From Epiperipatus broadwayi (taxonomy: Eukaryota > Animalia > Onychophora), in the NCBI GenBank assembly GCA_028023455.1, contig JAQFVV010000011.1:2294001-2358000 (forward strand): DNA of 64,000 nucleotides. Direction: 5' to 3'. Position 1 is the stretch's first letter; every line of letters starts with the position of its first letter. This document shows, piece by piece, positions 1 through 64,000 of the stretch. Position numbers and translations under genes: made by a program. The notes beneath the pieces are model-generated. The model saw only the letters and a program-made list of their open reading frames with translations, searched no databases and had not been told where the DNA came from.

Positions 1-254
1 TGTTAATATATTATAAATATTTTGATTTATTTTTTTTCTTCCTTATTATGATTCAGAGACTGTGCTTGCAATTTACATAAACTTTTTGGGCAAATGATAG
101 GTTCATTTGCATTAAGGTAAAATGTACACACACATATATATATGATAGTAATGTTAATCTTCAGAAAATTATGTGTCAACAATATATGTCAGATTAAATT
201 GGTTAACAAAGACAAGATAATTTTGTCCTATATATATTTTTCTTTTTTTTTAGT

Positions 255-793
255 TAAAAAAGCAGCAAATATCAAATTGATAAATACAGATGTATCATCA
301 GATTCGAAGACAGATTCATCTTCATCTCAAGACAAAAAAAAGACCACACAAAAATCCACAATCTCAGAAAACCACTATTCCAAACTCACAAAAATTAAAG
401 GAATCAAGAAGATTAGGTTTAGATTCAACTACCTTTCCAACCAAAAATACCAAAATACCACAAAAAATTCTAACAAGCACAATACTTCACGAAAACGAAG
501 ATGAAACAGAATATAACTACCTCACAGAAAATGAATCAGAAATGGACCTTTCCATGGATCTAACAAATAAAAAAAAAAGAAAATCCATTAGAGTCAACAG
601 AACAAGTTCTGAAGAAGACAACATATCAGGAAAAAAGAATAAGGCAACAACTGAGTATTCCAAGCATTATAATCTAGAATCCTTCCATAATCCCAAGAAA
701 CATAAAACAAAATCCGATAAATATAACTCCTTAAATGATAAAACAGAATACACAAAAGAAGAACATAACCAAGACCTATGGACGATAGAATGA
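255..793 (+). pseudogene. ORF1-like region of the LINE (K/S/T/E-rich, frameshifted)
   Basis: Overlapping ORFs 142-504 and 290-793 lie directly upstream of ORF2. Assigned by position only, with no recognisable domain. Confidence 0.5.
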
Positions 794-984
794 GGATTCT
801 CTAGACAGCATAATACAAATACATTCATTTCTTGCCGGCAGGGATTCAGATGTCCCTAACACTGAAATCACTATTGGTAACAATTTTCCTAATAAAACCA
901 ATCATACACAGATAAAAAGCAATTCACAAGAACAGCCAAATAATAAGCATGCGGTAGTGCATTCCTTGAAAGATAATCACATTA

Positions 985-3900
985 ATGAAAGGGAAGATAG
1001 CTGGGATAAACATAAGAGGGATTAATTCCATGGCAAGACTATGTGCCATAGAACACTGGTTCCAACTTAACAACCCTCACATTCTTTGTCTAGGTGAGAC
1101 GAAATATCATAACAACTCTGATACCAAAATCAAACAAAAGTTAGACCATTTAGGATTTGTTGAACTCTCCACCAACTATGCTGCAGCTGAAGGAGTGGGA
1201 GTAATAATCAACAAAAATCTACCACCATCTAGATTTAGAATCCTATACATGGACAAAAATATTATGACTCTAAACATGGTGTATCAAAAAGATGTTCAAC
1301 TAAATTTGATCTATGTGTATACAAGCAAAAACACAGCCAAGCTTCTAAGAATAATAAACATCATAAACGTGATCATGTCAAACAATAATGTCCACACAAT
1401 AATTTTAGGAGACTTCAACATCAGTTACAAACAATTTAACAACAAATTTATCCATCTCTCATAAATACCGCAATGATGAGTGGAGAGGGTTTTTTCCCAC
1501 CTAACTCCTTCTCATTCTACAACAACAATCATAAATCATTAATTGATCTATTAATATACTCACCACAAATACATTTCCAAATAGATGCAGAACTAGAACC
1601 AATCCCTTTTACAGACCATTGTGCGCTAATCATAAAAATAGATATAGCAGATGGTCTAAACACCCTACACAAAAAAACAGTAAGGATGATCACCAAAGAA
1701 ACAATTACCGAAGCAATACTATCAGAGGCCTATATTTACTTTAATAAAATAAAAATTTTAGACAGACCAGCCGAACAAGCATGGTTTGCACTGATAGCAA
1801 TTTTACAATCTCTCATAGTTCACCATACAAGGAAAAGAAAAGGTCCAATTACGCTTATGAATGAACTGGATTCTCTCAGTAAACAAATAAAAGCACACAA
1901 TATTGACTTAAATGATGTTCAAGCCTTAATGAATCTAAAGAAACAATACAAAATAAAGCAAAAGCAGATTGCAGCATAAATAGCAATAAAAAGATCTAAA
2001 ATATTCCTAAAAGGCCAGAACTTCTGGACATGGCGCTATCTAAGATGGGCACTGGGGGCTCAAAAAAAAACAACTCATCCCCTCTCAAATCAATACAAAT
2101 GGCTCATCTTACCTGGGATCACCAATGATCGAAAAAATAAAAAAAATTTTCCAACAAAAGCTGCAAGATCCAATACAATACTTGCAAAGCAACGAAAGAG
2201 AGTTTAGCACTCATTCAGAACACAACATTACAGAAGCAATGATTTTAGCAAAGATTAATTCCATGCCTGATAACACCCACCCAGGAATTCATGAAATACC
2301 TAAATTTCTACTGGCCCACCTTAGCCAATTCTCAGTCCCTATAATTAAGAACATGCTCAATCATCTAGCAGAAGGCAGAAGAGTTATCCCTAACCTATAC
2401 CACATAGGACTGGTCCCTTTTAAAAAAAACATAATGAGACTGATGATCTTTTAAACATCAGACCAATATCAATGACTCCATTGCTGATCAAAGTGATGGA
2501 ATCCATAATAAAGGACAACATACAAGAAAAAATTCTAGCACAAACCACAGCATCCCAATTTTCTCGAAAAGGGTCCTCTGCAATGGCAGCTATAAGCATA
2601 GTCCGAACCCTTATAGATGAAATCAGATTAGCAAGAAAGTCTAAACCAATTCCTGTACAGCTAGACATCAGCTCAGCATTTGACTCAGTTCGAATAAATA
2701 CATTAATGGACCTTCTTGAAGACTTGGACATTCCAGCACCCATAATAAATATAATACAAAACCTGCTAAACAATAGAGAAATTTCCATTTCACTAAATGG
2801 GAAACTATCCCAGCCATTTAAACTGGATCTTTCCATCCCCCAAGGATCCCTCCTCAGTGCCCTATTATTCATGGTATATATAGACCCTCTCCTAAAGAAA
2901 ATTGACCTTGAACTTCCAGGAATCTACTGCCACAGACTACACAAAATCATCAACACTGTTGCATACGTGAATGATATTCTTATCTTCCTTCCTTCCTCAA
3001 AACTGCTTCCAAAACTATATAATATTCTAGAGCAGTTCCACCAAGCCTCAGGTCTTGAAATAAACAATCTAAAATCAGCCACATGGAAAATTTACTCAGG
3101 TACAAAAATCCTTTCTAAATACACCGCTCAACCACAAAACTTTCTTGGGTTTGCAATTTCAAAATCTGCAACCCAAATGTCCAGAGAAATACACCACTCC
3201 ATCATCAACTCAATGGATATTTTAACTAAAAAACTTGCAACAGTCTACCTATCCTTCAAGGAAAGGTAGCTCTCCTAAATATGAAAATTATGTCTAAAAT
3301 TAACTACTACATTCCCATCATTAAACTAACCAAAGCTTTCATCAACAATATTAACACATTAGCAGCCAGACTATTCTGGAAAGATAAGAAAACCTTTCTC
3401 AGCATAAAAATAATGCAATGGCCAAGAAAACTAAATGGAAGGTCTTTGCATTCCATAAAAGCCTATGAAATCCAAAAGACTCATAGCCTTCTAAGTCAAC
3501 TGATAAGTAAATCTACATACGATGTCATTATAAACCCGGTACCACCTACAGATCATCCACCATCTCTTAAAATTAACTGGTTAGACACAATTATTAATAA
3601 CCTTAAAAAACATCTAAAATTATCCGAGCAAGCATTCATAAACAAATTAAAAATCTGGGATGCCTACTCCCTCATTTTCCTGAGCTAACCACCAATAGAA
3701 GGATCACTACCAATCACAAATCAAAAGATAGCAAGTCTCTTCAAATTCTGGTGCATGTAACCAAAATACTTTGATCCTGCTATCAAAATAAACATGGATT
3801 CCATGCCTACAAATTGGTTCCTGAATTACAGAAGAGGGATCACAAAACTAAATCCCATATGTCAACTATGCGGAAAAGATGAGGAAACCTTTACCCATTT

Positions 3901-4195
3901 AATTAGAACATGCACAGGCCTAAACACATCAAAAAAAATCATTTATGAAAGGACAAAAATTGATTACTACACAATTACATCCCTGGAGAGTAGTATCCAA
4001 ACCAAAAATTTGGCCATTGTAAGACTGTCACTTTTCCTCACAATGGCCTTATGGCTGATGAGATGCCACAAAATCTTCCACTTCCCTCAACAAAATTCTT
4101 TCTAAGCACAATCAAGAAACTGAAGAAAAGAGATGAAGTTATGGCCTCACCAAACCAACACAAAGACACCTGGATCTTATTCGAAGTATAAATAA
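985..4195 (+). pseudogene. LINE ORF2 (AP endonuclease, reverse transcriptase, CCHC zinc knuckle), broken by stops and frameshifts
   Basis: APE motifs INIRGIN, LCLGETK, GVGVIINK, ILGDFN, SLID, TDH. RT motifs PGIHEIP, LDISSAFDSV, IPQGSLLSALLF, YVND (degenerate YADD), GLEINNLKS. C-terminal CQLCGKDEETFTHLIRTC. Confidence 0.92.
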
Positions 4196-5247
4196 TCCCC
4201 CCCCAAAAAAAAAAAACAAAAAAAAACAGAAGGACTTATTAATAGTCCAACAAACTAACACACACTTATTAAGTCTGTTTAAACAAAATTATACACTAGT
4301 TTTAATGTCAACACTTTACACATAAATAATGAACATCATGTATCACAACAACTTTCATCTACTTGTATAACATTAACCTAAATAAATATTTTGGAAAGAA
4401 GTCTTCTTGTAGCAATGAAACCATTGGTTGTGTTTTAGAGTTTATATTTTTTTGGCTAGTCTGGTTGAGTTGTGAATTTGGGGTAATTTTAATACTGTAT
4501 TACAGATTTTTGTTGTATTGAGTTTCTGTTTACAATTTTTTCATAGCGCATGTCTAATTGCTTTTGCATTTTAGAGATTTTTCATTTATCTAATGTTTCG
4601 TTTAACGTTTAACAGTTAAAGAATGCCAATTGTTATTAAGTTGTGTTTTTTTTACAAAAAAAGGGGGATTATTAAAAAAAAAAGTTTTTATTATAACCCA
4701 ATCTAAACAGATAATAAAAGTTATTTCAAAATGTTGCAATCTATTGGAACACATGCATTTATTGTCATTTTTTAAAAATAAAAAGATAAACCTCTAAAAC
4801 AATGATCATCCATACATCCTAAATGGGCCAAAGGGCTAATAAAATATACGATAAACCATGAGAAATGTATAAATTGCATAAAGAATTTAGCAAGTAATGA
4901 CTAACTATCACCAATGATGACAGTCTTATCATCCTCTTGTTTTCATGCATAAAACTTATGGTTTATACAAACATATTTATATTTCCCAAAAATTATTATG
5001 AATTACATTCCCAGTACCTTTTTCATTTTTTGTTTGTTTCTCTTTCTATAGGTAAAAGTTTTTTTTTTTTAAAAAATGTCATTAAATACACTGCTCCCCT
5101 AATAACACAATTCTTAATTAATAAGCTAATTAATTGTCAGGGGGTAACCTCTTGTATTTTAATTTAGCTAAAAGAATCTAAAATATTCTCCATTATATGC
5201 TATCTCTTCATATACACAGTACAATTTGTACAGCAGTAATACATATC

Positions 5248-6780
5248 TGGTACTAATTACTTAGCTGGGCTTGGCCACCTGTTGGCCTTGTTGCCGGTCC
5301 AAAACAGTTACAAATGCCATTTACATGGCCTACACTTATGGCTAAGAAAACAGTTGTGTTTATTTTAGCTATTGCAAGTTGCTTGACAGTGTTGCATAAA
5401 AATATTACAGCCTGTTTTGTGCTTCATGACACTTTATTATGCAAATTCACACAATTCTCTGGTCACTACCATATTATCTGACGGTGTTTAAATTTCATGT
5501 GGTCACAAGTTTTGATATCTCCATAGCAGAGTAATTTCATTTCTACTTAAAAACACACAGTCTGACTCACTAAGAATTGTCACCCTGCCCCCACCCTTCC
5601 CTATACAACTTGCAATGTGCAAAACATTGGAAAAGGGTAGGGATGAACATGATTCAAAACAAGCTCATGTGAAAACTAATACTTGTCATGAGAAATTATA
5701 CGAGACAAATAAAATGGTGCACAAATTGTGCCAGTTATCGATGCCAGTCAGGCTCCTGCAAACCAAGGTATTCGATTCCTAAAAATAAAATATTAAAGAT
5801 GTAGTAGGAAAAAATAAAAGGATCAAAAAATGTTATTAATAGTAAAAGTTCTTTTTAAAAAGGGCAAAATAGAAATCACGTAATACAAATCACCGTATAG
5901 CCAAAAAAAGTCACCGTATTTTAAACATGAAAAAAGAAAATGAAAGTTGAAAAAGTCTGAAGTTTTGATGTTATTGTAATTTTTTTGAGATGGTGGGTTG
6001 AAAGGTTCAAAAAATGTAATTAATAGAAAAAGTTGTTTTTAAAAATGGTAAAATAGACATTGCGTAATGCAAATAAAGCCCCAAAAAAAAATCAGCGTAT
6101 AGTCACCATCTTTTTTTTTAAAAAAAGACAATGAAAGTTGAAAAAGTCAAAAGTTTTGATCTTATTTTAATTTTTTTGGGGGGAAGTGGGTTGAGAAATA
6201 CTTTGTCTTCACTGAGACAAAAGATAGAGACAAAAGTTTATTTTGGGTTTGTTTTTATTTTTTAAAAAAGGTAATAAAAATTGGTTTAAAAAATAAAAGT
6301 TTTAGTATATCAGCGATATACAAATAAAACCAAAAAAAAAAAAAATCGCCATATAGGCAAAAAAAGTGTTGCTGTATTTTTTTTTTTTTTTAAAAAAAAA
6401 AAAGAAAATGAAAGTTGAAAAAGTCAAAGCTTTGATCATATTTTAATTTTTTGGGGGAGGGGGGTGGATTGAGAAATACTTTGTCATCAAGTACACAAAA
6501 GTTAAGGACAGAAGTTTTTTTTTGTTTGTTTTTTTTGTTTTTTTTTTTAAAAAGTAATAAAAATTGGTTTAAAAAATAAAAGTTAAAGCCAAAAAAAAAA
6601 AAATCACCATATAGCCAAAAACAACAACACTTAAAACGAAATATTAAAGACAGAGTAGAAAAAAAATTAAAGGGATCAAAAAAAGACACCGTACTTTAAA
6701 AATCGCGGCCCGGTAACATTGCATTGTATTGTTTTAACAATGCCATCAAGTGACCAAGCCCAGCTAAATATTTAGTACCA
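5248..6780. mobile_element. Non-autonomous element with ~30-bp terminal inverted repeats
   Basis: 5248 tggtactaattacttagctgggcttggccac matches the reverse complement of 6750-6780 gtgaccaagcccagctaaatatttagtacca. Flanks are catatc and tatatc. No transposase ORF. Confidence 0.55.
5870..6660. repeat. Degenerate tandem repeat, about 3 copies of ~200-280 bp
   Basis: aatgaaagttgaaaaagtc...tttgat...gtggg(t/a)tga recurs at ~5938, ~6130 and ~6407. Confidence 0.7.
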
Positions 6781-6949
6781 TATATCTTTAATAACATAGT
6801 AACTTAATCAAGGAATACAATCTATTGACAATGTATAAAAAATCCACTATCTAAATTAATGTTTTCTGAACGTACGTACGTACAACAATATAACAAATAT
6901 TCCACAAAAATTACTGTGATTTACATTTTCATTTCTTAAATGCATAATT

Positions 6950-7730
6950 CATCTCACTTCTTGCAGGTTGAAAGTCTTTCTAAGATCAATCTAGTTTTTC
7001 TAATCCCTAACCTCTCTTATCATAATACACTAGCAAACTTCTTTGTTTTGTCCATCCATCTCACATATAGTCCCTTCCTAGATCTTTTACATTCTCTTGG
7101 ATTCCAATTTGAAACTTTAACTGTTTTTCTACTATTGTCTCTTCTAGAAATATGTCCAATCCAGTTTCATTTCAGTCTCTAAACTCTTTCAATGATATTA
7201 GTGATACCCGTTTGTTTTCTCACCTATGTATTTCATTTTCAATTTCTTCTTGAGTGGTCTGAAGTCTATGCATAGATCTTCTGTCAAATGCCCAACACTC
7301 AGATCATAAGTAAAAATTGGTAATACTCATACATTAAAAACCTTTCTTTTCAATACATGGGTATATTTCCTTTTAATGTTAAATTAATTTCCATCAAAAG
7401 CTATCCAAGTTTAATTTTATGATTAATTCCATCCGTTATATGTTTCCATCTGCATTTTTAATCTGACCAAGATATTTGTTCTAATTCCATGATTGTCAAT
7501 CTTTAGTTTCTTTTGACAAAATTCAGTCTTTTTAGCATTGTCTGATAACTGCAGCATCTTCTAAATACCTAAAGTATCATTTGCAACAAGAACCACACCA
7601 TCTGCACAAACTAATATGACTTAATCTCCATTTATTTTATTCTCTTACCTTCCCATTTAAATCCATTCATTTCACACATTGACAACCTTGTTCAATCCTC
7701 ATTTACGTACCTTTAATCTGCTATTGGAAT
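6950..7730 (-). pseudogene. RTE-like LINE RT/C-terminal remnant
   Basis: Minus-strand relics VCADGVVLVA (YADD-like, ~7600), KYLGQ (~7470) and VLPIFTY (~7320), with many stops. Confidence 0.55.
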
Positions 7731-9280
7731 TGAAATCTCTTAGGAAGATCTAGAAGAGAAAGGTAAAGCCTTTTATTGTGAGTGATTTATAATTATTGCT
7801 TGCATAAAGGTATCTCTCCAAATGGTGATTGCATTATCATTTGAAATATCTTCTACAGAAGTCACATGCCCTATGAGATGATTTGAAATAAAAATAGCCA
7901 CATCATGTTTAGAATGCATTCTATTAATAATCAGTGTTAATCCAAGAATTTCAAGAAGATATGCGTTATTAGAAAAATGATGTGTCCAGAGATACAATTA
8001 TGTGAATATTGTGCTGAAAATTAATTTTAGAGGATTTCCATTTTTGATTTTGATATACTTCAAAATAATTTTATGTTTCCTAAATAAAAAAATATCACTC
8101 TGTAGAAATTATATTTTTCACTTGAAGTAATGGTTCCTAATATCATGTAATCATTTTTTATTTTAAAAGCATAGAACTCTCATCTCTATTGTTTCTGATG
8201 TAGCTATCCTTTATACTTAGACAGAATTCAGATTTTGCCATTTTTCATTAGGATTTCATCACGATGAAGTTTGATTTCTATATGGAGACATGCATTTCAC
8301 ATGATAATGTATACATTGTAGAGTGAGCTGCAAAAAGGTTGCTATCTATCCTCCTCTTTGTACATATTTAACTTGAACTTTTATTTTTTATAAAAGTTAA
8401 TTCAGAAAGTTATATTTTGTGAGTTAAAAAGAAAAAAAAGCAGGAGCCTATTTAAAAAAATATCTTAGTTTCATTCATTTCTGACCTCTAAGCTTATATA
8501 TATTTCAAGATTTTTATTTAAAATTATCAAGTTCTAACAAAAAAAAATCATATTCAGTTAAAATCTAGGCAGTTTTATAAAAATTTTCACATAATCAATG
8601 GTGAGGAGTGAAACAAAATTACAGCTATTGATTTTATTACCATTTGCTTTCGCCAACTTTAACCTTTTGAAGACCTGTTAGAGCTCAAAGTGTTTTTTTT
8701 AATCAATCTTTAGGTCTGTTTTTACATTTCCATAATATTTTTTACCCCATATTTTCTTAAAATCTATATCAGTTTCAAGCAAAAGAACAAATTATTCACC
8801 ATAAAAAAATCTGATAAATAACAAAGTTAATTCCGGGAAAGGGAAGGCCATACTACTTTTAAAATATTTATCAGAGTTTGCAATAGTAATTTCATAAAAA
8901 GTAAAAAAAAAACCAAACATTTAAAAATATGCATAACAAATAAATAATATTTGTAGAATGATAACATAGTCTCATGTGATGATAATTAGTAATGTACTAT
9001 CTCAAGGATGTGTAAAAACAAAATAATATAGCATTTAGACTAACCTACAAAATGTTTTATTTTGTTATTAATTTTAGTTTAAGAGTAAAAATGGAATAAA
9101 TTAATTTAGTTTTAATGATTTTTGTATATTGGAAAGAGAAACAGGAGAGAGATTGGTTTATTAATGGAAATACTGGCTTCTTGTAATCCTATTTATATGT
9201 AATACTATATGTGTTTGTTTTTTTCATTTGTTATTATTAAAACTTTACATTTGGGGTTTAGTGTAATTAATTATGAAAAA

Positions 9281-9372
9281 GCGTTGGTGGCCGAGTGGTC
9301 AGCACAGCTGCCTTACAAGCAGTTGTCGCGGGTTCGCTTCCCGGCCGATGCTTTGACACATGGGAGAAAAAA
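9281..9372 (+). mobile_element. tRNA-Gly-derived short SINE (TAC at anticodon position)
   Basis: gcgttggtggccgagtggtcagcacagctgccttacaagcagttgtcgcgggttcgcttcccggccgatgc has an animal tRNA-Gly(TCC)-like body, followed by the family tail tttgacaca and an A tract. Confidence 0.8.
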
Positions 9373-10068
9373 GGTTAAATAATCTTATTATTTTTAATTG
9401 TTTATATAGCTTTTCACTATAGGGGGGGGGGAATTAAGTAAAACAAACAATTTTAAAAGAATATATATGGAAGGTATATATGAAAATAATTAGTTGGAAA
9501 ATGTAAAACTGCACTGTTGTTTTATAGTAATGGTAGATTTAAAACTAAAGAGTGATAGATACAAAGAAAAAATCTAGACAGAGAGAATAACTTATGCAGA
9601 GTGGCAATTAAGTTTGGCAGATATTGATTAGGTTTTTGAAATAATGAATTAAGTAAAAGTACTTCTTTATACTAGTTGTCTGAACAGAAGCTGTTCTACA
9701 CATATAACTATCTCTAAAATTAGAAAGCTCTATTATGATATATATGAAAATTCACCCAAAATATAAAAATTATCTTCAAATCTGGAAATGTTTTGCACAA
9801 TATATGAATTATATTACAGTTATTATACAGAGCAACCAGAACGGCACAAATACATTATAAGCATTTTTAAAATTGAGTTATAATAAATACTGAAGTTATG
9901 AAACATTTTTAATTTTAAAAATTTATTTAAGCCGGCATTCATATTCAATAATTACTAAGGAATAGATAATGCGTGGTTGCATTTATTTTATTTTATGTAA
10001 AGATGAGATTGTTTATGTACATAGGTTGTTTTATATTATCATATGAAATATATATATATATGCTACTA

Positions 10069-10423
10069 TAAATTTATTTAAACGCACATAATATTTACTA
10101 AGGCTGTAACCTCAAGAATGTGTGCATGAAAATGCGATAGTAGGGACCTCTACAGGTCTTAACCACAAGCTTATGCCTTGGAAGAAAAGAGGGGAACCCT
10201 TCTTTACTTCAACCTACTTTCCATATAAATAGATGAAACTGAAGCGGTTAGATCTGAGAGCGTGAAGCTAATCAATACTTCACTGATTAAGACTACATTT
10301 CTTATTACACATTAATACTCGTGAAATCTTTCGATTCCAAAATGTAAGCTTGTGGTTAAGACCTGTAGAGATCCCTACTATCGCATTTTCACGTGCACGT
10401 TCCTGAGGTTACAGCCTTAGTAA
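10069..10423. mobile_element. Fold-back insertion, family F (~85-bp arms 10091-10174 and 10345-10428)
   Basis: Arms are near-exact reverse complements. Flanked by atatgctacta (10058-10068) and atatgctgcta (10424-10434). Confidence 0.8.
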
Positions 10424-10436
10424 ATATGCTGCTAAT

Positions 10437-10617
10437 TGAAACACTTATAGTATATATGTGTAGCGAGACCAACTGATGATTCCTGGTTTAGCATGAAATA
10501 CTTTTAGTGGTGATTATTTATCTTTTCAACATATATGTATTGAAGTGTATCAGTGTTATGAGATAGTGTGGAGAGTGGTGGGTCATGTCAACGTCTGTGC
10601 TCATATACTCCATATAT
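10437..10617 (+). mobile_element. Family C short element with HHR motif
   Basis: Homologous to 12620-12808 (-) and 16866-16980. Flanked by a 16-bp duplication with 1 mismatch (10421-10436 and 10618-10633). Confidence 0.75.
10468..10511 (+). ncRNA. Type I hammerhead motif, family C (partly decayed)
   Basis: accaa CTGATGA t tcct ggttt agca t GAAA tactttta gtggt. The core is intact but the stems are damaged relative to the 12730 copy. Confidence 0.6.
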
Positions 10618-11145
10618 TAAATATGCTACTAATAAAATCAAATCTGAACATTAACATTTGTAACTTATGAGTAGTAGTGTCAATAAAATGTATATACTGG
10701 GTCATGTAGAGAATAATAATAATTTTCATTATTTATCTTGTGTACTATTTTCTTTCTATCAGTGAAAACAACAATAGCTCTTATGCTTTGTTAAATCTTA
10801 TTGTTATCTTAACTTTTACATTTTTTTGGATTTTGCTCCATATTCTGGGTAATTCTTTATGAACATTGTGGTGTCATGTTCACCCATTGAGACAATCATC
10901 TCTGAGATATTGTCACAGATATAGTAAATGGGTTCAGATTTCATCATAATAATAATTAGGATTAACATGTAATCTATAACAAACAATCCTGAGGATTATT
11001 TACTATATATGTGTGTGTATATTGTAATCCATCCAACCTATATATTGAAATAAAATCCTTGTTTTTATTTCACCTTTGAGTGATAAGTTTTAAATTACGT
11101 TTTACGCAAAAAAGTAAAGCTTAGTATTATTAGAAAAGAATTATA

Positions 11146-11190
11146 AGGTTTAGCACTTTCGGAGAACTTAGGTTTCCATATTCATAGCCT
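11146..11190 (-). ncRNA. Variant type I hammerhead motif (AUGAAUA core)
   Basis: Minus strand: aggct ATGAATA t gga aac ctaa gtt c tcc GAAA gtgc TA aacct. Same core, stem I and stem III as the PLE 3'-end motif but a different stem II. Confidence 0.6.
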
Positions 11191-12619
11191 ATCTTGGGAG
11201 TGTCGGCTTACGTTGAGAATTTTAAGTAAAAATTAGCAGTAATTTATGCAAAATTTATTCAAAGTTTTTTTTCATATAGACCATTTTCTGGAGATTGCAA
11301 AACACGATTTTCGGTTTATTACATATATATATATATTATCACAGTTCTGTTATATTTATAAATTTGGCATAACAGTATAAGACTAGTATATATATAACTC
11401 ATTCATTCACTCAGAAATTTACATTATAATATCTATATAAATAAATAGCGCAAATAATTCAAAACAGAGCAAAAATTCTATCAGTATCACTCCCCATTGG
11501 TGAAAGAGATGTTAAACCAACTATCAGTTATAAAAAATTTTACACTTACATTTTATTCCTTTTTTCTCTACTAACTTAAAATATCTAGATACCCACTGCT
11601 TGATCAATAATTGGATAACTAACTGAATTGGATTACCTAAAGTTAGTCAGAAATTGTTAACTATCTAAAAAAATGTCTTGAGTTTCAATCATATTTGAGG
11701 CCAAGGTCTTGGCAGTGTGTTTGTGTATGTAGTATTGCCATGTATTCCAAAACCTTCATATATTTACAGATTGCAACAGCAATTAAAATTTAGTTTCAAT
11801 ATCAACTTTTATATTGATTTTTATTTACCTTTCATGAATTTACTGATCTGTTATTTCTATAACCAGATAAATAAAATATCATAGAACTTCAAATCTTCAT
11901 GTAACAATTATAAAATTTACCATTCATTCCTAACATTAAGATCCCCCCCCCCTCATTTCTCTATCTTCTATGCTCCCTCTATTCGAAATATATTTCCAAT
12001 CCAATTACGCTTTCTCTTAACTTTCTCACTATATTTATTTATTCTTTCTGACACCTTCTAGCATTATTTTTCCAAATTTGTATGTTGAGCTGTCTTTTTA
12101 AATGAACGTTTTGGTAATTAGGCAATAGGATACTATGGACAAATGACAACAATTGATCACAATGGGTAGTAGTCCTCCCACCCCAATTCCCTTAACACAA
12201 TTTACTCCAATATCTCAATTTTGTATAACATCATAAAATAATACTATCCTTTATATCATTAAGATATATTTTTTTCATTTACTTATTTAAAAGTGTCAAT
12301 TTTTTTCCACGGTCTTTCTAAATGTCAGTTTCTGATTTATATACTACTACAGTCAAACAATATACCTAGAAAAATAGGAAATTTACGATCGTCTCTGCTT
12401 AAATTCAGTTTCAAGGATTTACAAAATTTCTATCAAATATACATTAAACTACTACAGATCTCATTCTTATCCTTTTAGCAAATATCTTCATCCGTGTTAA
12501 AAGTACTAATCTTATTCTTCACACATTTATTATATTTTTCATGCATTTAGATATATTTTTCATTTTCAATGATATTTAAAAACCGAAACACAGGCTTATT
12601 ATATACCTGTGTTTATATA

Positions 12620-12808
12620 TGTAATATATAGGGTATATGAGCACAGACTTTCACACAACCCACCATTCTCCACTCTATCTCATAACACTGATGCACTTGA
12701 ACACATATATGTTGAAAAGATAAATAATCACCAATATACGTATTTCATGCTAAACCAGCAATCATCACTTGGTCCAGATTACCATCTCTACACATATATG
12801 CTATAAAT
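12620..12808 (-). mobile_element. Family C short element with HHR motif
   Basis: Reverse complement aligns with 10445-10617 over ~180 bp. Confidence 0.75.
12730..12773 (-). ncRNA. Type I hammerhead motif, family C (C3G)
   Basis: Minus strand: accaa gTGATGA t tgct ggttt agca t GAAA tacgta TA ttggt. Stems I and II are perfect and stem III is palindromic. Confidence 0.7.
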
Positions 12809-13233
12809 GCTCAGATATATATTAAGATAGCCAATCTTCATACTTTAATGGACAAGCTTCAATCTACTCCTCACTCCAACTCTTCAACCGTACATCTAAT
12901 TGAAAATCTGATGATGGAATGCTCAAAGGCCACCCTGAGGCAGAGATTATTGTCACACCCATGTTGGCCTAAGGTCATTCTGACCCCTCATGTACAGGAC
13001 ATAATAATAAAGTACATTTTTTTTTTTGGTTTTTTTATTTGTCCCTATAAAAGTGGAACAAATTTCCAAAATTATTTAATTATTATTTTTTAAAAAAGCA
13101 TTCAAATAATAAACGTATTAAACAATTCAGAACAAAGCAAAACTCTCCATATAGTAGTGCCATCTTGTGCTAACAAGAGCAATCAATGGATGCCAGAAGG
13201 CTTGTGCATAAAATCCCTATCTAGTGCCTACTC

Positions 13234-13292
13234 ATCCAATATCCCCAGACTAGTTTCTGGCTTGTGGCCTTCATCAGTGAGGAGCCTTGGAT
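13234..13292 (-). ncRNA. Type I hammerhead ribozyme motif, family A
   Basis: Exact reverse complement of the 13939-13997 motif. Confidence 0.85.
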
Positions 13293-13938
13293 CTGAGAGC
13301 ACTGCATCTAGATCTTAGGATCTAATGCAACCCTCCAGCAGCCACCTTTTAACTCTATTTAACTACAAAACTATGAGAATGAAATTGAAAACACAATTAA
13401 TATTTTCAATCCAAGCTCAATAGCTTATATAGTCATATGAGTATGAACTCAATTCAGCACCCATACATTTTGGTGTCTTTGGCTCTTTAACAACCATAGC
13501 CACCACTATCCTATTAGGCAGGATTGGTGTTAAACCACTAAACATCACATGATCGCTATCTCATACTAGCACATAATTGTTATTAAACAATTCAGAACAA
13601 AGCAAAACTCTCCATATAGTAGTGCCATATTGTGCTAACAAGAGCAATCAATGGATACCAGAAGGCTTGTGCATAAAATCCCTATCTAGTACCTACTCAT
13701 CCAATATGCTTTGTTCTGAATTGTTTAATAACAATTATGTGCTAGTATGAGATAGTGATCATGTGATGTTTAGTGGTTTAACACCAATCCTGCTTAATAG
13801 GATAGTGGTGGCGAGCTTGGATTGAAAATATTAATTGTGTTTTCAATTTCATTCTCATAGTTTTGTAGTTAAATAGAGTTAAAAGGTGGCTGCTGGAGGG
13901 TTGCATTAGATTCTAAGATCTAGGTGCAGTGCTCTCAG

Positions 13939-13997
13939 ATCCAAGGCTCCTCACTGATGAAGGCCACAAGCCAGAAACTAGTCTGGGGATATTGGAT
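13939..13997 (+). ncRNA. Type I hammerhead ribozyme motif, family A
   Basis: atccaa ggc tcctca CTGATGA a ggc cacaa gcc a GAAA ctag TC tgggga ta ttggat. Predicted GUC cleavage after 13983, with a palindromic CTAG stem III. Confidence 0.85.
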
Positions 13998-14275
13998 GAG
14001 TAGGCACTAGATAGGGATTTTATGCACAAGCCTTCTGGTATCCATTGATTACTCTTGTTAGCACAAGATGGCACTACTATATGGAGAGTTTTGCTTTGTT
14101 CTGAATTGTTTAATAACAATTATGTGCTAGTATGAGATAGCGATCATGTGATGTTTAGTGGTTTAATAAACGTATTATCGTTTTTCAGTTTATGTATAGT
14201 CAGAATTTTTTCCTGAAAAGTTGCATATAAAAATAAATAAATCAATATGTTCTATACATCATGACTATCTATGCC

Positions 14276-14335
14276 TTGCGCGGTTTGGCGCAATGGCTAG
14301 AGCGTCTTGGGATCAGGCGGACTGGCGTTCGAACT
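14276..14335 (+). other. tRNA-like SINE head fragment
   Basis: CpG-rich island with an A-box-like tggcgcaatggctagagcg and a B-box-like gttcgaac. No complete cloverleaf. Confidence 0.4.
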
Positions 14336-15164
14336 TCTTATGAACTCCTGAACAACAAAGCCATATGGCCTTTTTGTATATATGAAGTTTTGAAGAAAGA
14401 ATCCTATAGCCTACATATCTAATTCTGATATTAATTATACAGTTATTGTACTGTGGCTATTATTGCTTTTTTTTTAAAAAAAAAAACATTAAATAAAATT
14501 GTGAATTTATATTTTTAGTGTAATTAAATTATAAAAGACTGTTTTGGGGAATTTTTAATGAACCTATATTATATTGCATCAATGTTTTTAAATTGATAAT
14601 TCAGAAAAAATAAATTATCCAGCCAATACGGTTAATAATATATAATATACAATATATAATTACTTTCATCTGAAAAAAAAAAAAACTATTATATTTTGTA
14701 TTTATTAAAAAGGCCATATGAATAATTCTTTAAATTAATAAATAATAATTATTTCTGAAAGAATCAATGACATCAGGCTGAAGTAGCTATTGTCATGAGA
14801 ATAAAGTTTTTGTATCGAAAACAGAAAAAAACGAATATAGTGGTTTTTTTTATAGTTTATATTTAAGAATATATATATTAAATTGTATAGTAAAAAACAA
14901 TAGCATCATTTTATTTTTTACAAATTATTTAAATAGTGCCCCCAAAATAGTAGTATATACAATGTAGAGAATTTTCAACTGTAATATAAATATATAAACA
15001 GTGTCAAACGTGTTAATGCCGAAAATTTGATACTTTTAAAACAAATTATGTACATATGGATATAGTATTTAATATCAAATGGTGAAATATTTATATATCT
15101 AATAATGGATAGTTAGTCACTTCATAGTAAAGAAACAAATTAATAATGAGCAACACATAAATTG

Positions 15165-15690
15165 TCACTTAATGAAAAGCTAAATCTCAATGCCCTTCCA
15201 ACAAGCCACTTTCTTGTGATGTATAGAGGTTTTTCATCTTTGGACCATGTTTGCTCACTCTGCCATAGGGAGGATGATACCATATTTCACATTTTCAACG
15301 ATTGTTCCTCTCTTCATGGCTGTAGAATATTGATTAATAAAATTTATACACCAAAACATCCAATTATCAACACACTCATAAAAGGTTTTGCTTATGGGGA
15401 TTTTGCAATTATAAGAAGTGCAACTTTCATCACGTTCTGTCTATGGTTTGTCAGATGCTTCCTAATCTTCAAGTCTGTTATACCTGATCCAACATTAATT
15501 TTTTACAAAAATTAAAAGATATCAAAGAAAGAGATTTGAAGTTAGCTCCTCACCTAATAGCAAATTCCACATGGAATCTTATTAATATTGGACATTAAGT
15601 AATTTAATGGTTTATAAATGTATTGCCAAATTTAATGTTATTTTATAATTTTTTCTTTATTGTAAACATAGTTAAATAAACCTGTTTTTG
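15165..15690 (+). pseudogene. L1/Tx1-like 3' fragment (CCHC region plus 3' UTR)
   Basis: NALPTSHFLVMYRG...CSLCHREDDTIFHIFNDC is homologous to 3794-4105 and 61900-62436. AATAAA at ~15674. Confidence 0.8.
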
Positions 15691-16814
15691 ATACTACTAC
15701 GTTCTGAAACGTATTTTGCTTTGTAATCAGAATTTTTGAATATATTGATTACACACACATATATATATATACACGCACATATATATATATATATATTCTA
15801 ACGGAATAAATTGGATAAGCCCTTTTATAGAAGCCCTAGGTCTTTGGATATGCCAAATCTGTAACAATATAAATGGTCCAACTGAAATTAATAGGATTAC
15901 ATAAATTGAGCAAGCCAAATCTATAATGGGATAAATTTGAGCAATAATTTTATTTAAATGCTACGAATTAAATTAAGCTAAAATATATATTGGAATAAAG
16001 CTGAAATCTATTAATACTATTTATTTATTAAACAAATACCAATCCAATTGGATGCCAAAATTATAATACACAAAGTAAACAATTCATTTTAAACTTTATA
16101 ATGGATATATTAAGTTTTAATTTATATTAGAATTAATTTGCAAAATAACCCTTTTATTATTATGTACTAAAATATTTAATAATATGAAATTGATGAATAA
16201 CATTATTTAAACTTGATGATTATATATAAAGTTTGTATCAGTAATTTATCGACTAGTTGTTTATGTTTGAATAATACCAATGGATATCTATGAAAACATT
16301 GTTTGATAATCACTGAATTTTAATAAAGCGCAAAGAGATTTTAAATTATTATTAATATATCATATACCTACCAAATCAAATAAGACTATTAACTCGAATT
16401 TAATACATATAACAATACTTTTGTTTAAGAGCTTGAAATCATTTATTATAAAATGTTCTGCTTGTTTTATCTAATGTGATGCTAAGATATTGTATATGTT
16501 CACCACAGAAAACATATTTATTTGTTATTTTCAATAGACAATTTAATATACAAAAGAAAAATGTTAATCTATTTTAGTTCACTTACTGTTTATTGACAAT
16601 ACAAATAAGATAATCAATTTATTATAATTGTCATTTTACAACAACATATTACTTATCCCAAATAGCAATCATCTCTTTACCTTATATATTATTCCAATTT
16701 TATATTTATGATCATCTATAAATGAATTAAAACAAATCATTAAGTTAAAGTTTACTATAATTTTTTAAAATATGATTTTTTTTTACAGTACAGGCTTTTT
16801 CATACCTGCACTAA

Positions 16815-16980
16815 TTCAGACTTTCACATGACTTTCAACCATCCATGTTATCTCATACTATTGATATATTGGTGATTATTTATCTTTTTAACATGTGTGT
16901 GTTCAAGTGTATCAGCAGAATAAGATAGCATGGATGGTTGAGGGTCGTGTGAAATTCTGAGTTTAAACCCCTATATATAA
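16815..16980. mobile_element. Family C fold-back fragment lacking the HHR core
   Basis: 16866-16980 matches family C from tatattggtgattatttatc onward. 16817-16853 is an inverted copy of 16923-16959. Confidence 0.65.
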
Positions 16981-17435
16981 TTATTTAAATTTTATTTTAG
17001 AATTACTTAAATGTTCTTTGTCATTAATTATTTACATATCCCCTTATATATATATTCACACATGTAATTGTCTTAAAATAATAACAATACAAATAATTAT
17101 GAAATAAATAAGATATACGACATGTTGATTAAATGACAAAATATTAAAAAAGTTGTTAAATTCACGTGAAGAAAAATCCATGAGATGATATTTTTCAATG
17201 GTTTAATATACCAAGAGTTTATTTCTCTTGTCTTTTAAATATTCAAAATTTACTTAGGTAAATAATCCTTGGCAAATTATAATACGTTTTAACATTTTAG
17301 GAAGCACAAAATAATAAACATTTTATCCTTTTTAAAATGATTAGATCATTATTTTATTAAAATCAAATTGTTATCCATTTAGTCATAACTTTATCAAAAT
17401 ATTTATTGGTATATTGACACATATTATTCCATATA

Positions 17436-17742
17436 TAAATATTTTAAGACAGGCTAAAACCTGTATCAAATGCACCTTGAAATATTTATAAATAGGCAAA
17501 TATCATTTTGCCATTAGAGGGACCTCACAAATCATGACACAAGATAGCGACTTTTATAAAGATAAGAGTGGCATCTTATCTTTAGTCTATCTTGTGTCAT
17601 GGTTTGTGAGGTCCCTCTATCAGCAAAATGATATTTGCCTGACTATTTATAAATATTTCAAGCACATTTGATACAGGTTTTAGCCTGTCTTAAAGTATTT
17701 ACATATACTTCCTATGCGCTTAATAAAATATAATTACAACTC
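17436..17742. mobile_element. Fold-back insertion, family F, 14-bp TSD
   Basis: Arms ~17440-17545 and ~17587-17700, with a hairpin in the spacer. TSD tattattccatata at 17422-17435 and 17743-17756. Confidence 0.85.
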
Positions 17743-19199
17743 TATTATTCCATATAGCAAAACTTTATATGCATATTTAAAATTCTTAGAATGCACTTAA
17801 AATAATTCCATTTCTTAGTTATTATTCTAGATCACCCTTCAAAAGACTATTAGTCTTTTGAAGCAAACATTATTATTTAGCCTCACATTATATTATTTAA
17901 ATATTTTTTTAAATAAATAAGTTGTGTTTTATACTTTATTTACTGCTAACGCAGTACGCCAACTAAAGTGATAGAAAAGTATAGAAAGAATGTTCCTAAC
18001 ATAAGTCACACGTATTTTTATATAATCTGCTTATTGATATGACATTTAGGTTATTGACCTAAAAACTATCTAATGACCAGCTCAAATTTATCCCTTTTGA
18101 GCCATTGAGTTATTTTTCCACTTAATTAGAGTTTAAAAACATACCAAAATTTTTGAATGAAATATTGACTTTTAATTTTTTTAAAAAGAAAATTATATTA
18201 AAATCAAAATAATGACAACCGTTTTAAGCTCTTCTTATTATATTCAAATCAGAGAATAAAATAAATAAATGCAAACAAAAAACACATTTGCTTGTTTAAC
18301 AAAAATATTACATTTTATATGCCTTTAATAACAAGCATATATGATTTTAAATTTATATAATAAATTAAACATACATGTACATATATCCATACACATATAT
18401 AAAAATATAACTTATTTATTTATAGTCGATTGTTGTTCAAATATGTGATAAAATAAAATATTAATGCAAAAACCTATCAAAATATGTGTTCAAACTTATG
18501 TAACATTTTTATAATAAGATATTAAATTTAATGTAAGAAATTACCTATCATATTATTTAAATAATAAAAAAAGAATTGTGAATACTACTTTGTATTCCAG
18601 TGTATTTACAATAACTCAAAATTAACATAAACATTATTTGATAAGTAGTTGATAACACATAAGCTATGACAGTATTTTTTTAAATATGACTGTACCCATT
18701 TCAAATTTAATTAAGGATGGTACAATATATCTAGTATTTAATACCGTGATGCTCTGTCTATCTAAATAATAAAGAAAGCAAAACAACATGACATAAGTTT
18801 TATGTCAATCAACATAATATAGTTATGACTTCTGGAGATCATAGGGATACAGATTATCACATTATTCAAGAGATGATCCAAGAGAAGGTAACCCATTACT
18901 GTATTAACAACATACTTATCCAGTTTAGATCACACGATTCATAGAATAAAACAAACTGATATTTAAATGTATTAAAGATGCATCACCACCATTAGATGTT
19001 AATTGTGAATGACAATGGCTATCCTTATTCCAGGAAAAAAAGGAAAAAGTTATAAATGAGATTTGCAATGACTGCAAAAAGTAATCCAAGAATTCACATA
19101 TATTAAACATTGCTTCTTTAACCTGATTATTTGAAATCTTGAGATGTAATCTTTAATCTCTTTTTATAAAAACAATTGATATATTTCAGTCAACTTATT

Positions 19200-19590
19200 T
19201 AATTATATTCTATCTTCAATCCTATCCTCCCAACAAAAACAAATACCATCGTGACTCTTTAGAATCTCTTTGCTTTTATAATGTTGCTTTCATGAAACAA
19301 TTTCTTCATAATATAGTGTTTTTTAGAAACTTCATAATTTTCATTCATTTCTTCTGTCCACTCCAAAAAAAATGTATCCCTTACAACAACAGATCCTATG
19401 TCATCATGTCTTACAAACTGAAAAATATACTGAAAATCTTTAAATGAAATTTTTCTTCTGACTCATGTTATATAGTGTATTGTCCATCAATATTCAAGTC
19501 TACCTTCCCATCTCATAAGTGTCTAAAACATTTGAACTGATTCACATTTCTCTATTAGCAGATAAAACACCTGAATTATTTGTGTACTAA
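19200..19590 (-). pseudogene. Highly decayed LINE RT/C-terminal remnant
   Basis: Minus-strand VNQFKCFRHL*DG resembles the V.xFKYLG...DG motif. Otherwise eroded. Confidence 0.35.
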
Positions 19591-19616
19591 TGGAAATTTT
19601 TTTTTAGAAAATTATT

Positions 19617-19715
19617 ATTTTTCCCCCTGTATCAAAGTATCGGCTGGGAAGCAAACCCACAAACCCAGGACAACTGCTTGTAAGGTGGCTATGCAGACCA
19701 CTCGGTCATCAAGGC
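19617..19715 (-). mobile_element. tRNA-Gly-derived SINE, diverged copy (TAC)
   Basis: Reverse complement matches the 9281 family, including the tttgatac tail. Confidence 0.7.
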
Positions 19716-20699
19716 TTGGCTAGTAAATTATTCTTTACATTGTCAATCATTATATTACTAAATGTTGAGAAATCAGCACATTAATATTTTAATTTAGTTT
19801 TTCATCAACTTAAGTTAGACCTTCCCATCCCATCATTAAATGTATATCATTTCTTAGTCCCTAATTCATTAAACTATTTATAAACCATTTAAAGATTCCT
19901 GACATAAAAAATGCTAAATAAAGCTATCCCCCTACTCCTGACTCAGAGTTCATTTTTAATCCAGTAAATGTTCTTTCACCAGTAAAAATATTTCTTCTTA
20001 AATCTGAACCACCAAACATTGCTCCAAACTTCTTAGATTGATTTATTTAAATATCTTAATCAAGTAAAGAAAGTGGTATGTAATTTATTTATTTTTTTCC
20101 GCATTTTCTTGGCAACATAAACCACATCAGCAACAACCTCTAAAATTATAGTAAGTCTCTACTGACAAATCTATGATTGGAAATAACATATTTGATAAAT
20201 CCTTGAAAGTACTTCTGCAAAAGTTTTTATATGTCTAATAAATTCCAATAGTTTTGGAATTAAAATATTACAACTACACTCTTAAACATTTTCAAACATA
20301 TGATTATTTCTTGGAATCTTTACATTTTTAAGGCTGCAAAAGAGTTGTTTTAACACCAACAAGTAGAATATTTCTTATCTAAATGCAAATGATTTGATAG
20401 GTTGCCTTATGTAATTTGATGCACTGATAGATTGGCAAACTGTGAAATTCAAGATCCATGAATCATAGACCATCTCAGTTATTTCCAATGATCAAACTTC
20501 TTATGGACTTTCAAGCAATAATCCTTTTGATTATTTGTTTTGCATGGTTTGAGATATTGGAAAAGTGGTAAACTCTGAACCTTAAAGTCCATAGGTCATA
20601 CCTAGTTCAGTCACTTTCTGAACTCAAACTTGTTTTTGGAACTTATTGAGCAATAAAGTCATTTAATTATTATTATTTAGTTTATAAGATGGCCATGTC

Positions 20700-21100
20700 A
20701 TTAAAATATCCATATCATTAATACAATTTCCTATTATAGTTGTAAATATTATCATATCGAAAAGTGCCATCCATAGTTTCAATATGTTTGTGACATATCA
20801 TTCAAGTTTATTTGGAAAAGATCACAAGTAACCACATTCAGAAAATCATGGCCCATTAACCCTTATCTCTGTTGCTGAAATTCTGCCTTTAAATTCCTTT
20901 TTTGCTTATACAGTTCCACATTTATTTCATTGTTCAGGCAACTAAGGTTGCAGGCTTCTTTTTAATTAAGTTGTTAAGAACAAAATCAGTCTCTGTCAAA
21001 TAAGCAAGAGTTTTTTAGTTAACAGCAGACCATACTCTACGTTAACCTCATACTTATGTAAAATGACAAGCTTAATGATCAAAATTGATGATTTTAGTTT
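20700..21100 (+). pseudogene. Highly decayed LINE RT remnant
   Basis: ENHGPLTLISVAE at ~20845 resembles NYRPISLLSV. Confidence 0.3.
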
Positions 21101-21692
21101 GTAATAGCTTTGATGATTAAAATTGATGAATTTAGTACTTAATAACTGTTGAATGTCCCCTATATCAGTTACTTTTTTAAAAATGATGTTAAATTTCCTA
21201 ATATATATATTTGGAATAGCATCTATTATATTTTAACTTTGGATTAAATGTAAACTTATAGAATGGTGTGTTATTTTGAAATCTCTATAATTTGAGAATC
21301 ATACAAGCATGATCTGATGTTGGATAGATGAAGTGAAGTTTTAAAATTGGGTGAAGATATAAAAAAGAGATCAATGAAAAATGAATCATTTTCTCTGCTA
21401 AATAAAGGTACAAGGAAGTTAGCAGTAGCAGGGTAAGTTGATTAAATTTAGATTGCAATATGAATGACAATATAGATATAAATTTATTGGAAGGTGATAG
21501 GCACTTCACATAAGAAAAGACTGAAATAAATATCCAATTTCACAAGTGTCAATATTCAAACCACTATTTTTTTATAGTTGTAACTTTTGTTGGTTTGTGA
21601 AGATCTTAAGTGACAATCAATTTGGACAACAATAACTTGTGAGAATAATATACCGAGAGAGTACCTAAAAGTAACCGGAATTTTATAATAAA

Positions 21693-21744
21693 CAAAGCAA
21701 AGCAAAACTCCATATAGAGGTGATCATGTGATGCTTGCTGGTTT
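21693..21744. mobile_element. 52-bp family A mini-insertion (two opposed fragments), 14-bp TSD
   Basis: caaagcaaagcaaaactccatatag (family A, minus sense) joined to aggtgatcatgtgatgcttgctggttt (plus sense). TSD aattttataataaa at 21679-21692 and 21745-21758. Confidence 0.7.
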
Positions 21745-24700
21745 AATTTTATAATAAAAAATTGTTTATTTTTAAGAGTTATAAATTTAATCATCTTCAA
21801 AGTATTGTCCATTTGATCCAATTCATGGGTCTAAATATGTTTTTTACCTTTTGAAGTAGTTCAGAAACTTTTGCAAAATGATGCCTCTTAATGTGTGCAT
21901 CATTTTTTCTTCATCACTTCTAAGTCCGCATAAGAAAAAAAACACATTTTTCCATTCTAGAGAAGAAAAAGAAGTGGCACAGAGTAATAGTGAGTGAATA
22001 TGACTGATAGATAAGCTAGGTCATGCTGAATGTAATTAAAAATTGTGTCACACTCAAGGCTTTGTACACTGAAGCAGTATCGTGGTGAAGCTTGCACTCC
22101 TCATTTTACCCATCATGCAAATGTTTCATAATTTGAAATAAAACACCTGACCATCATGAATATATTCTGAAAGAAAAATGTTATTTGTCTCAAAACAAAG
22201 AAAAAAAAAACAGCATTTTCTTGACATTGGATTTCACTCATCGCGCTTTTTTGGAATGTGATAAATTTGACACTTCCATTATAGTACATGTATACTTTGA
22301 TTTTTCCCAGAAAATTTTGCTTGTAATATGTTTTAAGCATTACAACTGTTTTTCTGCTAATTTCTCTAAAGAAAACAGAATTTCACATAGTATTAATTTT
22401 TCAGTCATTAGAAAAATTGACAAGTATGCAAAACACACTTTACAAAAAAATGTGCTGCATGGCACTATGATTTTACCTGATGATATCATTTGACATTTTG
22501 ATGCAGAAGAGCCACCAAAAGAGGTATATAGCAGCAGAAGCATATACTACAACAGACACTCTTACCACAGAATAAATCCAGGTATTTCCCTGCCCCCCCT
22601 TTAGTTCTATTGCAAGGTAAATGCATTGACTGTTCATTTCAAAAAACTGTGAAAGACTAAATCACTTACATTATGCAGATAATATTTCAGACTTTTATAG
22701 GGTCTTTCCATTTGACATTAAATTTATTATAATGATTTTGAATACCCAAGCAAGAAATATAATATACATTATATAGTTGATTTAGATTTTCTTAAGGTTT
22801 TTAAAACGACTATTTAGTACATCTGTCTTGAAAAAAATAAAGTAAGACTAAATTAATTTAACTCTTGTTTAATTTGCAATAGAATTTTTTTTTTTTACAA
22901 ATTGTTATCCAAATTATTTTATAGTGAGAATCTTTATAGACGGATATAAGAGCTTATTCTTTTTGTTTGTGAAAAAATTTTGATTTTATTATAAACGAAT
23001 GAATTTGGTTGTTTGCTTCAGGATTACCTTATATGAAATGTCTATAGTCTGACATTAAATTTATTATGAGAATTTTAAATATTTAAAACATAAATATTAT
23101 TTACATTAGATGTAAATGCATGATTATATCAGCTTAGGAATCATACAAAATAATAAAAGCTGTCTAACAAAAAGTCAAATCAATACTCTGTCATTCAGAG
23201 TAAAGTAGATTGGAAATCTGTCTTAAAATAAAATATAATTTTATTAATTTTTTACACATGCACATTCAATTATTTATAATGGAAATGTTTGCATTAACAA
23301 TGTTTTTATTTTACATGTGGAAACTATTTGAAGAAAAGAAAAACCCAAGAGGCATATTTTATAAATATGCCAGTCAATTTATTAAATAACCAACATAATT
23401 GCATTAATATGCATAAATTATGGAAAATTAATCATTCACATTGGCATATTACTGTTGAGTGATTTTAGTGAGATATTTTTGATTATTTTAATAATGGTAC
23501 TGAGGATGGCAGACACAATATAAGCTAGCTATAGCTATTATTTATTTTTATGTTGCTATTTTGAATATTGTAGAATTTATTCTAGTTGTTTGTTTAATAT
23601 ATATATTATGTACAAGAGCATTTAAGTGCCTTTAATTAATCCATTATTTTACTAAGATGTAAGGTATCATATAGTAATTAAATTTTGGACTGAAAACTAT
23701 GACAATACAAAGACTAGTACAAACAGTTTTAGATGAATCTCTTCATTAGTAGAGCCAAATCTCAACAGCACTAACTGCAAATCACAGTAGCCTTAATCTG
23801 CATAAATTCAGAATTTAACTATTATATGACATCTCATATCTTAGTTAAATAATAAACTAATAGAGATTTCTTAAAGGCTCTCATTTATAATATATTTTAA
23901 GATATAGCTATGCAATGTATTATTATGCAATTGGTTTAAGATATATATAAAATATTCATGCATGACAATAATGTTATAAAATCCCACTTATTGATACAAC
24001 AATCCAGTTTAACTTCAAATGACTTGTTACATGTATATTATCTCTCATTAATCGATGATCATTTCCTGTGTTGAATTTATTAAGAATATTACAATCTTGA
24101 AATATATATTTTCTGTTAGTCAAGATATAATCCAATTCTGCTGCATTTTCATTTGGATGTTACCATGTCCATTTCCTTTTTTCTCAAAAAAGGAATTCAT
24201 AATATTGAAACAGTCAACCTTAGTTTAATATCAAGTTTCACTGCTCTATCACAGCCCACGTTTCATCCTGCTTTTTTTTGTCATATGTATATAAACTATA
24301 CATATATTTCTGAGAAGCATCTATAAAGGTTACAAATATAAATTTTAAATAAAAATTCTTTAATTATTTTGATATTAATATCACTAGATGCGACTCAGAT
24401 ATATACATATATTAACGGAGCTTATATATATATAAAAGCGCAAACAAATATTGTAAATAATTTTGAATTTTTTTTTCTTTGATTATATCTTATTAATTTT
24501 GTAATTATTTTTCATTATAAAACTACATAAAAATTCAAGATGGAAGATGCAATCGCTGACTGTCCAAGAATAATTAAAGAGGTGGGAACATTACTTTGTT
24601 TCATGATTAAAAAGGAATTTTTAAATTAAAGTAAAATTTAAAACCAAGCTAATTGATTTAGTTAGCTGTTAACATTTTTATCAAATCTATATCCCACTGT

Positions 24701-26206
24701 GGAATAGAAAGGGGGGGGGGATTAATGAGTTCTTGTTAGTTATTTCTAAATAGCTCGTAAGATTGAGTTTGTATTTTAATAAATATATGCTTTTAAAAAA
24801 ATATTTGATCATAAATTTATACAAACTGTATAAATACTTTGCAATCTGAGGTGGAAATTGGTGTCTATTAAATTTTATTAATTTCTTTATTGATTATCAT
24901 CGCCAAAAGACTAGTGACTTAAATCTATTTTGTTATTTGCACTTTTAAGTGCATGAATTTTAGTTTTTTTGTTATATGTTAAACAAAATAGTATTGATCC
25001 AAGAAGGGGGAGAAATGCACACTTCATTAATTATAGTTTAACTTATGATAAATGACTTTATCTTACATGGGTCATTATTTTAGCATATCATTACGTATTT
25101 GTTAAACCATTTAAGGCTTTATTTTAGTATTTAAATTCAATGACTTTATATTTTTTATAATAGCTTTGCTGGCATATGTCAAATTATTAATAAGCCACAT
25201 AGGGCTTTGATCTGATTCATGATCATCTTCATTCATTATTCTTCTCCTCCAAATATATATTTATATACTGCTTTGATTCACCTGTACCTTATTCAAGCGA
25301 TTCAAAGCCTTCCATTTTTGTTATTGTTCTCATTCCTAACAGAAGTCTAAGTCTATTTCTGGAACAAGTCGGTCAGTGTAGTTGAAGCTCTACATGGACT
25401 TATCGTAAACCGGATCCGTAGCAACTTCCTACCTACCTTTCCTCTTTCAGCATCACTTTAGCATGAATCTGGCATACCACCTTAAAAATTGGAGAATGAC
25501 CTTGTCTTAGTGGAATCTGTGACCCTCTCTCTCACTGACATAATGCTAGCACTGCAATTTCTCATAGTTCGTTTTCTAGTCTGTTTAGCAAAATAAATTG
25601 TAATGATATGTGATAATGGAATGTTTTGCTCTTTAAATATTTTTCATTGGAGTTTTAGATCCAATCTCTCATGAAGCTGCCCACCTCTTTACTGAAATAA
25701 GAAATTCCCATATTTGTAGAGTTTCACAATATTCTATCGTTAAATGTCGAAATTGTGTAAAATAAATGTTTTATTCTACTCATTGATCAAAATATGTCCT
25801 TATTTTTATTATTACAAATAAAATCTATAAATGAAAATAAACTTATGTATGAAATGCCAAGGGCATCCTATAAAATTGTACAAATAGCAAAATTCTATTA
25901 TTGTCATATCTTTATATGTGTTTTAATGTATAAACATCCACCAACCATCCAGATAAATATATTTTTGTAACATCACATAAAATCCGATTTTAAGATATAT
26001 GTTCAGTATTGTAACTGCCACACTAAGTTGATATCTATTAAAAAAAAGTGTATAAAAATTGTCAAAGATTTGTAACCAAAATAATAGTTTAAACTGCGTG
26101 ACGTTGATTATACATATATAAAATCTTGAATTTTTGTCAAAATAAATATTTATGTTTTTAAACTTAATCCAGTTGTTCGAATCTCCTTAATACTATTTAT
26201 ATTTAT

Positions 26207-26796
26207 CAATTATTTTATATAGCACGATGTTTTATAAACTGTAATAGTTAAACAGCATTAAGCTGTTGCACATGCACTTTGCAGATTTTAACAATAAATG
26301 ACTGAATACTAACATTTCAAACACATGATAAAGTCTTTGGGAAAAGATAGAATGGCCATCTATCTTTTCGAACCCAAACACTTTTGTATGGGCAAATGTT
26401 AAGTGTCTGAAAGTGAAAGCGTGAAGATATTAAATAATCACTTTAAATTATTTTTACATACTTGAATGAATGACGCTGGTGAAAATTACTAGAATTTACG
26501 ATACGTCATTCTTATTTGAAATTAAATATATGTAAATAAATCAATTATTTTATATAGCGCGATGTTTTATAAACTGTAATAATTAAACAGCATTAAGCTG
26601 TTGCACATGCACTTTGCAGATTTTAACAATAAATGACTTAATACTAACATTTCAAACACATGATAAAGTCTTTGGGAAAAGATAGAATGGCCATCTATCT
26701 TTTCGAACCCAAACGCTTTTGTATGGGCAAATCTTAAGTGTCTGAAAGTGAAAGCATGACGATATTAAATAATCACTTTAAATTACTTTTACATGT
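26207..26796. mobile_element. Family F-related tandem insertion (1.8 units of 334 bp), 13-bp TSD
   Basis: Direct repeat 26207-26460 and 26541-26794. TSD tatttatatttat at 26194-26206 and 26797-26809. Long internal hairpin in each unit. Confidence 0.8.
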
Positions 26797-27239
26797 TATT
26801 TATATTTATGTATATTTTTAACTTATATCTTGGGTTCACTCAATCTCTCATCATCATCATCATCAGTTGAGTTCTCATGCAAAACGATATAGTACCAGGC
26901 CCGGAAATAATTTATGTAATATCACCATAGGTGTTGTCCATAGTGTTATAGATTTAGGGAATGGGCAAATAGGTTAGAATTCACGATTACTCCTGACCTG
27001 TGTATCTCGTGCATGATTGGATTCAGGGTACTTTTGCTTAAATTCTAAATCTTGTTGGATGGACATACATTTTCGACCGGTACAATATAAAATTTTTCTT
27101 TTTCTGCAAACTCTACAAATATATGCCCTCTCTCACTTTTCTCACTATAACCAATTTTACTTATAGCACTTTCCATGATAATTTAAAAATATTATTTGGT
27201 CTGATCAAAAGCTTTATATACAACAATATAAAAATTATC

Positions 27240-27530
27240 TACTTCTTCATCACAATGAGAATTTGTTGTGGCATAAACCTGAATTATCTGCATTTGATAT
27301 CTGCTATTAAGTTGAATAATTAATCTTGTCACTCTGTCAGATTGACCATCAATCTGCACAATGTTGTTCTACCACTTTTTATTTATAATGAATTCTATTC
27401 CACTTGTATTTCAATGTTTGTTCTTTTGTAATACAGTACATAAACCATTTGTCTCCTCACCATACCTTCTAACTTAACAAAGTCCAATAATGTCCTATTT
27501 AATATAAGGCAATTTTTCTAATTCTTGCAA
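27240..27530 (-). pseudogene. RTE-like LINE AP-endonuclease remnant
   Basis: Minus-strand GIEFIINKKW*NNI (GVGFIINK-like) and LLS*KVW*G (LSEVRWxG-like). Confidence 0.45.
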
Positions 27531-27938
27531 TCTTCCTTCACTTGTAAGTGATCAGCAGCTATAAGTGCCTAAATAAAAGGTCATCAAATTGCAGCTTGGG
27601 TCTGCAATCAGAAAATTCGTAGGATCCTCCAACTTCGGCTGCTAACAGCCGCCTTGGCTGATGACTTTATAGCCTCCTGGGAATAAGGGCCATCCTTTGG
27701 GTATATACATATATATTTCTGTATTGCAATAAGAACCTTTACGTATTGTTTTTTTTCCCCCTATTTTCAATTTAAAAAATAATAATAATAGCTGTGGTTA
27801 AAAAAAAGATTAGAGTTGGGTATAATAAATATAAAAAATTGAAATTATTACACTTTAATCTGTAAGTAGAAAGTGTTTTTGCATCCATATTTGGCAACTT
27901 TTTTTTTAGATAAGTACGTAAATGATTATCATTAATTC

Positions 27939-28037
27939 TTTTTTTTTTTTTATGTGTCAAAGCATCGGCCAGGAAGCGAATCCGCGATAGCTTCTTGTAA
28001 GGCAGCTGTGCTGACCACTCGGCCACCAACGCTTGAC
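27939..28037 (-). mobile_element. tRNA-Gly-derived SINE (TAC) with poly(A) and TSD
   Basis: tRNA-like 27961-28032, T12 tract, and attatcattaattctt repeated at 27925 and 28038. Confidence 0.85.
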
Positions 28038-28961
28038 ATTATCATTAATTCTTTATTAGAGATTATCATATTATTTCTATTTCAGATATAACGTTTAAAT
28101 TTAATTAAAAATTAAGATAATGATTCTTATTAAATACAGTCATATGGTAAGTGCAATAACAACATATCTGGGATAAAATAATATATTAAATGATTATTAG
28201 TAATAATAATTGATATATAGTATTTTTTATTTTTAGACAATGCAACAAGTGTGTGCATGAAAAAAAAAAGGCATATACAAATTGACTGAAGAAAGATATC
28301 GAAGACATACGAAAGATTGAGACTTGAATCAACCAAAGATGCATCTTGGGGAAAGGCATTTAACTTTTTTAAATATCTTTATTCATAGATTTGAAGTAAG
28401 TATGATGAAATAGAAGATGTAAAAAAAACTGTTGTTGATGTTTTAAAAAAATCTTTATTTATAATATGTATATGATATACAAATATATTACTTATTTAAT
28501 ATATCAATTTAGAAACATTATCAATTCATTTTGTATTTTATTTAAAATCAAAATTAATTATTTCAAATTTTGAAATGATTTATTTTCTATTGTTTATTAT
28601 TTTAAGTTAGCATATCAATCACTTTATATTTTATAAATTTCTGCCTTTCTTTTTGTGAAGAATCCTAAACTACCTCAGAGATTAACCGACCTGTCACAGC
28701 AAACACATGCGACCTAAAATAAATAGTCCAGAGAGAAAAACAGTTGGCAATAAACATCATTTAAGCATTTCTATACTGATGCCTTAAACAACTAATTTAA
28801 ATACATAAGCTATCGGTAAAAGAGTAAACAAATGAAAATAAATGCTTCTTTTCTTTAGTTAGTTGCAGTAAGTAGAAATCTTTATAAATCATTAAAAAGC
28901 ATTAACTCGTCTGATATATTATTAACAAAACCAGTTATAAAAAAGATGATAAATGAATTGA

Positions 28962-29053
28962 TTTTTTTTTTCATATGTCAAATGCGTTGACCGAGAAGCG
29001 AACCCGGGCCCGCTGCTTGGAAGGCAGCTATGCTAACCACTACGCCACCAACG
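28962..29053 (-). mobile_element. tRNA-Gly(TCC)-derived SINE or tRNA pseudogene, closest to the parent tRNA
   Basis: Reverse complement cgttggtggcgtagtggttagcatagctgccttccaagcagcgggcccgggttcgcttctcggtcaacgca, then tttgacatatg and an A tract. T-loop TTCGCTT instead of TTCGATT, as in the other copies. Confidence 0.8.
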
Positions 29054-31345
29054 TTTGGCAGTTTTTGCTTAATAAGTTTTTATATATTGTGAAATATATT
29101 CATCATTTTCACTTATTATTGATACGTTGTAAGTCTATCTAAGTTTAATTTAGTTTTCTAATTCACAGTTTCATTTCTCTATATCTTTCCAGAAAACGTT
29201 ATTTATCTTATTAAATCCATCTCAAACCTGGATTCTTTCTAGATCTTTTGCAATCTTTCAAGATTCGCTTTAAGAATTCAACTATTTATCTGTTTTTGCC
29301 TACTATTATCTTTTCTAGTAAAATATTCAATCCCATTTCCATTTAACTTCTTAATACGTTCAATGATACTTGCATACTTAATGACGACATATTTAAGTTA
29401 TATATATCACCATGATATAAATTTGAAATTAAAATTGTCCAAAAATATGCGTAGATTTAATTTTAGAAAGTACCTTAAGAACAGCATGCTCAGAAAATAT
29501 TGACTAAAATGCAGATAAAATAAATAAATATTCATTTATGCATCCCGACTACACGTATGTTAGAGACAGATTTACATTGCTGAATAAGTTGCTATGTTAC
29601 TGAATAATTTCCATTGCTAGTTTAATTATTTGAGGCATTTTGATTCTAATAAATATTGAAAAAAGGAATGTGTAAACAACTCCCAGAATTATTCAAGGCT
29701 GGAAATTAAAACATTTTTCATTTTTAATATTTTCATAAGACTACATGCTATCTAAAGTTTGTAAACGTGTTTTACAATAGCCTCTTTACTAAAATTTGAT
29801 CTTCCATTTCAGAAGATGGGAGATGGGTCTTCCTAAATACACAGTACTTTACCTTATAGTACAAGGTTTGATCAGTTAAAAAATATAATTGCCAAAGATA
29901 TATGCTTAAGGTTAATTAATTGAGTGTGAAAATAGTAATTCACAGCCTAAATTTATTATAGAATATTCACTTTGTCAAAACATAATATAAAAACATTAAA
30001 AAATAACTTCAACTTATACATTTTTAACTTGTTTAAAATTAATAAAAGCTATAAACTGAAAAACAAACTGTTATGCATAAAATTCATGTGAAACTAAGGA
30101 TTTGAAATACTAAAAATAGAATGAAAAAGGGGAGACTTCTGATATTTCAAGAAATCCACCTGTGGTGGAATCTAGTGGGTCATCTTACAATAAATAACAG
30201 TAGATGTTTAATCTCTGCTGTCAATGTCTGAGGAATTAACTCCCTCGGTCATATCAATGCTATCAGGTATTTTTTTAAACAAAACTCACCACATTTGTTG
30301 TTCATAGGGGAAACGAAATTTCACCCAAACTCGAACCACTTCATAACCAGTTCTGATTCATCAGCATTATAGAGCTAACTACTTTCTCATACATTAACCT
30401 GTTAGGGCAGTTAATGACTCTGCCATGCATCTAATAGACCTAGGACACCTACATTACCAAGCCAGCCTTGATAGAAGAAGCCAATACCAGCAATGGAATT
30501 GAGCCAACATTAACAAAGTGTATTATAATATTCAACTGTACAAATTTTGTTATGTCAATAAAATATTTTTAAAATAAAATTAGAAATGTTTTTGAACAGC
30601 TTTGGAAAATATTTTTTGGTCAACTAGGGTGTGAGAGCATAAAAATATTATATAAAGCTTTAAGGGAAGACATTTTTAACAAACTGCAGATTTAAACTTC
30701 AGAATTCAGATTTTGGAAAATTCAATGCTGAAGGACATCAGCAATGTTCATTAACCTGACTGCTTCAATTAGAAAAAACTTCATCTTTCATTCTACAGAA
30801 GAAAGAATATAAGCTTCAATGTGGAAGAATATTTTCCCAAACTATTTTTATTATAATAATGATAAATTATGGTTTTGTTTAGAGATTTCTGAAAATGACT
30901 ATCTAAGGCTACCAGACATACTTCAATCCATCGTTTCTCAGCTATGTAATGCATGGGAGAAATGGATAACTTGCTATGACTTTAGTATAAGACCTTAAAC
31001 TGTAATGATTGCCTGCTGTACCAAATGATGTACTAACAGTTTACAGATTTAAGCTGCTTTGATGTCATGGTATTTATTTACTAATAAAGTCAAAAGAATA
31101 GAAATACATTATTGAAACCAACCTGCAGTAATACCAATGAATAATTTGCATATGGATTTAGAGAGAACTGTGGAAAAAAAGAGAATCCTGTTGGAAATTA
31201 ATAATGGATTTTCAGATTCAATATAAACAGCTACCATGTAATAATAAAATTTACCCAAATTATCTCAGTAAATAATGCCGATAAGATGTTTAATTATTTC
31301 AATATTAAATAGCCTTAAGTTGAAATACAGACAATCTGTAAATTT

Positions 31346-31678
31346 TTCTGAAGGTTTGTGATGATGGTGTTCTGGCTATATTTTTATATTGGACTATTTG
31401 GCAGGATGGCTCAGTTGGTTAGAGCATTACCTTAAAATTCAATAATCAAGAATCTAAGGACCCAGGTTCAAATTCCATGCTAGTACTGTCACTGGTGAGG
31501 CCAGCAACACCTGAAGAAGAGGGGAGAAAAATACCTCTTGAAATGTTGTGCATATACTAACCTGTTTGCTGTGATATTACTAACAGTTGAATGCATTTGG
31601 AATATTTAACTAAAATTAAACTTTTCTAAAGACATTCAACACACATATTAGATGATGGAAATAGTCCAATATAAAAAT
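31346..31678 (+). mobile_element. Family E: tRNA-derived Pol III head plus HHR tail, with short inverted 3' end and 15-bp TSD
   Basis: A box tggctcagttgg 31407-31418, B box ggttcaaattcc 31465-31476, HHR 31502-31571. 21-bp inverted repeat 31379-31399 and 31659-31679. TSD acaatctgtaaattt at 31331-31345 and 31679-31693. Confidence 0.75.
31502..31571 (+). ncRNA. Minimal type I hammerhead motif, family E
   Basis: cagcaa cac CTGAAGA a gagggg agaaaaata cctctt GAAA tg TT gtg ... ttgctg. The GAAACGTT-type minimal stem III carries CpG-to-TpG changes. Confidence 0.65.
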
Positions 31679-31990
31679 ACAATCTGTAAATTTCTATGGA
31701 AATTTATTTCTTTTTTTAAAACCTAATGTAGTAATTTACTTTTTTATTTTGAAATTTTATGAGAGTATTCTTGTTTCTTAGGAATAGATCAAGACGTTGT
31801 ATATGAAGATGAAAATTATTTACTTTTTCTTTGCACAAATACCTTTTCTCCTATTTTTTGTCTTTTTTATATATCTGTAATTAAAGGAATAGTAATACCA
31901 ATCCTATTGGTGGATAAATAAAAATGAAACCCATGCTTAACTAGAAAATGAATATATATAAATAAAATAAAATCCATTATGTAATTAATA

Positions 31991-32601
31991 TTGTAATAAA
32001 AATAATAATAAATATAATGGTAATAATTTATTACAAAAAGCATTATAATCCAAAGAAGTATTTTCAGTTAGACTTAACTTTCTTCAACTGTCATTTAATT
32101 TCTAATATATATAACAAACTTTATCAAGTCATAGCTGAAGATTCTTGAATTGTAACAATAGCAGATTGTTGATTAATTATAGATATTCTATTTTTGTTTA
32201 TGAAAATTGCCTCCTTCATTTTTCTTTTAATATAGTTTATCTTCTCATAATGAATCTTAACATTTTCAAGATCAAAATTTGAATTTAACTTATGTAAAAA
32301 GTTTGAAAAAAAAAATTGATTTTTTGTTTAATAAACTTTTTAATTTTGATCTTGGTAAAAGTTAAGATTCTTCTTAAGAAGAGAAACCATAATAAAATAA
32401 AAATTAAGGAGGCAGTTAATTGACGATCTGCTAATGTTAAGATTCAGGAATCATGGAATACAATTTGATGATGTTTACTGCCACTATATCTAAATTAAAA
32501 TGACAGTTGAAGATTAAGTGATTAACTGAAAGTACTTCTATGTATTATAATACTTTTTATAATATATTATTACCATTATATTCATTATATATATATATTA
32601 C
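31991..32601. repeat. Old diverged inverted repeat (~300-bp arms)
   Basis: Paired blocks gaagtattttcagtt/aactgaaagtacttc, cttcaactgtcattt/aaatgacagttgaag, gcctcc/ggaggc and caagatcaaaa/ttttgatcttg. Confidence 0.75.
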
Positions 32602-32709
32602 AAAGAAATAAAGTCATATATCACATGACCAAATTTAACAAGCTTGTATTACAAATGTTATATAATGAGTTTGCAAATAGCTATTAACAAGCTTTTCAGA
32701 AAATCCCCA

Positions 32710-32749
32710 ACTTCAGACTGGTTTCTACTATTGGCTTCCTCAGTGAGGT
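32710..32749 (-). ncRNA. Diverged family A-like hammerhead motif
   Basis: Minus strand: acctca CTGAGGA a gc caata gt a GAAA ccag TC tgaagt. Confidence 0.5.
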
Positions 32750-33771
32750 GTTAGGATATTCAAGCATTAGATTTAAAATACCAGGCCAAGCCCAGCACTT
32801 TATCTAATGGATAACTATTAAATAGAAAATCTGAAATTTTCAGACATTCATATGTCCTCCAATCCAGCGATCTAACTTAAATAGCCATATGGAATTGGTG
32901 TATCTGAACATTGTTCAGTCATATATAAAAGTTAAAGTAGAAAGAATGTTTAACCTAAGCAAATGGCACATGTTTTCATGAGTGGGTGAATTACCGAATT
33001 TGAAATTGGCCCATTCAGCATTTTATTAAATTTATTTATCTTTTCACAATAAAATAATTGGTGCTGTAATAAAGGCTAAAACTGCTTACCTTTTTTTATT
33101 TAAATTAAATTACTTCTAAATGGTAAACCTATTTTGAATCACTAGTGTTGATTTTTTGAAGGTGATTGTGAAATACAACCTGTTTTTATGTTTAATCATC
33201 TCCATTCTTATCTACTTTATATATGACTCTATGAAAGTTACATAAATTTGTCACATGAAAAGGTAGTCCCTGCATGTTACTGGTATAATATATTCAAATT
33301 CGCATATGTTTAACGAAGTGGTTTCTTTCTTCTTTATAACCTAAACTAAAAAAACGTAGACAATATATATATAAATTACAATGAAGGTTTTTGTGGATGA
33401 AAGATGATAATAAAAAATTTTTCTTAAGCATATGATTGCTTATTGTTAAACTGTTGTTTCATTTAAAACTTACAATTATCTGGTTAATATCAAACACCAA
33501 CTTTTACTTAGTTATCTACGATATCTAGATAATGGCAGTAAAGATCTAATTCAAATGTTGGTGCTTTAATGATAATAAATCTAAATGGGAAAATTAGTAA
33601 CTTTATTTACATGTATATCATTTATGTCTTAAATTGTTTAACAAAGTAAAAAAATTATAATTTAGCATTACATTTTTAAATAACTTAAAAAGATCTTTAT
33701 GTTTAAGATCAGACTTATAATACAATCTTCTACTAAAAATTCACTGCATATTTATTATTGTGCATATTTAT

Positions 33772-33774
<3 letters not shown>

Positions 33775-33853
<79 letters not shown>
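33775..33853. repeat. (TA)n microsatellite
   Basis: Pure TA run of ~79 bp. Confidence 0.98.
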
Positions 33854-33856
<3 letters not shown>

Positions 33857-35861
33857 ACCTTATGATTGGGCTCAATGTTTGTCAAGTTCTCTTTAGATCA
33901 TCAATTATCTAAAATTTTAATTAATAATAATTATTCTATATTAAAAAATATGTACATATCAGTATGTGGTCTCATGATTGCTAGATTATAGAATAAAAAT
34001 AAGTAAATTTCATCAATAAATCTCCTGAAAGTGATAAAGAATTGGGCTGTTCAAGATGTGTGTTAGCCCTCTGCCAAATTGTGTGTGAGACTTTTTACAT
34101 GCAGTCTATCAGATGGATTAATTTCAATAGTGTCAAAGTAATAATTTATTAATATTGTGATTAAATTAAAACTATAGAAATATTTTATATTTTATTGGTT
34201 AATAATTGTCATCAAAAGACTTAAAATTATAGTTATTTTAAATTAATCCTTTTAATTAGTTATCAAACATATTTTATGGCAATCTAAAATAATGGTGAAC
34301 AGCTTAGTTAGTTGTCATTTATGCTTATAGATGGAGAGTTATTAAATGTAGGTAAATATATTCACATACAACAATTTAGTCTGTTAATTTTTACAATCAG
34401 TCCATTGTGTTATAAATTAATAAATAGGCCAGCATAGATTCTTATAGGAGGAGAACAGAAAATTATTGGAAAGTGAAAGGAGAATTGGATTTGAATTGGA
34501 TTGAAATGGAATTGTATTGGATTAAGTAAAGCATGGTAAAGTTATATTTCTCTTTTCTATTTTCTAGCATATAAATACAAGTATTCATTATTAGCAACCT
34601 GTAATTAATGGAGTAAAAACTCTATTTGACCTGCATGCAAGACATACGATGACCATCAACTGATAATTACAATGGTTCAATGTAAAACAACTAGACATAT
34701 CGGAGAAAAGCCTGCCTATATGGAATTCAAGTTTAAATCAACTCAGAAGTTCATAAGCTTGAAATTTTGCTATTTATTTTATAAATGTTTTAATTATAAT
34801 ATTTACAAAATGCATTATAGATACAGTTATAATAAATTTGGAATAACAGGAGGAAAGAAGAAACCTATTTTGTACTTTCAATTGGAAAATAAGTTTGAAA
34901 GGTACAGGACTATGATAATAGATATTTAATTTTTTTTTATTGTTATTTAAGTTTATAAGACACTTATGACATGTTTTTCACTAAGGTGAAATATTATTTA
35001 AAGTTAAATCTAAATACCAACAATTTCTATTACTTTATAAAAGCTGGAAAATACGTGGAGAAAGTAATTTAAGAAAAATTAAAAATTATGTTGTTGCAGT
35101 TAATTTAAGAACAATAATAATCTATACCTACCTAATTTAACAATTATAAGTGAGTATAATGCATTACTGGAGTTTTCAAAATATTTTGTTAAATTTCTCA
35201 ACATTAAAAGTTTTCTTGTGTTACCTTGAATTTGTGTTGACCTAAAACCGGATATGACATTAAAACACTTCCTGATAAGTGGAATTAACACATTCATTAA
35301 ATTGAGTTATAGTATTTCATTAATATTGAATTAAATTTTAATTTAATTTTTAGTGTATTAATTACTGTGTTAACCACATGGTAATTATCAAATTTATAAT
35401 ATACTGTTTACTAAATAGTTCCATCATGCAATAAAATATAAGAAATTTATATACGTAATAATAATAAGCAATGTTCATTTTCAACTTCTTAATTTCCTGC
35501 ATATTAAAGCATTTAAAGTTAATAGATGAAACTGCAATCATTTAAAGATCCGACAATGTACCCGGATTACTAATTAAATTAATCAATAAGTATGGAGTAT
35601 ACTCATATCATGGGGGATCAATAAAATGTACTGAAAGGAGTTCTCACAAATTTCTGTAAAGAAAATAAAAGCCATTATGATATCTGTAAGAGAATAAATG
35701 TTTCGATTATTGTCTGCTATAAGTTTAAAAGTAAACCCTAATATCTTCAGGTAATCTACTTATTGTATGTAAAAGAAGAAAATAAATATTTGCAATGCTG
35801 ATAAATAAGCTTGACGTATATAGTGAAATTAAATTCTTAAAAAATTGCAACAATGTTTCTT

Positions 35862-35906
35862 AAGGCTAAGCACTTTCAGAGCTTTCATCTCCATATTCAT
35901 AGCCTT
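35862..35906 (-). ncRNA. Variant hammerhead motif (AUGAAUA core) in PLE 3' end, left arm
   Basis: Minus strand: aaggct ATGAATA t ggag atgaaag ctct GAAA gtgc TT agcctt. Confidence 0.6.
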
Positions 35907-35943
35907 CAACCATAATAATTTATGCAAATCTATGCAAGCTCAT

Positions 35944-37103
35944 TTATATTGTCCATCTCTTTGAAAGAGAAAAACATGTATCCTCCCTGTTTATTGCCTT
36001 CATATGTCTTGCTATATACCATGCCTCCTTAATTTTCCTTTTGATGTCACTCCTCTCAGTGGAAATTATTGTAGGTTCAAATTCATGATTAGCCACTTTT
36101 TGGTGGTCCACAAACACTGATCTACCTTCATTTCTGCTCAATATTCTTTTGTATTAATATTTGTGTTGAGCCACTCTATTGTTTATAGTGACCCGAGTCT
36201 CACCGTAGTATACTGCTCCACAATTTACTTGAGGGCATGTCATCTTGTATACCACATGTGGTGTTGTTTGTAGGTCAATTTTGTCCTTGGAATTGTTAAT
36301 TATTCTATTGGTGTTGGGAGGGGTTCAAAAACCTACTGTGAATTCACTCTGTAATTTTTTGACTAGTTCTCTTGCAACATTAGGTATGTATGGCAGACAT
36401 ATATGTTGTTTTTTTATCCTTGCTTGGTTTGGTTATATTTTCATAAAATGTTTTGATTCTTTTATTGATGGTTATTAAATCATAGCCAACCTTTATTAGA
36501 TCATTGACATACTGGTTGATGTTTATTCTTCTTTCCTCTTCATATTTACATAAATGGTAATTCCTGAACAAAAAGGCAGACAGTCCTGCCAATTTGTGGA
36601 CTCTTGGAGTTTTAGATTTATTATGGATTATCCTCTAATGTGTAATGGTTTGACTTTCATACTGTAATTAAAGCCTCTGTACAGTCTCTGTATTATTAAG
36701 TCCAAGTAATTAATTGTGTTTAATTCATTCTCATCTGTGCAGTTAAATATTAAGTTGGTATGTGCTTGCAATTCATCTTGAATGGCTCTTATGATTGGTT
36801 TAGGTGCTGCGATGAAAATGTCATCTACATACCTGCAATAAATTATTCCAGGTGTCTGTTCTTGGAATTTCGATATAATCTGTTTTTCAAAATAACCAAT
36901 TACAATACTAGATACAATGCCTCTTATTGACAGTCCCATAGGCCATCCATTATTCATTTTATACCATTTGTTCTCAAAAGTCACGAGTATATTATCATCT
37001 AACCATTTCATAAAGTCAATGATAAATTCAATCCTTTGTTCAGGACAGTGATTATTTTGAAGCTCTTCTTTGATTATTCTAATTGATCCTGTTCTGTTTA
37101 TTG
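35944..37103 (-). pseudogene. PLE RT-GIY-YIG polyprotein, left arm (frameshifted)
   Basis: GWPMG, RYVDDIF, then KDKIDLQTTPHVVYKMTC and IKEAWYI. 1-bp deletion near 36630. Confidence 0.9.
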
Positions 37104-38331
37104 AGTTTATGGATTTAATTAAAGATGCAGCCATTAATGACAGATTTAAAATAGCAGCCAGGGATATATCTGAACTATAAGGATCAATAAACAGAACAGG
37201 ATCAATTAGAATAATCAAAGAAGAGCTTCAAAATAATCACTGTCCTGAACAAAGGATTGAATTTATCATTGACTTTATGAAATGGTTAGATGATAATATA
37301 CTCGTGACTTTTGAGAACAAATGGTATAAAATGAATAATGGATGGCCTATGGGACTTCCAATAAGAGGCATTGTATCTAGTATTGTAATTGGTTATTTTG
37401 AAAAACAGATTATATCGAAATTCCAAGAACAGACACCTGGAATAATTTATTGCAGGTATGTAGATGACATTTTCATCGCAGCACCTAAACCAATCATAAC
37501 AGCCATTCAAAATTAATTGCAAGCACATACCAACTTAATATTTATCTGCACAGATGAGAATGAATTAAACACAATTAATTACTTGGACTTAATAATACAG
37601 AGAATACACAGAGGCTTTAATTACAGTATGAAAGTCAAACCATTGCACATTAGAGGATACATCAATAATAAATCTAAAACTCCAAGAATCCACAAATTGG
37701 TGGGACTGTCTGCCTTTTTGTTCAGGAATTACCATTTATGTAAATATGAAGAGGAAAGAAGAATAAACATCAACCAGTATGTCAATGATCTAATAAAGGT
37801 TGGTTATGATTTAATAACCATCAATAAAAGAATCAAAACATTTTATGAAAACATAACCAAACCAAGCAAGCATAAAAAACAACATATATGTCTGCCATAC
37901 ATACTTAATGTTGCAAGAGAACTAGTCAAAAAATTACAGAGTGAATTCACAGTAGGTTTTCGAACCCCTCTAATTCCAATGACAAAATTGACCTACAAAC
38001 AACACCACATGTGGTATACAAGATGACATGCCCTCAAGTAAACTGTGGAGCAGTATATTATGGTGAGACTCGGGTCACTATAAACAATAGAGTGGCTCAA
38101 CACAAATATTTATACAAAAGAGTATTGAGCAGAAATGAAGGTAGATCAGTGTTTGGTGACCACCAAAAAGTGGCTAATCATGAATTTGAACCTGCAAGTG
38201 CTACAATAATTTCCCCTGAGAGGAGTGACATCAAAAGGAAAATTAAGGAGGCATGGTATATAGCAAGAGATATGAAGGCAATAAACAGGAAGGATACATG
38301 TGTTTCTATTTCAAAGAGATGGACAATATAA
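37104..38331 (+). pseudogene. PLE RT-GIY-YIG polyprotein, right arm (nonsense codons and deletion)
   Basis: ARDISEL*GSIN (RT motif-A-like), GWPMGLPI, YVDD, GIY-YIG VYKMTCPQVNCGAVYYGETR and IKEAWYI. Stop at 37514 and a ~22-bp deletion near 37968. Confidence 0.92.
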
Positions 38332-38368
38332 ATGAGCTTGCATAGATTTGCATAAATTATTATGGTTG

Positions 38369-38413
38369 AAGGCTATGAATATGGAGATGAAAGCTCTGAA
38401 AGCGCTTAGCCTT
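38369..38413 (+). ncRNA. Variant hammerhead motif (AUGAAUA core) in PLE 3' end, right arm
   Basis: aaggct ATGAATA t ggag atgaaag ctct GAAA gcgc TT agcctt, 38 nt after the GIY-YIG stop codon. Palindromic GCGC stem III. Confidence 0.65.
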
Positions 38414-40384
38414 AAGAAATATTATTGCAATTTTTTAAGAATTTAATTTCACTATATACGTCAAGCTTATTAAATCTTACATAGTTGTTAATGGTGAAGA
38501 AAAATCTGAAAATGCTGATAAAGGAAGAAATAAAATGATAGAAAATAAATAAGGTAATTTTAAACTGTAAATTAAATAATGCTGCAGATTTGAAATGGCT
38601 GTAATCAAAATTTTGTTCACTCTTTGCTTCACAAGAAGAAATGTGAAAAAAGGTTTATGTAATGTTCGTTTATTATTATTATTATTATTATTAGTTTAAC
38701 ATGTATTGTGCTGTAATATTATGTACATTTGTGTTACAGATATAAAACCGGTCTATGTAGAAAATGAAACCAGTAATATGAATATAAGCTTGTTCAAACT
38801 AAAAATTAAAGGTAATCTTATTGAATATAAATTTTGTTCATATTTTAAATATGATCACAGGTAAAAGGTAAAATTTCTCACAATAAATTATTACAATTTT
38901 ATCTTAATATTTTTCTTTCTTGTTGCTAAAAGCTGCAATTGTTGAATAGTAATAAAAGGGTAATAGACAACTCTAGTCAATTTAAGTGCATAGCTAATGA
39001 CAGTTATAGTTCTGGGTCACTGTCAAATTGATATTGATAATTATAATTTTCATGTGTTAAATAGTGTATCAGCTGCCTTCCTTTTAAATTTAATAAAAAA
39101 AATAAATCTTTTAATTTTTTTATATTTCTCTTTTTAACTCTCACTGTCTTTGAAGGCTTCTGGTCCATCAGGTGGAAATACTAATATCGTTGGTAGCAAG
39201 CTACCAATAATACCAACACTCTGCTACCAAATTATAACATTGGCCATCCAAGCACTTTATTTAGTTTAAGGAAAAAACCCTTTAGGCACCATGTCAATTA
39301 CAATGTAACTAACTTGCTTGCTCGACCAGCAGCATTCATCAGATTCTAGCTACTCCAAATTCTCAGCCCACATTATAAACCTCCAGTTCTCAATCTCAGT
39401 ATCATAGTTATTTAATTATTAAAACATTGGCACTATTCAAAACCTATTGCCTAAAATTTTCCCTTTTAATATTGGCTCAAATCACTAACGATAATTAAAT
39501 ATTTTTATACCCGCTCTCTATCTTTAACTTCTCATTCTTGTCCCATAATAGAAATGCATGCATACATTTTTGTAATACATTAGATATTTAATACATTTTA
39601 TAATATACATTTAAATAATACAAGTAGAAATAAAAGCATATTTAATTAAAGTACACACACACACACCCTAATGAGATTTCATTTTAACGGTCTAATTATG
39701 AAAGTTAATGTACATAATAATAGCCTAAAAATTAATCGTTCTTATAAAGTTTAAAAGTTTTATCTCATTGGTTTTCAACGGCTATAATTAAAAGTTTGAA
39801 GATAAAGGAAAATAAAATGATTTTACCTAGGATTTGAACACTATAATATGCACAATAGGGAAACGTAGCTTCTGCTGATTCTGTTGCTCCAACCGGTTGA
39901 CGATGATTCCTTGTAGGCTTTTTATTTTTTGGTGATGACATATGAACTATTCTGGACATGGACACTTCGCTGATTCTCAGGTTCAAATGAGAATTTTTCT
40001 TCTTCAAACTAACTGCAGGTGTTATTGCAGTGAAGGTTCAGGCCGGCCACACGATTCGATGTGTTCAGCAATGCATTTTTTTATTTAACAGGATCTACTT
40101 TGACTTATTTTTCAATATAATATAATACTATAATGTGATGATGATAATAATAATAATAATAAGTTAAACAATACCAAGCTCTCACTTATATATCCAGTGT
40201 TTCCTTATCTTAGGTTCCATCAGACATTCTATTGCACTCCTATTGGCTTTCTGTTCCTTTTCTTTTAGCATATAAGATTCTTTCCTTTGGTTTATATTTT
40301 AATTAAATAGTAGTAATTAATGCTTTGTTTGTTACTTATCACTAGCCGTTGCAATTATATTTTTCCTTTGTTTTGTTTTTCAGT

Positions 40385-40490
40385 TTTTCTTTCTATATGT
40401 CAAAGCATCGGCCGGGACGCGAACCCACAACCGTCTGCAACAAACTACTTGCTTGCAAGGCAGCTGCGATGAACTCTCAGCTAACAACAC
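40385..40490 (-). mobile_element. tRNA-Gly-derived SINE, TGC subfamily with insertion
   Basis: Reverse complement contains gctgccttgcaagc...ggttgtgggttcgcgtcccggccgatgctttgacata. Confidence 0.7.
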
Positions 40491-42161
40491 TTTTCAGTTT
40501 TTAATTCTTTTATTTGCATTAGTTTTCAATTGTATTATTTTGAGAAAATTCCTTTCTTTTTAACATTTATTTTTATATACGGCACACATCTCGTTACTTT
40601 AATATTATAAGACAAGAATGAAGCTACTTATACCATAAATAAATAATACTATTTATATTATAAATTAATAAAAAAAAATGTTAATCATTTTCTTTTATCT
40701 ATTTTTTATTTCTGAAATCTTTTCCCCCACTTTCAATCGTTTATCTCAATAAAACTCCTACCCCTTGTCTTTTTGTTATTTTCTCTTTCTCCAACTTTTA
40801 AAGCTTTCTTCTTTTTTTTAGACATAAATATACATTTTATTTTTAATTTTTTTTTTAAAACAAATCTCTTTCAACAAATTTATGCATGACAAATACCATG
40901 TAACGACTGTGTGGATATTGCATTTTTCTTATTTATATATTTGTGGTAAGTAATATTAGTATGAGATTTGGTTATCGTCATACTGAATGGTTATAATGAT
41001 ATGCATATAATATTTGGAATATGTGGTATATTTATGTCACATCCCATCAGGTGTACTTGTTCCTTTACCCTGCGTGAGAATAAAAACGATCGTCGTGGGT
41101 GGATCGTGAATGATACCCATTAGGCTTTAAGAAGATTAAGGCTATATTCTCATACTGTAGTTATATAGTTATTTAAATAAGAGATTGACTGCCTTTCCTT
41201 TTTCATATCCCTAAAGATGTCCCAAAAGTGATACTGGGATTTCGGCCCATTTGTAGTCGTGAAATGACCATGGTCTAGGTTGTTTGTTTGTTTTTTCTTT
41301 TTGCCTTAGCTCGACCCCATTATATCTCAGGATATATCATATATTTCATATTCTCATTCCTGAAAGTTAGTATTTAAAAATGTAACCTGCACTAAAATGA
41401 TAAGAAATAATATTTGTCAAAAGTTATTTTATATTAGTAGATTGCTATCTAGTGCTCATCTATATGAGATGATACCATCTATATGATTAATCTTCGTTGC
41501 TTATTATTTATACCCAAGTGTTTATAATGCTGATGTTTTCATTAGTGTTGGAAGAACCCTATAATATCAAATTAATGATCGAAATGTAGGACAACAGTAG
41601 TATTGACTCTCAATGTAGTTTTAACTGTCTAATATTTTAAATAGATGAATAAAATAGAAAATTAATAGTTTCATTAACATGTTGTAGCATAAATCATTAT
41701 ACTTTAAGAGTATCCATTATATTATATTATCTAATATACTATTGGTAGCTTGTTAACCATCGGATAGAATCTTTGTAATTATATTACCTGTATATATTTT
41801 AAATTATTACGTTTCATAAAATCATGCTTAATAAAGAAATAAAATATAAAGTGTGTAGTAAGTTAAAATAAATTCAACTGAAGGAATAGATGTAAATAAT
41901 TATTAATTAAAAGATGGTAATCTATTAAAATTGTAAACAGATCCAAAGAGATCTTCCTTTAATAAAATAATTATGTAACTAAATCTTGTTTTGCATAGTT
42001 TCTGTTCATAATTAACCAAGAATATATATCTTTTCTTTTGCTGTTATTATTTTATAAATTTATAAATAGTGTAAATAATTTTTGTTTTGAAAATGTATCC
42101 AATTGTCCATGATCTTATTGCTAAACACTATTCATATTGTTATTACTACTGGTATCAACAC

Positions 42162-42163
<2 letters not shown>

Positions 42164-42238
<75 letters not shown>

Positions 42239-42330
42239 CATCATCATCATCATCATCATTATCATTATCATCATTATTATTATTATCATCATCATTATTA
42301 TTATAAGTATTATTATTGTTATAAATATCA
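42164..42330. repeat. (TTA)n/(TCA)n compound microsatellite
   Basis: Direct reading. It explains the poly-I/L/Y/N ORFs. Confidence 0.97.
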
Positions 42331-43498
42331 TCATTTAATATGAGCAATTTATTATGTGTTAGCATATCAGAAATAAGTTTTTGCTAAGTTCTTATATTTA
42401 AGAGTATATAAAATGTTACTACTTATTGATCAAAACACTAAATCTTAAGTACATATACTATTTTTCAAATAATGTTTTAAGGGTTAAATATTTAGTTCTT
42501 GGAATAATCCTTTTTATAAATTATTAGATACCATCATTCACTGGGCTTGATCATATTGTCTATGGTCATTAAATAAAAGTTAGTTTATAAATTATTATTA
42601 TTATTATATTTACTTTATTATTAAGAATTTATTAATACATCCTAAAATTTAAAGTTTATTTTTATTGTTGCTATTGGAATAGTTAAATATTCTTTACTAA
42701 TTCCATTTTTGCATTATGAGCTATCTTTGTTTGCTATATTTGGATAGTAGCAAAATTCTTCTTACTGATTCAGATATACTTTTAAAATAGTAACATTTCA
42801 AATTATTTAAACCCTGAGAAAATTAAGCTATTGATTAATAATTTCAACTTTGATTTTATTATTAGTTTTTCATTCTTAAGTTATCTGTTATGCATCATCT
42901 TGTTCTCTTATATTCATTCTTATTGTTTATTCGATTCAGTAGAATTTTAAAATGTAAGCTTCTTTCTCTAGTTTAAAACTTATAAACCATTTTAAATTAG
43001 TAGTTAAATATTTTTTTATTAGTCAAGCTTGGAACCCCTTGCCTTTATTTCATTATTGTCATGCTTTTGTTTGTAATAATATCAGTTTAATAGTTCAGGA
43101 TCTCATTCTTTATCACCAAATTGTTATCATAGCTTGTCCATATTTTATTTTATTTTATTTTCAGTCTCATTTTGTTTTAAGTCACTATCATCATTAATTC
43201 ATCCTTCATTGATCCTCATTCTATCACAACCGTAAGTACACATCACCCTAATGCATTTTCCTTTCTCTTATTTTCACCCTTAAGTCCATTCATTTTTATT
43301 AGTTGATTATTATTTGTTCTTCATCACCCATTTAATCTTCTACATCTTTATTCATTTATCTTCCAACTCATAATTCTAATCCCATACTCAGTTCATACAT
43401 AGATGCCCTCCAAATTATTAACTATCTAGTAGAATTACAAGTTAAATCTATCTTTTAATATTTTTATTTTAGTTCTTTGTAGTTAGTTTAATCAATGT

Positions 43499-43731
43499 AT
43501 TCTAGCTCTCCACTGACATGAGCCATAAGCTCGAAACCAGTTGGTCTGGAGATGGGAAGATTCTGGATAGAGATTTTAAATATTTTCTCATACCGCACTT
43601 ATCAATTAAGAGCTTGATTGAGCTATTGGTATGCTCTCTGTATTACATTTTTGTAAATACAAGCTTATAAAAGTTATGTCACATTATATATGACTTGATT
43701 TTTTGATTATTTTATTTAATATTAGATATAA
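43499..43731 (+). mobile_element. Family B short element with HHR motif
   Basis: Matches ~49547-49763. Motif 43507-43552: tctcca CTGACAT gagc cataa gctc GAAA ccagttgg TC tggaga. Confidence 0.8.
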
Positions 43732-44349
43732 GAAATGTAAGGTTCATGTAATGTAAAATTGATAGTGCCCTGTAGCCTCTACTTATGTCTACTCATGATC
43801 TTGCTAGCTAAGTATGTTTTAATATTTTATTTTGTATTTTAACTTCTGTATCATTATTCTCATATGCATATGATGGTTACAAAGGCTGCTTCCTACTTTT
43901 CCTTAAATTTGTTCATGCCCATACATTCACTAGCCAGTCAATTTTCATATAACCTTCTCTTGTATTTTGACCTCATTATATTTCCTGTTCATTAGAATAA
44001 TTTATATTGGAGGCTACAAAGCCCTTCTATTAGAATTTATGCATAAGCTTATGTTTTACATGCGCTTTATTATTTTATGTAAGATTACTATATATATATA
44101 GTCTAAAGTATTTATTTGTATCATTTATACTAATATTCAGTTTCACACATACATAGACATTGTTATTATATTCTATCATTATTATACAGATCTAATCAAA
44201 TTTTTTTATATTGTTCACAATATAACACATTCCTAAAAACCTCTTTTTTTTTTTTAAACCAGGATTGGAATAAAACTAACAAAACATTACATGACTTCAC
44301 TTTTCATAATGTTTTTCAATAAGCAACTCCTCTTTTTCTCATTCCAATT

Positions 44350-44900
44350 ATGCATTTAGTGTAAGCTCAGGTAATCAATAGATGATAGATTTTAGTGCTT
44401 AATAAAATCCTATCCAGTGATTATCAAAAGAAATTTGCAAAAAATGCAGGTTTATTAAACTCAGCTTCTCAATTACTTATTGATAAAAGCCTTTAGATAG
44501 AAATAAACTTGTCAGGAAATATGGATAACACATTGAATACAGATTTATTAAACATCGCCAACTAACATTTATTCACTACTCAACTTTACATTAACTTGTA
44601 AGTTCTCATTATTTTATGAACATCTGGACTCTGATTTTGATGACAAAAACACACAGACCAAATAAGTCCAGATCACTATACCTTAAATTCTGTCTAAGGA
44701 ATGCATGTAGTTTCCCAATACACTGGTATTCTGTTGACATCACTCTGATTGAAGAAGTACTGGAATCCATAAACAACTCATAAAAGCATTAACTAATCTA
44801 ATTTGAAGATTAAAATTTATACATTATTACCTTAAAGCAAAACATTCAAAAATCAAGCTACTGACTGCGTAATTAAATTTCATGTAGGTCATAGATCAAA
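44350..44900 (+). pseudogene. Decayed LINE RT remnant
   Basis: YSVDITLIE at ~44727 (YADD-like) and a KAFD-like relic at ~44485. Confidence 0.3.
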
Positions 44901-47539
44901 AATTTAACCAGATGTTTGAAAAATACATATGGTAAAAATACAAGTTTGCTTATCTGTCACACTAAATATTATAACGGCTAACAGATAATCCAGTTAATTC
45001 AGTAAACCAGAACCGGGCATTTCACATCTGCAATCATAAGAATATAAGTTGTGGTGTATACCCATTGATTAAAAGGATATAAAAAACGAGCACAATAAAT
45101 TAATAATTGTTATCTCTTAAAAACTTGTCAGTGTATACTGTGGAAAGACTAGGTGAGAGGGTTAAAACTATCCCCGTGAATGCATTCATGAATCAAGGAC
45201 TTTATATTGATAATTTTTTAAAAATTATAAATGTCAGGATTTTTGGCAAAGATGCACATGTGCCAATGTATATAAATATACACAATATAAAAACATTATA
45301 CGACAACAATTATTTCACTATTTGATATAAAAAAACATTTTTTTTTGGGGGGGGGGGATAATACTTAGTAACCATTCTCAGTGTAACATATTTATTATTA
45401 CGAATGCTTACAATATTTGCTAATATAGAATCTTTTTCAATTTTATTTATTTATATGCAAAAAAAAACAAAAAACAATAGAATGCACTCTATTTATATTC
45501 ATATTATGACAATCCCTTTAATGGAAAGCAAATCGTATGATTAAAAATGCCTAATATATACTACGTCAAAATTTTCATAATAATAGAAGTATTTTTAGTA
45601 TCTTAGCCTAGATTTTTATGAACTAGCTTTTGAAAAGATACACCACAAATGTCCTTATTTGAGAGCTTGAATTGTAAAATCATTTTTAAAAATAAAGATG
45701 ATTTTGCTTAATGTCAGACAAACTTTGATTTCAAAAAAACAAAAATTCTACAGATATAAATAATATATATATATTAAAATAAAACTTCACCCTTATTAAT
45801 CAAAATATATACTTAGACGACCAGTAATTGAATGATCGATCATTAATTCATTTTTATAGTCAAAATTACAAAGTATTGTTTTGATATATTCTTATAATTC
45901 TATAAAAATTTTGCACCGATATAAATATATTTTGTACTTCAAAATGTTATATTATTATAAGACAAAGAATTTCAATATATACAAACTATATAGATAGTAA
46001 AATTAATGCTTATTTCATTTTCCAGCAGAATGACTGCGGGGGGGGGGGGAGATTTTTTCTTGCGAAAAAATTCACAAAGTCCAAAAAAAAAAAGGTGTGG
46101 AACCCGGGATTTCAGATTAAAAGTAACCTAGTTGTATATAATTTTTTTGGCTTTTTAAAATATATAAATAGCTGGTTACTACATATACGTACACGCACGA
46201 ATTTAATTTTGTGTGTGTATATTGTCATCATCGTCATCATTATTAATACTATAGCATCATTAACGTTTTAATTAGATCTCACTAATGATATTAATAGTTA
46301 TTTAGTCACTTATACTACTCTGATGATAGTAGTAGGTGGTTATTCATGGCAGAACCCCCAAATTATCTTCTTTTACTTCAAGGGACTATATTAATGCTGT
46401 ATCCCAAGTATTAAAACAATCCACAAAGCAGATTAAAAAACGATCCAGTTCTACCGATGGCCTACAATCTTATATGAATAATAAAAAGTGATATCTATTA
46501 GAATGATTACTAAATCCATGGAGACAGAAATTGATTTATTTTTTATTGCTTTGTAGAATGATTTAATGCTAAAGTTTGTAGCATTCACACTGCTTAGCAA
46601 TTGTGAATGTATCACTCCATTTATTAATACTATTTTGAATTAAAAGAGGACTACTTTTTACTTCAACAGCAACAAAAAACCCATCAAAAGAATAATTATA
46701 GGTTAATGGAGAAATTTGTTTAGTCTCGGGGACATTGTCAATTAATAGAAATTGATAATTTCATGGCAACATCAAAAGGCAAAAGTTATTTCTGTTTACA
46801 TGGAAATAATCTCCTTATTTCTATTCTTTATTATAATAACAATTCATGAAAATATTTAATTCAACACATACACACATATATATATATATAGCTACACAAA
46901 AATAGTAATCAAATAAAGTTACTAAATGTAAATATGAAATTAGCATAACATGATGTATATGAAATTAATGAAATAAATTATTCTCAGGTTATGAATAATT
47001 AACTGTTGATCTTCTGTAAACAGGGTATTATTTATTCATAGCTGGGAGGGTGATGGTGGTTTGTTCCATTAATTAATGACCATAAAATATTAATAATTTA
47101 ACAAGTAGTAATAATCAATTATAGCATGTTTTCTGTTCACAATCCCATTATTCAACAATCTTCAATAGCATGTATATTATTTTTCATAATTTAAAGCTAT
47201 GTGTATAAATGAAGTATAATTTGGGATTAGGCTTTCAAAATAAAGTTTCTGACATTACAAAATGCTTAGCTAATCTGCCTGTGACACATTTTAATATCTG
47301 CCTAATAATGTATATAATTAAAACATCATAAATTCAAATATTTACCAATATTGTAATAAGTGTTTAAAAATTATGCCCCATTTTAAACTGACTTCTGGCT
47401 ATTTGTAGATGATAGATTGGAGAATATGTTCATTATCATTTTTAGTTGATAGAAACTGTTTGAATTCTCTTTGAAAGATTTTTAAGAATGTCATTATTCT
47501 GAAAAGAGTCAAAAAATATTTGTAAAAAATTATTGTAAA

Positions 47540-48070
47540 TAGAAAACCTTTGGAAATAAAAGTGAGTAAAGAAGAATAGCATTGGCAAAGGTGACATTTG
47601 TAAAAAGAAAGAAGATATTTTGTGGACCTATGGAAAGAGAATTAAGGGATTAATTAAATGTTATGTGTGGAGTGTATTAATGTATGGTTGTGAGACATGA
47701 ACATTGAGTAATAGAATTAAAAACCGATTGGAAGCTTTTGAGATGTGGACATGGAGAAAAATGGAAAAAATCAGTTGGATGAGTAAAATAACAAATGAAG
47801 TTTTGAAAAGAGTTAATGAGGAAAGAAGATTGATTGAAAATATCAGAGAGAGAAAGAGAAACTCGATTGAACATATACTAAGAAGAAATTATAGTTTAAT
47901 GAAAGATGTTTTGGAGGGAATGATGAGTGAAAATAAAAAGAAAGGATGAAAGAGATTGGCATTATTGGATGATATAAGAGATGGAAAGCCTTATGTGGAA
48001 TTGAGAAAATGGGCAAGGAAGAGAATGGAATGGATGAACTGATGTAGTGACTACTCTCTGGACCTGTCTA
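47540..48070 (+). pseudogene. RTE-like LINE C-terminal remnant
   Basis: CYVWSVLMYGCET*, then RLEAFEMWTWRKMEKISW...ITNEVLKRVNEERRLIENIRERK. Confidence 0.75.
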
Positions 48071-48286
48071 TTGGACAGACCACTATTGATTGAATGTGTA
48101 ATATAGAAGTTACTTTGCCCTTGATGGAAATAAAATTAACTATAGAGTTTAAAAGTAGTAATAGTATTTCTTTACTATGAATTTAATTAAATAAGATCAA
48201 CAAAAGTATCCAAGGTATGCCATACATTGAAAATATTCAAAGTATTGTTAAATATTTTGATTGCTGTTAGTAATGTTGGGGTTTGG

Positions 48287-48325
48287 TGTAGCTGATGAAA
48301 GAGTTTCCTTGAAACTAGTTCTGTG
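48287..48325 (+). ncRNA. Isolated type I hammerhead motif
   Basis: tgtag CTGATGA aag agtttc ctt GAAA ctag TT ctgtg. Stem I is G-U rich. Confidence 0.5.
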
Positions 48326-49343
48326 AACTTTGTATTGTCTTATTTCCCAATTCAGAATTTGTCTGCTATATAAGACCTAACTAATAAGCTAATACATAGG
48401 GATATTTTTTTTAATATTCTCTCATTCATAATAATTATTTTGAATATTAATAAAAGCAGAATGATTATAAACAGTTAATATTTGCAATATCTTTAAATCT
48501 CTTTTTTACTATAGCTAGTCATCAACTACTCAGTAATCTTTCATAAGCTAGCTTTAGATGACTGCTTGACAGTGAATTATACAATCTCTAATAATACATC
48601 TATGAAGAAAGATAGCATAGTAGATAGTAAATGCTGCTTCTACATTCAGAGTGTAAAGAGAATACAGATTAAAAAAGGAGAACTCTAGATAATTAGCAAG
48701 AAATTTTTTTAAAAAAACCATCATCATTATTATTAATAAGAAATTAATAACAATAAACTCTTTCTCTTTAAAAATATGGTTCCAAATAATCTTTCATATA
48801 TAAAAAATGCAATGATTGTTTTCTTCATTTTTTAAAAAAAAGCTATTTATTTTTATGAATCCATATATATATTCTAATACATTATACACATATTTCCAAC
48901 ATTTCAACTATTTCTTTGTAGCATTATATATGATATATACATATCATTAAAAAACAGTCAACACAATCCCAATATCAATAACAATCAACAATTTGAAACT
49001 GTTGTCAAGGCAATCTCCTTTTAACAATAAAGGTGGAATCGCCATCTTTGTTAATGGTGTAATATACTTATATAGATACCTAAAGATTGCAACTTGACCA
49101 CAGAAATTGAAATTATTGATATGAATAAATTTAAATAAACCTATTTAATAACCTATTCTGAATCTAGACTAATAAATAGTCAATTATAACATTACAAACT
49201 GCAATTATAAATTTCAAATTGCATTTGAAGTATTACTTAAATAATAAGTGCAATACAGAGAGCGTACCATTAGCTCAAACAAGCTCTTAATTAATAAGTG
49301 TGGTATGAGAAAATATTTAAAATCTCTATCCAGAACACTCTTA

Positions 49344-49389
49344 TCTCCTGACCAACTGATTTTGAGCTTATGGCTCACATCAGTGGAGA
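49344..49389 (-). ncRNA. Family B hammerhead motif (G12A, decayed)
   Basis: Minus strand: tctcca CTGATGT gagc cataa gctc aAAA tcagttgg TC aggaga. Confidence 0.6.
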
Positions 49390-49555
49390 GCTAGAATATT
49401 CGAACACTAGATCTAAAATATCAACTCAAAACCCAGCACTTATTTCAAATGTATATTTAAGTAAAAACTCTGAAATTTTTGGACTTAAATATACTTTTGA
49501 AATAAGTGCTGAGTTTTGAGTTGACATTTTAGATCTAGTGTCTGAATATTCTAGC

Positions 49556-49601
49556 TCTCCACTGATGTGAGCCATAAGCTCGAAAACAGTTGGTCTGGAG
49601 A
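49556..49601 (+). ncRNA. Family B hammerhead motif (CUGAUGU core)
   Basis: tctcca CTGATGT gagc cataa gctc GAAA acagttgg TC tggaga. Confidence 0.75.
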
Positions 49602-49879
49602 TGAGAGAGTTCTGGATAGAGATTTTAAATATTTTCTCATACTGCACTTATTAATTAAGAGCTTGTTTGAGCTATTGGTATGCTCTCTGTATTGCATTTT
49701 CGTAAATACAAGCTTATAAAAGTAATGTCACATTATATATGACTTGCTTGTTGCTTTTGATTATTAAATAATAAGTGAAATAATGCTCAAGGCAAAATGG
49801 GTTTGTAAGTAGTCATTAAACAGACAGTCCCAATATATATATATATATAAATTATTAATCAATGTCTGTATATATATAT

Positions 49880-50790
49880 ATATTGTTATGAGCACATATT
49901 TTTATCTCATAATATAACATTTCTTTAGCATCTGCATATATTACTTTTTATTATATAAATTTTACTACTATTATTATTATTTACTTTACCCTATTCTATA
50001 TTTTTTAACCAATTTTTTATTATATCTTACATAAACATATGACACCTTTACAAACCCAGCAATACAAACAATTTCTTATTTGAAATGCCCCATATCTATA
50101 TTATTCCAGTCACACTCCCCCTTTAAATAAAGAAAGCATGAAGTTTAGCACAGAAAAGGATTTCAGTGTAGGGCTGAAATTCAAGCTTTCTATATTTTAA
50201 AGGGGGAGTGTGGCTGGAATAATATAGCTATGGGATATTTCAAATATTTAATATGGAATTCAGCTAGTGGTATGCATTGTTTTTATTTCTTAAACAATTT
50301 CTTATATATTACTATTTATATAATACTATAAATTACATGGAATTAAGACCATTATTTAACAATATGTTCTATTTAAAACTGGTTTTTCTTTGTTAATATA
50401 TAAACATGCATACATAGTTAAGAAATTTAAACATTGAAAATTTGATATATGTATGTTAAAAAATGTTAAATTATATAAGGAAAGAATGTTAAAAGAAAGT
50501 TCATATATTAAGAAAGAAAAACCAGTTTTAAATAGAACAAATTGTTAAATAATGGTTTTAATCATAAGTAATTTATAGTATTTTATAAATAGCAATATAT
50601 AAGAAATTGATGGTATTGTTACATTTGTTAATGTTTTATATATTTGTGTAAAATGTAACAAAAAATTGGTTAAAAAAATAAAGAGTAGTTGGAGATATGT
50701 AATAATAATAGTAATTTATATAATGAAAAGAAATACATATAGATGCTAAAAAATATTATTATAAGTTAAAAATATATACTTATAATAATA
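49880..50790. repeat. Older palindrome interrupted by a younger fold-back
   Basis: Left arm ~49880-50079 plus 50306-50400 pairs with ~50505-50790. Confidence 0.7.
50080..50291. mobile_element. Nested fold-back insertion, 14-bp TSD
   Basis: Arms ~50080-50140 and ~50183-50247. TSD aaacaatttcttat at 50066-50079 and 50292-50305. Confidence 0.8.
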
Positions 50791-51519
50791 TATGTAAATA
50801 TTTATAGATCCTTGATAATAACTACAAGGAAGTAGTTGAAATGTCAGAAACATGTATAATGTATTGGAATGTATGATGGATTCATGAAAATAAAGTTGTT
50901 TTTTTAAAAAAGGAAGAAAACCATTTTACTGAATTTTTTATATAGAAAGAAAATATACTATAGAATTTTCTAGAAATTTAAGATGAAAAGTATTTGTATT
51001 AGAGTAATTTGTCTGCATAAAATGTGATACTGTATGAAATGAAAAAATAAGCATGTATATTTTTGGTTGGGGGGGGTGTTTATAATGTCTAATAAAAAAA
51101 TTAAAGAGAAAGTAAATGGGGCTAAAGAGAAATGAATCACCCCTTTTTAATGACTTCATATCTTATAATTAGATATGTATTTTGCAATTATGTATTCAAA
51201 TTAAATGTTCTATCTGAAAAGACGTGTGATAACTAGGTATCAGGATAATACAGTTAAGTCATAACACATGATCATTACTTGTGTTTATTGCCTTAATACA
51301 ATTTATTCTAGCATCTCTTCTTCAGAGTTCCATATAACTGTTAACATTAATAAGATATGTACTATTAAATCATCATCTTTCTTTGGAAGTTTAATTACGG
51401 ATTAACTCATTGGAAGCTTAAGTTACTTCCTGTTCATTTACATATCTGAGTTATTTATTTACAAATATTAAGATATTAAAATTTATTTCCACTTCTCTTT
51501 ATTTGCATTAATAAATTAT

Positions 51520-51715
51520 ATATATAATATACCATTTACTCCTTAATAAACACTTTACAATGCCACTTTATCATATGATTTATTTCCTCTTGCTTACAGT
51601 TTCAACTACCCTGCAGTCACATCAGACCTATAACAACTGTAAGCAAGAGGAAATAAATCATATGTTAAAATTGCACTGTAAAGTGTTTATTAAGGTGTAT
51701 ATGGTATAGTACATA
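51520..51715. mobile_element. Fold-back with a decayed HHR core in the spacer
   Basis: Arms ~51527-51601 and ~51635-51710. Minus-strand CTGATGT gact gcagggt agtt GAAA at 51600-51625. Confidence 0.6.
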
Positions 51716-54700
51716 TAAATATTAAAATACATAAATTAATTAAATGTCTTTATCAACTTTCAACACTGGTGAATAACTTATTAGGTTATTTGACTTATAG
51801 CCAACTTAGTTAAACATTATAATAGGATATTTTTATTACTATTTAGGGATGTTTCATATTTAAGTGGAAACTTAACCTATGATTCTTTTTACTTTTACTA
51901 AAAAAATATTATTTCCTCTCAAGTATTAATTTCTCTATGCAGACATTATTTACAGAACCTTAAACTTGGTTCACAAAAATATCTAACAATTTTTTAAAGA
52001 TTAATAAGATAATATCTTAAAGAATGGCCTAACAACATATTGTATAAAATACAATATTTACCATCAATCTGACTTTATTAATACTACCTACCTAACAATA
52101 TAATGCACTTACCACTCATCAAAAAATTAAAATAAGAGAGAGCCAGAATGAAATCTGAGTCCCATTCAATCATCAAGCTATCATTCATGTAAATTAATAT
52201 GCCACCATGACTAAGTAATAGAGGCTTAAAAGTCAATGATAATAATTAAAATTCAACAAATATTTAATAGATAAATAAATATTTAATAATATTTTAATAA
52301 AAATTACTTACAATAAATAAATAAATATATACACACACTATTCAAAACTAATTATTCCTGAAATGAAAGAAAAGAAAACACAACTTACTTACACATTCAT
52401 TTTGCATTAAAGGTTCATAGACGAAAAAATCATAGATTTCATTAATATATTCTTGATATCAGAAGTATAATTGATAAGTTAGGACTGAGTTTTAAGTTCT
52501 TTTTGATAAAATTATAAAATGTAAAGCATTTGACTTTTTTTTTATGATTATTAAATCTACTGCCCATGTTTGTGATGGCAGAATGCCATATTAAAAAATC
52601 AATTTTTTAACATTATAAAAAGTAAAAAAATACATTGTAATACTAAATAAAGACAGGTAGTTGTGACTTTTTAATATGACATTCTACTGTTGCAAACACC
52701 CTCTGCCTCCACTAGAGAAAGATACAGCAGAATATAGTTGCACACACATTGCAGGTCTAATACATAAATACATAATTGTTAATAGATTTCACCAATATTT
52801 TTTTTCATTAGGTCTTGTTGAATTATATTTTCTCTTAATATTAGCAGGTTTAAATTTTTCACAATAATTTGATCACTAAATACATAACTAGTCTGGAAAA
52901 CAAAAGGCTGCCTACAGAATATGGGTGAATACAAGTTTGATAGAAATAGTTAATAGAATTATACACAGCTCAATATGCATAGACAGTTGGCTGAGTTAAA
53001 AAGCATATAGTAACTATTTTTAACAGATAAAAAGCTGATGATTATTTGGATGGAATATATTTGATAGATGAAGAATAGTCACCATTCATTTGCTAAGAGT
53101 AAAATGAAAAAAAAAACTGGAATAATACAATAGAGTATCACAACTTTCAAATAGTTTGCTATAATGCAAAGATCTCTCTTATAGCTGCTCCAAAATGAAT
53201 GGTGAGAAAAAGATATTATTTACAAAGCTTGTCATATCATGTAAAAATGATTAAAGTAGCTTTCTTATTATTTTACCCTCTGAATATCCATTTACGGATC
53301 AATGTTGAATAGTTAGTTGAGTTGGCTTTGGATTGAAATGTTGGAAAAAATTCTAAGGCTGTTTGAAAGCAGATTTTTTTTTGTTTTATCCAACACGAAT
53401 TCAAACCTAAAGATTGTGAGCATGGTTGGGAGATGCTATAAATGGCTAACTATACTATGATGTATTTTATAATGATAATCAAAAATGGAAAGCAGATACA
53501 AGTAAATGACAAATATAAATTTTTTTAACAAATTATCTGATATTAAACCAATATTGCAGATTGGTATCAGTAATTCAATATAAAAATAATAAACAAAGTC
53601 AAGCTAAATATTCTAAACGTTGCCAAGATGCTTAACGTTTTTAGATTTAAAAGGTAAATCCCGGCATCATATGTGGCCCAATGGCATGCTTAATCCATGA
53701 TTTCTTCAATCCGTCTTATCTAAAATTCTTGTTATATAAAACTTGTATAAACTTTACTTTAAAAATTATTTTATTTTGGTACGCTTTGTACTAACTACAT
53801 TGTTTGGGGGGGGGGGTTTAAGTGGTGTGTCTTAAAGCAATATCACATAAAGTCCAGTACTCAAGTCTACAGCATATCCACGGGAGTAATTTCACCACTT
53901 CGCATTTAAAATGTCACATTGATTTCTAAAGTCTATTTCTTCTTTAATCCATTCCTTCAGACAGTTATTCTCATATTTACTTTGTAAATCGATCTTCCTG
54001 TTCCATTCGTTTTATTTCAAAAATATATTTTCAAATGGTAAACTGTTATCTTAAATTTATATCCCATTATGAAATTCTCAATAATTAATCGGAAATAATT
54101 CTTTAAAAATTTTAATTTAATGAGGTTAAAAAAAAATCAAGAATTTACTTTGAATAATCATAAAAACGTCTCAATAATTTCTAAATAGAAATGTGGAAAT
54201 TGAAAGTATTGTTTGTTTGGGGGGGAGGGGTTAAAACTAATATCATCTCCAATTCTGCACAATAATTTGTTTCATAATCTCAGAATAAATGGACATTAGA
54301 TTCTTTTCACGCTATGAACAAGATGTTCGTGATTTATAGTCTCCTTTAATGTTTTCAAATTATACTAGAATTCTGTTCATATTTCTTTTATGAAGTTTGA
54401 AAAAAAAAACATTTCAGGTTGGAAACAATCGTAAAAAAAAAGATTAATTATATATTTATCTTGACAATTCTTTATGATTTCAGGCAATCAATTTTTGTGT
54501 GAGTATAGGCATATTCTTTTAATAAATAAACACAATCGAATGGTTTATTGTTTGGGAAATTCGAGCATCGGAAATGACGGAACTGGAGTTCCGATTCATG
54601 GAGTGTGAGTCACAGAATCTGCCGCTATGCCGAATCATACATAAATTATTTTATTTTATAAAAATAAATAAAAGGTAAACGGACTCATAGATATAAATAT

Positions 54701-56162
54701 TGATTAGGGGTTAATTCAAAATTACAATGGAACCAAATCACAACCTTTGAATCTTTAAGCTCTACAGATTGTCGCTATATGTCAATCATACAAGATATGG
54801 GACTTTTGATGTTATGTTAGTATACGCCTACTATTCTAACTGTATGAGTTCAAATTCAGGTACTAATAAATGGTTTTACTGCTTGAGAGTTGTAAGCAGT
54901 TCAAGAGACACCAGTGACAGAGCTGGGCAGAATATATAGACTTTACATTTCAGAATCAGCCAATCAGACACTGCACCAAAGAACGAAGAGAAAATTCAGG
55001 CTTTAACAAGTGCAGTTTGTGGAATAGATCATTAACTAATACCTATAAGATCAAGGTTATAAGTAGGATTTATTCAAATCATATTTTCTACAAACTTTAT
55101 ATTTAATGTTCTGTAGAATTATCTACTATCCATGTTAAATTCAACTGCTATTGAATACTGTAGATTATAATTTGGACTTTCAGGGTAGTAATATTACTGG
55201 ACATGTGTTATGGATACAAATAAATCTATTTTTGATATAAAAACTGGCTGATCCAATGAACCCATTTAACTATTTAATATTGATCAATAAATAAATTTGT
55301 GATTTTTATTTAGAGGGTAAACAAAGACGACTAACTACCCAAATTTAATGGGAAAACATAGAAAATTATGCTATCTTTTTCATTGTTCTCCTATGGATTT
55401 TTTAAAGCATAATTTTCTTATAACTTTTAAACTCTGTTATTCTTTGTGAATGAGTTAACATTTCTTTTGGATAGTAAATGGTACTCATGTATAAAGTGTT
55501 AATAAATACATGAAACATTTGTACTTTTTTATACAAATACATTATTTGTTATTCATTAAAAATGCTCATTAAATTATTGTTTGAAGATTTAACCAATAGA
55601 TGGTGCTGACAAAAGCAATACATTTACCTGTGCTTATGTATATATCTGAGAGGATTGCATTGGGATAGATAACAGAAATATTGCATGTTTTAAAAAATAT
55701 TCATTAAAATTTTTACATTTAATACCATTATTGGTTCTAAAATTATCTGTCTTTATTCTATTTTAACAGAACACAAAGGTGGACTTAACAAGACCATTGA
55801 TGGCTGAAATATTACTACCAAACCTGAATTTGCAATGAATTCATTTGAAAGTTTGTACAGTAACAAACTGGATGTAAACCTAATAATATTTCTATAGTGT
55901 AATTTTTACTACACCACTCTCATGCAAGGTAGAGATCTTGCATGAGAGCAGGGTAGTAAAAATTATGCTATAGAAATATTATTCACGATTGGACAATCTT
56001 CTAATAAAAAATTAATAAAAATTTTGAATGTAGAGCCCAATGCACTGATTGAAAAATGGAGTTCTAAATTAGAGAAATCTTGAGCTTCTTTCTGATATGA
56101 AGCACGGACTATTAATTTGCATTTCTGTAAAGTTTGTGAAGAAAGTAGAAAATCTTCGTCTT

Positions 56163-56262
56163 GCATTGGTGGTTGAGAGGTCAGCGTGACTGCCTTGCAC
56201 TTGCAGGCAGTTTCCCAGGTTGTGGGTTCGCGTCCCGGCCAATGCTATGACACTTAAAAAAA
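56163..56262 (+). mobile_element. tRNA-Gly-derived SINE, TGC subfamily with insertion
   Basis: gcattggtgg...ctgccttgcac...ggttgtgggttcgcgtcccggccaatgctatgacac followed by an A tract. Confidence 0.7.
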
Positions 56263-56995
56263 GTAGAAAATCTTTGCTAATTTGGGCTCATAATCCTGAT
56301 TTAGATAGAAAATGTACATTCAATCAGGTTTGACATTAGTTAGGAATGAAATAATTTTGTAAGCCTTGGTGTAATTCATTTCTGCACTAATTTGAAATTC
56401 CAGGAAATTTAGACAAGATAGCTATTGTTGTGTTGTTAATTATTTGAATGGATATTTGTGGAAAACATAAGACTATCCTCAAGGAATAGAGATTTGTCAA
56501 TTTCTTCTGGGATTATGAACAGAAGTCAGTGCTAAGAAATGAATAAAAAAAGTTATAAATTTTTAAGGCATTGTCAGTGTTGTCCCTTATATTAAAGCTT
56601 TCATTACTTTAAACAGTGGACAGGAACAGGTTACATTTTTGTTTGATGCTATGCTATTTCAATGTATTGCAGTTGCCTATGGTATAGGCTAAAATTGATT
56701 GAAAAAGAACTGTTATACCATAACATGTTGTTTAGTGATATCAAAGGCAATCTGATAATCAGTTCAAGTAACTATGAAACCTACAGATCAATGTAAAATA
56801 TGAAGGTTGAAAATTGGATATGTAAACTTCCTATAAAAAAAATTTTCATCCTATATCCTAACATAGATAACCCCTATTAGGTCAGGACATAGTTCTGCAG
56901 AAGATTGAGAGAGAGAGGCTACTATCTTTATTATTTTTAAAAATGTATGATGATTATATTATAGTTGTAATTATGAGTTGTGCTATTTTCATAAT

Positions 56996-58153
56996 ATCAC
57001 CTGATTACCATTCTTTAGGTTTACACAAGCTGTTTCCATAGAAGCAAAACTCTTCATACAGTAGCCCCATTGAGTGCAAGCGAGAGTAATCAATGGATTC
57101 AGGAAGATTTGGGGATAAAATCTCTATCTATTGCTTACTCATCCAACATCCCCAGACTAGTTTATAGTTTGTCACTTTGCATCTAGATCTTAGAATCTAA
57201 TGCAACCCTGCAGCAGCCACCTTTTACCTAATTAGCTAACTATAAAGCTTTGAGTCCAAAATGAAAATACAATAATGCTTTCAATTTAAGCTCATTAGCT
57301 TGTATAGTTACATAGATCTGAACTCAGCATTCACACTTTTTGGTATCTTTGGTTCTTTAATAACCATAGTCACCAATAATCCTATTGGGAAGCCTTGGTA
57401 TTAAACCACTAAACATGAGCTTGAATTAAAAACATTATTGTGTTTTCATTTTGGACTCAAAGCTTTATTGTTAGCTAATAAGGTAAAAGGTGGCTGCTGG
57501 TGGGTTGCATTTGATCCCAAGATCTAGGTGCAGTGCTCTCAGATCCAATGCTCCTCACTGATGAAAGCCACAAGCTAGAAACTAGTCTAGAGATATCGGA
57601 TGAATAGGCATTAAATAGGAATTTTATGCACAAAATTTGCTGTATTCATTGATTACTCTGTCTTGCATTGGGTGGTGCTACTATATGGAGAGTTTTATCT
57701 CTGTGTAAACAGCTTGTGTAAGAATAAAGAATGGTGATCATGTGATGTTTAGTGGCTTAATACCAATTCTGCACAATAGGGTTATGGTGACTGAGGTAGA
57801 CATCAAAAAGTAAGGATGCTGAACTGAGTTCAGATCTATGTGACTATACAAACTAATGATCTTAAATTAAAAACATCATTGTGTTTTCATTTTAGACTCA
57901 AAGTTTTATAGTTAGCTAATGTAAAATATTCCTGATGGAGGGTTGCATTAGGTCCTAAGATATCCTAATATCTAGGTGCAGTGCTCTCAGATCCAAGGCT
58001 CCTCACTGATAAAAGCCACAAGCTAGAAACTAGTCTGGGTATACTGGATGAGTAGGCACTAGATAGGGATTTTAGGCACAAACCTTTTTGCATCCATTGA
58101 TTATTCTGGTTTGTACTGAGTGGTGCTACTGTATGGAGAGTTCTGCCTCTGTG
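56996..58153. mobile_element. Family A insertion: one inverted monomer plus tandem plus-sense units, 12-bp TSD
   Basis: Minus-sense 56996-57416 and plus-sense 57417-58153, with HHR cores at 57558 (CTGATGA) and 58006 (CTGATAA), 448 bp apart. TSD tattttcataat at 56984-56995 and 58154-58165. Confidence 0.88.
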
Positions 58154-58194
58154 TATTTTCATAATTTAATATTAATTGTTAAATGTTTTTTTAA

Positions 58195-58500
58195 AATTAA
58201 ACTTTATTTGCTTTCCCAAATATATTCAACTGTTAGTACAGAATAGTATATAACACAATGTTTTAGTTATATTATTCTGATTTCTTCTTCAGGTGTTGCT
58301 CGTCTGATCGGTGATATTCACAATCTAAAGATTTCCGCTTTGATTCCCTTGCTAGTACTCTTAGAAGTCATTATATCAATGTCTGAAGAAGAGAGTAGAA
58401 TAACGTTATTCACAACATTGTGTTATATACTAATCCATGTGCTAACACTAACAATTGACTACATTTGGTAAGTTTAAATAAACTTTGAATTTTTCTAAAA
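58195..58500. mobile_element. Family E head-to-head pair (decayed)
   Basis: Minus copy ~58210-58300 (gcaacacctgaagaaga...aaacattgtg) and plus copy ~58305-58500 (aatctaaag...tgctagtact...ctgaagaagag...caacattgtg). Both align to 31450-31630. Confidence 0.65.
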
Positions 58501-60010
58501 ATCTTCTTTACATTTGTTAAGTTAGGTTATTGGTTAAGAAAATGTCATAGATCTAGCAATTCTAGTTAACTCATAATCTAGGACTACGATTGGTTTAATT
58601 TTTTATATTGGCAATGATATGATTAATCAAAAAGGTAGTAACCAGTTTATAACATTTTATTAGGTTGTATAAATTTAGATATGAAACGCTGAGAGACGTC
58701 AGTATGTTTTGTATAGATAAGGGGTGAATACTTTAGGCGTAATTTAGAATATATTTTTACAAAAATATTGAAATAAATCTATTTAATTAATAGATTAGCA
58801 GATTGTTTCACATGTTTGGAGTAAAGGCATTTTCAATAGGCATATCAATTAGAAAGTTATACTATTTGGTCAGAATTATAATTATTATAATTTAATACAA
58901 ATAAACATTTTTTTTGCTATTATAATCAAATAGTTTGCTGCTTTGGAGCCTATATAAAAATTCACTGGAAATTTTGACCCCAGAAATAACACACTCGTAC
59001 TGCAATCCATGGGATTTGACTTCTGAAATATATCATTCTATAGCATCTCTTAAGCAATAAATGACATTTTTGCAATATTTGTTTTACATGTATTGGATAA
59101 GGTGTCCTTGTCAAGTTTGTGTTTGGTAGAGTAGCTTTTCAGTAGACAATAAGAGTTATGAGGATTTTTTTTTGTATTTTAGATCTACATATTCTTGGCA
59201 AGAGATGTCTATTTTTTAAATGTGGGCAAATTATATAATGATTACAGACATGTGGCAGAATGATTTTGCCAGTTGTTTATTTGGATCAGGTAGAAAGAGC
59301 TGGAATCGATTAATTATAGTAGAGGAAGGCCAGTGTTTACAAAGGAATGATTGATGTCAGGTAGAAGTGTAAAGGATAAATTTATACAACTTTAGCAAGT
59401 AAAGAGAGAAGTGGGTTTAAGTTTTCTAAAAAAAATCCTTATTATAATAAAGGTTTAGGATTTGCATCCAACAGAAATCCAAAATGATAAATGATCATTG
59501 TGCTTCCCTTTTTTCAATTAAAAAAATATATGAGGGTTTAATCAAAAGCCAATATGGTAGATGGAAAAAAACAGTGGAATATACAAGTTAGACAAAATGG
59601 CCATACCCTAATGCATGTCTATCTTAATGCTTAAGAAAAGGCATTACTGAATCTATAGATATAAATCAGAGTTTCAGATATTTTTAAAACTGAAAGCAAT
59701 ATTTACATAAGTTATTAAAATATTATAATACAGATTAATTCTTTGATATTATTAGTAGACCACAATTCAGACGCTAAACGTGAAAGCATGATTTTAGCTG
59801 TCAAAGTTATCTTTTGAGCTTATTCAGAAATTTACCTTATTGTGGACATAGATTCTTTATATAAAAAAATTAATGATGAATAATGAAAATTTCTTTGAAA
59901 AAAAGTGATAATGACGATAAAATAAATATAATTATAAAATGACCAAGAAAGCTTTAGTGGAGAACATGGGTTTCAAAATTACAACACAATTTCTTGACAT
60001 TAGAAGAAAA

Positions 60011-60301
60011 AGTTATTAAAACAGGCAAACAGTAGTGCCACTCAGTGCAAGCCAGAGTAATCAATGGATGCCAGAAGGCTTACGTGTTTTCAGATCCAAG
60101 GCACCTCACTGATGAAAGCCACAAGCTAGAAACTAGTTTGGGGATATTGGATGATTAGGCACTAGATAGAGTTTTTATGCACAAGCCTTCTGGCATCCAT
60201 TGATTACTCTGGATTGCACTGAGTGGCACTACAGGATGGAGAGTTTTGCCTGTTTTAATAACAGTTATGAGCAAGCAGAAGAAATGGTGATCATGTGATA
60301 T
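60011..60301. mobile_element. Family A fold-back with HHR in the loop, 11-bp TSD
   Basis: Arm 60012-60081 inverts 60183-60262. HHR 60094-60152: acctca CTGATGA a agc cacaa gct a GAAA ctag TT tgggga. TSD ttagaagaaaa at 60000-60010 and 60302-60312. Confidence 0.88.
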
Positions 60302-60689
60302 TTAGAAGAAAATCTACCTTATTAATAAAAAGAAAAAAATGGTACTATTATTAAAAAAAGGGGTGATATCCTGGATGATGAATTTTATAAAGAATTGTAA
60401 AGAACTACAGCAGAAAGTGCAATTTCAACAACATTTTTTGAATGCACAGTATTTTAATAAAGAACAGAAAATGCAATTAAATCTATAAAAATTAAAAAAA
60501 CAAATAATGGATGCATTGTTGATATTTTAAAAGTATTTGAAAAAGTAAAAAAGCTATGTACTAATTAATATTTACTAGATTATTAAAAAAATTTATTAGT
60601 GATATTAGTATTTATGAAAGAAAATAATTGACCTTATAAATGTATCAATTTTATGCAAAGATCTTCACCAAGATCATTCAAAATGATCA

Positions 60690-60800
60690 AATGATCACTC
60701 AACCTAAACAAAAGATAACTCAAGCCAATCAAAAAATCACTCAAAACAATCAAAAGACCACTCAAAACAATCAAAAGATCACTCAAACCAATCAAAAGAT
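60690..60800 (+). repeat. 21-bp minisatellite (~5 units)
   Basis: Unit caaaagatcactcaaaacaat, which reads as Q-K-I/T-T-Q-x-N heptads in ORF 60640-60861. Confidence 0.8.
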
Positions 60801-60929
60801 TAAACTGGATATTAGTGATTATAGAAATTTAAATCAGTTTAAATATGAAAAGAAATTATAAAAAATATCAAGGAATAATAATATTTATAATGTTTTAAAT
60901 TTGTAATTATGAAAAGGCACTTGTCTGTA

Positions 60930-63000
60930 AAAGCATTTCTGTGATTGAATAAGAGCATTGAAACATCAAGACATAAATCCAGATATTGTCAAATTCTGAA
61001 GAATATTTGTCAAAATACAACAGCAATTTCAAGATTATAAGATAACACAAAAAATTAGCAGTCTAATTTTTTCAAAACTTTTTACAACAGTTGCAGTAAA
61101 TATTATGTGGATTAAAATGAAAGGGAATAAAATGAGTGGAGATTAAGTCATTTAGATGTTGTAGCTGATTTGGCTGTTTTTACAAATAATGCTTCAGAGT
61201 TTTGGGAAATGTTACAAAAGTTATTAGATGAAATCACGAAAGTAAGACTAAATAAATACGACAAAAACTAAAGAAATGTTCAATGATTTTGCACAAGAAA
61301 AAAAAAAGGATTTATAATCATGAATTAGATGTTAATAAGTGCAAAAATAGTGGGCAGATTGTTAATACATATGCGAATGTAATGATTAAAATTAATTACA
61401 ACATAAGAAATTAAAGATTGATAGTAATGAATTACAAGATATCAATTACAAACATCTTGAAAAGAGTATTAATATATACGGAAACATAATGGATAAAATT
61501 AGTCGTAGAATTAAATTTGGGTGGATTTTTTTTTGTAGAATTAAGTTAATATTAAAAGAAAATATGTTTATATTGCATGAAAAAAAAAGTTTTAAAAAAT
61601 GTTGCGTTTTACCAGTGTTTATTTATGGATCAAAAACATGGACACATTAAAAAAAAAAAGTGTTTTACCAGTATTTACTTATGGATCAAAGACTTTCAAA
61701 TATAAAAAAAAAAAAACAATACAAAAATGTCACACAACGCAACTTCCAAGTCTATATGCCAGTTGACCCTACCGACCGACCACCACCTCTCAAACAGGAT
61801 TGGATATCATCCTTAACCTCTGCTTCTCAATGCCTTTACAACTGTCCTGCAACTGCTTATTCTTCCAAAATGAAATACTGGGATGCATATAATCTACAGC
61901 ATCCTCAAACATATTCTCCTATTTCCAGACTTAACTTATCCAACAAGAAAATCATATCACAGTTTAAATTTTGGAGCCTCGAAGCAAAATTCCTGGACTT
62001 CATAATTAAAATAAATCTTGATGCCCTACCAACTAAATGGTTTTTGGTAAACAGAAGAGGATTCAATAACATTGACCCACTATGCCAACTCTGTGGCCGG
62101 GAATCAGAGACATTTGAGCACATTTTAAACATCTGCCCCAATCTCAACAGTATCAGACAATTAATCCACACAAACTCAAAGATCAACTTTCAAATAATTA
62201 ACTCAATCCAGCACTGCCTTGGCACAAAAACATTTGCATGGATAAGACTATCCACATTCCTCACCTTTTCCATCTGGTCCGTCCGCTGCAAGCTAGCCTT
62301 TGAAGGAGCTCATTTAAATCCTCTTCAACTCTTCATTAACATCATCAACAATATCAAAAAAAGGGATGAAATCCTTTCTACCTCTATGGCCTTCTTTGAG
62401 ACATGGAGACTGTTTGAAGTTCCGATACAACAATAATGCAAACACTGCAACAAACCCACATCAAACCCACCATCAAAAAGCAATATATTTATCATCCCTA
62501 TAAATATTCTATGGTCACTCTAAGCATCAACCTGTTGCAGAAACACAATGTCGTTCAATTGAAATACTGCAACCACTATCAATACAAAGTTGTACAAGAT
62601 AGACCAATGTCCACATAATAATACATGCATGAGAACTCTTAACCTTTTAACCAAGCTTAACCTGTTATCCTGTAAATCATAATACTATGTATATTTTGTG
62701 TTAAATAAATTTCTTGATAAAAAAAAGAATAAAAAATGTATGTTATGAGTTATAAGTTGGAATCAAAAGTAAAATACATAGGGGAGAAAACAAGCATATG
62801 GATAAAAGAACAAACATATATTACTGAATCATTAAAAAAAATAAGAAACTAAAATAGAGCTGAGTTGGATATGTTTTTTAGAAAGTATGATAATAAACGG
62901 AGAACTAAAATGATTTAGAAAGTGACCATATAAAGGATGGATAATAAAGTTTCCTGGAGATAAAACACTAATTAGAAAAATTGCATTAAACTATATTATA
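60930..63000 (+). pseudogene. RTE-like LINE remnant split by an L1-like insertion
   Basis: DVVADLAVFTNNASEFWEMLQKL (FADD-like, ~61155) and VLPVFIYGSKTW (~61605). After the insertion come WIKEQT and KLK*S*VGYVFRK (~62800-62890). Confidence 0.6.
61730..62720 (+). mobile_element. 5'-truncated L1/Tx1-like insertion (open C-terminal ORF2 with CCHC, 3' UTR, A tail)
   Basis: PVDPTDRPPPLK...KINLDALPTKWFLVNRRG...CQLCGRESETFEHILNIC is homologous to 3530-4190. AATAAA at ~62704, then an A tract. Degenerate duplication aata(c/a)aaaaatgt on both sides. Confidence 0.85.
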
Positions 63001-64000
63001 GCGAATTAATAATGTTTAAAATTGATGATAATGAAAAAACCTAAAAATAATAATACAAAAAGGCAGAAACAGATACGATAATTAAATATTAAGAAAATAC
63101 AAAAAAGAGATTAAACGTGTAGATAAATATCTATCCAGACAGTTAAACAGATGATAATGTTTGCAAGAGTAATTTTTTAGTTAAATGAATATTACATTTT
63201 TTAACATTTATTAAAAATTAGTTTATAAATTTAAGATACTTTTAAAATTATATTAGCATTGCTAATGAAGATTTGAGCAAAATGTAAAATTATCTTAAAG
63301 GCATTTTAATGTTTAATTTTAAATTATTTATTTCATATTTTAACAATTGCTGTAATAATGATATAATTTATTAATCGTGATTTGCATTACAACTAACATG
63401 TCTGCGTTTCCAGTAATTATTTTCAAGTCATTACCCCTCTATTTATTTCATACAATTACTCAAATATAGTTAGTTGTGATTCGCCTCCACGTGCTGCATA
63501 TTTAAATAATTAAGATGAAAAATATTCTCACTTGATAAAACACCGATGAAAATGACATATAACATTTAACTCTTCATATTTTTTAACGAAGCAAGAAATT
63601 ATAATAATTGATGTTGTTTTATCCATTTTAAAATGGAGAGTTTATAATAAACACGATTTCCCTCTCCCCACATTGTTTAATCTTACTTTCATGTTCTCTA
63701 ACACCTATAGGGTTTAGTTCAGTGGCAGAATGTTATATTCGTGAGCTAAAGGTTTTCTCCGGTACTCATCACACAATTTCCTGAACAACTAACTACTTAA
63801 TTATCTTCTCTAAACATTTCCTTTATATAAATATATATCTGATTTTATTAATTATTTATAATTTCTTTAAAACCATGAGCAAATGGTTCAATAGTTGAAC
63901 AATTTGCTGATGAGAAGATGGCTAATACTTCAATCTAAATTGAGGTTTAAAAAGTATTTATGAGTAAAAGACCAAAGATCATTCTAACAAGCTATTATAG

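Follow-up and report, generated by a model that had tools for sequence, protein, structure and literature searches.

Minimal type-I hammerhead ribozymes of Penelope-like elements (PLEs) were reportedly treated by Lunse, Weinberg and Breaker in 2017. Positions 3 and 8 of the hammerhead core, which are C3 and G8 in the consensus CUGANGA, are said to have been exchanged in all combinations in vitro by Przybilski and Hammann in 2007 (RNA 13:1625), with a tolerance that depended on the surrounding sequence. The PLE hammerheads (min-HHRs) are characterized by one nucleotide left unpaired between A9 and G10.1, by a minimal helix III that is self-complementary, by their short stem I, and by their location in the terminal region of the element (PMC4209133). 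Such motifs occur in high copy number, mostly within truncated elements, and are often found singly or as opposite-strand pairs (PMC4209133). In the published view, cleavage by PLE hammerheads is slow, takes place in dimers, and may be aided by other factors (PMC6765202), and the PLE hammerhead of Anolis is reported to require the PLE protein (PMC11167929).

The identity of the 3-8 pair is known to vary both in nature and in engineered ribozymes. Natural U3-A8 covariation in hammerheads was described in 2011 by Perreault et al. (PMC3088659), and in 2014 it was reported for PLE hammerheads, namely for the Cercyon PLE of Schistosoma mansoni with about 1,300 matches (Cervera and de la Pena, PMC4209133). 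Engineered C3G/G8C double mutants were made by Martick and Scott in 2006, as cited in PMC11167929, and such mutants show that positions 3 and 8 form a base pair whose identity can be swapped with partial activity kept (PMC11167929, PMC9901934). In a comprehensive pairwise mutagenesis scan of a type III hammerhead, strong rescue was obtained for C3G+G8C only, the other double mutants of this region being of low activity (PMC9901934). In the searchable literature, 'G3-C8' was met as an engineered variant only, with no report of a natural G3-C8 hammerhead. A full-text search likewise returned no paper combining 'hammerhead' with 'A3-U8', though an earlier description may exist.

The A3-U8 motif and its host element

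A hammerhead-like motif with A3 and U8 in place of the consensus bases (copy A) occupies 45 nt at positions 38369-38413 on the forward strand of the window, i.e., of the whole 64-kb stretch of DNA that was analysed. It is delineated by sequence reading, descriptor matches, and MFE folds. Its stem I of 6 bp is made up of AAGGCU (38369-38374) and AGCCUU (38408-38413). Between these two strands lie the 5' core strand AUGAAUA (A3 U4 G5 A6 A7 U8 A9, 38375-38381), a bulged U between A9 and G10.1 (38382), the 5' strand GGAG of a 4-bp stem II (38383-38386), loop II with the 7-nt sequence AUGAAAG (38387-38393), the 3' strand CUCU of stem II (38394-38397), the 3' core GAAA (G12 A13 A14 A15.1, 38398-38401), the self-complementary 4-nt helix III segment GCGC (38402-38405), and U16.1 U17 (38406-38407). 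The predicted cleavage position is after 38407. The other nucleotides of the hammerhead core are all present (U4 G5 A6, A9, G12 A13 A14, A15.1-U16.1, and H17), and the departures from CUGANGA are confined to positions 3 and 8, where A and U can pair. Direct reading of the sequence agrees with all segments listed for this motif in the initial annotation, with two qualifications concerning the stems. The four pairs ascribed to stem II are indeed there, but the closing pair is a G.U wobble rather than G-C. Stem III, which had been called palindromic, deserves this name for GCGC of copy A but not for about half of the family depth, where GUGC, not a true palindrome, is found.

All three copies of the motif in the window bear A3 and U8 instead of C3 and G8. 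Copy B, at 35862-35906 on the reverse strand, lies in the other arm of a palindrome; it is the mirror copy that had been announced, and the single difference from copy A is the change of GCGC to GUGC in helix III. Copy C, at 11146-11190 on the reverse strand, is a third locus added by a relaxed descriptor. It keeps AGGCU-AUGAAUA-U-GGA and GAAA-GUGC-U exactly, has a C.A mismatch in stem I, and its stem II differs yet pairs (GGAAAC / CUAA / GUU(C)UCC). This stem is closed by G-C. Such a G10.1-C11.1 closing pair is a hallmark of the PLE min-HHRs; copies A and B have G.U in its place, as does the family consensus. At the cleavage site, copies A and B have U17 and copy C has A17, so that position 17 is H (not G) in each of them. 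Copy C aligns with copy A beyond the motif as well, so the two come from homologous 3' UTRs, of which that of copy C has diverged.

Between the stop (38331) of a C-terminal ORF at 38011-38331 on the forward strand and the start of copy A lie 37 nt. This ORF was read as a PLE-type GIY-YIG endonuclease (..VYKMTCPQVNCGAVYYGET..), and in tblastn it matches PLE relatives in which PF01541 is weakly recognized. It belongs to the right arm of the palindrome (37184-38510, forward strand), a 5'-truncated PLE composed of an RT remnant, a thumb/linker part, the GIY-YIG endonuclease, and a 3' UTR whose tail varies. The left arm (35804-37104, reverse strand) was recognized from the inverted repeat as a second 5'-truncated PLE copy standing head to head with the first, and the likeness between 35804-37104 and 37184-38471 amounts to 96-98%. 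The RT remnant gives an RVT_1 score of 29.2 bits, just below the cut-off of 29.6. On the basis of the RVT_1 remnant, the GIY-YIG domain, the tblastn matches, the palindrome, and the variable 3' ends, the element is a Penelope-like element of the C-terminal endonuclease type; head-to-head paired copies are a typical PLE arrangement (PMC8557442). Because copies A and B sit in 5'-truncated dead insertions, they are passengers at this locus. Past 38471, the palindrome arms diverge, in agreement with published accounts of PLE insertions whose 3' tail varies. Family copies in contigs of sequencing runs stop at 38483, 38504, and 38511, and the family depth ends at about 38505-38511.

Searches at the protein level were made with two pieces of the element. 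For a 106-aa endonuclease piece, a homologous-protein search gave no match and an exact look-up no record. A 169-aa piece compared with protein representatives had 19 matches, all of them at no more than 30% identity. The protein match P0005 shows 59% identity over an 18-residue stretch only, and P0002, considered as a PLE relative, was rejected as a false match, being a bacterial adhesin.

The chance occurrence of the motif was estimated with a full descriptor comprising a Watson-Crick 3-8 pair, an optional bulge, a stem II of at least 3 bp, GAAA, U-H, and a stem I of at least 5 bp. With an A-U core, it yields about 0.07 matches per shuffled 64-kb window versus two observed, and the motif is beyond chance. 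With the Rfam covariance models, the motif gave no match to a hammerhead family, whether at the gathering score or even at E<=10, and the initial annotation had held that CUGANGA-based searches would miss it. The silence of Rfam is uninformative as to the nature of the motif, since a canonical min-HHR at 13242-13283 in the same window, which served as a control, is missed as well. A pattern scan of metagenomes for the A3-U8 block gave 0 matches.

By its build and its position behind the endonuclease ORF, the motif bears out the earlier proposal that the 3' UTR carries a hammerhead fold of the PLE type. Probably, it is the hammerhead module of the PLE, of the minimal type I almost without a helix III of its own, and with a compensated A3-U8 core. 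It shares with the PLE min-HHRs (PMC4209133) the location in the terminal repeat or 3' UTR, the short stem I, the bulge between A9 and G10.1, the U-H site, and the opposite-strand pair, as well as GAAA followed by a self-complementary helix III of 2-6 nt, which implies action as a dimer. Unlike them, it has A3-U8 for C3-G8, its G10.1 in copy A pairs with U, and its U17 could pair with A3. The U3-A8 hammerheads offer a precedent for a compensated Watson-Crick replacement of C3-G8 in natural ribozymes, including those of PLEs, whereas in the window motif the orientation is reversed, with a purine at position 3 and a pyrimidine at position 8. In contrast to the engineered C3G/G8C mutants, it is a natural variant, and the strong rescue in PMC9901934 concerns G-C alone.

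The window holds other hammerheads as well. Canonical C3-G8 min-HHRs of other short repeat families, retrozyme-like in their build (CUGAUGA ... GAAA CUAG U-H), are located at 13242-13283(-) and 13948-13989(+), and further ones at 57558-57595(+), 60104-60143(+), and 48287-48325(+); in a retrozyme-like copy at 58000-58041(+), G8 is changed to A (CUGAUAA). A hammerhead family with UACGUA as helix III is represented by GUGAUGA at 12730-12773(-), where G3 stands opposite G8, unpaired, and by canonical CUGAUGA at 10473-10506(+). Aside from hammerheads, there are tRNA matches at 9281-9352(+) and 28983-29054(-), with 33 and 42 bits, possibly the heads of tRNA-derived SINEs instead of tRNA genes, and long microsatellites (TA)n and (ATT/ATC)n at 33748-33876 and 42138-42370.

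Conservation in the family and the 3-8 pair in PLE relatives

Variation within the family was followed in assembled contigs of public sequencing runs (Logan), which were placed on 38335-38445 at a likeness of at least 80% and included 201 DNA contigs from the source organism. In these 201 contigs, variants at 38377-38382, in GAAA, and at U16.1 and U17 do not exceed 0.2%, and the same is true for stem I apart from 38369, where A>G at 15% converts A-U into G.U. Stem II is nearly fixed, and loop II (38387-38392) varies by up to 36%; since the likeness filter biases every column equally, the difference between the core and loop II can be taken as meaningful. At 38403, C and U share the depth about equally, corresponding to GCGC and GUGC. 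In the source organism, A3 is A in 99.9% of the depth (0.1% A>G), and U8 is without variation in the run contigs. In one run from another organism (organism D), G3 accounts for 30% of the depth (six contigs), giving a G3.U8 wobble. At U4 G5 A6, A9, and G12 A13 A14, no variant reaches 2% in the 201 DNA contigs, and a single run labelled RNA shows U4>C, at 8%. As seen from loose contig ends, subfamilies whose upstream sequences are unrelated meet precisely where the motif starts. Thus, the homology of copy C and the conservation in contigs uphold the view that A3-U8 is a feature of the family and not a one-off mutation. The A3-U8 motif is conserved and high-copy in the source genome, and its conservation within the family could partly reflect recent amplification.

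The region is also contained in runs labelled RNA from three organisms (the source organism, organism B, and organism D). One contig of such a run (X7, record 23) ends exactly at 38407, and at this position the depth of RNA contigs halves while that of DNA contigs rises, an anecdotal observation made on contigs only. As contig ends are not molecule ends, neither this contig end nor the drop in depth was counted as evidence of cleavage.

For the scan of distant PLE relatives, 450 nt behind each endonuclease stop were inspected without any restriction on positions 3 and 8. Every flank, in L001, L002, L003, L005, L006, and L007, turned out to contain one and only one hammerhead built in this way. 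Three of these loci belong to animal assemblies and carry a G3-C8 pair on the forward strand: L001:12546-12592 and L002:4819-4865 with GUGACCA, and L005:4045-4092 with GUGAACA (assemblies GCA_013358835.2, GCA_964199295.2, and GCA_043290135.1). These G3-C8 min-HHRs lie 90-240 nt behind the endonuclease stop. In L003, a marine metagenome contig, UUGAAAA with a U-A pair is present in both terminal repeats flanking the ORFs (L003:312-358 and L003:3150-3197), and the metagenome contigs L006 and L007 have CUGAGGA and CUGAAGA, both with a C-G pair. The unpaired nucleotide between A9 and G10.1 and the self-complementary minimal helix III are common to the window motif and all of these relatives. L001 is again an inverted PLE pair, in which the mirror hammerhead at L001:9717-9763(-) reads GUUACCA, with G5 changed to U, so that a dead core stands beside an intact copy.

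Ten PLE hammerheads were brought together in an alignment (A4), from which L008, with its too short contig, and L009 were left out; the latter offered U3.G8 candidates alone, away from the expected place. The 3-8 pair in A4 is A-U in three sequences, G-C in three, C-G in two, and U-A in two, i.e., it is 100% paired with 0 mismatches. The structure as a whole is 92% paired versus 61.8 +/- 3.3% for shuffled sequences (0 of 500 reach 92%) and at most 43% with slid partners. A15.1-U16.1 is A-U in 10/10 sequences of A4, while U4 G5 A6, A9, and G12 A13 A14 form invariant columns both here and in a further alignment, named A3. Because the G-C loci look interrelated and copies A and B are near-identical, these sequences stand for about five independent lineages, not ten. 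The conservation of the core along with the occurrence of all four Watson-Crick 3-8 pairs without a mismatch makes the fold and the compensated pair well supported. It had been proposed that positions 3 and 8 changed together with their pairing kept, and this is what is found, with A-U in copies A, B, and C, no mismatches among the relatives, and every type of Watson-Crick pair represented when these are included. Novelty of 3-8 covariation as such, on the other hand, is not supported, since natural U3-A8 had been published in 2011 (PMC3088659) and, for PLEs, in 2014 (PMC4209133).

As to the origin of the reversed pair, U3-A8 is reachable from C3-G8 by two transitions through U.G, whereas A3-U8 is not. 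A3-U8 is separated by two transitions, through G.U, from G3-C8, and both G3-C8 relatives and G3.U8 variants are observed. This transition path and the G3.U8 variants suggest that A3-U8 may have arisen from G3-C8 via G3.U8. In a thumb-domain tree, the window element sits on a long branch and obtains no firm place, either among the PLE clades or beside the G-C lineage.

Predicted folding, cleavage, and rival readings

The MFE structure of a single isolated 45-mer contains stems I and II. For two molecules, the MFE structure is a double hammerhead in which helix III is intermolecular, with 6 bp, and stem I forms in trans; its energy is better by 6.9 kcal/mol than that of two separate monomers. 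Both the monomer and the dimer calculation give the same picture for the canonical min-HHR at 13242-13283. In the dimer MFE of the motif, U17 pairs with A3, adding -2.6 kcal/mol. Within 141 nt of natural context, the monomer MFE is another fold, without a hammerhead and with z of about 0.

According to the mechanism proposed for the motif, two transcript copies, either tandem units or separate molecules, would pair through the self-complementary A-GYGC-U, and this pairing would create a 6-bp intermolecular helix III with stem I in trans, i.e., a double hammerhead. Each of the active sites would then cut after U17 (38407), and the products would carry a 2',3'-cyclic phosphate end and a 5'-OH end starting with AGCCUU. 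A3-U8 would take the place of C3-G8 as the tertiary pair that holds nucleotide 8, whose 2'-OH would be the general acid. The biological role may consist in the processing of multimeric or read-through PLE transcripts, and the reaction may need a PLE protein or a chaperone. Formation of the dimer and its cleavage are predictions, and the double hammerhead fits both the published view of PLE hammerheads as slowly cleaving dimers (PMC6765202) and the reported dependence of the Anolis hammerhead on the PLE protein (PMC11167929). Three features of copy A could lower its activity, namely the weaker A-U pair, the G10.1.U11.1 wobble, and the ability of U17 to pair with A3. The putative A3-U17 pairing resembles the C3-G17 trap that PMC3884650 considers.

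Several lines of evidence would also agree with a hammerhead-derived relic that does not cleave, its fold being kept, for example, for recognition by the PLE RT starting TPRT, or its apparent conservation being a result of recent amplification. Cleavage by PLE hammerheads is dispensable for insertion in vitro, where hammerhead mutants are without effect, and RNA-seq data from Anolis showed no ends at the site (PMC11167929). Double mutants of the A-U type were poorly active in one deep mutational scan (PMC9901934), and copy A has both the G10.1.U11.1 wobble and the possible A3-U17 pairing. In addition, the motif lies 60-100 nt from the 3' end of the element, where reverse transcription starts. 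A relic of this kind is nevertheless considered unlikely, as the unpaired catalytic nucleotides (UGA, A9, and GAA) vary as little as the stems do, in contrast to the freely varying loop II, a pattern that fits a catalytic core better than a protein-binding hairpin. Moreover, the 3-8 position stays Watson-Crick via four pair types in separate lineages, which would not be expected unless the active fold depends on its tertiary pair.

It is highly improbable that the motif merely resembles a hammerhead by chance or belongs to some other small RNA, such as a C/D-box snoRNA-like molecule with a terminal stem, in which AUGAAUA would be a degenerate C box and CUGA a D box. The sole Rfam matches in the region are indeed weak ones to C/D snoRNA families and to one bacterial sRNA, but every one of them has E >1 (1.1-5.8), with 13-16 bits against gathering scores of 45-50. 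With 45 nt, the motif falls short of the length of a C/D-box snoRNA; it lacks the second GA that a C box would have, so that no k-turn is possible, and its CUGA is not adjacent to the terminal stem. As regards pure coincidence, the full hammerhead descriptor is expected only about 0.07 times per window, and the motif occupies a homologous place in PLEs of other animals. The descriptor statistics, the conservation in contigs, the pairing in A4, and the position in the relatives effectively refute both the chance and the snoRNA interpretation.

Consequences for hammerheads of Penelope-like elements

The reading preferred here is that of a PLE hammerhead: judged by its sequence, A3-U8 is a real and conserved core variant, compensated at the 3-8 pair, within an already known type of ribozyme. 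Its cleavage is predicted, and it extends the published covariation to the reversed orientation. No new kind of ribozyme and no new mechanism are revealed by it. A wider proposal, put forward tentatively and with some doubt, is that natural PLE hammerheads use all four Watson-Crick 3-8 pairs, and that whole lineages have A3-U8 (the source genome and its relatives) or G3-C8 (the three other animal assemblies), with hammerheads that may still be active ribozymes. If this is true, censuses based on CUGANGA (plus UUGANAA) would systematically miss the A3-U8 and G3-C8 lineages, some PLE groups reported to be without canonical hammerheads may need re-examination, and the transitions from G3-C8 through G3.U8 to A3-U8 would explain the reversed pair.

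For the family of PLE ribozymes, the finding means that descriptor and covariance-model searches under-count the hammerheads. It provides natural evidence at the level of lineages that positions 3 and 8 are constrained as a pair and not in base identity, now in the purine-pyrimidine orientation as well. The natural series C-G, U-A, G-C, G.U, and A-U within one scaffold would offer a test of how the identity of the pair tunes cleavage.
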